From Candidatus Binatia bacterium (GTDB lineage: Bacteria > Desulfobacterota > Binatia > HRBIN30): a DNA stretch of 64,000 nucleotides. The stretch is from the NCBI GenBank assembly GCA_038245295.1, contig JBBRSP010000005.1:128001-192000 (forward strand), read 5' to 3'. Below the pieces are notes generated by a model. That model was not told the origin of the DNA. It ran no database searches and saw only the letters and a list, made by a program, of their open reading frames with translations. Numbering within the stretch: position 1 is the first letter of the stretch; the number at the start of each line of letters is the position of its first letter. Made by a program: the position numbers and the translations under genes. Positions 1 to 64,000 of this stretch are shown here, in pieces.

Positions 1-47
1 AAGTCACTCTCACCGGTCGACGCAGCCGCGTCTCGTGCCTGTTCCAT
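1..47 (-). CDS. 5' end of a gene running off the window, possibly 30S ribosomal protein S1
   Basis: ATG at 47 with a GGGGG SD-like run upstream; reads MEQARDAAASTGESD. cmk is commonly followed by rpsA, but only 15 codons are visible. Confidence 0.35.
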   Translation of the reverse strand, partial: MEQARDAAASTGESD

Positions 48-97
48 GTGGTTAGAACCCCCTGAAGGATGAACTCGCGCTGTTCATATCGCCGTGA

Positions 98-784
98 CTA
101 TATGCTTTCAAGCGCGGCTACGCGCGTTGCGACCAACTTCCGCAACGCGTCAACGACCTGATCAACTCCGAGCTTTGTTGTGTCCATGATGACCGCATCT
201 CCTGCCGGGCGTAAAGGTGAATGACTGCGCGACATGTCGCGTTCATCCCGCTCGGCGATCTCACGTTCCATCTGCTCCAACTCCGCTTCCGAAACAACCC
301 TTTTATTTTCCGTGGCTCGTCGCCGCGCTCGTTCGCGCGGTGAGGCGTCCAGAAAAACCTTTACCGGCGCATCCGGGAAAACAACCGTCCCGATGTCACG
401 CCCTTCCATGACCACTCCGCCGTCCGCGCCCATGCGCCGCTGCGACGCCACCAGGGCCTCGCGCACCACCGGCACCGCTGAGGTCTTCGATGCTTGCTGA
501 GCCGCCTCGGGCAAACGAATGAGTGCGCTGACGTCGCGCCCGTCGGCAAGTGTGATTACACGGCCATCCGTTTCGACGAATTCGATGCGCGTGCGATCGC
601 ACAGCGTAGCCAACGCGGAAGCGTCGGCGAGGTCTATTTTTTCTTCTGATGAAAGCAAACCGATGACGCGGTACATCGCGCCTGTATCAACGTAGCGATA
701 CCCGAGCGCCTGCGCCAGGTTTCGGCTGACAGTACTCTTACCGGCTCCGGCCGGGCCATCGATGGCGACGACGATGCGTTTCAT
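98..784 (-). CDS. cmk: cytidylate kinase
   Basis: IAIDGPAGAGKST-type P-loop, DTGAMYR and EGRDIGTVVFPDA motifs; ATGA overlap with the aroA stop. Confidence 0.97.
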   Translation of the reverse strand: MKRIVVAIDGPAGAGKSTVSRNLAQALGYRYVDTGAMYRVIGLLSSEEKIDLADASALATLCDRTRIEFVETDGRVITLADGRDVSALIRLPEAAQQASKTSAVPVVREALVASQRRMGADGGVVMEGRDIGTVVFPDAPVKVFLDASPRERARRRATENKRVVSEAELEQMEREIAERDERDMSRSHSPLRPAGDAVIMDTTKLGVDQVVDALRKLVATRVAALESI

Positions 785-2061
785 CGGCGTAACACCTCGA
801 GTCGATCGAAGAAGTCCGGGAATGTCTTCCGCACGCAATCGGGGTCGCAAATACCGACGCCGGGCACGCGCAGTCCAAGAAGAGCAAAACTCATGGCGAT
901 CCGGTGATCGTCGTACGTCGAAACGTCGGCGGAACGCAACAGAGAAGGCATGATCTGAATTCCTTCCGCTTCCTCGACAACCGTCGCGCCAAGGCGCTTC
1001 AACTCGGTGGCCACGGCATGAAGGCGATCACTCTCCTGTAGGCGCAGATGTCCGACGTTGCGGATGTGCACCGGCCCCGAAGCCAGCGGTGCAATGGCCG
1101 CTAACGTTGGCGCGGTGTCGGAGATAGCATTCATATCGACATCGACCCCAGTCAACTGCGCCGGCCCCTGCACTTCAATAAAGTCGGCGCCGCGTCGCAC
1201 CGTCGCTCCCATTTGCTCGAGGATGTCGACAAATCGCACATCGCCCTGGAGCGACGCCTGGCTGAGGCCTTCCACTCGCACGCAGCCACCGGTGATCGCC
1301 GCGGCAGCCCAGAAGTAGTGAGCTCCCGACGCGTCGGGCTCGATACGATAGGCACGCCCGCGATAACGCTGCGGGCTGATACGAAAATGCTCATACCCCG
1401 AACGCTCGACCTCGACGCCGAACTCGCGCATCACCGCCAGGGTCATGTCGATGTAGGGAGCCGCGACCAGACCGTTCTTGAGATCGACCGTGATGGCCGC
1501 CTGGGCATAGGGCGCCACCTGTAATACGGCCGACAGGAATTGGCTGCTCTTCGAGGCATCAATCGTCGTGTGCCCGCCACGCAATCCAGCCGCCTGAATG
1601 ACGACCGGCGGGCAGCCACCAGGTGATTCGCAGCGCACGTCGGCACCCAACTGAACCAGCGCATCGACGAGATCCTGGATCGGTCGTTGGCGCATGCGCG
1701 GAGTGCCATCGATTCGATACGTGCCGTTGCCGACGCACAACGCAGCCACCAGGAAACGCATGGCGGTGCCGGCGTTGCCGGCAAACAGATCCGCCTGCGT
1801 CGCCGGGATACGGCCGCCGCAGCCTTGGACAACGAAGCGATTGGCCGACTCCTCCGCGACGATCGCGACGCCGAGCCGTTTCCACGACTCGGCCATGTGG
1901 TGTGTATCGTCAGAAAACAGGGCACCGTCCAAAATCGACTCGCCTTCCGCCAGCGCCGCGATCAGCAGCGCGCGGTTGGTAATGCTCTTCGAACCCGGCA
2001 CCGTCACCGTGGCGTGCGGCGGCCGTTCGAGAGGGATGAGATTGAGTACGGCCTTGATCAA
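781..2061 (-). CDS. aroA: 3-phosphoshikimate 1-carboxyvinyltransferase
   Basis: PGSKSITNRALL, GNAGTAMRF, SSQFLSA and DHRIAMSF motifs. Confidence 0.98.
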   Translation of the reverse strand: MIKAVLNLIPLERPPHATVTVPGSKSITNRALLIAALAEGESILDGALFSDDTHHMAESWKRLGVAIVAEESANRFVVQGCGGRIPATQADLFAGNAGTAMRFLVAALCVGNGTYRIDGTPRMRQRPIQDLVDALVQLGADVRCESPGGCPPVVIQAAGLRGGHTTIDASKSSQFLSAVLQVAPYAQAAITVDLKNGLVAAPYIDMTLAVMREFGVEVERSGYEHFRISPQRYRGRAYRIEPDASGAHYFWAAAAITGGCVRVEGLSQASLQGDVRFVDILEQMGATVRRGADFIEVQGPAQLTGVDVDMNAISDTAPTLAAIAPLASGPVHIRNVGHLRLQESDRLHAVATELKRLGATVVEEAEGIQIMPSLLRSADVSTYDDHRIAMSFALLGLRVPGVGICDPDCVRKTFPDFFDRLEVLRR

Positions 2062-2945
2062 GTCGCCGACTCCTCGTTGCGCCAGGTATGGCGCGCTTGC
2101 CGCGCGCGCTCCAGGAACCGAACGATCGCGGCACGATCACCGGTATCGATAGCCTGGCGCAGCGCCGTCACGCTTGCGACGAAGCGCGTGCTCGCGTCGT
2201 CCACGGCGCGCGCGTTGGCCAGCAGAATATCGGCCCACATCTCGCTCGAACTGGCGGCGACACGGGTGGCGCTGCGAAAGCTCGGGCCGGCGAAGTCGGC
2301 GAGATGAGGATCCGCATCGAGCAGCGCGTCGACGAGACTAAAGGCGATGACGTGCGGCAGGTGACTCACCCAGCCGAGAATGGCGTCATGGCGCGCCGCG
2401 TCCATGACGTCGACGGTCATCCCGACACCCTCCCAAAGCGCCCGGACCTGGGCGACAGCGACGTCGGTAGATCGCGCACTCGGCGTGACGATACAACGGG
2501 CGGAGCGAAACAGCTCAGCCCGCGCCGCCGCCGCGCCAGCATCTTCTGTACCGGCAATCGGGTGGGCACCGACGAAAGTCACGTGGCTCGGCAACAAGGG
2601 TTCGATTTCGTCGATCACGGAGCGCTTCACACTGCCGGCATCGGTAACGATCGCGCCGGCCTTGAACGCCGGCGCAGCAGCTCGAACGATGTCCGCCATG
2701 CTGGTGATGGGCGTCGCCAGAAGCACAAGGTCGGCGTCGCGGACGGCGTCGGCGGCATCGTCGGTGGCGCGATCGATCATGCCGCGATCGAGGGCGATCT
2801 GCAGATTAGCGGCCGAGCGCCCGCAGCCGACGGTTTCGCCAATGAGCCCGGCGGCACGAGCGGCAAGCGCAAACGAGCCGCCGATCAGGCCGACTCCGCA
2901 GATCGCGGCATGCTCAAAACGGGGTGGCACTTTTTCCTCCGGCAC
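2058..2945 (-). CDS. tyrA: prephenate/arogenate dehydrogenase
   Basis: GVGLIGGS Rossmann motif, DAGSVK, HPIAGTE, SHLPH; GTG start inferred. Confidence 0.93.
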   Translation of the reverse strand: MPEEKVPPRFEHAAICGVGLIGGSFALAARAAGLIGETVGCGRSAANLQIALDRGMIDRATDDAADAVRDADLVLLATPITSMADIVRAAAPAFKAGAIVTDAGSVKRSVIDEIEPLLPSHVTFVGAHPIAGTEDAGAAAARAELFRSARCIVTPSARSTDVAVAQVRALWEGVGMTVDVMDAARHDAILGWVSHLPHVIAFSLVDALLDADPHLADFAGPSFRSATRVAASSSEMWADILLANARAVDDASTRFVASVTALRQAIDTGDRAAIVRFLERARQARHTWRNEESAT

Positions 2946-4038
2946 GCCCCACCTTTTCGACGGCTTTGACGCAGCGCTCGTTCTCTTCGGCGGTGCCGAC
3001 CGTGATGCGCACGTGTTCGGCAAAACCGTAGACACCCATCGGACGCACAATCACGCCTTCGCGCAACAAGGCTTCGTAGACACGTACGCCGTTGCCGACA
3101 CGCACGAGCAGGAAGTTGGCCCAGCTGGGCACACACTCCAAGCCAAGGCGTTCAAACGCCGCGCGCAAGTAGGCCAGCCCCTCGCGGTTGCAGCGCCGCG
3201 TTCGTTCGACATGCTCGGTGTCGTCGAGCGCAGCAAGGGCGCCCACCTGTGCCAAGCTGGTGACGTTGAACGGCGCGCGAACGCGATTCATGTAATCCAT
3301 CAGCAACGGGTTGCCGATGCCAACGCCGATGCGCAGCCCCGCCAAACCATAGATTTTCGAGAAGGTCCGCAAGGTCAGCAACAGACGATTGCCATCTTGT
3401 GCCGCCAACGAGTCGGGATACTCGGGATCCTCGACGAACTCGAAGTACGCCTCGTCCATGACGATGATCACATGCGGCGGCACGCTGCGCAGAAACTCTT
3501 CCCAGTCGCGGCGCAAGAAGATCGTCCCGGTCGGGTTGTTCGGGTTGGCGAGAAAAACAAGGCGCGTCGCCGGCGTAATGGCTTCGGCGATGGCCTCGAG
3601 ATCGTGGGTATAGTTGCGCAGGGGGATGATCTTGCTGTGGCCGCCAATCGCCTGAACCGCGAGTTTGTAGATGACGAACGCCTGATCGGCCATGACGGCC
3701 TCGTCGCCACGCTGCATGAAGGTGCGCACGGCAAGCTCGATCAGCTCGTTCGAACCGTTGCCGAAGAGAAGCGCCTCGGGCGACACGCCAAGCTTGTTCG
3801 CCAGGGCGCGCTTCAAATAATAGCAGTTGCCGTCGGGGTAGCGGTGCAACTGCGGTAGGGCGGCCGTGATTGCCGCCAACGCCTTGGGCGACGGACCGAG
3901 GGGGTTTTCGTTCGACGCCACCTTGATCGAATTGAAAACACCGTATTCGCGCTCGAGCTCCTCGATCGGCTTGCCGGGCGGATAGGGATCAAGCGCACGG
4001 ATCCAATCGGGAACGAGATGTTTGGTATCGATTGTCAT
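2914..4038 (-). CDS. hisC: histidinol-phosphate aminotransferase
   Basis: ASNENPLG, NPNNPTG, DEAY and RTFSKIYGLAGLRIG motifs. Confidence 0.96.
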   Translation of the reverse strand: MTIDTKHLVPDWIRALDPYPPGKPIEELEREYGVFNSIKVASNENPLGPSPKALAAITAALPQLHRYPDGNCYYLKRALANKLGVSPEALLFGNGSNELIELAVRTFMQRGDEAVMADQAFVIYKLAVQAIGGHSKIIPLRNYTHDLEAIAEAITPATRLVFLANPNNPTGTIFLRRDWEEFLRSVPPHVIIVMDEAYFEFVEDPEYPDSLAAQDGNRLLLTLRTFSKIYGLAGLRIGVGIGNPLLMDYMNRVRAPFNVTSLAQVGALAALDDTEHVERTRRCNREGLAYLRAAFERLGLECVPSWANFLLVRVGNGVRVYEALLREGVIVRPMGVYGFAEHVRITVGTAEENERCVKAVEKVGRAGGKSATPF

Positions 4039-4045
4039 AGTGTCC

Positions 4046-5134
4046 TTAGGCCGGGCGCAGGGCCGACGGGTACGAACCGAGGACGCGACAGAACAAGCTC
4101 TGCTCGCGTACCGCGTCCAGGGCACGGGCGACCTCGGGGGATTCCACGTGTCCGACCATGTCGAGGAAGAACACGTATTCCCAGGCGTGGCCCTTGAGAG
4201 GACGCGACTCGATGTTGCACAGGCTCACGCTGTTGTCGGCAAAGGGCTTCAGGATACGAAACAACGCACCGGCTTCGTGGGGCGCCGACAGGACGACACT
4301 CGTCTTATCGTCACCACTGGGCCCGCCGATGCTGTCGCGTCCGAGCACCAGGAATCGGGTATAATTGTTGGCCTGGTCCTGAATGTTGGCGGCGATCACT
4401 TTCAATCCGTGCAGCTCCGCGGCGATGCGCCCGGCAATTGCCGCGACGGAGCGCTGCCGCCGCGCCAACTCGGCCGCCTGCGAGTTGCTGCCGGCCTCTA
4501 CCTGCGGCGTGCGCGGATAGTTGACCTGCAACCAATGACGGCATTGGCCGAGCGACTGCGGGTGCGACACGATGCGGCGGATCTTCGACGGATCACCGCT
4601 CAGCGACATCAGGCATTGTTCGACACGCAGCTGCACTTCGGCCTTGATCGTCAGCGGCGACTCCACCAGGCGGTCCAGGGTAGCAGCCACGGCACCCTCG
4701 GTGGAGTTTTCCACCGGGACGATGCCGTAGTCGGCACGCTGATGCTCGACTTCATCAAAGACCTCACTGAACGTATCGACCGCCACGATCGTGGTCTGGG
4801 CCCCAAATTGTTCAATGACGGCCTGGTGCGAGAAGGTCCCGAGCGGCCCCAGGCAGGCAATCCGCAGCGGCTGCTCGAGAGAAAGACAGGCGGCGATCAC
4901 CTCGCGGAAGATCGCACGCACCCGTTCGTTCGGCAGCGGCCCCTGGTTGAGCTGCTGCAGACGACGGAAAATGTCCTTCTCGCGCGAGGGTCGATAGATG
5001 CTGCCGTTGGTATGGCGCTTGTATTCGCCGACCTGCACCACCTGCTCGGCGCGTTGGTTCAGCAACTCAAGCAGTTGGGTATCGATTTGATCGATTTTGC
5101 GGCGCAGAGCGTCAAGCGACAGGCGGCGAGCCAA
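4046..5134 (-). CDS. pheA: chorismate mutase/prephenate dehydratase (P-protein)
   Basis: N-terminal LRRKIDQID mutase domain, VPVENSTEG, NYTRF and ESRP ACT domain; TTG start after a GAGGGG SD inferred. Confidence 0.95.
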   Translation of the reverse strand: MARRLSLDALRRKIDQIDTQLLELLNQRAEQVVQVGEYKRHTNGSIYRPSREKDIFRRLQQLNQGPLPNERVRAIFREVIAACLSLEQPLRIACLGPLGTFSHQAVIEQFGAQTTIVAVDTFSEVFDEVEHQRADYGIVPVENSTEGAVAATLDRLVESPLTIKAEVQLRVEQCLMSLSGDPSKIRRIVSHPQSLGQCRHWLQVNYPRTPQVEAGSNSQAAELARRQRSVAAIAGRIAAELHGLKVIAANIQDQANNYTRFLVLGRDSIGGPSGDDKTSVVLSAPHEAGALFRILKPFADNSVSLCNIESRPLKGHAWEYVFFLDMVGHVESPEVARALDAVREQSLFCRVLGSYPSALRPA

Positions 5135-5346
5135 GGCATCCCCTCGAAGACATCCATGCGGCAAACACCTCACATGCGCCGCACGCGCCCGGGACCCCCA
5201 TCACATTGCATGTCTTCATGGATTTGTGACCGACGGCGGCTGAGCTAGCCCAGGCCCGCGATAATTGCAACGCACGGCACACGGGTTCCTCTCTATCGAG
5301 GAGGATCGAATGATGATTCGAGTATGATTGACAACGCTGGACGCGC

Positions 5347-5754
5347 TTAAGGCGTGTGCGCCGGCTCCAATCGCAGCGCCAGAGACTCCGACGTATCAGC
5401 GATCATCCCAATCCACACATCGGCCCAGCCGTAGCGCTGGCGCAGCAAGCGACGGATGAGCAGGTGACCATCCGGCTGTTTCAGGACGACGACACGATGC
5501 GACTCGATGCGGCCGCCCCGCTTGAGCTCGATCTCCGGGTTGCGCTGGATATCGAGATAGAAGGGGCGCTGCGGGTTGGCGATTTCGATATAGGCGGCGC
5601 CATCGTCCTCCGCGACCCAGGTGCGCGTCTCGCGCCAGCCGCCGTCCTCGGCGTGGGTGCGCACGACGACGACCTCCTTTCCTTCTAGGGCGAGCAGGGT
5701 GATCGCGGCAAAGACGAGCGCGAGCCCGAGCACCGAAAGGACGAGCCGCTTCAC
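5347..5754 (-). CDS. membrane-anchored nitroreductase/deazaflavin-reductase-like (split beta-barrel) hypothetical protein
   Basis: N-terminal TM helix; RETRTWVAEDDG and NPEIEL...RQRYGWAD pattern; GTGA overlap with the upstream gene. Confidence 0.55.
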   Translation of the reverse strand: MKRLVLSVLGLALVFAAITLLALEGKEVVVVRTHAEDGGWRETRTWVAEDDGAAYIEIANPQRPFYLDIQRNPEIELKRGGRIESHRVVVLKQPDGHLLIRRLLRQRYGWADVWIGMIADTSESLALRLEPAHTP

Positions 5755-7103
5755 GAGATGGTGGCCCACGCGTCGGGGTGGGCGCGCAGGTAACGATTCA
5801 CCTTCATGTTGGCGACGAAGTAGGCCATCGTCTCGAGGTAGTTGCCCGTCGGCGGCGGAAACAGCCGGCGAGCGATAGCCTTGGTCGAGTAGAACCCCTG
5901 GTAGACATATTTGAAGCCGTCGAGCATCTGCTCGGTGGTCATCTGCGCCGGCTTGATCAACGGGCTGCCGTAGTCGTAGCGGCCCCAGTCACTCACCAGG
6001 ATGCGGCCGGCCTTCATCATCTCATCGTAGTACTGCGTTCCGGGGTATGGGCACGGGGTGAACAGTTTGAGGAACGTGATCTGGTTGTCGATGAGGAACT
6101 GCAAAGATCGGCCGAAGACATCGAGCGTGTCGCCGTCGAGTCCGACCATCAGCAAAGCAATCACCTGGATGCCTTTGTTGCGGATCGCGGCCAGGTCTTG
6201 GTCGAATCGTTTTGGCCGATTGAAGCCCTTATGGATCGAGCCGAGGCTATCCTCGTTGATACTTTCGAGGCCGATCGACAGGCTCACACAGCCGCTACGC
6301 GCCGCCAGGTCCAGCAGCTCCGGATCACGCGCAATGTTGATCGTGCTCTGGCTCGCCCACTTGATTTTCAGCGGGATCATGGCGCGGAAAAGCTCCTTGG
6401 CCGCATCCGGGCGGGCAATCGGATTGTCGTCCAGAAATAGGATGCGACTGGCGCCGAGCGACTTGATGACTTTGAGATCTTCGATGACTTCTTCCACGGG
6501 ACGCGTGCGGAAGCCGCGCTCGTAGAAGGTCTGCACGGCGCAATAAGAACACGGATGTGGACACCCACGCGAGAAGACCACCGGCCAATGGAAGTACATT
6601 CTGTACAGCCAGCTCTTCTTGAAGGCCTCGTACTTGAGAAGGGGTAAGGTCGTATAGTCGATGCGCGGCATGTCGCGCATCGAATGCCACTCGGACGAGC
6701 GATAGATGCCGCGGCTACGACCGGCGGCAAGATCTTCGAGGACATGCGACCAGACGAACTCGGCTTCCCCCGAGACAACGGCATCGGCGTGTTTCAGGGA
6801 TTCCTGGGCGGTGAGCGTGACCCACGTGCCACCGAGAACGACTTTCTTCCCTTGGGCACGATAGTGGTCGGCCAACTCATAGGCGCGTTTGATTTGCGGG
6901 CCCATGGCGGTGAGGCCGACGACGTCGCAGTTCGGATTCATGTCGACGTCATAGAACAGCTCGTCGACCATCGTGACGTCATGCTCGGGCGGCGTCAGCG
7001 CCTTGAGGTAGGGCAGCGTCGTACCACTGGTCCAATAACGCGTCGTTTTGACCAGCGAGCCATCGGCATTGCGGTGCGACGGTGAGATTAAGTAGATGCG
7101 CAT
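5751..7103 (-). CDS. B12-binding domain radical SAM protein
   Basis: RGCPHPCSYC CxxxCxxC motif; N-terminal cobalamin-binding-like region (VVLGG...ADAVVSGEAE). Confidence 0.92.
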   Translation of the reverse strand: MRIYLISPSHRNADGSLVKTTRYWTSGTTLPYLKALTPPEHDVTMVDELFYDVDMNPNCDVVGLTAMGPQIKRAYELADHYRAQGKKVVLGGTWVTLTAQESLKHADAVVSGEAEFVWSHVLEDLAAGRSRGIYRSSEWHSMRDMPRIDYTTLPLLKYEAFKKSWLYRMYFHWPVVFSRGCPHPCSYCAVQTFYERGFRTRPVEEVIEDLKVIKSLGASRILFLDDNPIARPDAAKELFRAMIPLKIKWASQSTINIARDPELLDLAARSGCVSLSIGLESINEDSLGSIHKGFNRPKRFDQDLAAIRNKGIQVIALLMVGLDGDTLDVFGRSLQFLIDNQITFLKLFTPCPYPGTQYYDEMMKAGRILVSDWGRYDYGSPLIKPAQMTTEQMLDGFKYVYQGFYSTKAIARRLFPPPTGNYLETMAYFVANMKVNRYLRAHPDAWATIS

Positions 7104-7193
7104 GATAAGTCGTCGATTGTCGCGTTTTGCGGCGTCGTGTCAACGGTACATCTCCAGATGAATCAGCATTGCACTGTCGCTAAGGTCGCGACG

Positions 7194-7901
7194 ATGTCAT
7201 TACCTGCCAGCCGCTTTCGGATTGCGCTCAACCGGGTGCTCTTCCGCGGCATGTTATTCATCTGTGGCCTGATCGCCATCGCCCTCTACCGTTTCAGCAA
7301 GCCGGCGGCGTGGCGCTTCGCCAAGGTCTCGGCGCGCCTGCTGGCACGCCTATGCGGCGTGGTTGTCCACGTCCGCGGCCTCGAGCATCTCGGCGCCGGG
7401 CCATACATCTATGCACCGAACCATCAGAGCAACTTCGATATCGCCGCCCTGCTGGGCTACCTGCCGGGCATCAACCGCTTTGCCGCCAAGAAGGAGCTGT
7501 TCAGCGAACCGATTCTCGGCCTGGTGCTGCAGACCTTGGGCATGATCCCGATTGATCGCGACAACCCGTTGGATGCCATCGATCGGCTGAAGACTCTGCA
7601 ACTGGAAGGCTCGTCGGTCATCATCTTCCCCGAGGGGACGCGCAGCCGCGACGGTAAACTCTTGCCGTTCAAAAAGGGGCCCTTTGTGGCGGCCATCGGC
7701 CTCGGGTTGCCTATCGTCCCCATCGTCTGCAAGGGCACTATCAAGGTGATGCCGAAGGGCAAGTATCTCTCCATCGTACCGGGCGAGGTCGAGATCATCG
7801 TGTTGCCACCGATCAACGCCAGCGAGTTCGGTTACGAGGGACGCGATCGCTTACGCGACCTGGTGCGCGAGCAGATAGCCAGTCACCTAGATGAATCGTG
7901 A
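7194..7901 (+). CDS. plsC: 1-acyl-sn-glycerol-3-phosphate acyltransferase
   Basis: NHQSNFD, FAAKKEL, IFPEGTRS and FKKGPF motifs. Confidence 0.9.
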   Translation: MSLPASRFRIALNRVLFRGMLFICGLIAIALYRFSKPAAWRFAKVSARLLARLCGVVVHVRGLEHLGAGPYIYAPNHQSNFDIAALLGYLPGINRFAAKKELFSEPILGLVLQTLGMIPIDRDNPLDAIDRLKTLQLEGSSVIIFPEGTRSRDGKLLPFKKGPFVAAIGLGLPIVPIVCKGTIKVMPKGKYLSIVPGEVEIIVLPPINASEFGYEGRDRLRDLVREQIASHLDES

Positions 7902-8739
7902 ACGTCGAGTGGCCGTCGCTGACCGCCTGGACCGCGCCCTGGCGGCGGCCGACCCGGAACTGTCGCGTGGCGAGGCGCGACGCCTGATCGCTGCCGGCGC
8001 CGTATTCTTGAACGGCACGCGATGTCGCATCGCCTCGAAGCTGGCACGCGCCGGCGATCGACTGCGAGTCAGCGACGAAGCCACCGTCGCCTCGACTCAT
8101 CCGCCAGACAAGCCACCCTTGCCGATCGTGTTCGAGGACAACGTGTTGGTGGCAATCGACAAGCCGGCAAACATGCCCGCTGTGCCGACGCGGCAGGGCA
8201 CCGTTGGTTGCGCCTTGGATCTATTGCATCAGCAGTTGCACGAACGGGACGGCCGGCGCCAGCAGTTGTGGGTCGTACATCGCATCGACGCCGCCACCTC
8301 TGGCGTGTTGGTGTTCACCAAGACGAAAGCGGCGGCGGCGCGCCTGTCAAAGCTTTTCGCCGAGCAGGACGTCGAGAAGCACTACCGCGCCGAGGTCGCC
8401 GGGGACTTGAAGGGCGACAGCGGTGTCATCGAGCTGCGTCTGAACGATCGCGGCAGGCAGGCGGTCGTCGATGAGCAAAGCGGCAAAGCGGCGCGCACCG
8501 AGTGGGCGGTCGTTGAACGTAAGAGCGGCTCCACCGTGGTCGATGTGCACCCTCGCACCGGACGAATGCACCAGATCCGCGTCCATTTCGCCGCCATCGG
8601 GCATCCAGTGATCGGTGACCGGCTTTACGGCGGGCCGTCGGCATCCCGTTTGATGTTGCACGCACAGAGCCTGTCGTTCCGGCATCCGCTGAGCGGCAGG
8701 CTGATCATCTTGGGCCAGTCGAGTAACCCCCAAGCCTGA
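7891..8739 (+). CDS. RluA-family pseudouridine synthase with S4 domain
   Basis: VHRIDAATSG catalytic motif and TGRMHQIRVH. Confidence 0.93.
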   Translation: MNRERRVAVADRLDRALAAADPELSRGEARRLIAAGAVFLNGTRCRIASKLARAGDRLRVSDEATVASTHPPDKPPLPIVFEDNVLVAIDKPANMPAVPTRQGTVGCALDLLHQQLHERDGRRQQLWVVHRIDAATSGVLVFTKTKAAAARLSKLFAEQDVEKHYRAEVAGDLKGDSGVIELRLNDRGRQAVVDEQSGKAARTEWAVVERKSGSTVVDVHPRTGRMHQIRVHFAAIGHPVIGDRLYGGPSASRLMLHAQSLSFRHPLSGRLIILGQSSNPQA

Positions 8740-8797
8740 GGCTAAGCCGCCCCGCGAGCCTCGCCTCGCGCCGACAGAGCCGCAGCGCACTCCTTGC

Positions 8798-10654
8798 CTA
8801 TCGCTTCGACTGCTTCAGATCCCGCACCGCGCCGCGCGCCGCGCTGGTGGTGAGCATCGCGTAGGCTTGCAACGCTTGCGACACCACACGTGTGCGTTTC
8901 ACCGGCTGCCAGGCGTGCGCACCGCGTTCGAGCATGGCGACCCGGCGCTTCTTGAGCTCGGCGGCTTCGACAACCAGGTCAACCTTACGGTTCGGGATGT
9001 CGATGCGGATGACATCACCCTCCTCGACCAGCGCAATGTTGCCACCTTCCGCCGCCTCGGGCGAAACGTGGCCGATGCTGAGCCCTGACGTGCCACCGCT
9101 GAAGCGGCCATCGGTGATGAGAGCGCAAGCTTTCCCGAGGTGTTTCGATTTGATGTAGGAGGTCGGGTACAACATCTCCTGCATCCCCGGACCGCCTTTC
9201 GGCCCTTCGTAGCGAATCAAGACGACATCGCCGGCTTTGATCTTGTCGTTGAGAATCGCGTTGCAAGCATCTTCCTGTGACTCGAAGATGCGCGCCGGTC
9301 CTTCGAACTTCCAGATTTCCTTGTCGACGCCGGCGGTCTTCACGATGCATCCGTCTTCCGCCAGGTTGCCGTACAGAACCGCCAGGCCGCCCTCCTTCGA
9401 ATAGGCATGCTCGACATCGCGAATGCAGCCGCCCTCGACATCGCTGTCGATGTCGGGAAAGTATTTCTCCTGCGAGAAGGCGACAGTTGTGCGCACGCCG
9501 CCAGGCGCCGCCAGCGAGCGTGCGCGAGCCGCGGGGTCGGCGCTCGCGCGCCGCACGTCGTTGGCGTCGATCGCTGCACCCATGGTCGGCGCGTGGACCG
9601 TCGGCACGTCGCGATGCATCAGGCCGGCTTTATCGAGCTCACCCAGGATGGTGAAGATGCCGCCGGCGCGATGCACGTCTTCGACGTGGTAATGCGACGA
9701 GGGCGCTACTTTGCAGATGTTCGGTGCAACTCGCGATAGGCGGTCGATGTCACGCATCGTGAAGTCGACCCCCGCCTCATGAGCGATCGCCAGGATGTGC
9801 AGAACGGTATTCGTCGAACCACCCATGGCGATATCGAGCATCATGGCATTTTCGAACGCGTCCTTCGTCGCAATGGCACGCGGCAGAACGCTCTGATCGT
9901 TGTCGACGTAGAAACGTTTGGCCAGGTGCACGACACGCTTGGCGGCATTCTCGAAGAGCTGCCAACGCGCCGCATGGGTCGCGACAATGGTTCCATTCCC
10001 GGGCAGCGCCAGGCCGAGCGCCTCGTTGAGACAGTTCATGCTGTTGGCGGTGAACATGCCCGAACACGAGCCGCAGGTCGGACAAGCCGAACGCTCCATC
10101 TCGTCGAGATCGGCATCGCTGACGCTGTCGTCTCCGGCCGCGATCATCGGGTCGATCAAATCGAGGGGCCGCCCGGCCGCGTCGACTGTTCCCTTCGTCG
10201 TACCGGCCTCCATCGGGCCGCCAGACACGAAGACGGTCGGGATATTCAGACGCATCGCCGCCATGAGCATACCGGGCGTGATCTTGTCGCAGTTGGAAAT
10301 ACAAACCAGCGCGTCGGCGACGTGAGCCTGAACCATGTACTCGACGCTGTCGGCGATGAGATCGCGGCTCGGCAGAGAATACAACATGCCGCCGTGGCCC
10401 ATGGCGATGCCGTCGTCGACGGCGATCGTGTTGAACTCCACACCCCAACCGCCGTTGGCATCGATCACCTGTTTGACGCGTTGCCCGAGGTCCTGCAGGT
10501 GCACGTGTCCCGGCACGAACTGGGTGAAGCTATTGGAGATGGCAATGATCGGCTTGTGAAAGTCAGCGTCTTGCATGCCGGTGGCACGCCACAGGGCGCG
10601 CGCGCCGGCCATGTTGCGACCTTGCGTCGTGATACGACTGCGGTACGGGTTCAT
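8798..10654 (-). CDS. ilvD: dihydroxy-acid dehydratase
   Basis: [27 protein letters not shown] and TDGRFSGGT motifs. Confidence 0.98.
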
Positions 10655-10756
10655 GCGTCGAGTGTAGTAGTCACAGGTGGTCGGTTACAAGCTGGAACCG
10701 ACGACAAACCGCGAGGAAACTGATCTCGGAGCGCCCTACCGCTACCGGTGGCGTAT

Positions 10757-12568
10757 CTATGATGGACAGTTCGCCAAGGCGAAGTTTACGGCGGCGACGA
10801 TCTCATCGATCGTCACGTTGCCGTCATGATTACGATCGGCAGCGCCGCATACCGTGAGATCCTGCGAGCCGAGCGCAATGTTCACCGCGCGGATGACCTC
10901 GTCGATGCTGACGGCACCATTGGCGTTGCAGTCGCCAGCACATCCCACCGGGCTGGGGGATGAGGTCGCCGTCGCCGTACGCGTCGGGGTACGAGTGCGT
11001 GTTGGCGTCGCGGTGGAGGTCGGTGTCGGAGTGAGAACACGGCCAAAGACAAGGCTCCCAACGGTTCCGACCAGGCAATCGGTTCCAGCAACGTAGGATC
11101 CCTCGAGACGGTCGCCGCGCACGGTGAGCCGGAAGCTCAAGCCGGTCGCGCCGGAGTGGGCATCACCGACCAGCGATCGATCATTGTCGACAAAGCCGTT
11201 GACCGCCGCGTGCGTCACGCAAAGGGAATGAGCGATGGTCAACTCACCGGTGAACGAAGCAAGGTCGGCGCTCTGATCGACATGGAAGAAGGCGTCTTCG
11301 GAAATGCCATTGTCGGCGATCATCCTGCCCGCATAGTCACCGCCGACCTGAATCGTTGTCGCGGGCTCGTCCGGCACAACGCCTTCCTGCACCAAGAAGG
11401 AAAGATCTTCCTGACGGCCGGCCAACGCGGCCTGGTCGAGGAGAGTGCAGTTGCCAACCCGATCGCAGATTTGCACACGACAGATCGCCCACTCGCCGGG
11501 GGGCGCATTGAAACGACCAAGTGCCAGCGACAACACCCCTTGCGCCTCGGCGTTGGAATCCTCCAGGGCGAGCACGCAACCGCTGCCGGGAACATCGAGA
11601 GTGAGGCTAACACTGGCTACCCCACTGCCTTGATCAGAGGCCCGGTATGCCAGCGCAACCGTGTGCGGCCCGGTTACCAGAGACAGGCTGGTTGGGTCGA
11701 CCGAGAGACTCAGCAAAGCCGGCGCCGTTGTGTCGGGCTCTGCCGTCACTTGAAATGGGAGCGCGAATCCCGCTGCGGCAAGGGCGTCATGGTTGTAGGA
11801 TTGGCAATTGAAGACGGAGTCGCAGACATCGACATGGCACACCGACCAGGCGCCGGGAACTGTCGCGAACCGATCAAACGGGAACTCGACGGCGCCGCTA
11901 CGCTCTTGGACCGGGGCAAACGAATCCGAACCGAGTTGATCGCAGCCACCGCCGGGCGGCTGCAGCGTCACGAAGACACTCGCGACACCGCTGCGCGCGT
12001 CGCGCGCCTGGTACTGCACGGCCAAGGTCATGTTGCCGGTGCTCAGATCGATGCTGTTCGTACTGAGGCTCAAGCCCACGAGGGTCGGCGCGACTGTGTC
12101 GGGCGTGGCAAGAATGCGCACGGAAGGGGCGAGGCCCAGAGCGCTGAGAACGGCGGACTCGATGGTACGACAGTTGTGCTGGGCATCGCAAAGACCCACC
12201 TGGCACACCTGCCAAACTCCAGGCGCGGTGCCGTAGCGTCCGAACGTGACTGCCACAGAGTCCTCGTGCAGGCGCGACGCCGCGAAAGATTGGCTCGCCG
12301 AGGTCAGGCATTCCCCGCCGGGCGTCGCGAGTCGGACGCTGAACGTCGTGGCACCGCTGTCGTCGTCGCTGACGGTGTAATGGATGCTCAGTGCACCGTC
12401 GGTCTCACGCAGATCCAATTCATCCGGCGTAATCGACAACGCCATGAGTTGCGGCGGCGTGTCGTCGGCTCGGGCCAGCGCCGCCGCGGCGCCGAGAGCG
12501 GCGACAACGACTAGGAGTCGGACGGACGCACGGAGCGAAAAGAAGCACGCAGCCACGCGGCGAGACAA
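10757..12568 (-). CDS. secreted protein with three Cys-containing Ig-like repeats, a Pro/Thr linker and a C-terminal dockerin/EF-hand-like domain
   Basis: signal peptide; three repeats starting DDTPPQL/DTVAPTL/DTTAPAL; TPTPT linker; CAGDCNANGAVSIDE...ADRNHDGNVTIDE. Confidence 0.8.
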   Translation of the reverse strand: MSRRVAACFFSLRASVRLLVVVAALGAAAALARADDTPPQLMALSITPDELDLRETDGALSIHYTVSDDDSGATTFSVRLATPGGECLTSASQSFAASRLHEDSVAVTFGRYGTAPGVWQVCQVGLCDAQHNCRTIESAVLSALGLAPSVRILATPDTVAPTLVGLSLSTNSIDLSTGNMTLAVQYQARDARSGVASVFVTLQPPGGGCDQLGSDSFAPVQERSGAVEFPFDRFATVPGAWSVCHVDVCDSVFNCQSYNHDALAAAGFALPFQVTAEPDTTAPALLSLSVDPTSLSLVTGPHTVALAYRASDQGSGVASVSLTLDVPGSGCVLALEDSNAEAQGVLSLALGRFNAPPGEWAICRVQICDRVGNCTLLDQAALAGRQEDLSFLVQEGVVPDEPATTIQVGGDYAGRMIADNGISEDAFFHVDQSADLASFTGELTIAHSLCVTHAAVNGFVDNDRSLVGDAHSGATGLSFRLTVRGDRLEGSYVAGTDCLVGTVGSLVFGRVLTPTPTSTATPTRTRTPTRTATATSSPSPVGCAGDCNANGAVSIDEVIRAVNIALGSQDLTVCGAADRNHDGNVTIDEIVAAVNFALANCPS

Positions 12569-12602
12569 ACACCGGAATGTCGAGGGCGCAAGCGGCGCCG
12601 CT

Positions 12603-12821
12603 TCAGGAGCGAGCCTTCTGCTTCTCTAACCAGGCAGCCCGGCAGCCACGGTTGCGGCAGAACCAGTGGCCATCATCGACGAAAGCGGTCGGGCATTGAT
12701 GGGTTCCATTGGCGAGGCGAACGACCGGATGCCGTTCATCACAATGGCCGCAAATGACGTAACGGCCGCCGCCTTGCGGTTTCGCGGTACGTCGCGAATC
12801 GAGCTCAATCACCTGACCCAT
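12603..12821 (-). CDS. small Cys/His-rich putative metal-binding protein
   Basis: 72 aa; CGHC...H...C...CRNRGC; ATG with a GAGAG SD-like sequence. Confidence 0.6.
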   Translation of the reverse strand: MGQVIELDSRRTAKPQGGGRYVICGHCDERHPVVRLANGTHQCPTAFVDDGHWFCRNRGCRAAWLEKQKARS

Positions 12822-13037
12822 GAGTGCGGCTCTCTACGGGAATTCCCCCGTCAAAGTCAAAGGGCCGGACAACCTTTCCTTCGGCGTTAGCAGGGCAGCC
12901 TCCAACATTGCTGGAGTCATTCCGCCAAAAAGGGGCACGCGTAACGGGACCGACACAGTCAGTGGCTGCGCCGACTGCGCTCGGTCCCGCTACTTCGCAT
13001 CGAGAGGAACGCTTCCGTCCGATCTCGACAGGCGCAA

Positions 13038-13247
13038 CTACGCCGCGACCGGGAGATGCCGATCAACGGCGTTAGGGGGACACGCGATGACGGGGTCAAC
13101 CGTACCGGGCCGCTCGCGCTCCAACCAAAATCCCAAAGTACAGAGCGCAAGCGCCACCGAGGCGAGGGCCATGATGAGGTTCCCACCGCCGAAGATGATG
13201 GGCACCGCAGGAACCACGGCGGCCCATAGCATTGAGAACGCTGGCAT
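13038..13247 (-). CDS. small membrane protein
   Basis: AAAGGAG SD; two hydrophobic segments. Confidence 0.5.
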   Translation of the reverse strand: MPAFSMLWAAVVPAVPIIFGGGNLIMALASVALALCTLGFWLERERPGTVDPVIACPPNAVDRHLPVAA

Positions 13248-13401
13248 AGGGTGATGACTCCTTTCGATGTGGATCCTAGGACTCTTGGCCGACGAGTCTA
13301 TAGTTTATGAACATGAAATTGCATTCGGAATCCGACCTAGGCAACTAATCGGCGCGAGGAATCAGCTTGCCGGTCGCCGCCGAGTAGGCAACAGTGGTGA
13401 T

Positions 13402-13827
13402 ATGCACCTGCCGAAGTTCATGCGACGCGTAAACCGCGTGGTCACCAACCCGATCCTTGGGTCGGTCGCCTGGATCCTGCCGCCCTTGGCAATCGTGCAC
13501 CATGTCGGCCGCAAAACCGGCAAGCGCTACCGCACCCCGGTAGTCGCATTCGCCACCGCCAGCGGGTTCGTGATTCCGATGACGTACGGCCGCGATGTCG
13601 ACTGGGGGCGCAATCTGGTCCACGCCGGCGGCGGCGAGATTGTCCAGATCGGTCAGCGTCACGTATTACGTCGCCCGCGTATGGTTGACCGCGACACAGC
13701 GTATCCGCACCTGCCCATTGGCATCCGCTCGGCGCTGTGGAAGGCCAACCTCCCCGGTTACGTGCTGCTCGATACGGTCGCGACGCCGATTCGCTCCGCC
13801 GCCAGCAAACGCAAGCGGCCAGAATGA
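13402..13827 (+). CDS. deazaflavin (F420)-dependent nitroreductase family protein
   Basis: HVGRKTGKRYRTPV and YGRDVDWGRN motifs. Confidence 0.88.
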   Translation: MHLPKFMRRVNRVVTNPILGSVAWILPPLAIVHHVGRKTGKRYRTPVVAFATASGFVIPMTYGRDVDWGRNLVHAGGGEIVQIGQRHVLRRPRMVDRDTAYPHLPIGIRSALWKANLPGYVLLDTVATPIRSAASKRKRPE

Positions 13828-13851
13828 TCGGAATCTTTTGGCGCTGCGAAG

Positions 13852-15408
13852 CTACGGAACACGAAGCGCCGTCCGTCGCTCAATGATCGATGCATTCACA
13901 GCCGCCATTGTCTCTGCGAGCGGTTGATTCAACTCGTCATTGATATCGACAATCCCAATGATCTGGTTCTCGCCATCGCTGCGCCCCTCGACGGGTTGAT
14001 CCGGCCATTGAAACCAATGTTCCCCCACGACGGACGGTAATCCGAGAATCCCTTCCATGTATCCCCGATATGCCTCAGCTTGCGCCGTCGCATCTGGCAC
14101 TTCAGGCAAGATTCCGTGCGGGGGGAAGGTCGTCACTCCGACGCGAGCCCGCCGATAGAACCACTCGGTGATCAAGACCGGCTTGTCGGTGATCTCTGTC
14201 AGCTGCTGCAGACGTTCGAAGGGGTCGAAGGATAACAACCCGAGCGCCGCCAGTTTCTGACGCTGCACCGGGCTCAGTGCCGCGCCGATCAACCCGGAAA
14301 CGTCGTAGTTGTTGACCGACATCACATCGACCGGCCCGGCAAGAGCCCGCAACACGGCGGGTGCGGCCGGCCCGACCACCAGACGCGGGCCGAGGTTCAA
14401 CATCGCCGCGTTGAGGCCCCGCAGCACCGAGTTGGCCAACTGGGCTATGGTGCCTGCGACGTGCGCCTCAAACGCCAGACGATCCTCCAACCGTGCCGGC
14501 GGCTCGTCGAAGTAACAAAGGTCATCATCGTAACCGAGCGTCAGTGGGCAGGTTCCGAGCCCGCGTAGTTGCTGCATATCGGCGAACGATGCGAGTTGCG
14601 TATCCCAGGTGACGTTGAAGGTCTCGACGTTGCCGGCATAACGCTGCGCGAAGAACTCCTGCACGGCGACCTTGCCGGGCGCACCCGCCATGAGGCCGAG
14701 GTAGGAATCCAGGTGACCGCCGCCGTTGATGAGAGACGGCAGATACGGAACTTCGTTCTCGACATAGGCACCAATGCACCACGCGTCCCTGGCGCAGCGC
14801 TGCAAAAGTCCGCCTTCCGCGGCGATGCCCTGCGCCAACTCGCCGGCATGCGGATCGAAGACGTCATGGAACGGCTTGAACCCGGCACCACCGCGGATGC
14901 GTGGCATCACTTGATAGAAGTCGACGTTGACGGCATAAGGAACACGATTGAAGCGATCGTAATCGGCGGCGCCCATCCAGCCGCCCAAACTGCGGATCCC
15001 AAGCATGCACAGACGGCGCTGGGTATTCGTCGCCCACGCCTCGATCGAGCCATTCTTAGCGAGCAGCCCATCTCGATATGGTGCTCGGCTGGTGTTGCCC
15101 ACGGTGTCGCCGATGGGATCGATGCCGGTGGGGCCGTTGGAGAACAGGGCATGACCATCCGGCGTGATGAACCACCACACCCCATCGACTCGTTCGACGC
15201 GGAAACGCCCGCTCGCGGCACGTTCGATGCCTTTCCAGCCGCCATATTGGTCGAAACCAAAGCCGCGAACCGGTGCCGAGTTGCAGACATCCTCGGAGGT
15301 GGCGCTGGCGCCTGCGGTGGGCAGCACGTCATCGCCTTCCGAACAGGCCGAGACGAACACGGTCGCGACGAGCGCGAGGAGATAGTGGGCGATTCGGATT
15401 TGTTGCAC
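13852..15408 (-). CDS. lipoprotein glycoside hydrolase, beta-agarase (GH50)-like
   Basis: lipobox FVSAC; DQYGGW, WWFITPDG, VENE and LITEW clan-A-like residues; WFQWPDQPVEGRSDGEN. Confidence 0.72.
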   Translation of the reverse strand: MQQIRIAHYLLALVATVFVSACSEGDDVLPTAGASATSEDVCNSAPVRGFGFDQYGGWKGIERAASGRFRVERVDGVWWFITPDGHALFSNGPTGIDPIGDTVGNTSRAPYRDGLLAKNGSIEAWATNTQRRLCMLGIRSLGGWMGAADYDRFNRVPYAVNVDFYQVMPRIRGGAGFKPFHDVFDPHAGELAQGIAAEGGLLQRCARDAWCIGAYVENEVPYLPSLINGGGHLDSYLGLMAGAPGKVAVQEFFAQRYAGNVETFNVTWDTQLASFADMQQLRGLGTCPLTLGYDDDLCYFDEPPARLEDRLAFEAHVAGTIAQLANSVLRGLNAAMLNLGPRLVVGPAAPAVLRALAGPVDVMSVNNYDVSGLIGAALSPVQRQKLAALGLLSFDPFERLQQLTEITDKPVLITEWFYRRARVGVTTFPPHGILPEVPDATAQAEAYRGYMEGILGLPSVVGEHWFQWPDQPVEGRSDGENQIIGIVDINDELNQPLAETMAAVNASIIERRTALRVP

Positions 15409-15535
15409 GTGTGGCCACTATGTCGCGGTGGTCGCGCTGTCAATTTGCGATCGTGAAAGCGAGGCCGGGGCTTGCAACCAACCTCCTTCGAGCTGAGACT
15501 ACGATCCGCGCTCGGATCGGCCAAAGGAGGAATCG

Positions 15536-15880
15536 ATGGCACTTGTAAACTCGCGTCTCGTCACCACGGCATTCGAACTGCCGGGATATCGCATCACGAC
15601 CAACATGGGCCTCGTGCGCGGCATCGTCGTGCGCTCGCGTAGCATCGTCGGCAACTTCGGCGCCGCGATTCAGACGTTCTTCGGCGGCAACATCACGATC
15701 TACACACGACTGTGCGAACAGGCCCGCGCCGACGCCTACAACTTGATGATGGAACACGCGGCGGCAATGGGTGCCAATGCCGTCATCGGCGTGCGCTACG
15801 ACGCCAATGAAGTAACGGCCGGGGTCACCGAAGTGCTGGCCTACGGCACCGCTGTCGTTGCCGAGCCGGCGAACATTTGA
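15536..15880 (+). CDS. YbjQ/UPF0145 family protein
   Basis: GANAVIGVRYD and EVLAYGTAV motifs; AAGGAGG SD. Confidence 0.93.
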   Translation: MALVNSRLVTTAFELPGYRITTNMGLVRGIVVRSRSIVGNFGAAIQTFFGGNITIYTRLCEQARADAYNLMMEHAAAMGANAVIGVRYDANEVTAGVTEVLAYGTAVVAEPANI

Positions 15881-16159
15881 ACCAGCCACGCCATCACCGC
15901 AAGAGAAGCTGCTCGAGGACATCTCGCTCCGCACGCCGATCCCGCCGCTGACGACCGAAAACATGTTCACCGACAAGCCACGGCGCGGCGTCATGCAGAT
16001 CTGAGCTGGTTCACCGCTCGACGCACCACCGGGGCGCGCCACTCCGTGGCGCCTGGTCACTGCCATGGCCGCTTCCGATCCAGCGCTCGGCTTCGCGTGG
16101 CGACGCGCTCCGAAAGACGCTGACATTCGCCACGCAGAACCGCTAAGAGCAGCGGCCGC

Positions 16160-17962
16160 ATGTCGTTGCTTTTGAGTGTTCAATCCATTCGCAAGATTTT
16201 TGGCGCCGTACCGCTGTTCGAGGATCTCTCCTTCGGGCTGCATGAGGACGATCGGGTCGGGCTCGTCGGACCCAACGGTAGCGGCAAGTCGACGCTGTTG
16301 AAGATCTTGGCCGGGCTGGACACTCCCGATGGCGGCACACGCGCCCTGCGCAAAGGGCTGCGTCTCGGATACGTGCCGCAAGACATGGAGTTTCCCGAGG
16401 ACCGCAGCGTCGAGCAGATCGTCGACGATGCCCTCGAGGCGGAGCACCTCGACTCTGACGACCGGCACACGCGCGTCGGGCTGACCATCGGTAAGATTGG
16501 CTTTGCCGACCCCCACCAACTTGCCGGCAAGCTCTCGGGCGGCTGGCAGAAGCGGTTGGCGATTGCCTGTGCGCTGGTGCGCAATCCCGATCTGCTGTTG
16601 ATGGACGAGCCAACAAACCACCTCGACGTCGAAGGAATCCTCTGGCTCGAGAAGCTATTGCAAGGCGAGGCCCTCGCCTTTCTCGTCGTCAGCCACGATC
16701 GCTACTTCCTCGAGAACGTCACCAATCGCATCATCGAGCTCAATCGCTGTTACGCGAGCGGTGTCTTCGACACACGCGGCAACTACAGCGCCTTCCTCGA
16801 AAAGAAGGACGAGGCGCTGCGTTCGCAAGAAAGCTATCAGCAGACACTCGCCAATCGTGTGCGCAACGAAGTCGAGTGGCTCAAGCGCGGACCCAAGGCG
16901 CGCACGCGCAAGTCGAGCGCGCGCATCAACGAAGCCGTGGCACTGCAAGAGGAACTTGTCGCCGTAAAGGGGCGCACCGCCACGCGCGCGGTGCAGGTCG
17001 AGTTCAACGCCTCCGATCGCAAGACCAAGCGGCTGATGATCGCCGAACATGTCGCCAAACGCTTCGGCGATCGCATTCTCGTCAAGGACCTCAACCTGAC
17101 TCTCGCCGCCGGTATGCGTCTCGGTATTCTCGGCCCGAACGGCAGCGGCAAGACAACACTGCTGCGTATGCTCGCCGGCCTCGAACCCGCAGATCGCGGA
17201 CTGGTTAAACGCGCCGACGGCTTGCGTCTGGTCTACCTCGATCAGCATCGCGAACAGATCGACCCGGCGGTCACCCTGCGCCGCGCCTTGGCGCCGGACG
17301 GCGATCAGGTTGTCTATCGTGACCGACCGATTCACGTCGCCGGCTGGGCACGTCGGTTCCTGTTTCCCGCCGAACAACTCGAGATGCCGCTCGGCCGTCT
17401 CTCCGGCGGCGAACGGGCTCGCGTCTCCATCGCCCGCCTGATGCTGCAGCCGGCCGACGTGTTGATGCTCGACGAGCCGACCAACGATCTCGATATCCCC
17501 ACCCTCGAGGTGCTGGAGGAGAGCCTGCTCGAATTCTCCGGCGCCGTCGTGCTCGTGACCCACGATCGCTACCTCTTCGACCGCGTCTCGACGACCGTGC
17601 TCGCGCTCGACGGCAAGGGTGGCTCCGAAGCCTTCGCCGACTACCAGCAGTGGGAAGAAGCGCAACGCACGCAGGAGCGGGCCGCTACCAAAGCAATCAA
17701 GGTCGCCGCCAAGGCCGCCGCCGAGACCACCAAGCGCCTCACCTACAAGGAGAAGCGCGAGTGGGAGCAGATGGAAGCAAGCATCTTGGCCGCCGAGGGT
17801 GCCCGGGAAAACTGCCAGACGGCAGCGCACGATCCGGCGGTTGCCGCGGATGCGGCGGTGCTGCACGAACGCTTCACCGCACTTCAGAAGGCCCAGGAGG
17901 AAGTGGATCGCCTGTACGCTCGCTGGGCAGAGCTCGAAGAGAAGTTGAGAGTCGACGGTTGA
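16160..17962 (+). CDS. ABC-F family ATPase (Uup-like)
   Basis: two GPNGSGK Walker A motifs, two LSGG signatures, DEPTN; no TM; coiled-coil C-terminus. Confidence 0.93.
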   Translation: MSLLLSVQSIRKIFGAVPLFEDLSFGLHEDDRVGLVGPNGSGKSTLLKILAGLDTPDGGTRALRKGLRLGYVPQDMEFPEDRSVEQIVDDALEAEHLDSDDRHTRVGLTIGKIGFADPHQLAGKLSGGWQKRLAIACALVRNPDLLLMDEPTNHLDVEGILWLEKLLQGEALAFLVVSHDRYFLENVTNRIIELNRCYASGVFDTRGNYSAFLEKKDEALRSQESYQQTLANRVRNEVEWLKRGPKARTRKSSARINEAVALQEELVAVKGRTATRAVQVEFNASDRKTKRLMIAEHVAKRFGDRILVKDLNLTLAAGMRLGILGPNGSGKTTLLRMLAGLEPADRGLVKRADGLRLVYLDQHREQIDPAVTLRRALAPDGDQVVYRDRPIHVAGWARRFLFPAEQLEMPLGRLSGGERARVSIARLMLQPADVLMLDEPTNDLDIPTLEVLEESLLEFSGAVVLVTHDRYLFDRVSTTVLALDGKGGSEAFADYQQWEEAQRTQERAATKAIKVAAKAAAETTKRLTYKEKREWEQMEASILAAEGARENCQTAAHDPAVAADAAVLHERFTALQKAQEEVDRLYARWAELEEKLRVDG

Positions 17963-18031
17963 GAGTTGAGAGAAGACAAGGCAGGTTGAACAGATCAGAT
18001 TCTCGACCCTTAACTCTCGACTCTCAACTCT
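17944..18031. repeat. 7-bp-periodic inverted repeat hairpin
   Basis: GTTGAGA-like units followed by complementary CTCTCAA/CTCTCGA units. Confidence 0.6.
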
Positions 18032-18057
18032 GACCCCTAGCAACTCGGCGGAGCCAT

Positions 18058-19593
18058 ATGTCAGCCCCGGTAATTCTCGCGATTGATCTCGGAACCGGTG
18101 GCCCCAAGGTCGCCGTCGTCGACGCGTCCGGCGTCGTACTCGGCTCGGGTATCGAACCGGTCACGACCACCTTCACCGCCGACGGCGGCGCCGAACAGGA
18201 TCCTCGCCAGTGGTGGACCGCGATCGTCGCGGCGGCGCGCCAGGCGCTGGCGAAATCGGGCGCCGGTGGGCGCATCGCCGCCGTCTGCTGCACTAGCCAG
18301 TACTCGTCGACCGTCGCCGTCGACAAAGACGGTGAGCCAACAGCGCCGTGCATCATGTGGATGGACAGCCGCGGCTCGCGTTACAACAAACACCTTGTCC
18401 AGTCTGAACATCTGCGCGATTACATCATCATCCACGGCTTCATCCCGACGTCGTCGGGTGCCGACGGCCTGTCCCACATGCTCTATATCAAGCATGGCCT
18501 GCCCGACGCCTACGCGCGCACGGCGGCCTTCTTGGAACCACTCGACTACGTCAATTTGAAGCTGACCGGCCGTGTGGCGGCCACGCAATCAACGGTCTTC
18601 CCGATGCTCATGTGTGACAACCGCGAGCACGGCGCCACGTCGTACTCCGCCGAACTCGTCGAGCTCGGCGGCATCGATCCAGCGAAGTTGCCGCCGTTGG
18701 TCCCGATGGACGGCATCGTCGGTCCGCTGTCCAACGCTGCCGCGACGGAGCTCGGTATTGCCGCCGGCGTACCGGTGTTCGCGGGCGCCTCGGACAGCAT
18801 CACGGCAGCAATCGCCGGAGGCGCGGTCGACTGCCGCAATGCCGCAATCGTCATCGGCACAACTTCGGTGTTGGTAACCCACGTCGACCGCAAAGACACC
18901 GATCTCATGCACGCGATCCTCAGCGTGCCGAGCCCGGTGGATGGCCGCTACTTCGTCATGGCCGAGAACGGTGTCGGCGGCCGAGCCCTCGAATTGTTCC
19001 TGCGCAGCCTGGTGTTTGCCGACGACGCGCTTGGAATCGGCCCGGCACCAGCCGACGTCTTCGAGCGCGCCGCGACCGTCGCCGCAACTTCGCCGGTCGG
19101 CAGCAACGGTGTGATGTTCATGCCCTGGCTGGCCGGCTCCATCGCTCCGTCAGCCGACGACAATGTCCGCGGCGGCTTCTTGGGGATTGGGCTGACGACG
19201 ACCCGCGCCGACATGACACGTGCCGTATTCGAAGGTGTGGCCCTCAACCTGCGTTGGTTGTTGCCGCACGTCGAAGAGTTCGCACAATCGAAGTTTCCGT
19301 TCGTGCGTTTTGCCGGTGGCGGTGCGACGTCCGACTTGTGGTCGCAGATCCTGGCCAATGTCCTCGGCATCCCGGTGCATCAGTTGGAAGATCCGCGCAA
19401 CACGAACGCGCGCGGTGCAGCGTTTCTGGCTCTCCAACGCCTCGGCGTGTTCGGGTTCGATGACATCGCCGGTCGTCTGCGAGTGCGCCGGGTCTGGGAA
19501 CCAGAGGCGGCCGCCACAGAGATCTACGCGAAGCTCGGGGAGCGGTTCGTGTCGGCGCACGGGATGCTGAGCAACTGGTATGCCGCAGGCTGA
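18058..19593 (+). CDS. FGGY-family carbohydrate kinase (xylulokinase-like)
   Basis: AIDLGTGG, WMDSRG, RAVFEGVA and FAGGGATSDLWSQ motifs. Confidence 0.92.
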   Translation: MSAPVILAIDLGTGGPKVAVVDASGVVLGSGIEPVTTTFTADGGAEQDPRQWWTAIVAAARQALAKSGAGGRIAAVCCTSQYSSTVAVDKDGEPTAPCIMWMDSRGSRYNKHLVQSEHLRDYIIIHGFIPTSSGADGLSHMLYIKHGLPDAYARTAAFLEPLDYVNLKLTGRVAATQSTVFPMLMCDNREHGATSYSAELVELGGIDPAKLPPLVPMDGIVGPLSNAAATELGIAAGVPVFAGASDSITAAIAGGAVDCRNAAIVIGTTSVLVTHVDRKDTDLMHAILSVPSPVDGRYFVMAENGVGGRALELFLRSLVFADDALGIGPAPADVFERAATVAATSPVGSNGVMFMPWLAGSIAPSADDNVRGGFLGIGLTTTRADMTRAVFEGVALNLRWLLPHVEEFAQSKFPFVRFAGGGATSDLWSQILANVLGIPVHQLEDPRNTNARGAAFLALQRLGVFGFDDIAGRLRVRRVWEPEAAATEIYAKLGERFVSAHGMLSNWYAAG

Positions 19594-19778
19594 AGAGGCT
19601 GTCTCAAAACATAGGCTCACCCTTCGACGGGCTCAGGGCGAGCGGACAAGATGTCTTTGAAAATCAACCAAGCACCCGCTCAGGCTGAGCCTGTCGAAGC
19701 CGGCTCCGCAAGGTTTTGAGACAGCCCCTGAAGCCTGCGCCTACCAGCTGACCGGTAGGCGCAAGCTTCAGCTTGCGG
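19584..19778. repeat. GTAG-type REP doublet interrupted by a MITE
   Basis: arms CGCAGGCTGAAG|CCTGCGCCTACC and GGTAGGCGCAAGCTTCAGCTTGCGG; the same REP is intact at 24205-24270. Confidence 0.8.
19596..19727. mobile_element. non-autonomous MITE of about 130 bp
   Basis: perfect 14-bp TIR GGCTGTCTCAAAAC (19597-19610)/GTTTTGAGACAGCC (19713-19726); CTGAAG direct repeat at 19590-19595 and 19728-19733. Confidence 0.8.
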
Positions 19779-19790
19779 TGCGGAACCTGT

Positions 19791-20267
19791 TCAGCCAGCC
19801 AGCCGGCGAAACGCGTCGATCACTTCGGGCGGCGCCTGAACCAACTCGATCAGCACACCTTCGCCGCCGATCGGCAACTCAGGGCTGCCTTTCGGGTGAA
19901 TGAAGCAGACATCGAAACCAGCGGCGCCCTTGCGGATGCCGCCCGGCGTGAAACGCATGCCCTTGGCGCTGAGCCATTCGACCGCCGCTTTCAAGTCGTC
20001 GATCCACAGGCCGATGTGATTCAGCTGCGGGTCGTGCACCTTCGGCTTCTTCTCCGGATCGATCGGCTGCATCAGGTCGACTTCGACCTTCAACGGGCCG
20101 CAACCGGCGGTGATGATGTCCTCATCAACGTTTTCCGATTCGCTGCGGAACGTGCCGCTCGGCGTCAGACCGAGCGTGTCGACCCAGAGACGGCGCAGCG
20201 CGCTCTTATCGAGACCGCCGACGGCGATCTGTTGCACTCCGAGGACGGAGAACGGGCGGTCACTCAT
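19791..20267 (-). CDS. VOC/glyoxalase family protein (methylmalonyl-CoA epimerase-like)
   Basis: [25 protein letters not shown] and GVLIELVQ motifs. Confidence 0.88.
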
Positions 20268-20283
20268 ATGCTCACCTTTCACC

Positions 20284-20364
20284 AGGCGAGGCATAGGCAC
20301 AGGCGAGGCTTAGGCTTAGAGGCAATCATTACCTCAGCCTGAGCCTCGCCTTAGCCTCTGCCTA
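20284..20364. repeat. 5-6-bp-periodic AGGC/GCCT inverted repeat hairpin
   Basis: tandem AGGCNN units followed by tandem NNGCCT units. Confidence 0.6.
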
Positions 20365-20367
20365 TTC

Positions 20368-21564
20368 TCAGGCGAACTGACCCTTGCGGTACATGGTCAC
20401 AACCGCCGCGCCACCAAGGCCGAGGTTGTGCTGCAAGGCAATCTTCGCATCCTTGACCTGGCGCTTCTCGGCCTGGCCGCGCAGCTGCCAGTTGAGCTCA
20501 GCGCATTGCGCCAGACCGGTGGCACCAAGAGGATGGCCCTTCGAGATCAGACCGCCGGACGGATTGACGACGACCTTGCCGCCGTAGGTGTTGGCGCCGG
20601 AATCGACAAACTCGCCGCCCTTACCAATTTCGCACAAGCCGAGACCTTCGGTGGTGATCAGCTCGTTGCAAGAGAAGCAGTCGTGCAGCTCGACGACGTC
20701 GACGTTCTCCGGCCCGACGCCGCTCTGTTCGTACACCTTACGCGCCGCATTCTTCGTGAGATCGAAGCCGACCATCTTGATGCAGCTCTTCTCGTCGAAG
20801 CTGCTGTCGTAGTCGGTGGTCATCGACATGCCGATGATCTCGACTGCCTTGTCCTGCAAGTTGTGTTTCTTGACGAAGTCCTCGCTGCACAGAATCGCCG
20901 CACCCGATCCGTCAGAGGTTGGGCAGCACTGCAGCTTGGTCAGTGGCTCATACACCATGGGCGCGTTCAGAATGTCTTGCAGGGAGTACTCATCCTGGAA
21001 CTGCGAGTACGGGTTATTGACCGAGTGTTTGTGGTTCTTCCAACCGATCTTGGCGAACTGTTCGGCGGTGGTGCCGTACTTCTCCATGTGCTCGCGCCCG
21101 GCGTTGCCGAACATCTGCGCGGCAGCCGGCGCCTTGGCAAAACCGCGTTGCTCGACCATCACCGCGAAGTGCTTGTCCATCGGGTTGGTGCGATCGGAGT
21201 ACTTCACCCCGAGCGAGCCCTTTTCCATCTTCTCGAAGCCGAGTGCCAACGCGCACTCGGCAAGGCCGCCTTCGACGAACTGCTTGGCCATGAACAGCGC
21301 CGTCGAGCCGGTCGAGCAGTTATTGTTGACGTTGTAAACAGGGATGCCGGTGTGGCCGAGCTCATACACCGCGCGTTCACCGGAGGTCGACTCGCCGTAA
21401 CAGTAGCCAACCACCGCCTGCTCGACGGCGCTGTACGGAATGCCAGCGTCCTGCAGCGCCTTGGTGCCGGCCTCGCGGGCCATATCCGGATAGTCCCACG
21501 CTTTCGAACCGGGCTTCTCGAACTTCGTCATGCCTACACCGACTACGAATACTTTGCGTCCCAT
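20368..21564 (-). CDS. SCP2-type thiolase (lipid-transfer protein)
   Basis: [24 protein letters not shown] and QHNLGLGG motifs. Confidence 0.95.
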
Positions 21565-21592
21565 GGTGTCCTCTCCTCTTGATTGTGTTCCG

Positions 21593-21662
21593 ACGGAGTC
21601 GGCGTGCCCTCACGCCGCCCAGATGAACCGGCGACCGCGGGCTGAGGGCAGCCCGACTCCGT
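21593..21662. repeat. intergenic REP-like palindrome
   Basis: ACGGAGTCGGCGTGCCCTCA ... TGAGGGCAGCCCGACTCCGT. Confidence 0.65.
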
Positions 21663-21675
21663 TCTAGTGGACGAT

Positions 21676-22536
21676 TCAGCGCAGCTTGATCGCCGAGTTC
21701 GAAATCACCGGCGTGCCACGTTCCTTGGTGGTGGCGCTGATGAGAATCTTGTCGCCTTCTTTCCACATCGACGTGACGATGGTCTCGCCTGGAAAAACAA
21801 CGCCGGCGAAGCGGGCGTTATAACCAGCGACCTTCGTGACGTCGCCGTCGAGCATATTGTCGACGACCGCCTTGCAGACGATGCCGAAGGAGCACAGACC
21901 GTGCAAAATCGGTTTGTCGAAGCCACCCATCGAGGCAAAACCCGGATCGGCGTGCAGCGGGTTCTTGTCGCCGGACAGACGATACAGCAAGGCCTGGTGC
22001 TCCGCTGTCGGCGACTCGACAACCTTGTCGGGGGCACGGGTCGGGCTCTCGTTGCTGACCTTCGGGCCGGGATCGCCACCGAAGCCACCTTCGCCGCGGG
22101 CAAAGATCGAGAATCGATTGGTAAACAGCGGTGCCCCGCCCTGCTCCTTGGTGTCGACTTCGACAACAATCAACGCGGCCTTGCCCTTGTCGTAGATCCC
22201 GGCAATGCGCGCTTCGTTTTCCGTCTTGGCCGACGTCGGCAGCGGGCGGTGAATGACCACCTCTTGCTCACCATGCAGGACCATCATGAAGTTGATGTTG
22301 ATGCCGGGGATGCCGCCGATTCCGCCCATGGCGCCAAAAACCGGGATGACCGCGAAACTGGGAAGGACCTTGAGATTGCTCTCAAAGGTGTACTCGAGCT
22401 CCTTCGGATCAGTCGCCTTGCCCGGTCCGGCGCCGGCGCCAACACCGAGGTGATACAGAATCACGTCGTCGACGTCCCATGAACCTGCCGACGTCGGCAT
22501 CTTTGCACCCATGGCTAGTTTTGGATCTACAGGCAT
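21676..22536 (-). CDS. MaoC-type (R)-enoyl-CoA hydratase 2 (double hot-dog)
   Basis: YRLSGDKNPLHADP, PILHGLCSFG and VLHGEQ motifs. Confidence 0.93.
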   Translation of the reverse strand: MPVDPKLAMGAKMPTSAGSWDVDDVILYHLGVGAGAGPGKATDPKELEYTFESNLKVLPSFAVIPVFGAMGGIGGIPGININFMMVLHGEQEVVIHRPLPTSAKTENEARIAGIYDKGKAALIVVEVDTKEQGGAPLFTNRFSIFARGEGGFGGDPGPKVSNESPTRAPDKVVESPTAEHQALLYRLSGDKNPLHADPGFASMGGFDKPILHGLCSFGIVCKAVVDNMLDGDVTKVAGYNARFAGVVFPGETIVTSMWKEGDKILISATTKERGTPVISNSAIKLR

Positions 22537-22922
22537 CGCTCACCCTCCTTCATGCTTTCACTTACACTCGCCGTCACGGCACCACCCGCCGCAATCGACA
22601 GAACTGCGCGACCGCAGACTCCCGTCGGTGCCGGGATGACAACAAAGCTTTTCGCACTCTCCAAGTTTGAGATCCGCCTGAGGGGCCAGACCGCGAGGCA
22701 GTGTGGCGATCTGCCAGGCCTGAGTCAACGGACTCAACGTAGGGTGTTGCGGCGTCGGGAAGGTGCGGTGTCGGGCATCCACCAAATCCCCAACGAGCAC
22801 TCGAACACCAGGGTCTCGCGCTATGAGCCGATCGCACTCGTCCCGTAGCGATTATTTCATCACATGAAGAATGCAACCGCCGGCATTGAGGACTATTGTG
22901 GTCACTGAAAGGAGGCTAGCGG

Positions 22923-23156
22923 ATGGCACCCACGAGAAAGCGAACAACGGTTACTCAGTCTTGGGACGACATCGGCAGCGCGGCTGGTGACCTGTGGTCA
23001 TGCCTCGACGAAGGCGGCTCGATGTTGGCGGAAGAAGCGCGCACCAAGACCGGCTTGCCGGCCAACGTCCTCTACGCCGCGATCGGCTGGTTGGCCCGTG
23101 AAGGCAAGCTGACTTTGGACGGCGGCGGTAAGACGCTGCGCATCAGCCTTACCTAG
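22923..23156 (+). CDS. winged-helix protein (DUF2582-like)
   Basis: IGSAAGDLW...AAIGWLAREGKL; AAAGGAGG SD. Confidence 0.85.
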   Translation: MAPTRKRTTVTQSWDDIGSAAGDLWSCLDEGGSMLAEEARTKTGLPANVLYAAIGWLAREGKLTLDGGGKTLRISLT

Positions 23157-23209
23157 TCGAAATCAGGGCGGCGCGGCGGCGCCGTCTTGATCGGAAGCGC
23201 ATCACGCAT

Positions 23210-24184
23210 TCAATCCAAGGCCTTGTCGAGGGCCGCGTGGAGGTCGACATCCCGCCGCTGCTCGACCACCTGCCGCAAGCGTTCAACCAATCCTGCATCG
23301 TGCCGATAGATTGCCAGGGCATCGATGGCATCGCGTGCCGTCGGGCCATTGGCTTCGCGAACCTGCTCGAGAACCCACTCCAAGGCTTCGTCGTGCTTGA
23401 GCATGGCGATGGCCAAAAGGGCAATGCGCCGCCGCTCGGGCTTGCTCAGGTGCACGAACCAACCCTGCAGCACCGGCAGCGCGGCACGAACGCGCGAACC
23501 GCCGAGCGCCAACGCCACGCTCTCCTGGAAAACGCCTTCGCTGCGCAGCAATAGACGGCCGAGGAAATCGACACCGGCAGCGGGCGTCACCCTGAGCAAC
23601 GCGGTCATACATTCGCCGATCACTTCACTTTCGGCATCCCCACTAAGGATCTTGAGGCGCAACAGCGGCGCCCCTTGCTCATTCTCGCTGTAGGCAATGG
23701 CTTGTGCGGCGGCCGCACGGACCTGCACCTCGGGATCCGCAAGCAAACCGGCGAGCTCCACAAAGACCTCGCGATAGTTCATCCGCACCAAACCGAGGGC
23801 GCAAACGCTGCGCAGCGGCCCGGCGGTATCGGCACTGCCACCCCAGACGGGCTCGAGTTGTACATGATGCGCGCCGCGCAAGAACGTCGACTCCTCGTCG
23901 GCACCGATGCGGTACAATGCATCGGCGATCGCCATCTTGGCGGCACAGTTCGGATCGCTCTTCGCTGCGTTCTCCATCAAACGACCAAAGGCGGCCACGA
24001 GATCGGGCGTCAGTGGTTCAATTTCATCGTGTGCGACGATCTGTGCGGCTTTGGCCACAAGGGCCGCCTCGCGCCCGGCGAGGGCGCGCCGCAGTGCCGC
24101 GATCGCCTCGGGAGCACGTGGATCGTCTCGCAGCGCATTCAGCGCCGCCAGGGAGGTCTCGAGAGTGGAGGTTCGCTTTACCAT
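23210..24184 (-). CDS. HEAT-repeat protein
   Basis: repeated helical units such as LLADPEVQVRAAAAQAIA. Confidence 0.8.
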   Translation of the reverse strand: MVKRTSTLETSLAALNALRDDPRAPEAIAALRRALAGREAALVAKAAQIVAHDEIEPLTPDLVAAFGRLMENAAKSDPNCAAKMAIADALYRIGADEESTFLRGAHHVQLEPVWGGSADTAGPLRSVCALGLVRMNYREVFVELAGLLADPEVQVRAAAAQAIAYSENEQGAPLLRLKILSGDAESEVIGECMTALLRVTPAAGVDFLGRLLLRSEGVFQESVALALGGSRVRAALPVLQGWFVHLSKPERRRIALLAIAMLKHDEALEWVLEQVREANGPTARDAIDALAIYRHDAGLVERLRQVVEQRRDVDLHAALDKALD

Positions 24185-24204
24185 GAGCGTGACCGGCAAG
24201 ACCG

Positions 24205-24270
24205 CGCAGGCTGAAGCCTGCGCCTACCACCAATCATCCGGGGAAGGAGGGCGGTAGGCGCAAGCTTGCG
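24205..24270. repeat. GTAG-type REP doublet
   Basis: CGCAGGCTGAAGCCTGCGCCTACC ... GGTAGGCGCAAGCTTGCG. Confidence 0.8.
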
Positions 24271-24279
24271 CTGGCACGA

Positions 24280-26487
24280 TCACACCCCAGACCAACTCTC
24301 CGTCGCTTGCGGGCCGGCAGCGGGACGGACATCCACCACGATCCCGGTCAGATGCGCCATCCCCGAAACACTCTCGAGATTCTCGGCGCCATCGGCGGCG
24401 AGAATGTTGACGTTCACTCCCGTCGTCTTGCTGGCGACGGTCAGTCCGGTGGCGTGCTGATGGCCCCAACCATGGGGCAGCGCCACCGTGCCGGGCATGA
24501 GATCGTCGAGCAGCCGCACCGGCACGCGCACCATCGCGGTTGCCGATGACACATCCGCCACGTCGCCCTCTTTCAACCCGATACGCGCCGCATCCTGCGG
24601 ATGCACGTAGAGATGATTGGTATGGCGCCCGCCCGAGACGAAGTCCTCGAGGTTGTGAGTCCACGAATTGTGCGTATGCACGGCGCGTTTGCTGATCAGC
24701 TTGAGGCGATCGCGGTTCTTGATTTCGGCGCTGAAATCGAGATCGAGCTTGCGCGCTTGTTCGAGCAGCACCGGCGGCGCCAAATGCATCTTGCCGTCTT
24801 CGGTAACGACGCGTTTGCCGAGAAAATCATCGGCCTCGTGATCCGGTCGCGCCACGCCATGCGGCTGGGCCAACAGCTTCTTGAACGAACCGTGGCGCGT
24901 CGCCCGCAACAGCAATGAAAGCAGGGTCTCTTGCGGAAGCGCGGGTTGCGCTTCGGGATGACGTCGGCTGTGCCAACGCATGGCGATCTCGAGCATGCGT
25001 TGCGCGGCGCGTGAGCCGAACAAGTTCACGCCGCTGGCGCGACAAAGATCGAGGTAGATCGATGCCTCGTCGCGCACCTCACCGGTGGGCGCGATCAACC
25101 GCTCGGTCGCCTGCAGGTAGGGCCGCGACTGCAACCCAAGCATCAGCGGGAAGATGAACGGCAGGTCGGGACGCTCGAGCGGCGACGTGCACGGCAAAAT
25201 GTAGTGTGCCAGCGACCCCGTCTCGTTGCGGAAGATATCGAGCGTCACCAGCAACTCGAGTTTTTTGAACGCCTCCTTGAGGCGCTGCGAGTTCGGCATG
25301 GTTATCAGCGGATTGCCGCCGGTGACGAAGAGAGCGCGCACCTGCTTGTCACCGGGCGTAAAGATCTCGTCGGCAAGGATGCCGCCGGGAAAGGCATCAT
25401 TGGTTTGTGTCAGGTTGCCGACGCGCGAGCGTTCGTCGCGCATCAGCAAGCCGTTCTTCACACCGAATTTTGGAAAGTCGAAGATTCCGCGCCCGACCAG
25501 AGTGCCGCCGCGGCGATCGAGATTGCCGGAAGCGGCGTTGATGACTTCTTGCAGCCAGTAACACAGGGTTCCGTTGGTCCCCATGTTGACGCCGGTGGAA
25601 CAATACAAGGCCGCACCGTCGGCGCGCCGATATGCTGTGACCATCTGACGCAGCGTCGCTGCCGGAATCTGCGTCACCTCGGCCGTGCGCTCGGCAGGCC
25701 ACGCTGCCACGAGTTGAGCCACGGCTTCGAATCCGGTGGTTTGTTGGCCAAGGCGGTTCGGATCGATACCGCCCTGCGCGATGAGCTCCTGCAAGAAGGA
25801 CAGAAAGAAGAAGACATCGGTATTCGGGCGAATGAAGACGTGCTCACCCGCAACCTTGGCGGTTTCGGTCTTGCGCGGATCGACAATGAAGACGCGCCCG
25901 CCGCGCGCTTCGATATCCTTGAGGCGCTTGCCGGGATTCGGGACCTGCAGAAAACTCCACTTCGAAATCACCGGATTCGCGCCGACGATGATCAGACAGT
26001 TGGTGCGATCGACATCGGGAAACGGCAGGGTGAACGGGAAGCCGTAAATGTGGCGTGACGCCGCGAACTTGCTGGCACAATCCTGCGTTGCCGAAGCATA
26101 CATGCTGTGCGAGCCGACGGCGTCCATAAACCCCTGAGCAAACACCGGATGCAACACACCAAACCCAGCTGCCGTTCCGACATACATGGCGATGCTGTTG
26201 GCATGATGATCCAGGCGCAGCTGACGCACCTTCTTGCCGATCTCGCTGATCGCCTGATCCCACGACACCTCTTGCCACTGATCACCGGTGCGTTTAAGGG
26301 GGCGCCGCACGCGATCCGGCGAATCATAGAAGTGATGCTGCTTGAGCCCTTTCATACAGCCAAAGCCCTGCGTCGCGACGTGTTCCGTGTCGGGCTTGAT
26401 GTCGACAACCCGATTGTTTTCGGTTGTCACCTCGAGCCCACATAACGACTCACAAATACGACAGAAGGTGGTCTTCGTTTCCTGCAT
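24280..26487 (-). CDS. molybdopterin-dependent oxidoreductase
   Basis: N-terminal CRICESLC...CMKG Fe-S motif, FIVDPRKTETA and C-terminal HPQDA...PHGWG; start MQETKTT at 26487. Confidence 0.93.
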   Translation of the reverse strand: MQETKTTFCRICESLCGLEVTTENNRVVDIKPDTEHVATQGFGCMKGLKQHHFYDSPDRVRRPLKRTGDQWQEVSWDQAISEIGKKVRQLRLDHHANSIAMYVGTAAGFGVLHPVFAQGFMDAVGSHSMYASATQDCASKFAASRHIYGFPFTLPFPDVDRTNCLIIVGANPVISKWSFLQVPNPGKRLKDIEARGGRVFIVDPRKTETAKVAGEHVFIRPNTDVFFFLSFLQELIAQGGIDPNRLGQQTTGFEAVAQLVAAWPAERTAEVTQIPAATLRQMVTAYRRADGAALYCSTGVNMGTNGTLCYWLQEVINAASGNLDRRGGTLVGRGIFDFPKFGVKNGLLMRDERSRVGNLTQTNDAFPGGILADEIFTPGDKQVRALFVTGGNPLITMPNSQRLKEAFKKLELLVTLDIFRNETGSLAHYILPCTSPLERPDLPFIFPLMLGLQSRPYLQATERLIAPTGEVRDEASIYLDLCRASGVNLFGSRAAQRMLEIAMRWHSRRHPEAQPALPQETLLSLLLRATRHGSFKKLLAQPHGVARPDHEADDFLGKRVVTEDGKMHLAPPVLLEQARKLDLDFSAEIKNRDRLKLISKRAVHTHNSWTHNLEDFVSGGRHTNHLYVHPQDAARIGLKEGDVADVSSATAMVRVPVRLLDDLMPGTVALPHGWGHQHATGLTVASKTTGVNVNILAADGAENLESVSGMAHLTGIVVDVRPAAGPQATESWSGV

Positions 26488-26594
26488 AAAAGTCCCCGTG
26501 GCCCGTTGCGTATCATCGAGCCGCCAAGTCCACCAGCACAACTCTGAATTCCCCTTGCACGACGACGGCGGACACCCGATAGAGACTGCCTCGC

Positions 26595-27767
26595 ATGCTG
26601 ACGCGCGCCGAACTCGTCGATGGATTGCACCTCGCCCGCGGCCTGGCACGCGAAGGGTTCTTCCTGGTTCTGGAGCGAATCGCCGGGGCCGAGGGTGTGC
26701 CGGCACGCGTACACGAAATTGGGCCGGCGTGGCTGACCGTCATCCTGCAGCAGCAATTCGCCGGTATCCACATCGACGCCGTGCGCCGCCTCGGCGGTAC
26801 CGCCGGAACAACCGACCGTGTACGTTTGGCGCTGCAGTACAAGGCGCGCGGCAGCGGCCCGGCTCCACCAGCATCGCTGTTTGTGAAAACCAGCCCCTCG
26901 ACGTCGCGTACGCGCTTGTTCATCAACCTCATGCACCTCGGAGCCAACGAGGTTGGCTTCTACCGCGAGATCGCCAAGGAAGTCCCTGTTGAACACCCAC
27001 GTTGTTTCTACGCTCAGGTCACCGATGGTTCGCAGCGCTTCGTCCTGGTGCTCGAAGATCTCGTCGACCGGCATGCGCGATTCACCGACGTATCGCATCC
27101 GCTCGACCTTGCCGACGTGCGCGCGGTGGTCCAAACCCTGGCCACCCTGCACGCGGCGTGGTGGGAAAGCCCACGTTTCCACGGTGACCTCGTGTGGCTC
27201 AAGGCATTCGAACGAAATCCGAACCAGCGCACCGAACGTTTCTTATGTCGCGCCGCGGTACCGCAAGGCCTGCGCGCCTTCCCCGATCTCGTGCCGCAGG
27301 TAGTGACCAACGCCCTGCCCCTCTTGTTGGCGGCACGCGATCAACTCGAGATCGAATGGGCCCGTGGGCCGCGCACCCTGATTCACGGCGACGCACATGT
27401 CGGCAACATGTACTTTCTCGACGGAACCGTCGGCTTGCTCGACTGGCAAGTCGTGCAGTACGGCCAGGGCATGCGCGACCTCAGCTACTTTCTGGTCAAC
27501 TCGGTGCCGACCGAATTGCGCCGTAGCGAACAACGCGCCTTGATCGAGCTCTACCTCGAAACGCTCGGCGTGTTTGGCGTCGAGACACCGACCTTCGACG
27601 ACGCCTGGCAGCAGTATCGCCTGCACGCGATCTACGCCTGGATCAGTGCCGCCTTCACCGCGGCGGCAGCAACGTTACAATCGGCGGCTATCGTGCGAGC
27701 CGGGCTGGAACGAAGCTGCGCGGCGCTCGTCGATCTCGAGTCGATCGAGGCAGTGCGAAGGTTGTAG
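26595..27767 (+). CDS. APH/choline-kinase-like phosphotransferase
   Basis: EVGFYRE, LVLEDL, TLIHGDAHVGN, LDWQ and DLSYFL motifs. Confidence 0.88.
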   Translation: MLTRAELVDGLHLARGLAREGFFLVLERIAGAEGVPARVHEIGPAWLTVILQQQFAGIHIDAVRRLGGTAGTTDRVRLALQYKARGSGPAPPASLFVKTSPSTSRTRLFINLMHLGANEVGFYREIAKEVPVEHPRCFYAQVTDGSQRFVLVLEDLVDRHARFTDVSHPLDLADVRAVVQTLATLHAAWWESPRFHGDLVWLKAFERNPNQRTERFLCRAAVPQGLRAFPDLVPQVVTNALPLLLAARDQLEIEWARGPRTLIHGDAHVGNMYFLDGTVGLLDWQVVQYGQGMRDLSYFLVNSVPTELRRSEQRALIELYLETLGVFGVETPTFDDAWQQYRLHAIYAWISAAFTAAAATLQSAAIVRAGLERSCAALVDLESIEAVRRL

Positions 27768-27780
27768 GCCGTAGGTGTGT

Positions 27781-28241
27781 CGTCCCGGCGCAGGCCGGGA
27801 CCCAGTGTTGGAATCGAATCTGCGCTCGGGCTTGGTCTCCACTACTGGATCCCGGCCCAATGTCGTTAAGTTCGCGGTCGACTCGGGTAGCTCTGGTGAA
27901 AACCGGCAAGTTCTCATTCTCGATCCTGCTTCGAAAGTTTCCTGGGTGACTGGCCTGCGGACCCGACGTTGAGCCAGAGCGGAGCAAGAGCGCAGGCTAA
28001 AGCCGGGCGCGGCTTTGCACCTAGATTGGATGGCACGCCGCGGGGCATGACCACTGAATTCTGGGTCCCTGGCCCACCGAAGGCCAGGCGAAGGCGGGTC
28101 CATTCTGGATGCGTTGAGGCCGGTAACCCGTCGTTGCACCGGCGGGCCTCGCAAGCAGCGCGAACGCATCGAGAACCGCGAACCCAGGATCCAGGATGAG
28201 AACGGTTAACTTAACGGCGCTGGATCCCAGCCTGCGTGGGA
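27781..28241. repeat. CGTC-type REP doublet split by an insertion
   Basis: arm CGTCCCGGCGCAGGCCGGGACCCAG; partner arm CTGGATCCCGGCC|...|TGCGTGGGA is interrupted. Confidence 0.7.
27858..28222. mobile_element. 365-bp non-autonomous IS4-like element (MITE)
   Basis: TIRs CAATGTCGTTAAGTT / AACTTAACGGCGCTG (12/15); 10-bp flanking direct repeat GATCCC(G/A)GCC; no transposase ORF. Confidence 0.75.
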
Positions 28242-28399
28242 GATATTGGACTCATCCCCTTTTCCCGCCCTGTTCATGATTTCCCTCGAGAGTTCCCGTT
28301 CTTGCTTGATGCGCGGCTGCGGCCGCGGCGACCCAGCATCTCATCGGCGGTTGCCTGCCACAAGCCGATGTTGGTGTCGCGCGCTTCCAAACAGAGGCA

Positions 28400-28448
28400 G
28401 GCAGTAGGCAGCAGGCAATAGGCAATAGGCAGGAGGCAGGAGGCAGAC
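28400..28448 (+). repeat. heptamer tandem repeat GGCARNA x7
   Basis: GGCAGTA GGCAGCA GGCAATA GGCAATA GGCAGGA GGCAGGA GGCAGAC. Confidence 0.85.
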
Positions 28449-28449
28449 G

Positions 28450-28598
28450 CTACTGTCGCGTCGCGCAACCAGCTTCAAAAATTGTTTACACCATAGTTTC
28501 TTGAAGCGGAGGGGGTGTAAATTAGCGGTACTCTAGGTCTCCTCACGCGACCGTCTACGCAACTAATATTACATGCCGTCGCGTCAGTTTCCTGACGC
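28450..28598 (-). repeat. degenerate inverted copies of the 82-bp unit
   Basis: minus strand reads GGTCGCGTGAGGAGACCTAGAGTACCGCTAATTTACA...CGCTTCAAGAAAC, which aligns with the plus-strand units. Confidence 0.65.
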
Positions 28599-28663
28599 AA
28601 AATGTGCGCCTGGACGCCGTCGCGGCACGAAAAGACCCAAAAACCCAGCTTTCAGGCGTGGTC

Positions 28664-28922
28664 GCTTCAATAAACCATACGTAAAATAATTCACACTAAT
28701 CGGCGCGTGAAGCGCCGTAGTGCGCCCCTAATTTTACGTATGCTCGCTTCAAGAAACCATAGGTAAGATGATTCCCACTAATGGGCGCGTGAAGCGCCAT
28801 AGTGTACCCCTAATTTTACGTATGCTCGCTTCAAGAAACGATACGTAGGATGATTCTTGCTAATGCAAGCGTGAATCGCTGAAGCCCCGAACTAATCCAG
28901 CGCAGGGCCGCTTCTAGAAACC
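28664..28922 (+). repeat. 82-bp tandem repeat array of hairpin-forming units (3 full copies plus the start of a 4th)
   Basis: GCTTC(A/T)A(G/T)AAAC recurs at 28664, 28746, 28828 and 28910; units 1 and 2 match at 73/82. Confidence 0.9.
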
Positions 28923-28963
28923 TGGCTTGAAACAACACATGCGAGCCACCAATCCAAGCCCAT

Positions 28964-28987
28964 GGGAGCGCCGGTCTCCAGACCGGC
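28964..28987. repeat. REP-like palindrome
   Basis: GGGAGCGCCGGTCTCCAGACCGGC; a partial second copy lies about 45 bp downstream. Confidence 0.55.
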
Positions 28988-29091
28988 CGTCTCTTGGAGC
29001 GCAGCCCCCGGGAGCGCCGGTGTTCCTCCGCCTTCCGCCGCCGCCCTCGCCCTCGCCTCCGTTCAGTGCCGTTCGAGCGAGAACAACCGAT

Positions 29092-29190
29092 GATGGAAAA
29101 TTTCGAATGGAGAATGGAGGACCGGTCGAGGCGCTTGCGTACCGCCTACGATCGACCGGTTCTCCATCCCCGGTTCGAAATTCTCGATTT
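29092..29190. repeat. long imperfect inverted repeat with 7-bp periodicity
   Basis: AATTTCGAA..ATGGAGGACCGGTCGA ... TCGACCGGTTCTCCAT..TTCGAAATT. Confidence 0.65.
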
Positions 29191-29383
29191 GCCGGTTGCT
29201 CGAGTTGCTCGCCCCCGGCGCGCCGGGGGCCGGCATGGCCCTCAAATTCCCACCCAAACAAGTCAACATGACCTGCATCGCCGGCGGCGATGCGGAGTGC
29301 GCCTGCAAGGAAGACGTTGGGAAGGACTCAAAGGACTGATGGGAGCGGCTGGGTAGCCGGACGGGGCAAGCTCGACGTTCGGC

Positions 29384-29610
29384 TCACGGTTGGTCACTCG
29401 CCAGATGGAGGGCGTCGAGCGGCTTGAAAGAAACCGGTCGACGGGCGACGCGCCAGCCCATCGTACCAGCTCCCAATCACTTGCCGTGGCGCTCAAGTGG
29501 ACGCGGGCGATGTCGGGCGGGAAAATGCCGGCTGCCTTGCTCCGTGCGTCGGTGATCGCCGCGTTGATTCGCGTCGGTTTCGCCAGCCCCTTGAAATCGG
29601 ACATTGTCAA
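29384..29610 (-). pseudogene. probable PIN/VapC toxin remnant
   Basis: FKPLDALHLAS motif at 29428-29396 is out of frame with the upstream reading frame and truncated shortly after. Confidence 0.4.
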
Positions 29611-29638
29611 TCAAGTTTCCATGGGGTATTCGTGACAC

Positions 29639-29920
29639 GTGCAGTTCGAGTGGGATCCGGCCAAGGAGCGCGAAAATCGCCTGCGGCACGGAGTCGCCTT
29701 CGATCTGGCTTCGAGTGTGTTCGACGACCCTGACTTGGTGCTCGCCGAGGATTCAGCGCATAGCGCCACCGAGCGTCGCTACTTCGCCTTTGGCGAAGCG
29801 GGCAGCGGGATCCTGACAGTGCGTTTCACCGTTCGCGGCGAAAGGATTCGTATCATCGGTGCGGGATACTGGCGCAAAGGAAGAGACTTCTATGAAAAAG
29901 CGAATCGAATACACCGATGA
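29639..29920 (+). CDS. BrnT-family toxin (DUF497)
   Basis: FEWDPAKERENRLRHGVAF, HSATERRY and RIRIIGAGYWRKG motifs. Confidence 0.92.
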   Translation: MQFEWDPAKERENRLRHGVAFDLASSVFDDPDLVLAEDSAHSATERRYFAFGEAGSGILTVRFTVRGERIRIIGAGYWRKGRDFYEKANRIHR

Positions 29921-30125
29921 ACCGATGACGATCGGCCGGGTCGTCAGCCGCGACATCCTGCCTGGGCACGGTGGTGCACGCTCCGGTGCCGGTCGTCCGC
30001 CCTCCGGCAAAAGTCCGCTGACGCTTCGACTTCCGCCCAAGCTGATCGAGGTGGTGCGACGCCAGGCGCGGAAGGCCGGGCAATCCGTATCGGACTTCGT
30101 CGCCGCCAAGCTGCAGGGCAGCTGA
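29892..30125 (+). CDS. antitoxin, CopG/RHH-type
   Basis: overlaps the toxin 3' end; MKKRIEYTDEP N-terminus; C-terminal LTLRLP...ARKAGQSVSDFV ribbon-helix-helix. Confidence 0.82.
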   Translation: MKKRIEYTDEPMTIGRVVSRDILPGHGGARSGAGRPPSGKSPLTLRLPPKLIEVVRRQARKAGQSVSDFVAAKLQGS

Positions 30126-30313
30126 GTAGTTGCCCATCGAAGCCCCTGAGCACGTCCGAGTGCACGGGAGGTATCGTCTATTCGGGCGATTCTCCTGCGA
30201 GCTGAAGTCGGCACGCCGACGGACAGGCCCCGAGGGCGGAGAAACGAGCTGCGTCCTCGTTCCCGAGCCGCATCCGGCGGGCAGGAGAATCGCGAGAACC
30301 GCGTCCGCGTCCC

Positions 30314-30576
30314 TAAATCGCTCCGGTCACGTTATCGCAGTCGACTGGGACGGTCGACTCAGTGACCTCTACGATTTCAGCGCCGAGGCGACCGCGCCGA
30401 TATTCTCGACGATTCCATACGCGGCAATCGTGCAGCTCGGGTTCAGCGGGGGTGCCCCCGCTGGATCGATATTTAAAGACACATTCTCCTTTTCCTTGAC
30501 CGCCCCCGACGACACCCGGCTGGAGTGTCCGGGGCTGTACCTCGGAGTCGAGCCGCCAGCGGGGGACCTCCTCTAG
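30314..30576 (+). pseudogene. start-less C-terminal gene fragment
   Basis: protein-like frame HVIAVDWDGRLSDLYDF...PPAGDLL begins just after a REP arm (30288-30313) and stops 2 nt before the next ATG. Confidence 0.4.
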
Positions 30577-30578
30577 AA

Positions 30579-31892
30579 ATGGACCGTACGCCGTTCATAG
30601 GGATTGTGGCGCATTTGGGCCTTGTGCTGCTGGCCCCACCATTATTCGCACATGCCGCTCCTGGGAGTGACGCGACTCATCGACTGCAGGGGCAATCAGT
30701 AGAGAGGTCGATGCAAGTCGTCGAGACTGAGCACTGGGAAGCGCCCACGATCCCATCGCGGTGGCATGTGGGCAAAGCTGCTGTTGAAAGTGAACGGCAA
30801 GCCGGAGAGGTCTCGCGTAAGGTGGCTGAGGCGCTGTTGGACTCAGTCGAGCGAGAGGCTTTAGTGATGCCTGAGGTTTCGGGAGAAGCGCTCCTTAGAC
30901 GAGCGAGCCGGCTACTCGACCTAGCATACTGGGTCGGCGAAACGGACGGCTACGGAAATCAGGTGCTGGCGACTAGAGCCGTGGGAATCGCAGCGACGGC
31001 TCTTGCACGTCTGGTGGCTGACACGTCGTTCGACTTAGGGCGAGTGAGGGTAGAATTGGGTCGTTGTCGACCTCCTTTCGACGCCCCCAGCCGTCGAGCC
31101 AAGGTCATGAACATCGAGTTGGGGCGAGATGCTCTACCGACGGACAGGATTTCAACCGATGCAGAGTTGCAGATGGTCTGGCGCGATCACGCTTTGGCGG
31201 CTTTGGCAGCGTACAACGCGGTGAAGACGGCCCAACCAGGTCTGCCTACCGACAGAACTCTAAGGACGCAACAAAATAGGAACGACACTCCTACGAGTAC
31301 TGATCGCGTTTCTACCGCGGACTCTGTTTCCGATAGCGCTTTTCGAGGGGATGCGTTTGATTGGTGTCCTAAACCGCAAACGACACGCCGTTGCTGGGAA
31401 CACGGTAGGCATACTGAAGTTCTTGCGACGACACGCCCAGTAGGAAGAGTGATCCGTGCGGAAGCGCTGTTGTTGGTGCGAGACAAGCTCGGGGGGTTTC
31501 CTGAGGTTCGCGATACGGTCGATGACGAGGCTGTCCTTTCCGGGGCTCAGCGTGCCTTTCGAACGGCGCTGCGCCTTAACGTTGGTTTGGGTTTGTCGAG
31601 CCAGGCTTTGCTCGCGGGTGACACATACGACCAGATTCGCGCGGGTCGATACGTGGACTATGACAGCGAACTCGCGAGGCAATGGGAGCGGCGGCAGGAA
31701 GGAACAACTGGGAGTTCCCCTGGTGCATCGACAAGTCCGTTGGTCGTTCCACGGGCGGTGGACGTTCCCACTCCGACCGTACCGGAGCCGACGGCCGCTG
31801 GTAGTACTACGACAAACAACGGTGTGCTGGCGGCCTGTCTTGCGATCGCGGTGCTGCTGCTCGTCTTCGGATCGAGGAAATTCGAGTGGTGA
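30579..31892 (+). CDS. secreted hypothetical protein with C-terminal membrane anchor
   Basis: signal peptide (LLAPPLFAHA), Pro/Thr linker, C-terminal TM plus SRK; codon usage visibly less GC3-biased than the flanking housekeeping genes. Confidence 0.7.
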   Translation: MDRTPFIGIVAHLGLVLLAPPLFAHAAPGSDATHRLQGQSVERSMQVVETEHWEAPTIPSRWHVGKAAVESERQAGEVSRKVAEALLDSVEREALVMPEVSGEALLRRASRLLDLAYWVGETDGYGNQVLATRAVGIAATALARLVADTSFDLGRVRVELGRCRPPFDAPSRRAKVMNIELGRDALPTDRISTDAELQMVWRDHALAALAAYNAVKTAQPGLPTDRTLRTQQNRNDTPTSTDRVSTADSVSDSAFRGDAFDWCPKPQTTRRCWEHGRHTEVLATTRPVGRVIRAEALLLVRDKLGGFPEVRDTVDDEAVLSGAQRAFRTALRLNVGLGLSSQALLAGDTYDQIRAGRYVDYDSELARQWERRQEGTTGSSPGASTSPLVVPRAVDVPTPTVPEPTAAGSTTTNNGVLAACLAIAVLLLVFGSRKFEW

Positions 31893-32019
31893 AGCTTCCA
31901 AATTGGTCGCCGGGAGTGACTCTCCGGGACCAACAATGCCTCGGAAGTGCAAGTAATTGTCCTGGACGGAGGCAGCGAGTCAACCGGACACAACGGCCCA
32001 CGTTGGGGAAGAGGTACTC

Positions 32020-32096
32020 GAGGCGCACCATAACTGGACATCCACCCGACGCATCGACGAGGCGCACCATACTGGACATCCACCCGACGCATCGAC
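32020..32096 (+). repeat. 38/39-bp tandem duplication containing CTGGACATCCACC
   Basis: GAGGCGCACCATA(A)CTGGACATCCACCCGACGCATCGAC x2. Confidence 0.9.
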
Positions 32097-32219
32097 GCGA
32101 CGGGATCGCCACCCGGCCCAGCGTTCCACTCAGATCGGGCCTACTACACAATGGACTAATGGAAACGACGCCGTTCGTCGGTGGGGTGTCCAGGTAACCG
32201 CGGCGCGCGCAACTCGCGA

Positions 32220-32288
32220 TGCGGCTTGAAGAGCGAGTGTGTGTTCAGGCATGTACTGGCACGGCAATCGGTCGGAGGCGGCCCATGA
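32220..32288 (+). promoter_or_regulatory. conserved leader copy 1 (inverted partner at 39451-39520)
   Basis: 46/65 ungapped identity including the core TGTTCAGGCATGTA, ending in SD plus ATG. Confidence 0.55.
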
Positions 32289-32355
32289 ATAGAGATCGTG
32301 CGTCTGCATCGTCATTTGGTTGGTGTCCCCGCTCGCGTGGGGTTTAGGATACCCG

Positions 32356-34455
32356 ATGAACGGAGAAACCTTTGCGATCGCGGAACGAGACCGCAGCCCC
32401 GCCTGGTACGACGCCAGCCGCCAGGATTTTCTGGAAGATCCAAGTGAGCGTATTGCCCAAAAGCTGGCCGGACGCGCCGCCGCTGAGGCGTTTGAGACCG
32501 GACCGGACCAGTTCAAGGAGTGGAAAGAGAGCGTCGATGTCCTGAAACGGCCTTTCGACCAATCGGGTTTAGTGGACGAGGCCGAGGCGCGGCTTCGCCT
32601 GGTCCGCAATGCCGTCGCCGACATACCCGATGTGGCCGATGTCGTGCTCGAGTTCGACTTTCGTCGCCGTGGCCTACGGCTCGACTGCGTCCTGCTCGCC
32701 CAAGGGGCATTGTTCGTGGTGGAGTTTAAGCGAACGAAGATCACGGCTGCCGACCGCGATCAGGTGATGAACTATGCGATCAACCTAATCGAGTTTCATC
32801 GCGTCACACGGGAATGGGCCGACAGCGGTGCTTTGATCGTCCCCGTGCTTGTGCTGACCAAAGGGAAAGCCCGTGCGACCGAGTCTCCGGACTTCGCTTC
32901 CCCGCCATGGGCATCCATGCTGGCCAAACCCCTCGAGTGCAGTGGCGGTGACGGCCTGCGTGAGGTTCTGGTGCGTGCGCTCGAACGCCGGAACACGACG
33001 GCGAGCTGCGCCAGGACCCGATGGCTGGCCTCGCCATTTTCGCCATCGTCATCGATCGTCGACGCGGCGTTGTCGCTGTACGGTCAGCATGACGTCGCCG
33101 CCATCGAAGCCCACGCGGCTCCCAAGCAGGCTATCGACGAGAACACAGGCGAGATCGTAGATGTTGTCCGGGCGACCCTCGCCGCGAACGAACACCGAAT
33201 CATTTTCCTCTCCGGGGCACCGGGGTCCGGTAAGACGCTCGTCGGCCTCAATCTCGCGTTCAGCCAGCTGTTGAGCGCACAGACAGTATTCGTGACGGGA
33301 AATGCTCCACTGGTAGAAGTGCTACAAGCGGCGCTGCAATCGTCATATCGACTGGGCGGCAAGAGCGGCGCCACTAAGGTGATCACCGGGTACCCGAAGA
33401 AGGGCTTCAAACCCATCGTCTCGGCGAGCACGTTCAAGATCGTCAAAGCTCATCAGTTCCTGGGCAAACGCGGCCAAGCGCATGGCCAGGAGGACGGCCG
33501 CGTCGTCGTATTCGATGAAGCTCAGCGCACCTACGAGAAGGGCCGGACCGTTGTAGGGCAGAAGCTGGAAGACCACGAAGCGGATCTGATCCTAGCAGCG
33601 CAGCGCCGGCAGTTCCCGGATGGATCCGTGGTCGTCGCGCTGATTGGGCATAACCAGGCCATCAATCGCGGCGAGCTCGGCATGATCGCGTGGTTCGACG
33701 CGGCAGAGAGACAGAAATGGCTCATCTCGGTGGGGGATGAAACGTTCGCACTTCTGCCAGAGTTCGTACGCGAGCAATGGAACGATCGCCGTTCGGGCTT
33801 GCGGCACGGGCATCTCCGTCAGTCGATGCGATTCTACCGCAACGAGGCGATCGAGAGGTGGGCTGCAGCGGTCCTCGACGCTCCCGCCGGAGACGCGGCG
33901 GTTATCGCGCAAGGCCTCGACACAGCAGGGGCAACAGTTTGGCTGACGCGCGACCTGGATGCGGCGAAACGTTGGGCCAAGGCGCTGGCGGTCGGCGGCC
34001 AGCGAAGCGGCATGATCGCGTCCGGTCAGGCGCGGCGGCTTGCGGCGCATGGGTTGTTTGTGGACCTCAAGCCGGACATTGCGACGTGGATGCTCGGCGC
34101 TTCAGGCGACTACCGTTCGTCCAATGCTTTGGAGACCGTGCAAAACCAGTATCAGGTGCAGGGACTCGAGGTGGACTACACGATCGTCTGCTGGGACCTC
34201 GATCTTCGGCGAGACGGCGACAGCTGGGTTGCCCGCCGCGTGGTCGGATCCGTATGGCAACACGACAGAGCCTTGGATGTCGCAAAGAACAGCTACCGCG
34301 TGCTGCTCACGCGCGCACGCAAAGGAATGATCATCTTTGTCCCCGATGGCGACCGCACGGAATCAGACGAGACGCGCCCACCTGTGGAGTATGATCGCAT
34401 CGCCGAGTATCTCCTGGCGTGCGGCGCTCGACGATTCATAGGTTCGGATGGCTAA
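32356..34455 (+). CDS. DUF2075 (Schlafen group 3-like) helicase with N-terminal PD-(D/E)xK-like nuclease
   Basis: LEFDF..RLDCVLL..FVVEFK; GAPGSGKT; VFDEAQR; QGLEVD; YRVLLTRARKG. Confidence 0.88.
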   Translation: MNGETFAIAERDRSPAWYDASRQDFLEDPSERIAQKLAGRAAAEAFETGPDQFKEWKESVDVLKRPFDQSGLVDEAEARLRLVRNAVADIPDVADVVLEFDFRRRGLRLDCVLLAQGALFVVEFKRTKITAADRDQVMNYAINLIEFHRVTREWADSGALIVPVLVLTKGKARATESPDFASPPWASMLAKPLECSGGDGLREVLVRALERRNTTASCARTRWLASPFSPSSSIVDAALSLYGQHDVAAIEAHAAPKQAIDENTGEIVDVVRATLAANEHRIIFLSGAPGSGKTLVGLNLAFSQLLSAQTVFVTGNAPLVEVLQAALQSSYRLGGKSGATKVITGYPKKGFKPIVSASTFKIVKAHQFLGKRGQAHGQEDGRVVVFDEAQRTYEKGRTVVGQKLEDHEADLILAAQRRQFPDGSVVVALIGHNQAINRGELGMIAWFDAAERQKWLISVGDETFALLPEFVREQWNDRRSGLRHGHLRQSMRFYRNEAIERWAAAVLDAPAGDAAVIAQGLDTAGATVWLTRDLDAAKRWAKALAVGGQRSGMIASGQARRLAAHGLFVDLKPDIATWMLGASGDYRSSNALETVQNQYQVQGLEVDYTIVCWDLDLRRDGDSWVARRVVGSVWQHDRALDVAKNSYRVLLTRARKGMIIFVPDGDRTESDETRPPVEYDRIAEYLLACGARRFIGSDG

Positions 34456-34526
34456 CAAGATCACCGACGGCCGCTGGCCTCGCGCAGGTCGATTAGGGAG
34501 GAGGTTGCGGCTCTCGCCATTCTCGT

Positions 34527-34598
34527 GGACGACTTCGAGGGACGTGGTTGGGACGACTTCGAGGGACGTGGTTGGGACGACTTCGAGGGACGTGGTTG
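34527..34598 (+). repeat. 24-bp tandem repeat x3
   Basis: GGACGACTTCGAGGGACGTGGTTG x3, identical. Confidence 0.95.
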
Positions 34599-34646
34599 TG
34601 ATTCTCGCGATTGTCCGAAGAATCGCGAGAATCGCAACCGCGTCCC
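34587..34646. repeat. REP-like palindrome with 26-bp arms
   Basis: GGGACGTGGTTGTGATTCTCGCGATT / AATCGCGAGAATCGCAACCGCGTCCC (24/26); single arms also at 30288-30313 and about 34496-34521. Confidence 0.85.
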
Positions 34647-34651
34647 CTTTG

Positions 34652-34910
34652 CGAGCCTCGCACATCCTGGAGCACACCGGAATGGTTGGGCTGGAGACGG
34701 CGATCGAGGAGACGCTGCGGGCTCCCCGTCTGGTGATCCAATCGCGATCCGATCCAGCGGCGGCGCTGCATTATCGATTATGTCGGCACTCGCGTCGGTG
34801 ACAAATGGCTGAGCGTCGTGGTCAAATACGGCGTCCTCGACGCCTTCGTGTTGACGGCCTATCTTGCCGACCAGCCGAAGAAAGGCATCCGACGATGGCC
34901 CAAACCGTGA
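34652..34910 (+). pseudogene. 5'-truncated, frameshifted RelE/BECR-like toxin
   Basis: HILEH..IEETLRAP..VIQSRSDP..HYR, then a frameshift to YVGTRVGDKWLSVVVK..AFVLTAY; overlaps the DUF2283 start. Confidence 0.7.
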
Positions 34911-35113
34911 AGATCTGGTTCGACAAGGAAGGCGACTTCCTCGAGGTGCGTTTTTCCGAGAAGCCCGGCTACATGCGCGAGACGGACAACGATGCCGTGA
35001 TGGAGCGCGTCGATGAGAGTGGCGAAGTGCTGGGCTTCACGGTCATGGCGGTGAGCAAGTTCGACAAGGCACACCCGCTGACCGTTGAACTTTCGGAGGC
35101 GTTGCGACAATGA
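34895..35113 (+). CDS. DUF2283 domain protein (putative antitoxin)
   Basis: VKIWFDKEGDFLEVRF...ERVDESGEVLGF. Confidence 0.85.
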   Translation: MAQTVKIWFDKEGDFLEVRFSEKPGYMRETDNDAVMERVDESGEVLGFTVMAVSKFDKAHPLTVELSEALRQ

Positions 35114-35616
35114 GTCGCATCCTGATCATCGCCGGCCCCAACGGTGCGGGGAAGACCACCTTCGCCCGCACCTTTCTGCCCCGTGAGCACGTGCGACAGT
35201 TCATCAACGCCGACCTGTTGGCCGCCGGCCTGTCTCCTCTCGACCCCAAGGCTGCACAGCTTGCCGCCGGCCGTCTCTTCTTATCGGAAATCGATCGCCT
35301 TGCGGCTATCGGCGCAGATTTCGCCTTCGAGAGCACCCTGAGCGGTCTGGGTTACCTGCCGCGCCTCCGGCGGTGGAAGGAGAGCGGCTACCGGGTCGAG
35401 ATCGTCTACCTAAAGCTCACCGACGTGCGCCTGGCTCTGCAACGCATCGCTTCTCGCGTTCGGAGCGGCGGGCACGATGTACCGGAGGCCGACGTCCGTC
35501 GCCGTTTCATCCGCAGCTGGAACAATTTCGAAGCGCGATATAAACCCCTCGCTGATGCGACGTGGGTCTTTGATGTAAGCGGCACCATGCCAATTCTTCT
35601 CCGGACGGAACCATGA
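35110..35616 (+). CDS. AAA/zeta-toxin-like P-loop kinase
   Basis: IIAGPNGAGKTT, FINAD, FAFESTLSG and GGHDVPE motifs. Confidence 0.9.
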   Translation: MSRILIIAGPNGAGKTTFARTFLPREHVRQFINADLLAAGLSPLDPKAAQLAAGRLFLSEIDRLAAIGADFAFESTLSGLGYLPRLRRWKESGYRVEIVYLKLTDVRLALQRIASRVRSGGHDVPEADVRRRFIRSWNNFEARYKPLADATWVFDVSGTMPILLRTEP

Positions 35617-35777
35617 AAAGCACAGCCAAAACCAAACCGCCCCAACTCGATACGCGCGCAAAGAAGATTCTGAAGTCCTTACTCGACGCACGCAAAGAAG
35701 CGGTCAAGTCGGCGCGCATGCATGGCGTGCCGGTAATCTACATGCGGGCGGGCAAGATCGTACGCGAACGCCCATGA
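35613..35777 (+). CDS. 54-aa basic partner protein (putative antitoxin), absent from the ORF track
   Basis: ATGA overlap; MKSTAK...ARMHGVPVIYMRAGKIVRERP. Confidence 0.72.
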   Translation: MKSTAKTKPPQLDTRAKKILKSLLDARKEAVKSARMHGVPVIYMRAGKIVRERP

Positions 35778-35840
35778 TCCATCCTGTCTATCCTGTCCAT
35801 CCTGTTAAAGTCGTTCTTAGCGGTTGGTATTGAGGTAGTC

Positions 35841-37319
35841 GTGACCACCGATTCGATCATCTCCAAAGTCTGGGGCTTCTGCACGACGCTGCGCGACGAT
35901 GGCGTGGGCTACGGCGACTACCTGGAGCAGCTCACCTATCTGATCTTTCTCAAGATGGCCGACGAGTACGGCCGGCCGCCCTATAACCGCGCGGTCGGCA
36001 TCCCTGCCGAGTATGCGTGGCCGACCTTGAAGAGCCTCAAGGGCGCGGAGCTGGAAGTCCACTACGTCACCGTGCTGCGCGAGCTTGCCGGCAAGAGCGG
36101 CATGCTGGGGCAGATCTTCACCAAGTCGCAGAACAAGATCCAGGACCCGGCCAAGCTGGCGCGTGTCGTTGGCATGGTGGACGAGACGGAATGGATCGTC
36201 CTCGGCGCCGACACCAAGGGCGAGATCTACGAAGGGCTGCTGGAGAAGAACGCCGAGGATACCAAGTCGGGCGCCGGCCAATACTTCACGCCGCGCGCCT
36301 TGATCAAAGCCATGGTCGAGTGTGTGCGCCCGCAGCCGGACAAGACCATCGCCGACCCGGCGTGCGGCACGGGAGGATTCTTTCTCGCCGTCTACGATCA
36401 CCTGATCGCCAACCACGAGCTCAACAAGGCGCAGAAGGCGTTTCTGAAACACGAAATGTTCCACGGCAACGAGATCGTCGCCAACACGCGGCGGCTCTGC
36501 CTGATGAACATGTTCTTGCACAACATCGGCGAGATCGACGGCGAGAGCCCCATCTCGTCAAACGACGCGCTGATCGCCGACAGCGGCAAACGCTTCGACT
36601 ACGTCCTGGGCAACCCGCCCTTCGGCAAGAAGAGCAGCATGACCTTTACCAACGAGGAAGGTGAGCAGGAGAAGGACGACCTCGTCTACAACCGCCAGGA
36701 TTTCTGGGCGACCACCGCCAACAAGCAGCTCAACTTCCTACAACACATCCGCACCATGCTGAAGACGACGGGAAGCGCGGCGGTCGTCATGCCCGACAAT
36801 GTCCTGTTCGAGGGCGGTGTCGGCGAAACCGTGCGCAAGAAGCTGCTCGAGAACACCGAGCTCCACACCATCCTGCGCCTGCCGACGGGCATCTTCTACG
36901 CCAACGGCGTCAAGGCAAACGTCCTCTTCTTCGACAACAAACCGGCGGCGAAAGAGCCGTGGACGAAGGACATCTGGTACTACGACTATCGCACCAACGT
37001 GCACCACACGCTGAAGCGCAAGCCCATGCGCTTCGAAGATCTCGCCGAGTTCATCGAGTGCTACCACCCGGCCAACCGCCACGTCCGCAAAGAAACCTGG
37101 CACCCCGAGACCAACCCCGAGGGCCGCTGGCGCAAATACACCCACGCCGACATCACCGCCCGCGACAAAACCAGCCTCGACCTCTTCTGGCTGAAAGACC
37201 GGAGCCTCGCCGACCTGGACAATCTCCCGGACCCGAAAGACCTCGCCGAAGAGATCGTCGAGAACATCGAAGCCGGGCTAAACAACTTCCGCACCGTACT
37301 GGCGGCGCTGGGGAAATGA
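35841..37319 (+). CDS. hsdM: type I restriction-modification methyltransferase subunit
   Basis: YLEQLTYLIFLKM, GAGQYFTPR, DPACGTGGF, NPPF and LRLPTGIFY motifs. Confidence 0.95.
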   Translation: MTTDSIISKVWGFCTTLRDDGVGYGDYLEQLTYLIFLKMADEYGRPPYNRAVGIPAEYAWPTLKSLKGAELEVHYVTVLRELAGKSGMLGQIFTKSQNKIQDPAKLARVVGMVDETEWIVLGADTKGEIYEGLLEKNAEDTKSGAGQYFTPRALIKAMVECVRPQPDKTIADPACGTGGFFLAVYDHLIANHELNKAQKAFLKHEMFHGNEIVANTRRLCLMNMFLHNIGEIDGESPISSNDALIADSGKRFDYVLGNPPFGKKSSMTFTNEEGEQEKDDLVYNRQDFWATTANKQLNFLQHIRTMLKTTGSAAVVMPDNVLFEGGVGETVRKKLLENTELHTILRLPTGIFYANGVKANVLFFDNKPAAKEPWTKDIWYYDYRTNVHHTLKRKPMRFEDLAEFIECYHPANRHVRKETWHPETNPEGRWRKYTHADITARDKTSLDLFWLKDRSLADLDNLPDPKDLAEEIVENIEAGLNNFRTVLAALGK

Positions 37320-37409
37320 AGCGGCGCGGCGCCGAAAAGCGAGGCCGGAGGAGACTTTACAAGTTGTGACAACTCCCCGGTAGAAAAGCGCGAGCGCCCG
37401 GAGTCAGCA

Positions 37410-37574
37410 ATGTCGAAAAATCAGCGCCAAGAGTTGCCAGCAGATAAGATAGCCGAAGTTGCGGTAACAACCGTAATCGCGGTGGCCACCGGAGCCAGTG
37501 CCGGAATGGCGGCATTGGCCGGGACACCCACGGCGAACGCGGTCCCTTGGCCGTTCCGAGGTCCGTTTGCCTGA
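37410..37574 (+). CDS. short ORF or N-terminal gene remnant
   Basis: GGAG SD; 54 aa MSKNQRQELPADKIAEVAVTTVIAVATG... Confidence 0.3.
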   Translation: MSKNQRQELPADKIAEVAVTTVIAVATGASAGMAALAGTPTANAVPWPFRGPFA

Positions 37575-37746
37575 CAAACGGTAGATTTGGGGACGCGTAA
37601 CCGATTCGCGCGATTCCCCCTCCTGAACGAATCGCCTAAAACATTGGCAATCGCCGGATTGAGTATTACCGCAACACGATCGACAGCGTGGGCACCTTCG
37701 GGATATCCCGCCAACGCACCGATGAGTCTCATGAGGGGGGCCGAGA

Positions 37747-38319
37747 ATGCGCGTGCTGAGTGTGCTCGGAGTCTTGATGGTTCTGGCTGGGTGTGCGGAA
37801 ACCGTAAGAATTGGGACCAGTCCGCCGGGGGCGAAGGTCTACATCGAGGAAAAGCTGATTGGAGAATCGCCGGCCGACTTTACCGTTGAGGCTCACCACG
37901 TCGAGTCGCAGTATCACCTCCGGCTTGAGAAGGACGGCTACGGCACGGTCGATGATGTCCTCCGTTCGCACGTCGCGGTCGGCCGAATCGTGCTGGACGG
38001 CCTGCTGACCTGCGGCATCGTCTGGGCTGCCAAGGGCTGGCGTACTTTTGAGCCGGTCAACTTTGAAATGAAGCCTGTCGGAGCGGCTGCCGTTGAACCT
38101 CACGGCGCTGCCCCCCAACCGGTGGGAGCACCGCACACGGCGCCCGTCGGGCTCGAGCCCCAACCGATTGGGGCACCTCGCACCGGGTCCGCGGAAGTCG
38201 ACGCCCGTGACGTCGAGCTGGTCAACAAGCTGCGGCGCTTGCGTGACCTCTATGACCACAAGCTAATCAACAAACAGGAATACGATTCGTACAAGGCCGA
38301 CGTGATGAAGGGGCTATGA
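37747..38319 (+). CDS. PEGA-domain lipoprotein with C-terminal SHOCT
   Basis: lipobox LAGC; TSPPGAKVYIE; LRRLRDLYDHKLINKQEYDSYKA. Confidence 0.82.
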   Translation: MRVLSVLGVLMVLAGCAETVRIGTSPPGAKVYIEEKLIGESPADFTVEAHHVESQYHLRLEKDGYGTVDDVLRSHVAVGRIVLDGLLTCGIVWAAKGWRTFEPVNFEMKPVGAAAVEPHGAAPQPVGAPHTAPVGLEPQPIGAPRTGSAEVDARDVELVNKLRRLRDLYDHKLINKQEYDSYKADVMKGL

Positions 38320-38599
38320 GCACGCATTTGCCGCGCGGCCACGCCGGTGTAATCTAGGGACGCCGAGCGATTCTCCGGACAGATGCAAGGGCCGCAAACT
38401 ACGTCCTTCGAAGCCCGTCAGAGGCAAGCACCGTAGGTGATGTTGACTACTTCTCGGTCTTGAGCTGCCACTGACCGTCGCTGAACCACGCCCCGCTCGG
38501 CACGGTTCAGCACCGGACACTCTGACCCGCATCAACCTGCTGCCAGGGCTCGACGACGAGATCTTCGCGACTAACGGCCTGCGCTGTTGACGCGGTTGG

Positions 38600-39454
38600 C
38601 TATTGGCCGATGGCTTCGTCGAGAATTCGGCTACGGCGCTGCTGATATTCCTGCGACGACAGCAAACCCTCGGTCTGCAACGCGTCTAGTTTCTTGAGGC
38701 GCTCCGCTGTCGAGCCGAGAGGCAACCCGATTGGGGTTTTCACTTTGCCGTTGCCAGTCTCGTTTCCAGCGGCGCCCGTCGATGGACGTGCCGCTTTACC
38801 AGCCGCGATGATTTCGCTCGCAATGTTGGACAGGAAATCGGCCTGCAGATAGCCGACGAAGGGTTTCTGGTAGACCGAGGTACGATCGCGGTGTTCTTCG
38901 ACGTAGGTCTTTCGCAACAGCTCGGTTCCGCTGCGCGAATCTGTGACCACCACCGTTATCGTTCCTTTCACCCAGGCTTCGTTGATCTTTCCGCCGAATG
39001 TTCCGTAGAAAGGAATCCACTCACGCCCGCCGGTACCCAGCCGCTCAAAGAAGTCATAGCTGCCGCTGACGACAAACTCGGCTTGCGCCGGCATCGGCGT
39101 TACCGAGCGGGTTACGTTTGAAAATATCTGCTTCCTGCCAAGCGTTTCTTGCAGGAGGTTGGCGATCGCCACCGCGAAGTGCTTGCGGAAGCTCTCCTTC
39201 TCTTCCTCGGTGTACTGTGTGTCCACAGCGCCAACGGCAAAGTTGGCCACCTGGACGACGGCGGGCACCTCAGGGGAAGCCGTCTTGAAGGAAGCAGCTT
39301 GTTCGGCCGGCACCGGAGCACTCTGCACCGCGAAGTGCGCGCGATAGCAGCCGCTTTGAATGAGAGCGGCCAGCAGCAGTGCAGTTGACGCGGCCACCCG
39401 ACGCTGGCGTTGCGATTGAAACGGTGAGGATACAGATCCCCGGAAGTTGCTCAT
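38600..39454 (-). CDS. lipoprotein with C-terminal SHOCT
   Basis: lipobox-like QSGC; ERLKKLDALQTEGLLSSQEYQQRRSRIL. Confidence 0.8.
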   Translation of the reverse strand: MSNFRGSVSSPFQSQRQRRVAASTALLLAALIQSGCYRAHFAVQSAPVPAEQAASFKTASPEVPAVVQVANFAVGAVDTQYTEEEKESFRKHFAVAIANLLQETLGRKQIFSNVTRSVTPMPAQAEFVVSGSYDFFERLGTGGREWIPFYGTFGGKINEAWVKGTITVVVTDSRSGTELLRKTYVEEHRDRTSVYQKPFVGYLQADFLSNIASEIIAAGKAARPSTGAAGNETGNGKVKTPIGLPLGSTAERLKKLDALQTEGLLSSQEYQQRRSRILDEAIGQ

Positions 39455-39520
39455 CGGCCCCCCTCAATACAATTGCGATGCCGCTACATGCCTGAACATC
39501 GTGTCTCTGTTCAAGCTGCA
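39451..39520 (-). promoter_or_regulatory. conserved leader copy 2 with TGAACA-N9-TGTTCA palindrome
   Basis: directly upstream of the 39454 ATG; homologous to 32220-32288. Confidence 0.55.
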
Positions 39521-39536
39521 AGGAACTCGTGGGGGC

Positions 39537-39573
39537 CAAGCCCGCTGGACATCCACCTGAGCCGGGCCGGCGA
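39537..39573 (+). repeat. 37-bp direct repeat, left copy
   Basis: CAAGCCCGCTGGACATCCACCTGAGCCGGGCCGGCGA; 36/37 identical to 40871-40907. Confidence 0.9.
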
Positions 39574-39676
39574 TCGCATCGAGTGGATGTCGACCATCGT
39601 CCCTGCTGGGATCGTTTGCGCTGCATGCATGTGTTGCAGCGATTGCCGCAAGCGGCGCTTCGCGTAGCTTCTCGGC

Positions 39677-40579
39677 ATGCCGACGGCGTTGCACGAGTCT
39701 CTGCTCTACCTCTTCCGTAACCGCCCGGCGCTTGCTCCTGAGCTGTTGCAGGAGGCGCTCGGTCTCGTGTTGCCCGAGCATACCGACGTGCGCATCGAGT
39801 CGGCTGATTTCTCCAATCTGCAAGCCGCCGAGTATCACGCCGATCTGGTCGTGCTGCTGAGTCACGGCAAGCCGGTGCACGGTATCGTTGTCGAGGTGCA
39901 ACGGCAGCCGAGTCCGGACAAGCAGTTCTCGTGGCCGCTGTACGTGGCCGGGATGCGCACGCGCTTTCGTTGCCCGGTGATGCTGTTCGTTGTGACAGCC
40001 GACGAGACGGTAGCGCGCTGGGCGGCTCGACCGATCGATCTGGGCGGCGGCAATTTGTTCGTGCCCATGGTGCTGGGGCCGGCAGCGGTTCCGGAGATTA
40101 CCGACCGGCAGCGGGCGGCGGCGGAGCCGGAGCTCGCAGTGCTGTCCGCCATGGCGCACGGCCGGGACAACGACGTCGAAAAGGTTACAGCAATCGCGAC
40201 CAATGCCATGATGGCCAGTCTGGCACTCGACGACGAGCGGGCAACGTTGTATTTCGATTTCATCCGAGCGTCGCTGAGCCAAGCGGCAAAGGAGGCATTG
40301 CAGGCGATGGACCCGAGCAAATACGAGTACCAGAGCGAATTCGCGCGACGCTACTTCGCCGAGGGCATTGCCGAGGGCGAGGCACGCGGCGAAGCGAGAG
40401 GCGAAGCCCGCGGCGAAGCGAAAGGACGTCTGACAATGGTTCTTCGTCAGCTGACGGTTCGCTTCGGCGCGTTGCCACCGCGGGCCGAAGAGCGTGTCCG
40501 TGCCGCGTCGATCGAAGAGCTCGACGCCATCGCCGAACGAGTCCTCAGCGCCGCCAGTCTCGACGAGGCCATCGGGTAA
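39677..40579 (+). CDS. Rpn-like PD-(D/E)xK nuclease-family protein with DUF4351-like C-terminus
   Basis: EYHADLVVLL..IVVEVQ, PELAVLSAMAHG, GEAR repeats and LRQLTVRFG..ASIEEL. Confidence 0.85.
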   Translation: MPTALHESLLYLFRNRPALAPELLQEALGLVLPEHTDVRIESADFSNLQAAEYHADLVVLLSHGKPVHGIVVEVQRQPSPDKQFSWPLYVAGMRTRFRCPVMLFVVTADETVARWAARPIDLGGGNLFVPMVLGPAAVPEITDRQRAAAEPELAVLSAMAHGRDNDVEKVTAIATNAMMASLALDDERATLYFDFIRASLSQAAKEALQAMDPSKYEYQSEFARRYFAEGIAEGEARGEARGEARGEAKGRLTMVLRQLTVRFGALPPRAEERVRAASIEELDAIAERVLSAASLDEAIG

Positions 40580-40778
40580 GCTCCTGGGGCCAACGGGCCA
40601 ATCGAGGACACAAGCGTCTGTGGGCAAGTCTGCACGCAGGCGCTTGAGACAAGTTTGCCGCTACTTGCGTGTGAGCCCAGGCACCGACTCACTTGGATAA
40701 CACTCGCTCGGCGCGCCGGTTGGTAGGATTGGGCGGGCCAGGATGTGGATGTCCCGCAACCCGAGCACAAACGGACCC

Positions 40779-40858
40779 AGGCAATAGGCACAAGGCAAGA
40801 GGCAAGGAGGAAGCCCCCTCTTGCCTACCGCCTGTTGCCTCTTGCCTGTCGCCTCTTG
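40779..40858. repeat. heptamer tandem inverted repeat (GGCAANA / TNTTGCC)
   Basis: four GGCA-led units followed by five or six complementary units; same family as 28400-28448. Confidence 0.8.
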
Positions 40859-40870
40859 TGTTCCAAAAGG

Positions 40871-40907
40871 CAAGACCGCTGGACATCCACCTGAGCCGGG
40901 CCGGCGA
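40871..40907 (+). repeat. 37-bp direct repeat, right copy
   Basis: CAAGACCGCTGGACATCCACCTGAGCCGGGCCGGCGA. Confidence 0.9.
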
Positions 40908-40929
40908 ACCCAGTTGGGTTTGGACTGGG

Positions 40930-41286
40930 CTACTTAAAGTCCTGAAGCCAGAGAACCTGGTTGCGGATGTCGGCCTCCGATTCTCGATCCAGGCAGCGCA
41001 AGGTGCGCCGAAGCAACTCGCGAAAGGGAACTTGATTACACACCAGGATACCGAAGTGGGTTTGACCCTTCGTGCGGTACTCGCGATCGAGGAGCACGAG
41101 GTCGCGGATATTGTGCGTAACGAACGCCCGTCGCTGTTTGGCAGCGAAGCCTAGCTGCTCAGAATCGCTGAGGCCGCTGCGCTTCAGCTCGCTGACGTGC
41201 CGGGCGTCGAAGCCCCGTTGCCGAAGAGTCTGCGCGAGTAACGGCCGAACATCCTCATCAAGCAGCAGGCGAATTGCCACGCTCAA
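40930..41286 (-). CDS. DUF5615 PIN-like toxin
   Basis: LLLDEDV, GLSDSEQL, FVTHNIRD and HFGIL motifs. Confidence 0.9.
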   Translation of the reverse strand: MSVAIRLLLDEDVRPLLAQTLRQRGFDARHVSELKRSGLSDSEQLGFAAKQRRAFVTHNIRDLVLLDREYRTKGQTHFGILVCNQVPFRELLRRTLRCLDRESEADIRNQVLWLQDFK

Positions 41287-41566
41287 CCCCCGACCGCGAA
41301 CGCACGCTGCTCTCGGTGTTGGTGGCTAGGTCCTGCTCAACCTCGGCCTGATGGTCATAATAGTACGACAGCGCATCATGAACTTGTGCCAGTGTCAGAT
41401 GACGGAATTCGGCCACCAGCTCTTCAGGGGCCATCCCCTGCCGCAAGACGTAGTTCACCACGGAGCGCACCGGAAATTTCGTTCCGGCAATTGCCGGGCT
41501 TCCCCCGCAGTATCCCTTTCGAGTCACGATGTGCGGGTGGCGCACTTTCAGCGCACTCTTCGTCAT
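41258..41566 (-). CDS. DUF433 antitoxin
   Basis: CGGSPAIAGTKFPV and LTLAQVHDALSYYYD; overlaps the toxin. Confidence 0.9.
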   Translation of the reverse strand: MTKSALKVRHPHIVTRKGYCGGSPAIAGTKFPVRSVVNYVLRQGMAPEELVAEFRHLTLAQVHDALSYYYDHQAEVEQDLATNTESSVRSRSGVERGNSPAA

Positions 41567-41694
41567 GAGCGTCCCTCCTGCTCTTCGGCCATCTCGTGAG
41601 CTGATCATACCTGCACATCCGGACATTTTCGAGGATGACAGGCGCGCGCGGAGCCGATTCAAAAGAGCCCGCTCGACGACGAACGGGCAATGCT

Positions 41695-42009
41695 TCAGGC
41701 AGCTTCGATATCGACCTTGCATCTGAGGCCGGCTGCATCCAAGCCGGCTTGGAGCGCAAGGCGGACAAACGTGGACTCCGGGTAGCCCAGCATCTGCGCC
41801 CAGGCGGCGGCGCGCTCCGGGCTCACCGTCTTACGACCCATCTCGACGTCGCACAGGTGCGAGCGGGAGATTCCGAGCTTCCCGACGCAGAAACTCAGGG
41901 AAAGCTCTTCGCACTTGCGCACCACCTCGATGGCGTCGCCAAGCGTTAGCGGCCCACCCGAGAGTCTCTCTAGAAGTTGGATCGCTTCGCTCTTTTTGCA
42001 GTTGGTTTT
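41695..42009 (-). pseudogene. XRE-family HTH antitoxin lacking its start codon
   Basis: KKSEAIQLLERLSGGPLTLG...KLGISRSHLCDVEMGRK; in-frame TAA at 42012-42010 with no ATG. Confidence 0.65.
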
Positions 42010-42175
42010 TTACAGCCTTACCTCAGCAGAGGTGCTTGCCGACTTCTTCGACGGAGACGAATTCAACTGCGCCACCCCGGATCTCATAGATGGCCCGGTA
42101 ACTTCGGCCGTTGGCCGGAGCCAACACGGGCTGGAAGCTTTTAAATCCCATGGCGCCTGTGCTTTATCGCCTTCG

Positions 42176-43201
42176 ATGAAAATCGATGCGCCGCTGCTCA
42201 CCGCGGATCTTAATCAGGTCGCCGCCGAGGCGCGCGATATCGAACGTCTCGGCTACGACGGCACCTTCACCTTTGAGGGTCAGCACGATCCATTCCTTCC
42301 ACTGCTGTTGGCCGCGGAGCACACTTCGACGCTAGAGCTGGCGACGGCGATTGCCATCGCTTTCCCGCGCAGCCCGATGCAGTTGGCCAACGTCGCCCAT
42401 GATCTCAACGTCATGTCCGGCGGGCGCTTCATTCTTGGCCTCGGTTCGCAGATCAAGCCGCACATCGAGAAGCGTTTCAGCGCCACATGGTCGAAGCCGG
42501 TGGCGCGGATGCGTGAGTTCATCTTGGCCCTGCAAGCGATCTGGCGCTGCTTCAACGAAGACGAGCCGCTCAACTTCCGCGGCGAATTTTACCAACACAC
42601 CCTCATGACACCGTTTTTCAATCCTGGAGCCAGCCCTTCGGGGCCACCACGCGTCTTCCTGGCCGGCGTCGGCCGACCAATGACCCGAGTTGCCGGCGAA
42701 GTGGCGGATGGGTTGTTCGTGCATCCACTCAACAGTCCGGAGTTCATCCGCACAACGACACTGCCGGCCCTCGACGAAGGTTTCGCGCGCGTACCCGGCC
42801 GCGGCCGCGACAGCTTCACCATCAACGCACAAGCCATCGTCATCACCGGCTACAACGACGAAGAGGTCGCCCAGGCGGAGATGAGCTCGAAGATGCAACT
42901 TGCCTTCTACGGCTCGACACCGCAGTACAAATGTGTGCTCGACGCCAGCAATCTGGGCGACCTGCAGCCCGAGCTGAATCGACTCTCCAAACAGGGCCGT
43001 TGGATGGAGATGGCAGCGTTGATCGACGATCAGGTGATCGACGCGTTCGCCGTGCGTTGCCCGCCGGGCGACGTCGCGCGGCAATTGCGGCAGCGCTACG
43101 AAGGCTTGGCGGATCGCGTCAGCATCATCTGCCACTCCCAACCGCACGTGCAGCATCCCGAAGAATGGAAGGAAGTGATCGCCGCATGCCATCTCTCGTA
43201 A
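42176..43201 (+). CDS. F420-dependent LLM-class oxidoreductase
   Basis: HDPFLPL, AIAFPRSP, LGLGSQIKPHI and AFYGSTPQY motifs. Confidence 0.92.
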   Translation: MKIDAPLLTADLNQVAAEARDIERLGYDGTFTFEGQHDPFLPLLLAAEHTSTLELATAIAIAFPRSPMQLANVAHDLNVMSGGRFILGLGSQIKPHIEKRFSATWSKPVARMREFILALQAIWRCFNEDEPLNFRGEFYQHTLMTPFFNPGASPSGPPRVFLAGVGRPMTRVAGEVADGLFVHPLNSPEFIRTTTLPALDEGFARVPGRGRDSFTINAQAIVITGYNDEEVAQAEMSSKMQLAFYGSTPQYKCVLDASNLGDLQPELNRLSKQGRWMEMAALIDDQVIDAFAVRCPPGDVARQLRQRYEGLADRVSIICHSQPHVQHPEEWKEVIAACHLS

Positions 43202-44262
43202 GCTCTCCCGAGGCTGTCACGCCCGAGTGGCTGACGCAGGTGTTGCAGAGCTCCGGAGCATTGCGTTCCGGGAAGATCTTCGGCTTCACGACACGCTCGG
43301 TCGGCACGGGGCAGGTCGGCGTCAGCGTGCGCTACACCCTCGAGTACAGCGGCGCCAACGACGACGCGCCGCGTTCGGTGGTTTGCAAGTTCGCCTCTAC
43401 CGATCCGACCAGTCGCTCGACCGGTGTCGCCATGCGCACCTACGAGGTCGAGGTGAATTTCTACAACCAGATCGCCTCGACTGTGGCGATTCGCACGCCG
43501 CGTTGCCATTTCGCCGCCATCGACTTGCCCCATGCGGATTCTGTTCTGGTGCTCGAAGACCTCGCCCCGGCAGCGCAGGGCGATCAGCTTGCCGGTTGCG
43601 ACGTCGACACAGCGGCGCTGGCGCTGACCGAGTTGGCCAAGCTGCACGCGCCGCGTTGGGGTGATTCGCGACTGGCAGAGTTGGAGTGGCTCAACCGCAA
43701 TACGCAGCCGGCGTTAGAAGGAGCCACCGGCCTGCTGCCCATGCTGTGGGCCGGCTTCGTCGAGCGCTATGCGACGCGGCTTACCAGCAGTCACGTGCAG
43801 ATCGGCGAGCACTTGATGCGCAACATCAAGTCGTTCCTATTCGATCGTCCGGGACCGCTCACTGTGCAGCACGGTGATTACCGCCTCGACAACATGCTGT
43901 TCGCGACAAGCGAAGGCGGCTACCCGCTGGCGGTGGTCGATTGGCAAACCGTCACACTCGGCGCGCCGCTCGCCGATGTCTCCTACTTTCTCGGCGCCGG
44001 GCTGCAGCCCGAGGCGCGGCGTACGAACGAGCGCCCGTTGCTCGAGCACTACCTCCGCGAGCTGCAAGCCCTCGGCATCCACGACCTCTCGTGGGATCGT
44101 CTATGGCAAGACTATCGACGTTATTCGTTCGGCGGCTTCCTGATGGCCGTGGGGGCGTCGATGATGGTTGTGCAGACCGCGCGCGGCGACGAGATGTTCA
44201 TGGCGATGGCACACCGGCATGCGACCCAGATCGAGGATCTTGAAGCGGTGACGTTGCTGTAG
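43186..44262 (+). CDS. APH/choline-kinase-like phosphotransferase
   Basis: VGTGQVG, EVNFY, HGDYRLDN, VDWQ and DVSYF motifs. Confidence 0.9.
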   Translation: MPSLVSSPEAVTPEWLTQVLQSSGALRSGKIFGFTTRSVGTGQVGVSVRYTLEYSGANDDAPRSVVCKFASTDPTSRSTGVAMRTYEVEVNFYNQIASTVAIRTPRCHFAAIDLPHADSVLVLEDLAPAAQGDQLAGCDVDTAALALTELAKLHAPRWGDSRLAELEWLNRNTQPALEGATGLLPMLWAGFVERYATRLTSSHVQIGEHLMRNIKSFLFDRPGPLTVQHGDYRLDNMLFATSEGGYPLAVVDWQTVTLGAPLADVSYFLGAGLQPEARRTNERPLLEHYLRELQALGIHDLSWDRLWQDYRRYSFGGFLMAVGASMMVVQTARGDEMFMAMAHRHATQIEDLEAVTLL

Positions 44263-44317
44263 GGACCTCCACGACTGCAGGGACTGCAACGACAGCAAGG
44301 ACGGACCTCGTGGTTGG

Positions 44318-45043
44318 TTAGATCTTGTTGGGGACTCCGAAGGAGCCGTGAAAGTGTTCGACCCAGGTGGCAATCAGGATTGGCGCGGCCGGTAGTCCCA
44401 GCTCGCGTAGCTCGTCGGCGATCGGGTGGTCACCCAGGGTCAGCTCGACACCCTCGCCGCCGGCGACGAGATGTGAGCCGCTCCCACCGGAGGAGAAGGG
44501 CAACACCGAGCCACCGTCGAGGTAGGTGTAACTATTCATTTCCATCTCCGGCGTTTCACCGCTCGCCGCCGGATCGCGTGGCAGGCTCAGTGTGAAGACG
44601 TGTTTGCCGCCCATCTCCAGTCGGCATTTCGCACCCGTGGGTGTGTACTCGATGTTGATGTCCTCGACCGTCTTCGGGAATCCCCAGATCGTGCAACCCG
44701 CTTCGCATGTGAAAGATTGATTCACCGGCAGCTTGTAGATGTAGACGCCGTCGCCCTGCGATGTGCCCTTGGGCCGCACCATGAAGACGATCATCACCTC
44801 GTCGTAGTCGCCCAGATCATTATCGCGATAGTCGACGAAGCCGAGGATCAGCTGGGTCTGCCCCGGCATCATTTCGACTACCTCGAAAGCGTCGCCAACG
44901 AAACGCTGCGCCAGCCCCGCGTCGACCAGGTAGATCACGCTCGCCGAAGCCGCATCGCGCACGAGGCAAGGCATGGTCACCGTGCGACCCTGGATGGCAT
45001 ACGACGCGACCTTCGCGGAAGAATCGATGGCAGACGACGACAT
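44318..45043 (-). CDS. acetoacetate decarboxylase family protein
   Basis: DYRDNDLGDYDEV, LPVNQSF and IWGFPK motifs. Confidence 0.85.
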   Translation of the reverse strand: MSSSAIDSSAKVASYAIQGRTVTMPCLVRDAASASVIYLVDAGLAQRFVGDAFEVVEMMPGQTQLILGFVDYRDNDLGDYDEVMIVFMVRPKGTSQGDGVYIYKLPVNQSFTCEAGCTIWGFPKTVEDINIEYTPTGAKCRLEMGGKHVFTLSLPRDPAASGETPEMEMNSYTYLDGGSVLPFSSGGSGSHLVAGGEGVELTLGDHPIADELRELGLPAAPILIATWVEHFHGSFGVPNKI

Positions 45044-45125
45044 GAAGACCCTCCTGTTCCGGGGCTTCGTTTCATCGTTTGACGCACGAGGCAAGTCGGG
45101 ATGTCATCGACGATTCCACCGCTGC

Positions 45126-45204
45126 CGGGCAAGGGCACGGGCAATGGCAACAGCAAGGGGTGGTCAAACACTTGCCCGTGCCCGTGGTGCCCTTGCCCTC
45201 GCCC
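45126..45204. repeat. hexamer tandem inverted repeat (GGGCAN / NTGCCC)
   Basis: GGGCAA GGGCAC GGGCAA TGGCAA ... TTGCCC GTGCCC ... TTGCCC TCGCCC. Confidence 0.7.
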
Positions 45205-45242
45205 TCCGATTAAGCTCATTTCCCCAAGCCATGCATCGCCTG

Positions 45243-46805
45243 ATGAAGCGCGCCCAGACGTTGGCCAATGTACGCAATCACGCGCGACCGTGGGACTTCG
45301 TGATCATTGGCGGCGGTGCGACGGGTGTTGGCGTCGCCGTCGACGCGGCATCGCGCGGTTACGACGTATTGCTCCTCGAGCAGAGCGACTTCGGCAAGGG
45401 CACGTCGAGCCGCAGCACCAAGCTGGTGCATGGTGGCGTGCGTTATCTCGAGCGCGGCGATGTGCCTCTGGTCATGGAGGCGCTGCGTGAGCGCGGCATC
45501 ATGCGGCAGAATGCGCCGCATCTGGTTTCCGATCTTGCCTTTGTCGTCCCGACGTACGCTTGGTGGGAAGGTCCGTTCTACGGCACCGGCCTGCGCGTCT
45601 ACAATATGCTGGCCGGCCGTTACGGCTTCGGAAAATCGAAAATTCTCTCCAAGGAAAAGACTCTCGAGTATCTGCCGACGATTCGCCGCGACGGACTGCG
45701 GCGCGGTGTCATGTACTACGACGGCCAGTTCGACGACGCCCGATTTCTGATGTCAATGGTGTTCACCGCGGCGGAGCAGGGCGCGGCGTTGCTCAACTAC
45801 GTACGGGTCAACGAGATCACCAAGAACGACGAAGACACGGTCAACGGCGTCATCGCGCAAGATGTCGAAACCGGTGAGACCTTCAACATCGGCGCACGCG
45901 TTGTCATCAACGCGGGAGGGCCGTTCGCTGATTCGGTACGCCGCCTCGGCAATGCCAGCAGCAAATCGATGTTGGCGGCAAGCCAAGGCATTCACCTGGT
46001 CTTCGACCGTTCGTTCCTACCCGGCGATACCGCGATCATGGTGCCGCATACCAGCGACGGGCGGGTGATGTTCGCCATTCCGTGGCACGGCCATACCTTA
46101 ATCGGCACGACCGATACTCCCATCGAAGACGCGACGCTCGACCCCGTGCCGCAAGAGAAGGAGATCGACTTCATCCTGCAGACGGCGGCGCTGTATCTTC
46201 ACAAGGCGCCGACCCGCGCCGACGTCTTGAGTATCTTCGCCGGCATTCGTCCGCTGGTGAGAAGCACCGACAGCAAGAACACCGCGGCGCTGTCGCGTGA
46301 CCACACCTTGCACGTCGACGACAACGGCTTGCTGACGATCACCGGCGGCAAGTGGACGACGTACCGTCATATGGCGGAGGACTGCGTCAACCACGCCGCC
46401 TTACTCGCCGGCCTGGGCGAGAAGGACTGCATCACCAAACAGCTCAACATCCACGGTTACCTGCAGCACGCCGAACGCCTCGGGCACATGTCGATCTATG
46501 GTTCCGACGCTGTTGCCGTCGAGCGCCTTGCGGAAGCCGACGCCTCCCTATCCCAACAACTGCACCCCGCCCTGCCCTACACGGCCGCTCAGGTCGTCTG
46601 GGCGGCGCGCCATGAATACGCCAGGACGATCGATGACGTTCTCTCGCGCCGTCTGCGCGCGACGTTCCTGAACGCACGCGCCGCCATTGAGATGGCGCCA
46701 CGCGTTGCGGAACTCGTCGCAACCGAGTTGGGTCGCGACGCGGTATGGGCCCAGGCACAGATCGAGCAATTCACGACACTGGCACGCGGCTACTTGCCGA
46801 GCTGA
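45243..46805 (+). CDS. glpD: FAD-dependent glycerol-3-phosphate dehydrogenase
   Basis: IIGGGATG, GTSSRSTKLVHGGVRYL and TGGKWTTYR motifs. Confidence 0.93.
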   Translation: MKRAQTLANVRNHARPWDFVIIGGGATGVGVAVDAASRGYDVLLLEQSDFGKGTSSRSTKLVHGGVRYLERGDVPLVMEALRERGIMRQNAPHLVSDLAFVVPTYAWWEGPFYGTGLRVYNMLAGRYGFGKSKILSKEKTLEYLPTIRRDGLRRGVMYYDGQFDDARFLMSMVFTAAEQGAALLNYVRVNEITKNDEDTVNGVIAQDVETGETFNIGARVVINAGGPFADSVRRLGNASSKSMLAASQGIHLVFDRSFLPGDTAIMVPHTSDGRVMFAIPWHGHTLIGTTDTPIEDATLDPVPQEKEIDFILQTAALYLHKAPTRADVLSIFAGIRPLVRSTDSKNTAALSRDHTLHVDDNGLLTITGGKWTTYRHMAEDCVNHAALLAGLGEKDCITKQLNIHGYLQHAERLGHMSIYGSDAVAVERLAEADASLSQQLHPALPYTAAQVVWAARHEYARTIDDVLSRRLRATFLNARAAIEMAPRVAELVATELGRDAVWAQAQIEQFTTLARGYLPS

Positions 46806-46816
46806 GAGCAGATCCT

Positions 46817-47203
46817 TTGGAGCCGCCGCCGCAAAGCCCCGGACTACTACGCTACGGATGGTGGCTGACCATCCCGTTCGGCGTCGCCGCCTTCATCACC
46901 CTGGGCGTTTGGTGGAATCAAGCTCCTGAAGACCCGTTACATTACGGTCCAACGTCATCTCAATGGAGCGATTACGTCGATGGCTGCGTCACCAACTGCC
47001 TCCCAAGAGGCACCGGCGAGCCTTCATGCAAGAAGTTTTGCGACTGCTGCGCCAAGGCCCTGTTCGCGAGCATGGAGAAGGCCGCCATCGACCACGCCTT
47101 CCAGTCATTCCAGGCAAACACGCCCGAAACCGCCGATTTTCAGCGACTGGTGACCGATATCGCCAAGACCTGCCAGGAAAGGGTTGGCGGCAAACCAGGC
47201 TAG
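46817..47203 (+). CDS. Cys-rich single-TM hypothetical protein
   Basis: TM WWLTIPFGVAAFITLGVWW; CVTNC..CKKFCDCC..C; TTG start inferred. Confidence 0.6.
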   Translation: MEPPPQSPGLLRYGWWLTIPFGVAAFITLGVWWNQAPEDPLHYGPTSSQWSDYVDGCVTNCLPRGTGEPSCKKFCDCCAKALFASMEKAAIDHAFQSFQANTPETADFQRLVTDIAKTCQERVGGKPG

Positions 47204-49371
47204 GATGGCAGGAAGAAGAGCTGGCGGATTCGTCCGGCGACGGGTGCCGACATCTTCGCTTCGGCGAGGTACTCGGCCAATCCGCTGCGTACGAGGTAAC
47301 GGGGATCCGTACCATAGGCCGCTAGACGGGTGTCGATCCACGCGGCGTTGGCCGTGTCGTCGGGGTTCGACTCGAGGCGCTTCTCCAGTTCGGGCAGGAA
47401 GCGGCTGGCGAAATCGATGCGGTTGTCGAGTGAGATCAACGAGCTCAGCACCAAGGCTGGGCGCGGCAGGTGGATGTCGACAAGGGCCAGCAAGGCTTCG
47501 ACGATCGACAGAGTCACCTTCTTGGTCGACTCATCCATCGCTTGGCGAACCGCGGCGAAGCCAGGGCCGGTCCACGATGGCTCGGGTTGAAAGACCTGCT
47601 CCACATAGACCTTGATCTTCGGCTCTGTCCCGGACGGGCGAATCGAGACGACGAGATCGCGCTCGAACACCAGTCGGATGAAGTTGCGCGAGCTGCGATC
47701 GGTCTCCGAGACAATCGGGCCAAAAGTCTTCTCGTCCCAGTAGTCGGCGAGCGTCTGCAGTTTGCGTCCGCCGATCTCGCGCAACGGCTTCTTGCGCATC
47801 TCGTCCATCATGCGCTTGACGAGCTCGAGGCCGCTGATGCCCTCGGCCACGACCGAATACCCGGTGTTCGAGGCGTAGCCGTAGCGCCGATAGACGTCGT
47901 TCAGGTAAGCGCCGAGCCCGCTACCCTTGGCGCGCAGACGCGAGCACAGCTCGCCAATCAACAGAGCGCCGCCGGCAGCATCCTTGTCGCGCAGGGCAGC
48001 ACTGACGAGAACGCCGTTGCTCTCTTCGGCCGCAAGCAGGAAATCGGCGGTCGTGGCATGCACCGATCGGAAGCTGCCGTTCGCCTCGATCTCGTCGAGT
48101 ACCTGGCCGATGTATTTGAAGCCAACCAGCAGATCACCGAGCATCTGGAGACGATGCTTCTGGGCGATCTTGGTCAGCAACTCGGTGGTCACCGCCGTCT
48201 TCACCAGGAAGCCGTTCTTCGGCAAGGTGCCGTTCTCCGCCCGTGTCTCGCAAATGTAGGCGGCAAGCACCACGGCGATCTCATTGCCGGAGAACGACCT
48301 CCAGGCGCCGTCTTGCTCCGCAACCACACCGAGACGGTCAGCATCCGGATCGGTGGCCATCCCCACGTCGGCCTTGGCGGCGCGCGCCTCCTCGATCAAC
48401 AGCTCCATCGCCTCCGGCACTTCCGGATTAGGCATGCGGAATTTTACATTGGGGAAAGCACCATCCGTCGTGTTCTGGCGCTGCACGTAGCGCACGTCGA
48501 AGCCGGCCAGCGGCAACAACTCGCCGACGGTGAAGTGGCCCGTGCCATGGAGCGGCGAAAACACGATCAACGCACCGCGCGCCTTTGAATCGATCGAGCA
48601 GGCGAGGTTCTCGTCGAGATAGGCGAGGTGCAGCGCCGCGCCCCACCAGTGAATCTTGCCATCACGCACGGCTGCCTCGAAGTCGCCGGCGGGCACACTC
48701 GTCACCGCCGTCACTTCGTCAGCCAAGGCTTCGTCGTCCGGCGGAATCGGCTGGCCGCCACTCGCCATGTAGAACTTCGCACCGTTGTCGTCGGGATGAT
48801 TGTGCGAGGCAGAGATGTTCAAGCCGCCGTGCGCCTTCAGATGGCGGATAGCGAACGACAGCTCGGGCGTCGCCATGAAGAAGCCATCGTCGCCGGCGGC
48901 CGTGTAAACTTCGACGCCGTTGGCGGCGTAGATGGCCGAAGCGAGGCGTGCGAAATCGCGCGAGCTCATCCCCATCAATGGATTCGGCTTGCCCGGATCA
49001 TACAGCCCGCGCAGATCGCGGAAGACGCGCACGTCGCAAGCTACGACAACACGCAGATCTGCATTCGGGTTGCGACGGCGCAAATAGTTTACGTGTCCCT
49101 GCACCGAGCTGGCGACGGTATCCTGATTGATCCGATTGGGGCCGATGCCAACCGGTCCGCGCCGGCCGCTCGTTCCAAAGGTCATCACCCGGTAGAACGA
49201 GTCGAGGATCAGATCCCACTTGCCGCGTTCGGCGAGGCTCACCAGCTGTGGCCGGAAGCCCTGGTACTGCTCACCGTTCCACCACGTCGTCAGGTTCCGG
49301 ATCGCCGCATCGCGGTATTCCGGCTTGGCGGAAAGACTGCCCAACTGCTTCGCAATGTCACTGAGATTCAT
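47200..49371 (-). CDS. phosphoglucomutase/phosphomannomutase family protein
   Basis: FGTSGRRG, ISASHN, DPDADR, AEES and RPSGTEPKIK motifs. Confidence 0.93.
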   Translation of the reverse strand: MNLSDIAKQLGSLSAKPEYRDAAIRNLTTWWNGEQYQGFRPQLVSLAERGKWDLILDSFYRVMTFGTSGRRGPVGIGPNRINQDTVASSVQGHVNYLRRRNPNADLRVVVACDVRVFRDLRGLYDPGKPNPLMGMSSRDFARLASAIYAANGVEVYTAAGDDGFFMATPELSFAIRHLKAHGGLNISASHNHPDDNGAKFYMASGGQPIPPDDEALADEVTAVTSVPAGDFEAAVRDGKIHWWGAALHLAYLDENLACSIDSKARGALIVFSPLHGTGHFTVGELLPLAGFDVRYVQRQNTTDGAFPNVKFRMPNPEVPEAMELLIEEARAAKADVGMATDPDADRLGVVAEQDGAWRSFSGNEIAVVLAAYICETRAENGTLPKNGFLVKTAVTTELLTKIAQKHRLQMLGDLLVGFKYIGQVLDEIEANGSFRSVHATTADFLLAAEESNGVLVSAALRDKDAAGGALLIGELCSRLRAKGSGLGAYLNDVYRRYGYASNTGYSVVAEGISGLELVKRMMDEMRKKPLREIGGRKLQTLADYWDEKTFGPIVSETDRSSRNFIRLVFERDLVVSIRPSGTEPKIKVYVEQVFQPEPSWTGPGFAAVRQAMDESTKKVTLSIVEALLALVDIHLPRPALVLSSLISLDNRIDFASRFLPELEKRLESNPDDTANAAWIDTRLAAYGTDPRYLVRSGLAEYLAEAKMSAPVAGRIRQLFFLPS

Positions 49372-49406
49372 GGATCAACCCGCCTAGTGGGACGATGCGC
49401 GGCGTC

Positions 49407-51221
49407 TTAGGCCACGGTCACGGATTTGGCCAAGGAGCGCGGCTTGTCGACATTACGCTTGAGAGCCGTGGCGGTGAAGTACGCCAAGAGCTGCGAGCCG
49501 ACGAGGGGCAAGAACGGCGCCGTCAGCTCATTCGAATGAGTCAGCACCAGGCGATCATCAAAGAGTTCGCCATGCTGATCATCGAACGTGAGGCCGTAAA
49601 CGAAGCCGCCGCGTGCCTTGACTTCTTCGACGCTCGACATGGTCATCTGGTAGAGTTCGGTGTTGCTCGCCGGCGGCACCATGACGAGCGTGTACAACTT
49701 GTCGTCCACCAGCGACAGCGTCCCGTGTTTAAGGAACCCGCCCGGCATACCCTCGGCATGCACGTACGTCACTTCCTTCATCTTGAGCGCCGCCTCGAGG
49801 GCAATCGGGTAATAGATGCCACGCCCAAGGAACAACCAGTTCGTCGTGTGAGCGTGCCGATAGGCGGAGGCGCGAACGAGACCCGACTTCTCGTTGACCA
49901 GCGTCTCGATCTCTCCCGGCAAGGCAGCCAGGGCCACTTCATATTCGCTGCGTTGTTTGGGCGTGATGACCTTACGGCGCACACCAAGCTCGAGGCCGAG
50001 ACGCGTCAGCAGAATCATCTGCACCAGCGCCGCCTTGGTGCTGACGACACACACCTCGGGGCCCGAGCCCTGCAAGATCACGCGGTCGACCATACGTGCC
50101 ATGGACGAGCCGACGACATTGACGATCGCCGCGGTCTTGGCGCCGCGCTCTTTGGCGTGGCGCAGGCTGGTCAACGTGTCGTACGTCTCGCCCGACTGTG
50201 AGATCGCCAGCACAAGCGAGGTGCAATCGGTACGATCGATGTGACGGAACTCGTCGGAGCTGACGACGGAGACATCGAGATCGGCCAACTGCGCGAGGAT
50301 GTACTGACCGTACAAAGCAACGTAGTAGGTCGTACCAACGCCCAGCAGCGTCGTGCGGCGAGCCGTGCCGACGAGATCGGCCAAGCCGCCGATCTCGTCT
50401 TTGGCAATATTGAGTGCCGCGCGCACCGACAAGGGCTGCTCGTGAATCTCCTTCAGCATGTAGTGCGCGTAGCCGCCCTTTTTCGACAACTCGGGGTCCC
50501 ACGGAATCACGGTAACGGGCTTGTCGACAACTTCGCCGCTGCGCAGGTTCTTTACCGAGTAACTGTCCTTGGAGAGGATGCTGTACTCACCGTCATCAAG
50601 GATGACGGTATTCTTGGTGTAATCGATGAAAGCGTTGAAGTCGGAACCAACGTAGTTCGACTCGCTGCCGAGGCCGAGAATGAGTGGGCTCTCGTGACGG
50701 GCGCAGAAGATGTGATCCTGCTCGTGCGTCGAGATCATCGCCAGGGCGTAGCTGCCGACGAGCTTTTGCAGCGCATCGACAAAGGCGCGCTCGACGTCAC
50801 CCGATTTGGCGAAGTTGTCCTCGATCAAGTGGGCAATGACTTCGGTGTCGGTCTCGGAGTGGAAGATATGCCCGGCCTTGCGCAACTCTTCCTTCAGAGC
50901 CTTATAGTTGGCGATGATGCCGTTGTGCACGACGGCAAAGTCGCCGGTGCAGCTCTGGTGAGGATGAGCATTTTCGCGTGTCACGCGACCATGCGTCGCC
51001 CAGCGCGTGTGGGCGATGCCAACCATGCCATTCAGGTCGCGGATGCTCTCCTTGTTGTTGACCTCGTCGACCGTGCCGATGTCCTTGCGCACTTCGATAT
51101 GCGCGTTTGTGAGGAAGGCCACGCCACACGAGTCGTATCCACGATACTCGAGGTGATGGATGCCATCGAACAGGCGGTCGTCGATGCGATGAAAGCTCGC
51201 AACGCCGGCAATACCACACAT
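49407..51221 (-). CDS. glmS: glutamine-fructose-6-phosphate aminotransferase
   Basis: MCGI, EYRGYDS, HTRWATHG, SQSGET and PRSLAKSVTV motifs. Confidence 0.97.
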   Translation of the reverse strand: MCGIAGVASFHRIDDRLFDGIHHLEYRGYDSCGVAFLTNAHIEVRKDIGTVDEVNNKESIRDLNGMVGIAHTRWATHGRVTRENAHPHQSCTGDFAVVHNGIIANYKALKEELRKAGHIFHSETDTEVIAHLIEDNFAKSGDVERAFVDALQKLVGSYALAMISTHEQDHIFCARHESPLILGLGSESNYVGSDFNAFIDYTKNTVILDDGEYSILSKDSYSVKNLRSGEVVDKPVTVIPWDPELSKKGGYAHYMLKEIHEQPLSVRAALNIAKDEIGGLADLVGTARRTTLLGVGTTYYVALYGQYILAQLADLDVSVVSSDEFRHIDRTDCTSLVLAISQSGETYDTLTSLRHAKERGAKTAAIVNVVGSSMARMVDRVILQGSGPEVCVVSTKAALVQMILLTRLGLELGVRRKVITPKQRSEYEVALAALPGEIETLVNEKSGLVRASAYRHAHTTNWLFLGRGIYYPIALEAALKMKEVTYVHAEGMPGGFLKHGTLSLVDDKLYTLVMVPPASNTELYQMTMSSVEEVKARGGFVYGLTFDDQHGELFDDRLVLTHSNELTAPFLPLVGSQLLAYFTATALKRNVDKPRSLAKSVTVA

Positions 51222-51226
51222 ACCCG

Positions 51227-52435
51227 CTACCTCCCGCCGCCGATGGTCGCGTTGTGCGCGATCGTCGTTCCCGTTGCGAGCACCGTTCCGGCAGCGATCG
51301 TATTGCTGGCGCCGACCTTCACGTCGTCGCCCATGAAGGCGCCTAGTTTAGCCAGGCCGGAGTTGAAGTTCTCGCCGCGGATATCGACATGCACCGGAGA
51401 GCGGTCCATGTTTTCATTGATCGTCATCGTGCCGGAGCCAATGTCGACCGATTCGCCGATGACACTGTCACCAACGAACGACAGCCGACCAACCGTCGAG
51501 TGGCCAAAGAGGACACAGTTCTTGAGCTCGACGCCGTAGCCGATGACCGAGCGCGGCCCGAGCGCCGAGTGCGTGCGTACGAGCACATTGTTGCCGACGT
51601 AGCTGTCGCGGCCGATGTAACACGGGCCGGCGAGCACGGCGCCCGACTTGATGCGCGAGCCGCGCTCGATGCGCACCGGGCCGCTGATGGTCACGTTGTT
51701 GTCGATGACCGCATCCTTGGAAATGCGGGCCTCTTCCCAGGTATCCATCACCATCCGGTTGGCGGCGAGGATGTCCCAAGGGTACTCGACGTCGATCCAA
51801 CCCTCTTCCCAAAGCGAGGCGTGGAACGATGGCGATTCGCTGAGGCGATCGAAGAGACGCTGCATGTCGCCGCCGACTTCGTCGAGCCAGGTAAAGGCTT
51901 CGGTCGGCAGAACGAAGACGCCGGCAAGGACGTAGTTGCCCAATCCCTCTTTCGCCGGTTTCTCGACGATTTTGGTGATGCGGGTGCCTCGCATGTAGAC
52001 ATTGCCGTAGCGTCCAGTCGGCGGGCCCGGCAGGCAAACGCCGGCAATCGGCCCCTTGAACGAGTTGAACGACTGCAATGCCAGATGGAACGGGTTGCCG
52101 GACGTCAACACGTCGCCATACACCAGCGTGAAGTACTCACCGGGAATGAAGCGTTGCCGGGCGCTGAGGATGGCGTCGGCAATGCCGCGCGGGCGTTCTT
52201 GCTCGACATACGAAAGGCGCATGCCGAACTCGCTGCCGTCGCCGTAGAAGCGGCGCAGCTTTTCGCCGTTCTGGCCGAGGACAACGACGGCGTCGCTGAC
52301 ACCGACCTCGCGCAGATGAGCCAACGTGCGTTCGAGCAGCGTGCCGCCGGCGACGAGAGTCATCGCCTTCGGCCGCGTCGAAGAAAACGGCACCAGCGTT
52401 CGGCCGGCACCACCGGTAAGGATCAGCGCCTTCAT
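51227..52435 (-). CDS. archaeal-type bifunctional sugar-1-phosphate nucleotidyltransferase/acetyltransferase (GlmU-like)
   Basis: about 400 aa; N-terminal NTP transferase; WIDVEYPWDIL; hexapeptide beta-helix with LSFVGDSVIG and KLGAFMGD. Confidence 0.85.
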   Translation of the reverse strand: MKALILTGGAGRTLVPFSSTRPKAMTLVAGGTLLERTLAHLREVGVSDAVVVLGQNGEKLRRFYGDGSEFGMRLSYVEQERPRGIADAILSARQRFIPGEYFTLVYGDVLTSGNPFHLALQSFNSFKGPIAGVCLPGPPTGRYGNVYMRGTRITKIVEKPAKEGLGNYVLAGVFVLPTEAFTWLDEVGGDMQRLFDRLSESPSFHASLWEEGWIDVEYPWDILAANRMVMDTWEEARISKDAVIDNNVTISGPVRIERGSRIKSGAVLAGPCYIGRDSYVGNNVLVRTHSALGPRSVIGYGVELKNCVLFGHSTVGRLSFVGDSVIGESVDIGSGTMTINENMDRSPVHVDIRGENFNSGLAKLGAFMGDDVKVGASNTIAAGTVLATGTTIAHNATIGGGR

Positions 52436-52633
52436 GGCACGACTCCACCGCAGACGATTCGATCCATAGGCCGGGAAGAGTATGCGGCCTGAGGCCGTTC
52501 CTCAAGGGTTAGTGTGGATTCTCTGTGAGAACGGTTGGCGCCCGGTGACTGGCGTGTGCGCCGCGAGTCGAGTAGTTAGCCGTTCCAGACGTCCGCGACG
52601 CTTCCATACGAACCGCGGGTCAAGGAGGAAACC

Positions 52634-53935
52634 ATGTCAACCGAACGCACCCCTGGACTGGGAACCCTGGCTCTTCATGCCGGGCAGGAAAAGGACCCGA
52701 CGACCCACGCGCGGGCCGTACCCATCTACGCCACGACCTCCTACCTGTTCGACAACACCGAACACGCCGCCAACCTCTTCGCGTTGAAGGAGTTCGGCAA
52801 CATCTACACGCGTTTGATGAACCCGACCAACGACGTCCTCGAGAAGCGCCTGGCCGCCATCGAAGGCGGCGCCGCCGGCTTGGCGTTTGCCTCGGGCCAG
52901 GCGGCAATCACCGCCGCTCTACTGACCATCTGCCACAGTGGACAGAACTTCATTTCGGCCACCAGTCTTTACGGCGGCACGTGGACGCTGTTTACCCATA
53001 CTCTGTCGAAGCTTGGCATCGAGGTGCGTTTCTTCGATCCGCATCATCCCGAGAAGATCAGCGAGCTCGTCGATGCCAACACGCGCTGCGTCTATATGGA
53101 GAGTCTGGGAAACCCGAAAAACGACGTCCCGGATTTCCGCCGTATCAGCGACATCGCCCACAGCCATGACTTGCCGGTGTTGTGCGACAACACGGTTGTG
53201 CCGATGCTGTTGCGGCCGATCGAACACGGCGTCGACGTCGTCATCTACTCGACGACTAAGTTCATCGGCGGTCACGGCGTGCACATTGGCGGCGCCATCG
53301 TCGACAGCGGCAAGTTCCCCTGGGCCAAGACACCGGAGAAGTGGCCGGAGCTCTGCGCTCCCGACCCGTCCTACCACGGTGTCGTCTTCGAAGAGGCGCT
53401 GCGCCCCATCGGCAACATCTCCTACATCTTGCACATCCGCACGCACTGGCTGCGTGACACCGGTGCCTGCATGAGCCCGTTCGCGGCGTTTCTGTTCCTC
53501 CTTGGGATGGAAACGCTTCACCTGCGCATGGAGCGTCACTGCGCCAATGCCTTAAAGGTTGCGCAATGGCTGGAGGAACATCCGGCCGTGACCTGGGTGA
53601 ACTACCCGGGCCTGCCAAGTCATGCGGACTACGAAAGCGCCAAGCGATTGCTGCCGTCGGGCCAGGGTGCCCTGCTCGGGTTCGGCATCAAGGGCGGGCG
53701 GGACGCGGGCGTCAAGTTCATCAACAACGTCAAACTCGCCAGCCACCTCGCCAACATCGGTGACGCGAAGACCCTGGTCATCCACCCGGCATCAACGACA
53801 CACTCGCAGCTAACCGAGAAGGAGCAAAACGAGACCGGTGTCACGCCCGACTATGTGCGCGTGTCGGTCGGCATTGAGGACGTTGCGGATATCATCGCCG
53901 ACCTGGAACAGGCGCTGGCGATCTCGCAAGCGTGA
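52634..53935 (+). CDS. metY: O-acetylhomoserine sulfhydrylase
   Basis: GNIYTRLMNPT, STTKFIGGHG and ANIGDAKTLVIHPASTTH motifs. Confidence 0.95.
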   Translation: MSTERTPGLGTLALHAGQEKDPTTHARAVPIYATTSYLFDNTEHAANLFALKEFGNIYTRLMNPTNDVLEKRLAAIEGGAAGLAFASGQAAITAALLTICHSGQNFISATSLYGGTWTLFTHTLSKLGIEVRFFDPHHPEKISELVDANTRCVYMESLGNPKNDVPDFRRISDIAHSHDLPVLCDNTVVPMLLRPIEHGVDVVIYSTTKFIGGHGVHIGGAIVDSGKFPWAKTPEKWPELCAPDPSYHGVVFEEALRPIGNISYILHIRTHWLRDTGACMSPFAAFLFLLGMETLHLRMERHCANALKVAQWLEEHPAVTWVNYPGLPSHADYESAKRLLPSGQGALLGFGIKGGRDAGVKFINNVKLASHLANIGDAKTLVIHPASTTHSQLTEKEQNETGVTPDYVRVSVGIEDVADIIADLEQALAISQA

Positions 53936-53983
53936 AACAACAGCGCAGGGACGGCCTCGCCGTAAGGGCGCGGTCCGACGACC

Positions 53984-55786
53984 ATGAGCAACCCGTTTCA
54001 CAGCAGCGATAGCCTGCGCGGCAACACGGCGTTGCGTTTTGCGCAGCACCTGGACCTCGCGTCCCCGCTGGCGCTGGAGTCGGGTGGAGAGCTGCCGGCC
54101 GTCACGATTGCGTATGAGACCTACGGCACACTGAACCGAGAACGCGACAATGCCGTGCTCGTGTGCCACGCGATCAGCGGCGATTCCCATGTGGCGCGGC
54201 ATACAGCCGACGACGCTCCAGGCTGGTGGGACCTCCTGGTCGGGCCGGGAAAGTGGATCGACACCGAGCGTTACTTCGTCATCTGCCAAAACGTCCTCGG
54301 CGGCTGTCGCGGCACCAGTGGACCGAACAGCGTCGATCCGCGTAGCGGCCGCCCCTACGGCGCTGACTTTCCGGCGATCACGGTCGGCGACATGGTCGAA
54401 GTACAGCGACGCCTGATCGATCACCTGCAGATCGATACGTTGTTGGCCGTGGTCGGCGGCTCGCTCGGAGGACATCAAGCCATCACCTGGGCGATTCGCC
54501 ATCCGCACCGCCTGCGCGGCTGTGTGGCCCTGGCGAGCTCGCCGCGTTTGACCAGTCAGGCAATCGCCTTCGACGTCGTCGGACGGAATGCGATCCTGCA
54601 CGATCCGGGTTACGCGGGCGGTGAATACTACGACCAAGGTGGCCCGGCAGTCGGGCTGGCGTTGGCGCGTATGCTGGCACACATCACGTATCTGTCACGC
54701 GATGCGATGACCGAGAAGTTCGATCCCGGCCGGCTGCAACCACGAGACATCCCGACGGCGTTTGAAAAGAAGTTCTCGGTCGGCTCCTACCTGGCTTATC
54801 AGGGTCACAAATTCGTCGAGCGTTTCGACGCCAACAGTTACGTCACCCTTTCGATGGCCATGGATCTCTTCGACCTCGGCGACAGCAGCCGCGAGTGGCA
54901 AACGACACTCGCCGCGAGTCAGTGCCGTTGGTTGGTGCTCAGCTTCAGCAGTGATTGGCTGTTTCCACCCCAACAGAGCCGCGACATCGTCCACGCTCTC
55001 AACGCCGTCAACCGGCCGGTGTCGTACTGTAACGTCGACACCAAAGGAGGACATGATTCCTTCTTGCTCGAGGAGAAACTCGACGTCTATGGCGCCATGG
55101 TCGGTGCATTCCTCGACAACCTGCCGAGTAGCGCCGCGGCGGCTGTCGCCCCCCCGCCGTCTCATTGGACCGAACCAACCAGCATCTTTCACGGCGATCG
55201 CCTGGACTACAGACAGATCTTCGACCTCATTCCCGCCGGCTCCAGCGTTTTGGATCTGGGTTGTGGCAACGGGGCGCTATTGGACCGGCTGCGCCGACGC
55301 GGCCATCCGCGCCTGCTCGGCATCGAGCTCGACGAACAAGCGATTCTGAGCTGCGTGCGGCGCGGGCTCGACATTGTGCAGCTCGATCTCACGCAAGGTC
55401 TGGGGCCGTTCACCGATGGACAATTCGACGTCGTCGTCTTGTCGCAAACGTTGCAGTCGATCAGCGAGACCGAACACATCATTGACGAGATGTTGCGCGT
55501 CGGCCAACTCGCCATCGTCAGCTTCCCCAACTTCGCCTATCACAAGCTGCGCACCATGCTGTTCGAGCAGGGCCGTTCGCCAAAAGCAGGAGGCCCGTAC
55601 AAGTATGAATGGTGGAACACGCCGAATCGGCGCTTCCCGTCGATTCTCGACTTCGAAGATTTCTGCAACGCCAAGAGCGTCAACATTCACCGCCGTGTCT
55701 ATCTCGACACCGAGACCGGGGAGCTCGTCGACGGCGACCCGAACTGGAATGCCGACGTGGCCATCTTCGTCCTGAGCCGGGTTTGA
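53984..55786 (+). CDS. metX: homoserine O-acyltransferase fused to a MetW-like methyltransferase domain
   Basis: GGSLGG nucleophile elbow, RFDANSY and GHDSFL; then VLDLGCGNG, LSQTLQ, VSFPNF and WWNTPN in the same frame. Confidence 0.92.
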   Translation: MSNPFHSSDSLRGNTALRFAQHLDLASPLALESGGELPAVTIAYETYGTLNRERDNAVLVCHAISGDSHVARHTADDAPGWWDLLVGPGKWIDTERYFVICQNVLGGCRGTSGPNSVDPRSGRPYGADFPAITVGDMVEVQRRLIDHLQIDTLLAVVGGSLGGHQAITWAIRHPHRLRGCVALASSPRLTSQAIAFDVVGRNAILHDPGYAGGEYYDQGGPAVGLALARMLAHITYLSRDAMTEKFDPGRLQPRDIPTAFEKKFSVGSYLAYQGHKFVERFDANSYVTLSMAMDLFDLGDSSREWQTTLAASQCRWLVLSFSSDWLFPPQQSRDIVHALNAVNRPVSYCNVDTKGGHDSFLLEEKLDVYGAMVGAFLDNLPSSAAAAVAPPPSHWTEPTSIFHGDRLDYRQIFDLIPAGSSVLDLGCGNGALLDRLRRRGHPRLLGIELDEQAILSCVRRGLDIVQLDLTQGLGPFTDGQFDVVVLSQTLQSISETEHIIDEMLRVGQLAIVSFPNFAYHKLRTMLFEQGRSPKAGGPYKYEWWNTPNRRFPSILDFEDFCNAKSVNIHRRVYLDTETGELVDGDPNWNADVAIFVLSRV

Positions 55787-55860
55787 GCGCGTCAGCGACG
55801 AGAGCCGGCGGTTCTCGAATTGCCCCTACGAGGACCTACGAACGCGTCGGGTTGGACGAG

Positions 55861-56871
55861 TCAAGAGCGTGAGCGCAGCACGCGCGGCAGCGCCACGAGG
55901 AATAGAATCACTGTCGCCTGGATGATCGAGACAATCACAGCCGACACGCCGGCGGCGCGCTGCATCGCATTGGAGCCGGCGTCGAGCGCGCCGAAGAGAA
56001 TGGCGCTGGCGACAACACCAATGGGATTCAATCGGCCGAGCAATCCGACGGCGATTGCGGTGAAGCCCCAGCCAGGCGAGAATCGTTCGTAGAGTTTACG
56101 AGTGATCGCGCTCACCTCTATTCCCCCAGCCAGGCCGGCCAACGCCCCACTGATCAGGAATGCCAACAACAGGCGGCGCCGCACATTGATCCCGGCGAGC
56201 TTGGCCGCCTCCTGGTTCAAACCGGTGGCGCGGATCTCGTAGCCGGCGACGCTGCGATACAAGAAAATGTGCGTCGCCACGGTTCCGATCAACGCCACAA
56301 CCAAACCCAAATGAATGCGATACGGCGCCAAACGCGGCAGGAGATACTGCGGCAACAGGCTGTCGGTCTGGGGATAACGCCCGCCGGCTTCCTTGAGCGG
56401 CCCCTGCACCAGATAGCTGAGGGCAAACAGCGCCACGAAATTCAGCATGATCGTACTAATGACTTCGCTGACATCGCGCCGTAGCTTGAGCTGCGCCGCC
56501 AGCGCCGCCCAGCTAGCGCCCGCTGTTGCCGACGCAAGAAGGCCGATGGGTAAAGCAATCGCTGCCGGCAGCGAAAGCTTGCTGCCGACAACCGACATGG
56601 CCAATGCTCCCGCCAACAACTGTCCCTCGGCGCCGATGTTCCACACACCGGCTTGAAAGGCGACGGCAACCGCCAGACCGGTGAGCAACAGCGGGCACGC
56701 CTTCACGGCCACCTCGGAGAGACTATCGAGACTGCCAAACGCGCCCTCGGCGAGAGCCGTCAGAGCGACGAAAGGGTTGTGTCCGGCGAGGGCGATCACC
56801 ACGGCACTCACAAGCAGGGCACCGACCAACGCCAACACGGAGGGAAGCACGTGGTCTCTCAGGCGATTCAT
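55861..56871 (-). CDS. nucleoside/sugar (BMP-type) ABC transporter permease
   Basis: WNIGAEGQ, EVISTIMLNF and GYEIRATGLN; multiple TMs. Confidence 0.92.
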   Translation of the reverse strand: MNRLRDHVLPSVLALVGALLVSAVVIALAGHNPFVALTALAEGAFGSLDSLSEVAVKACPLLLTGLAVAVAFQAGVWNIGAEGQLLAGALAMSVVGSKLSLPAAIALPIGLLASATAGASWAALAAQLKLRRDVSEVISTIMLNFVALFALSYLVQGPLKEAGGRYPQTDSLLPQYLLPRLAPYRIHLGLVVALIGTVATHIFLYRSVAGYEIRATGLNQEAAKLAGINVRRRLLLAFLISGALAGLAGGIEVSAITRKLYERFSPGWGFTAIAVGLLGRLNPIGVVASAILFGALDAGSNAMQRAAGVSAVIVSIIQATVILFLVALPRVLRSRS

Positions 56872-58400
56872 GCGTGCCCCTCGGCGCCACCCATCAGCAA
56901 GCCGAGTTGTTGCACATCGAACGGCCGTGCCAATGCTTCGCTGACGCGGCCGCGATACAACACGACGACACGGTCGCTCGAATCGAGGACTTCATCGAGA
57001 TCCGTCGACACCAGCACGATGGCACAACCACGCGCCGCGATATCACGCAGAGCTTCGAGCACGGCGCGCGACGCGGCCAGGTCGAGGCCACGTGTCGGGT
57101 TCACTACGACCAGGACACTGGGTTCGCCGGCCAGTTCGCGAGCGATGACTACACGTTGCTGATTGCCGCCGGAAAGCTCCGAGGCGAGGGCCGAGGGCCC
57201 AGAGCAATGGATCGCGTATCGGGCAATGAGGTCGTTGGCAAATGCTTCCACGGCCGCCGGCTGAAACAAGCCATAGCGACTCAAGCGATTGAGGTGACGA
57301 CGATGCAACAGAAGGTTCTCACGCACGCTCATGGCTAGAACGAGCCCCTGGCGATGGCGATCCGGCGGGATATGCCCGATCCCCTCTTCCAACGCGGCAT
57401 CCGGCGAATATGTCTGTCGTTCTATACCGTTGACAACGACCCGCCCGGCCACCGGTCGTTGCAGCCCGACAAGCGCTTCGAAGAGCTCGCGCTGGCCATT
57501 CCCGTCGACTCCGGCAATACCCAGGATTTCGCCCCGATGAACCACGAGGCTTGCCTCGCTCAAACCAACTTGGCCACCTTCATCAGCGACGCTGAGGCGA
57601 TCAATTTCCAGAACCACGCTACCCGTTTTGACCGCCGACGGCCGGCTCACGGGAGCGTCCATATGACCAACCATGTGTTCGGCCATCTCCGCTTCGCTGA
57701 GCGCGCCAACCGCATACGTGCCGACCAGAGCGCCGCGGCGCATGATACTGACTCGATCCGCCAGTTCGCGCACCTCGCGCAACTTGTGGGTGATGAACAA
57801 GATCGTCAGACCGCGGGCCTGGAGACGGCGCAGCATCTCGAACAAGCCGGCCACTTCGTGCGGCGTCAGGACGGCGGTCGGTTCGTCGAGAATCAACACA
57901 CGGTCGGCGCGCGCCAGCGCTTTGAGGATTTCCAGGCGTTGCCGGGTACCCACCGGCAAATCGCGAACGAAGAGATCAGGGTCCGGCAGGTCGAGGCCAA
58001 TCTCGGTGGCAAGCGCGCGCGCCTTCTGTGCGACCGCGCCCAGGTCCAAACGCCAGGCTCCCGGATGACTCAGACTGAGCGCCAGATTCTCCGCCACTGT
58101 CAGCGCTTCGACCAGGGTAAAATGCTGATGCACCATGCCGATCCCGTGAGCCGCCGCGTCACGCGGCGAACCCAAGGTAACCGGACGACCGTCGACTTCG
58201 ATACTGCCGGCGTCGGCCGCGTAAACGCCGGCAAGGATCTGCATCAGTGTCGACTTGCCGGCGCCATTCTCGCCGAGAATGGCGTGGACCTCGCCCTTGG
58301 CAAATCGCAGCGAAATGTCGTCGAGGGCATGCACCGCCCCAAAGTGCTTGTGTAGGCCATGCACCGCCAGTGCGGCTGCTGGTTCGGCGGCGCGCTCCAC
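56868..58400 (-). CDS. ABC transporter ATP-binding protein (fused double NBD)
   Basis: GENGAGKST, LDEPTAVL and LSGGNQQ motifs. Confidence 0.93.
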   Translation of the reverse strand: MERAAEPAAALAVHGLHKHFGAVHALDDISLRFAKGEVHAILGENGAGKSTLMQILAGVYAADAGSIEVDGRPVTLGSPRDAAAHGIGMVHQHFTLVEALTVAENLALSLSHPGAWRLDLGAVAQKARALATEIGLDLPDPDLFVRDLPVGTRQRLEILKALARADRVLILDEPTAVLTPHEVAGLFEMLRRLQARGLTILFITHKLREVRELADRVSIMRRGALVGTYAVGALSEAEMAEHMVGHMDAPVSRPSAVKTGSVVLEIDRLSVADEGGQVGLSEASLVVHRGEILGIAGVDGNGQRELFEALVGLQRPVAGRVVVNGIERQTYSPDAALEEGIGHIPPDRHRQGLVLAMSVRENLLLHRRHLNRLSRYGLFQPAAVEAFANDLIARYAIHCSGPSALASELSGGNQQRVVIARELAGEPSVLVVVNPTRGLDLAASRAVLEALRDIAARGCAIVLVSTDLDEVLDSSDRVVVLYRGRVSEALARPFDVQQLGLLMGGAEGHA

Positions 58401-58413
58401 GAACGGATCCGGC

Positions 58414-59400
58414 TCAGAACTCGGCGGTGGGGACTTTCACGGAACCGTTGCGAATGCCGTCCTGCATTTCAGCAAGCTTCTTCTTTACCTCGGCGGGAAT
58501 CTTATCTTCGAGCTTCGGGTTCAGAACAAAGGCGATCACGCCATCGGCCATTCCCTTGCGCTCTATCTTGCCCTCGAACTTCCCCTCTTTTACTTCACGC
58601 GCAATCTGCACGAAGGCTTGCGGGATATCGATGGTCGCGGAAGCGATGACCACGTCGGGAGCAACCTCGTTCTGGTTCTTATTGCTACCGAAGGCATAGA
58701 CCTTGTTATCCTGCGCCGCTTGAAAGACCCCCAAGCCAGCGGCGTCGGCGTTGTGGAACAAGAAGTCGCAACCCTGTTGAGCCAAAGCGGATGCTGCGGC
58801 CTTCGCGCCACCGACATCTTCCCAATTCCCCAGGTATGTGACGGCAATGCCAAAGTTTGGATTGACCTGTTTGGCACCGGCTTCGAAGGCAAGGACGGTG
58901 CTTTTCACCGAGGGTAACTCAACGCCCCCAACGACGCCCGCCTTGCCGCTCTTCGACATTGACGCCGCCAAAACACCCTCGAGGAATGTCGCTTCCTCGA
59001 GAAGAAAACGGATCGGCGCGACATTCTTGCGAACTGTGTTGCCGGACGTGGTGATGAACACCGTCCCCGGATAGTCGGGAGCGACCGCCGCGGCTGCTTC
59101 CTGAAACTCGAATCCATGCCCAAACACCAACTGGTAGCCACGACGTGCGAAGTCGCGGAAGCCCTCTTCGAATTCAGCCGGTGTCTTGGTTTCGATCTGA
59201 CTGACTTCGGCACCGAGCTTCTCATGAATTGACTGAAGCCCCTCGTAAGCCAGCGCGTTCCAACCCGCATCACTAATTGGACCCGGGCTCAGCAACGCCA
59301 CCTTGAATGGTTTTGGTGCATCGCCTTCGGCAGCAGACACAAGCCGCGCGGTTGCAGCAAGCACCGCCAAGGCACAAGTGTAGGAGACGAGTCGTATCAT
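58414..59400 (-). CDS. BMP-family substrate-binding protein
   Basis: signal peptide; ISDAGWNALAYEG, GHGFEF and GLGVFQAA motifs. Confidence 0.92.
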   Translation of the reverse strand: MIRLVSYTCALAVLAATARLVSAAEGDAPKPFKVALLSPGPISDAGWNALAYEGLQSIHEKLGAEVSQIETKTPAEFEEGFRDFARRGYQLVFGHGFEFQEAAAAVAPDYPGTVFITTSGNTVRKNVAPIRFLLEEATFLEGVLAASMSKSGKAGVVGGVELPSVKSTVLAFEAGAKQVNPNFGIAVTYLGNWEDVGGAKAAASALAQQGCDFLFHNADAAGLGVFQAAQDNKVYAFGSNKNQNEVAPDVVIASATIDIPQAFVQIAREVKEGKFEGKIERKGMADGVIAFVLNPKLEDKIPAEVKKKLAEMQDGIRNGSVKVPTAEF

Positions 59401-59512
59401 GCTTGGCTTATAGCCCAGCCAGACAACCGGGCAACAAGCAGCGACAGGGCTGATGAGCGTCCTTGGACCGTCCGCCGCGTAATCGCGGCAGACGGTCCGG
59501 CATCATCCAACG

Positions 59513-60931
59513 TCAGGGCTGGGCTGGCTCGATTCGAACAATGATTTGCTCTTGCGGACCGACGTTGCCGTTGACGTCACGCAACCGCGCCGTCAGCAGC
59601 GTGTCGCCGGACGGGAATGGCATCACGCCATCAACGGCACCGCAAAACTGCGTCGTCGTTTCGGTGCTGACGAAGCCATAGTCGCCGTTAGAGAAAAGAA
59701 CACACGCCTCGGCGCGTGTCCTGGCGATCGGGTTGCCTGCACCATCGCGGAAGCGACACGCAAAATCGTTGACCGCATCGATGGTCGACTCCGACAAGTC
59801 GAACGCCGGAGGATTGATCGCCGGAATACCACCGCCAATGACCGGCGTACCCTCAGCACGCGGATCGGTAATATCGCACACGGCGAGACTACCGTTGCCG
59901 AGGGTGCGATTGCTTTGGATCTGCAGGTCCGGAAACGTCACGAGGTCGGGTTGGTAAGAGGACGGGGCCACCTGGTAACCGAATACGCCAGGGGCACCCT
60001 CGACGACAATCGAGAACCCTGAGCCGTTCGAGCGGCTGAATACGGGTGTACCGTCGGACGCTTCGCCGGTCGGCAGCACCTCGGTCCCATCGGCTCGGAT
60101 GATCCCGAAGAACGTGATCTTCGGACCAATACCGCTGCCCGGCGTTGATGTGGCGCGTGGTGTGGCCGTGGCCGGTGGTGTCGGCTGCGGTAAAACGCGC
60201 ACGACGATCGATGCTGAACCGCCAACGTTGCCGGCGACGTCACGCAGACGCGCCGTCAAGCGTGTATCACCGACTGCCAAGGCAAAGGTGCTGGAGACGG
60301 CACTGCAGTATTCCGTCGTACTCGTCTCGTCTACAAAGTTGTAATCGCCCGAGGGGTACAGCACACAGGCGTTGTTGCGGTCGGTGATGGCCAAAGGATC
60401 ACCAACACCATCGCGGAATCGGCAGGCGAAATCATTGATGGCCCGCAAATTCGCTGGATCACCGAGATTCGGGGGATCAACGGCAGGCACACCCCCGGCA
60501 TTGGGCGGCAAGAGATCGCAGACCGCGCTACTACCGTTCCCCAGAGCCCGCGAGGTAACGATCTGCAGATCCGGCAAACCGGAAAGGTCTTCCGTGTAAC
60601 TCGAGGTACCGACAGGAGAGCCGCTTGCCCCAGGGCGTCCTTCGACGACAAGAGCAAAGCCGGAACCTCCCGTGCGCGTAAACAGCGGCGACCCATCGGA
60701 GGCCGTTCCACTGGCAGGTAGCAACGACCCGTCGGCACGCGTCAGCCCAAAAAATGTTACCTTGGGGCCCTGCGAAACGTCGGGCGTTCGCGTCGGCGTC
60801 GGCCTCGTGGTTGCTGTTCCGATGGCGGTCGCTGTGGCCTGGGGAGCGACATGATCATTGCCCCCTCCGCCACCACATCCTGAGGCGCCGCCTGCAAGCA
60901 GCGCGCAAACCAACACTCCCCACTTCTTCAT
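59513..60931 (-). CDS. lipoprotein with two copies of an unrecognised ~190-aa four-Cys module
   Basis: GGAGGTGGAGGA SD; MKKWGV...GASGC lipobox; two GPK(V/I)TFFG modules separated by Pro/Thr linkers. Confidence 0.85.
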   Translation of the reverse strand: MKKWGVLVCALLAGGASGCGGGGGNDHVAPQATATAIGTATTRPTPTRTPDVSQGPKVTFFGLTRADGSLLPASGTASDGSPLFTRTGGSGFALVVEGRPGASGSPVGTSSYTEDLSGLPDLQIVTSRALGNGSSAVCDLLPPNAGGVPAVDPPNLGDPANLRAINDFACRFRDGVGDPLAITDRNNACVLYPSGDYNFVDETSTTEYCSAVSSTFALAVGDTRLTARLRDVAGNVGGSASIVVRVLPQPTPPATATPRATSTPGSGIGPKITFFGIIRADGTEVLPTGEASDGTPVFSRSNGSGFSIVVEGAPGVFGYQVAPSSYQPDLVTFPDLQIQSNRTLGNGSLAVCDITDPRAEGTPVIGGGIPAINPPAFDLSESTIDAVNDFACRFRDGAGNPIARTRAEACVLFSNGDYGFVSTETTTQFCGAVDGVMPFPSGDTLLTARLRDVNGNVGPQEQIIVRIEPAQP

Positions 60932-61022
60932 TCCTCCACCTCCCTTGACCACTGATCCAGTGGTCTCCACATGCGCCGCGACAGTACCGCGACGGCGCTC
61001 CGATGACAAACCAAAATGACGT

Positions 61023-63797
61023 CTATGAGCCCACCCGGATGATCAATTGTCGGGGCGCACCGACGTTGCCGCTTTGATCGCGCAACCGTACCGTCAGTAG
61101 CGTATCGCCGGCCGGGAACTCGAACGAGCGATCGACCGGTGCACAGTACTGCAACATCGGTTGCTTTGCCGGATCGGCGAAGCCGAAATCGCCGTTGTCA
61201 TACTGCACGCAGGCATCATTGGACCCGCGCCCGAGCGACTCGCCGGCACCGTCGACAAAACGGCAGCCGAGATCGTTGGCCATGGCGATCTGGGCGGCAG
61301 AAAAATCGGGCGGGGCGCCGGCCGGAACGCCGCCGAGGGTTGGCGCGGTGCGATCACAAACGTCTGTGCTGCCATTGCCGAGATCGCGCGAGGCGAGGAT
61401 CTGCAGGTCCGGGAAGTCGGTCAGGTCGGCCTGGTAGGTTGAAACGCCCAGCGCAGCGCCGCTGGCACCTGGTTTGCCCTCGACGACGATTGAAAATGCG
61501 GCGCCGACAGGCCGCACGAAGAAATTCACGCCGGTGTTCGTCACACCGCTCGGCTGCAGCAAGGAACCGTCGAAGCGCGTCAGCCCCAGATATGTAATCT
61601 CCGGACCAGCGAAGGCGATGGTCGGCGACGCGGTTGGCGTCGCCATCCGACTCGGAGTCCGGGTCGGTGCCGCGGGCAGGGTCCGAGTCGGCGACGGGCG
61701 CAGCGTTTGCGTCGGCCCGCCCGGAGTCAGGGTTCGGGTCGGCGTGAGGCTCCGCCCCGGTGTTGGCGTCGATGGAGGTGTGGGCGTCGGCGTGGCCGGT
61801 TCGGGAGTGGGGCTTGGCGATGTAGCAACCCGGATGATGATTTGTGCCGTAGGTCCGGGATTGCCGGTTCCCGGTGGGTCAAAGTCTTCCGTTTGATCGA
61901 GAAGGCGCACGGTCAGCAGCGTGTCGCCGGGCTGAAATTCGAGCGCCCTGCCGACAGGCGCGCAGAACTGAATCTGGCTCTTGGCAGGGAGAACCAGTCC
62001 GTACTCGTCGGTTGGCGGGATCCTGGTACACGCATCCGGTGCCAATCCACCACGGCCGCGCGGGTTACCCTCCCCATCAATGAATCGACAGCCAAAATCA
62101 TTCACAGCGCGAAGGGTATCGCCGTTGGTCTGGTCAAAATTTGGTGGGTCAATCCCTGGAACGCCGCCCGGGGAGCTTCCGAAGCGATCGCAAACCGCGT
62201 CGCTCCCGTCGCCGAGTGCCCGTGACGCAATAATCTGCAGATCGGGCAGTGCGCTCACGTCATCCACAAACGAATCGACGCCGACTGCCAGTTGGCTGGA
62301 GCCGCGTCCGCCTTCGACCACTATCCCGAAGCCAAAACCGCTCGGCCGGACAAAGATAGGAATGCCATCGGCTGTCGTGCTCGTCTGGGCAAGCAGGGTG
62401 TCGTCTTGTCGGGTTAAACCGAAGTAGGTGACAAGCGGCCCGGGCGGTGCCGTCGGAGATACGGTTCGCGTGCGCGTGATGGTCGGCGATGGCGTCGCCG
62501 ACGGGGAGGATGTCGGGCTGCGTGTGCGCGTCCGCGTCGGTGTCGGCGTTGACGGCGGCGGTATTGTTGCGCTGCGCGAAGGGGAAGAGGTCGGCGGCAC
62601 CGAGCGGGTGGGTGAAGCACTTAGGGTCGGCGTCGAGCTCGGCACTTGCACGAGGGGGGTTCGCGTCAGGCTCGGTGTGGCCGACGGCGTCGATGTCACC
62701 GATGGCGAGGCAGTGCGGGTCGGAGTCGCGGTTCGTGTCGGTGTTTCCGTCGGCAGCGCCGTTGGCGGCTCGGGTGTCAAGGTCGGCGTGCGCGTCGCTA
62801 GCGCTGTGAAAGATCGCGTCGGGCTCGGTCGCGCGGTGTTGGTCGGACTTGGCGTGCGTGTGGCAGTGCGTGTAGCCGCACTGGTGCGGGTCGGCGTGCG
62901 CGTCGGCGGCGGCACGGTTTTCGTCGGCGTTGGCGTGAAGGTTCCCGGGTTTGGGCCACTGCCGACGCGCACGAAGAATTGGCGCTGCGCGCCGACGGTA
63001 CCCTCCGTATCGCGAACCAGGACAGACACCAGGCTATCACCATCGGGGAATGCCAGGTTGCGACTGACCTGGACACAGTACTGAACCTGCGTTCCGCTAC
63101 CGGCAAAGTGGGGTACACTGAATTGATCGACGGTGCAGGCAAAATCGTTCTTCGTCGACACCACAAAATTGCAGGCGAGATCGTTGAGGGCGTTGGCAAC
63201 GCGCAGCGACGGACCGAAATCGGGCGGCACGATGGCCGGAACACCGCCGTCACAGACGACGGGACTACCGTCGCCAAGCGGCGACGTGCTCTCGATCCAC
63301 AGATCGGCGCGCCCCGCGCCACTACCCGGATCGCCCGCCATCACGGTCTCCCCCGGACGCACTCCGTTGCTCCCGGAACGCGCTTCGACGACGACCTTGA
63401 ATCCGGTGCCCGCGTTGCGAAAGAAAATCGGCACACCGAAACGATTGCCGATGGGCGTCGACGGATTGCCATTTGCGCCGGCGACACCGACATACGTGAT
63501 CTTTGGGCCGCTCGGCGATGGAGCTGCTTGCAATTGCAGCGAAGTCGTCAGATCGGCCACGCTGACACGACCGTCTACGTTGACGTCTGCAGCGGGACAA
63601 CTAGTGGCGCCCGCAAATGGAAGCCCCACCAAAGCAGCAACGTCGGCGGCGTCGACGTTGCCATCGCAGTTTGCATCGCCCGGTTGCTGAGCAGCGATGC
63701 GGCGCGCGCCAGCTGTGATCAACACAAGGCCGATCAGCCATCCACACATCCACCACATTGAAAGGGACGCGATTCTCTTGTTTGAGGAATCTCTCAC
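61023..63797 (-). CDS. secreted protein with N-terminal dockerin-like domain, three copies of the same module and long Pro/Thr linkers
   Basis: signal peptide; PGDANCDGNVDAAD...ADVNVDGRVSVAD; three GPx(I/V)TY modules. Confidence 0.85.
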   Translation of the reverse strand: MRDSSNKRIASLSMWWMCGWLIGLVLITAGARRIAAQQPGDANCDGNVDAADVAALVGLPFAGATSCPAADVNVDGRVSVADLTTSLQLQAAPSPSGPKITYVGVAGANGNPSTPIGNRFGVPIFFRNAGTGFKVVVEARSGSNGVRPGETVMAGDPGSGAGRADLWIESTSPLGDGSPVVCDGGVPAIVPPDFGPSLRVANALNDLACNFVVSTKNDFACTVDQFSVPHFAGSGTQVQYCVQVSRNLAFPDGDSLVSVLVRDTEGTVGAQRQFFVRVGSGPNPGTFTPTPTKTVPPPTRTPTRTSAATRTATRTPSPTNTARPSPTRSFTALATRTPTLTPEPPTALPTETPTRTATPTRTASPSVTSTPSATPSLTRTPLVQVPSSTPTLSASPTRSVPPTSSPSRSATIPPPSTPTPTRTRTRSPTSSPSATPSPTITRTRTVSPTAPPGPLVTYFGLTRQDDTLLAQTSTTADGIPIFVRPSGFGFGIVVEGGRGSSQLAVGVDSFVDDVSALPDLQIIASRALGDGSDAVCDRFGSSPGGVPGIDPPNFDQTNGDTLRAVNDFGCRFIDGEGNPRGRGGLAPDACTRIPPTDEYGLVLPAKSQIQFCAPVGRALEFQPGDTLLTVRLLDQTEDFDPPGTGNPGPTAQIIIRVATSPSPTPEPATPTPTPPSTPTPGRSLTPTRTLTPGGPTQTLRPSPTRTLPAAPTRTPSRMATPTASPTIAFAGPEITYLGLTRFDGSLLQPSGVTNTGVNFFVRPVGAAFSIVVEGKPGASGAALGVSTYQADLTDFPDLQILASRDLGNGSTDVCDRTAPTLGGVPAGAPPDFSAAQIAMANDLGCRFVDGAGESLGRGSNDACVQYDNGDFGFADPAKQPMLQYCAPVDRSFEFPAGDTLLTVRLRDQSGNVGAPRQLIIRVGS

Positions 63798-64000
63798 CGC
63801 GGCAGCACCCTACCGGATGCACCAGTCGCGCTCAACGCGCAGCGCGAGAAGTTGCACGCCATAAGCAGCGCGAAATTGTGCGCAGGAAATTTCTCATCTC
63901 TTGCCGTCATCGAGTTGACAGAACGCTGAATAATTCCGGTCCCAATGCGTGTACCTGTTCGGCCAAGATGCCCGTCATAAGGCTCATTCGTCTTCACCCA

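Follow-up and report, generated by a model that had tools for sequence, protein, structure and literature searches.

An array of 82-bp repeat units in the genome of a Candidatus Binatia bacterium is probably the orphaned upstream docking or enhancer array of a gene cassette encoding an all-helical protein, and would act as double-stranded DNA. The window, a 64-kb stretch of the 6.6-Mb assembly (G000:C5:128001-192000), is the reference for all coordinates given without a contig. In the same genome and in related ones, non-coding arrays of the same narrow period and unrelated sequence lie upstream of this one gene family. The link from the 82-bp array to these cassettes is one of geometry only: its profile of internal lags has a correlation of 0.64 with the average profile of 30 gene-linked arrays, a value reached by 0/600 permutations.

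A non-coding module present in two copies

The array lies in a 526-bp non-coding module (28448..28973, no strand assigned) delimited by homology to a second copy on contig C9 (G000:C9:164726-165169), which is 89% identical and has one unit fewer. The homology sets in at 28448 and runs to 28972-28973, the point at which the C5 copy meets a REP-like hairpin. The flanks of the two copies are unrelated, the left boundary is sharp, and both copies are surrounded by other repeat families. As the initial annotation had described, the block is ORF-free and AT-richer: no ORF of at least 70 aa was found at 28199-28914, and G+C content is 51% in the module and 48% in the array, against ~62% for the window. 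All six frames are interrupted by stops, which rules out a coding repeat as the identity of the array. A replication terminus was also rejected, since contig C5 has no skew switch.

On one side of the C5 copy lies repeat debris and on the other a toxin-antitoxin and defense cluster, a setting that had been taken for the edge of an island. The C9 copy speaks against this, as it lies amid housekeeping-type genes, with an MFS gene on one side and a 693-aa ORF that has no name on the other. Tabulating the genes beside the copies, as proposed initially, revealed no gene common to the C5 and C9 flanks.

In the sequencing run that holds the module best, and that may be the source sample, further repeat variants are present, and three contigs run past 28972 in the same way as C9. 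These variants and contigs hint at additional copies and at a slightly longer right end, maybe 15-20 bp further. A 30-letter loose-end consensus from this run has a faint likeness to the run-up of the promoter word described below and no convincing match in the assembly, and we give it no weight. Two other runs (X2 and X3) hold a small share only and give no evidence of habitat.

Several other features of this neighborhood were recorded. A run of 7-bp repeats (AGGCAAT type, 28399-28454) abuts the left end of the module and belongs to a family dispersed in G000. Nested hairpin repeats occupy 27780-28240, where a REP-like hairpin is split by an element whose ends resemble GTTAAGTT/AACTTAAC, and pieces of these repeats are found on many contigs. 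The cluster at 29639-37319 encodes BrnT with an RHH-like partner, a Schlafen group 3 helicase, a DUF2283 protein, a zeta-like AAA protein and an HsdM methyltransferase. A 300-aa ORF at 39677-40579 is 70% identical to a DUF4351-bearing gene near the array on C10 and has four paralogs in the genome. Elsewhere in the assembly, CRISPR arrays of period 61, unrelated to the 82-bp repeat, lie at contig ends (G000:C12:8-408 and C30:1-481).

Helically phased anatomy of the repeat units

Four plus-strand cores, at 28664, 28746, 28828 and 28910, recur at a period of exactly 82 bp. The best self-match in the window at this period is 64/70, above the maximum of 41/70 over 20 shuffled windows, so that the periodic motif reported initially is confirmed. 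Unit 1, taken from core to core (28664..28745, plus strand), consists of two 41-bp halves. It contains a dyad at 28676..28742 (no strand assigned), read from the sequence and its fold and centered on 28709, in which perfect 12-bp outer arms (28676-28687 and 28731-28742) surround a GGCGC-GTGAA-GCGCC palindrome. Unit 2 (28746..28827, plus strand; dyad axis 28750) matches unit 1 at 73/82, reproducing the earlier figure. Unit 3 (28828..28909, plus strand; dyad axis 28832) is diverged but in register, also as reported, and matches at 53-54/82. The fourth core opens a partial unit (28910..28939, plus strand). The CACTA/GGCGC hairpin that had been ascribed to each unit is present in units 1 and 2 only.

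Two minus-strand units had been proposed as well, of which the one with its motif at 28507 is a full inverted unit (28496..28548, minus strand; dyad axis 28503). It has 8-bp arms around its core and the same GCGTGA-N17-CTAAT-N13-core spacing as the plus-strand units, a spacing held by 7/7 genome matches, all inside the two module copies. The other, at 28598-28587, is a hairpin rather than a repeat unit (28581..28598, no strand assigned), with 7-bp arms and a 4-nt loop that reads TTTC in the C5 copy and its reverse complement, GAAA, in the C9 copy, where the motif is gone.

Dyad axes lie at the cores (28668, 28750 and 28832) and between cores (28709), giving one axis every 41 bp. Over the three units the dyad p values are 0.0005, 0.003 and 0.14, the dyad of unit 3 being not significant alone. 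Self-identity at lag 41 is 0.44 in unit 2 (36/82, p 0.006), 0.41 in unit 3 (p 0.013) and 0.34 in unit 1 (p 0.14), and the strongest internal lags of unit 2 are 41, then 21 and 31. A ladder of lags at 10-11, 20-21, 31-32 and 41 was reached by 0/600 permutations (p 0.002). The 41-bp self-repeat and the lag ladder together indicate that the unit is made of two four-turn halves. A period of 10-10.75 bp in A/T reaches only marginal significance (p 0.045 and 0.065), which weighs against the orphaned-array reading and led us to reject a general A/T bending code; the same periodicity reaches p<0.05 in 12/30 gene-linked arrays.

Searches for homologues of the repeat sequence

The search of the genome, its relatives and Rfam that had been suggested initially yielded one further copy in the genome, that on C9, no homologue in relatives and no Rfam match on the module. 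A profile search of the G000 contigs placed 9/9 matches within the C5 and C9 copies, and no sequence homologue was found beyond this genome or its sequencing study. Among relatives, blastn against 60 genomes returned one chance 25-nt match only, and the spaced pattern with 3 mismatches occurred in 0/25 family genomes. A shorter pattern matched once across 400 class genomes, whereas its reversed control matched in 7 genomes, and a sequence-only model gave partial matches in 3/51 order genomes (E 0.04-0.07). Viral scans returned 15, 0 and 30 loci, none of them tandem and none extending past the pattern. A genome collection held 1 match, within coding-like DNA; metagenomes gave 0 in one scan and at least 92 single matches in another; and plasmids and phages had no match to the repeat. 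No RNA data set was listed as containing it. Comparison of the module with 41 other arrays gave no convincing match: the highest raw score was 34, and in 1/41 comparisons the score beat each of 30 shuffles.

A class of phased arrays upstream of an all-helical protein gene

A genome-wide periodicity scan of G000 revealed more non-coding arrays, with periods of 40-42, 81-83 or 123 and unrelated sequences; a constant period with variable sequence is thus seen across array families within one genome. Four G000 arrays, on C10, C67, C28 and C42, are each followed downstream by the gene for a paralog of a 230-aa protein. Those on C10, C67 and C28 have a period of 82, the signals on C67 and C28 being weak, and the helical-gene loci on C8 and C26, the latter a remnant, have no array. 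The gene family occurs in 13/52 order genomes (up to 11 copies), 17/301 class genomes, 2/401 phylum genomes and 600 cluster representatives.

To the 50/54 order-search matches analyzed we added 4 new class loci and dropped 6 with less than 1 kb upstream, leaving 48. An array was called at a period of 41, 42, 82, 83 or 84 with a self-match of at least 40/60. By this measure an array lies upstream at 31/48 loci (11/17 genomes) and downstream at 0/48, among loci that include kin and paralogs and so are not independent, though their array sequences differ. At the other 17/48 loci the array is below threshold. Each of four off-period control sets gave 0/48. Up to 1500 random G000 windows gave none with a period of 41, 82 or 83, and 28 once 42 and 84 were added, from coding repeats. 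The period is non-triplet in 14/31 arrays, which argues that the arrays are not coding, and 30 gene-linked arrays show the half period in 25 cases and a dyad in 18 (p<0.05). Between the end of an array and the start codon lie 150-800 bp.

Arrays are common to 5/5 protein pairs at least 85% identical and to only 10/444 pairs below 55%. Because array similarity fades with protein identity, below about 75%, the missing sequence homology of the 82-bp array is to be expected; the array sequence of C10 and C54, for its part, was found in 0/51 other genomes. In close pairs, homology begins just past the array and stops 50-100 bp after the stop codon. Array, leader and gene have common homology boundaries in differing flanks, which indicates that the three move as a unit. 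Pieces of array devoid of the gene occur in G000 on C54 (from C10), C13 and C68 (from C67) and at C8:69496 (from C28), and C40 retains an array and promoter word with the gene absent.

Like the arrays of this class, the 82-bp array is non-coding and has the period, two to five double units, the half period, the dyad and the lag ladder. A clear inverted unit is present in 0/30 gene-linked arrays, yet the 82-bp array has one. Neither a family gene (within about 1 kb) nor the promoter word was found beside the C5 or the C9 copy, and we therefore class the array as a likely orphan derivative and not as an intact member.

Other repeats in G000 touch on this class. Arrays of 41 or 81-83 bp with neither family gene nor promoter word lie at G000:C15:25833, C49:1593 (part of it also at C9:44051), C5:38475, C27:72674 and C3:114493; since several 41/82 arrays are found apart from the family gene, a second owner family is possible. 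The repeat on C36 has an 82-bp period with neither the 41-bp half nor the dyad, which shows that such a period can have another source. Like the arrays with no known owner, it counts against the orphaned-array reading. This 82/112-bp repeat occurs at C36:56148-56401, C64, C75 and the end of C40 (L163, L263), several of its copies being at contig ends, and on C36 it precedes a gene of 320 aa that resembles IS200 (weak Y1_Tnp Pfam match, E 0.0013). A dispersed hairpin family starting GGGACGTTGT is found at C9:165354-165440, C10:147666, C49:1350 and 2103, C54 and C60, with further sites on C42, C46, C56 and C12 and at C5:106433. Its members lie near several phased arrays, and at C54 one replaces the gene-proximal side.

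Promoters, activators and the helical protein

A promoter word that we take, by its motif, to be of the sigma54 type lies at most 300 bp upstream of the gene, in sense orientation, at 27/52 loci, against 3 antisense, 2 far upstream and 1 downstream in the controls. At 10/54 loci the 1.5-kb flanks contain a gene for a sigma54 activator of one subfamily, accompanied by an array in 9 cases and by the promoter word in 8. These loci are L178, L186, L188, L197, L209, L211, L213, L214, L217 and L232, and the activator gene is mostly convergent and downstream. Members of the subfamily are 48-59% identical, with a short N-terminal region and a variable C-terminal helix-turn-helix-like segment; the four examined in full differ in this segment, a label assigned by eye. 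The adjacent activators are candidate cognate readers of the arrays. No member of the subfamily was found beside the arrays of G000.

The three intact array-linked genes of G000 have a different promoter-like word in common, GAAAATAGTTGGGA, followed ~25 bp later by TTAA/ATTA and placed between array and gene. In this genome the word occurs at C10:148380, C28:66165, C67:2589, C40:46261 and C13:114096, and we presume a resemblance to an ECF-type promoter.

The helical protein is predicted to form two long antiparallel helices (pLDDT 91.6). It has no family in Pfam, NCBIfam or PDB sequences, and no recognizable DNA-binding domain was found in it; PF19775 (DUF6261) has no match in G000 or in the helical family. 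The best structural match is the SNX1 BAR domain (Z 10.0, rmsd 2.8, 148 aligned), which ties with unrelated long-helix folds. In viruses, one doubtful match was found.

RNA, recombination sites, mobile element or satellite

The initial annotation had proposed an array of processed non-coding RNAs, and its observation that pairing is kept while the stem sequence changes holds: around the core, 73.7% of 99 cells pair, against 64.9% when shuffled (4/500) and 22-54% in slid controls, and 13 cells of the core arms are altered on both sides (17/500 shuffles). The nine rows of the alignment come from two module copies with four or five types of unit, and hence represent few independent covariation events. 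The module also folds better than shuffles, and in units 2 and 3 a number of T-G mismatches could pair as G-U in an RNA of the plus strand. A structured RNA array processed into 82-nt units nonetheless appears quite unlikely to us, because the two strands fold equally well (z -4.5 and -5.1), unit 3 and the inverted unit fold no better than shuffles (z -0.2 to -1.1), and the ratio of G-T to A-C mismatches shows no strand bias (3:2 in one copy, 2:4 in the other). The loop that is reverse-complemented between the copies also counts against it, as does the result that no sigma70-type promoter or Rfam match was found at the module and no partner gene common to the copies. The dyads of gene-linked arrays, with 99 G-T to 95 A-C mismatches, show no strand bias either. 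Polymerase template switching is known to homogenize arms and invert spacers, and thereby yields dyad-keeping sequence change in which RNA function has no part (PMC8604942). Overall, the array probably acts as double-stranded DNA rather than RNA. A type III antitoxin, the more specific form of the RNA proposal, was rejected: no cognate toxin gene lies directly downstream, no Rfam family matches, and the BrnT gene at 29639 is of type II, has an RHH-like partner and is absent at C9. A CRISPR array was rejected because the whole unit repeats, instead of a constant repeat with unique spacers, and we agree with the initial annotation that the array is not CRISPR, REP or attC. The second initial proposal, sites for a recombinase or for binding as single-stranded DNA, survives in so far as protein-binding sites are concerned, as helically phased double-stranded DNA. 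Its Xer/dif form does not. Dif sites consist of two 11-bp arms with a TAA-N6-TTA inner core, and attC sites carry R'' and R' boxes. One arm of the repeat does resemble the quoted XerD arm at 8/11, and toxin-antitoxin and defense genes follow at 29639-37319. Recombination sites of the dif or attC kind, arrayed at the edge of an island, are still very improbable, as the TAA-N6-TTA core and the attC boxes are absent on either strand, no cassettes lie between units and the C9 copy has no island. The assembly contains no canonical dif-like match but one weak one.

A small but real chance is left for a non-autonomous mobile element, in which the inverted unit on the left and the three or four units on the right would be sub-terminal sites for an enzyme acting in trans. 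Such an element would account for two copies with unrelated flanks and a sharp left boundary, for the inverted arrangement of units and for the further variants in the best-holding run, which may be the source sample. The 464/PgRS element of Porphyromonas gingivalis, MITE-like, gene-less and multi-copy, has 41-nt tandem repeats inside it (PMC4596501). Going by the description in the available part of that report, however, 464/PgRS has terminal inverted repeats and 10-20 copies, whereas here two copies are assembled and no terminal inverted repeat was found (best 10/14 and 9/14). The flanks show no target duplication, and a MITE was rejected for these two reasons although the copies are gene-less and lie in unrelated flanks. 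Moreover, the 9/9 profile matches fall in the two copies and none by the 11 tyrosine or 4 serine recombinase matches, the closest tyrosine recombinase on C5 being ~61 kb off. A satellite of no function would instead begin from a 41-bp palindromic seed, duplicated and diverged by slippage or template switching and copied passively with REP/MITE debris, its period a by-product. Both copies do lie amid other repeat families, no homologue is found in other genomes, and the loop inversion and the gain or loss of units fit replication errors of the kind described in the accessible part of PMC8604942. As an origin we consider this improbable: all 7 units, the inverted unit among them, keep a fixed spacing despite changes in the intervening sequence, and arrays of unrelated sequence that accompany a single gene family have this narrow period too. 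With regard to what the two copies are now, the satellite reading overlaps the orphaned-array reading; with regard to where they came from, it does not.

Origin of the array and proposed mechanism

According to the orphaned-array reading, the array would once have been the upstream control platform of a cassette gene, in which dyads placed four turns apart could line up protein dimers on one face of the helix. It would descend from such a cassette by loss of the promoter and gene on its right-hand side. The protein that read the array may have been specific to its cassette: an activator encoded next to it or, in cassettes that lack one, the helical protein or a host activator. Slippage or unequal recombination could then have added and removed units, template switching may have kept the arms complementary, and the inverted loop may be a by-product of replication. 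The C5 and C9 copies are now probably silent relics. No enzyme for cassette mobility was identified.

Relation to known systems and meaning

Upstream activating sequences of sigma54 promoters are dyad sites, usually two or three, that lie upstream of a -24/-12 promoter and are read by an AAA+ activator. The class resembles these enhancers in its upstream dyad sites, with the promoter word at 27/52 and an activator gene at 10/54 cassette loci. It differs from them in having 5-10 phased halves, and the orphan has neither promoter nor activator.

By analogy, the array would most likely work like the sopC centromere of plasmid F, whose 43-bp repeats have been proposed to set dimers on one DNA face (PMC3177203). 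In both, tandem units of about four helical turns each carry a dyad. As far as the consulted part of that report describes it, sopC has 43-45-bp units, an invariant 16-bp palindrome and adjacent sopAB, whereas the present array has two different dyads in alternation, 41 bp apart, in free sequence, and no partition gene accompanies it. A sopC-type centromere was accordingly rejected: the array has no invariant 16-bp palindrome in 43-45-bp units and no adjacent parA/parB.

Non-coding bacterial tandem repeats of constant size and variable sequence, of 20-21 and 52 nt, have been described by Subirana and Messeguer (PMC8161180, PMC6749651), who propose that some protein requires the size of the repeat to stay constant and point out that 20-21 nt equals two helical turns (PMC8161180). 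The arrays described here are likewise non-coding and keep their period as the sequence changes. Unlike those repeats, they have periods of 41-42/82-84, a weaker 21-bp lag and a tie to one gene family; the available portions of the two reports name no partner gene or promoter. We found no account in the literature of arrays paired with the helical gene, and families of 41/42 nt may be listed in subscription papers or in supplements such as Subirana and Messeguer's tables of repeats. What is new here is the tie of the arrays to sigma54-type promoters and adjacent activators.

More tentatively, the class could consist of mobile, self-addressed cassettes. Each would combine a private array, read by its geometry of dimers every four helical turns, with a promoter of the sigma54 or another type and a long-helix protein, to which one sub-lineage would add a sigma54 activator of its own. 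The recognition helix of the activator might then diverge together with the array, giving orthogonal pairs of array and reader, and gene-less arrays might serve as portable enhancers or decoys.

As the 82-bp array itself is most likely a relic, its value is as a pointer to this class. Repeats of constant period and free sequence are a published puzzle with no identified reader, and the arrays described in this work accompany a single gene family. Activators that differ in their predicted recognition helix would provide cognate and non-cognate pairs, and the arrays may possibly be natural orthogonal enhancers.
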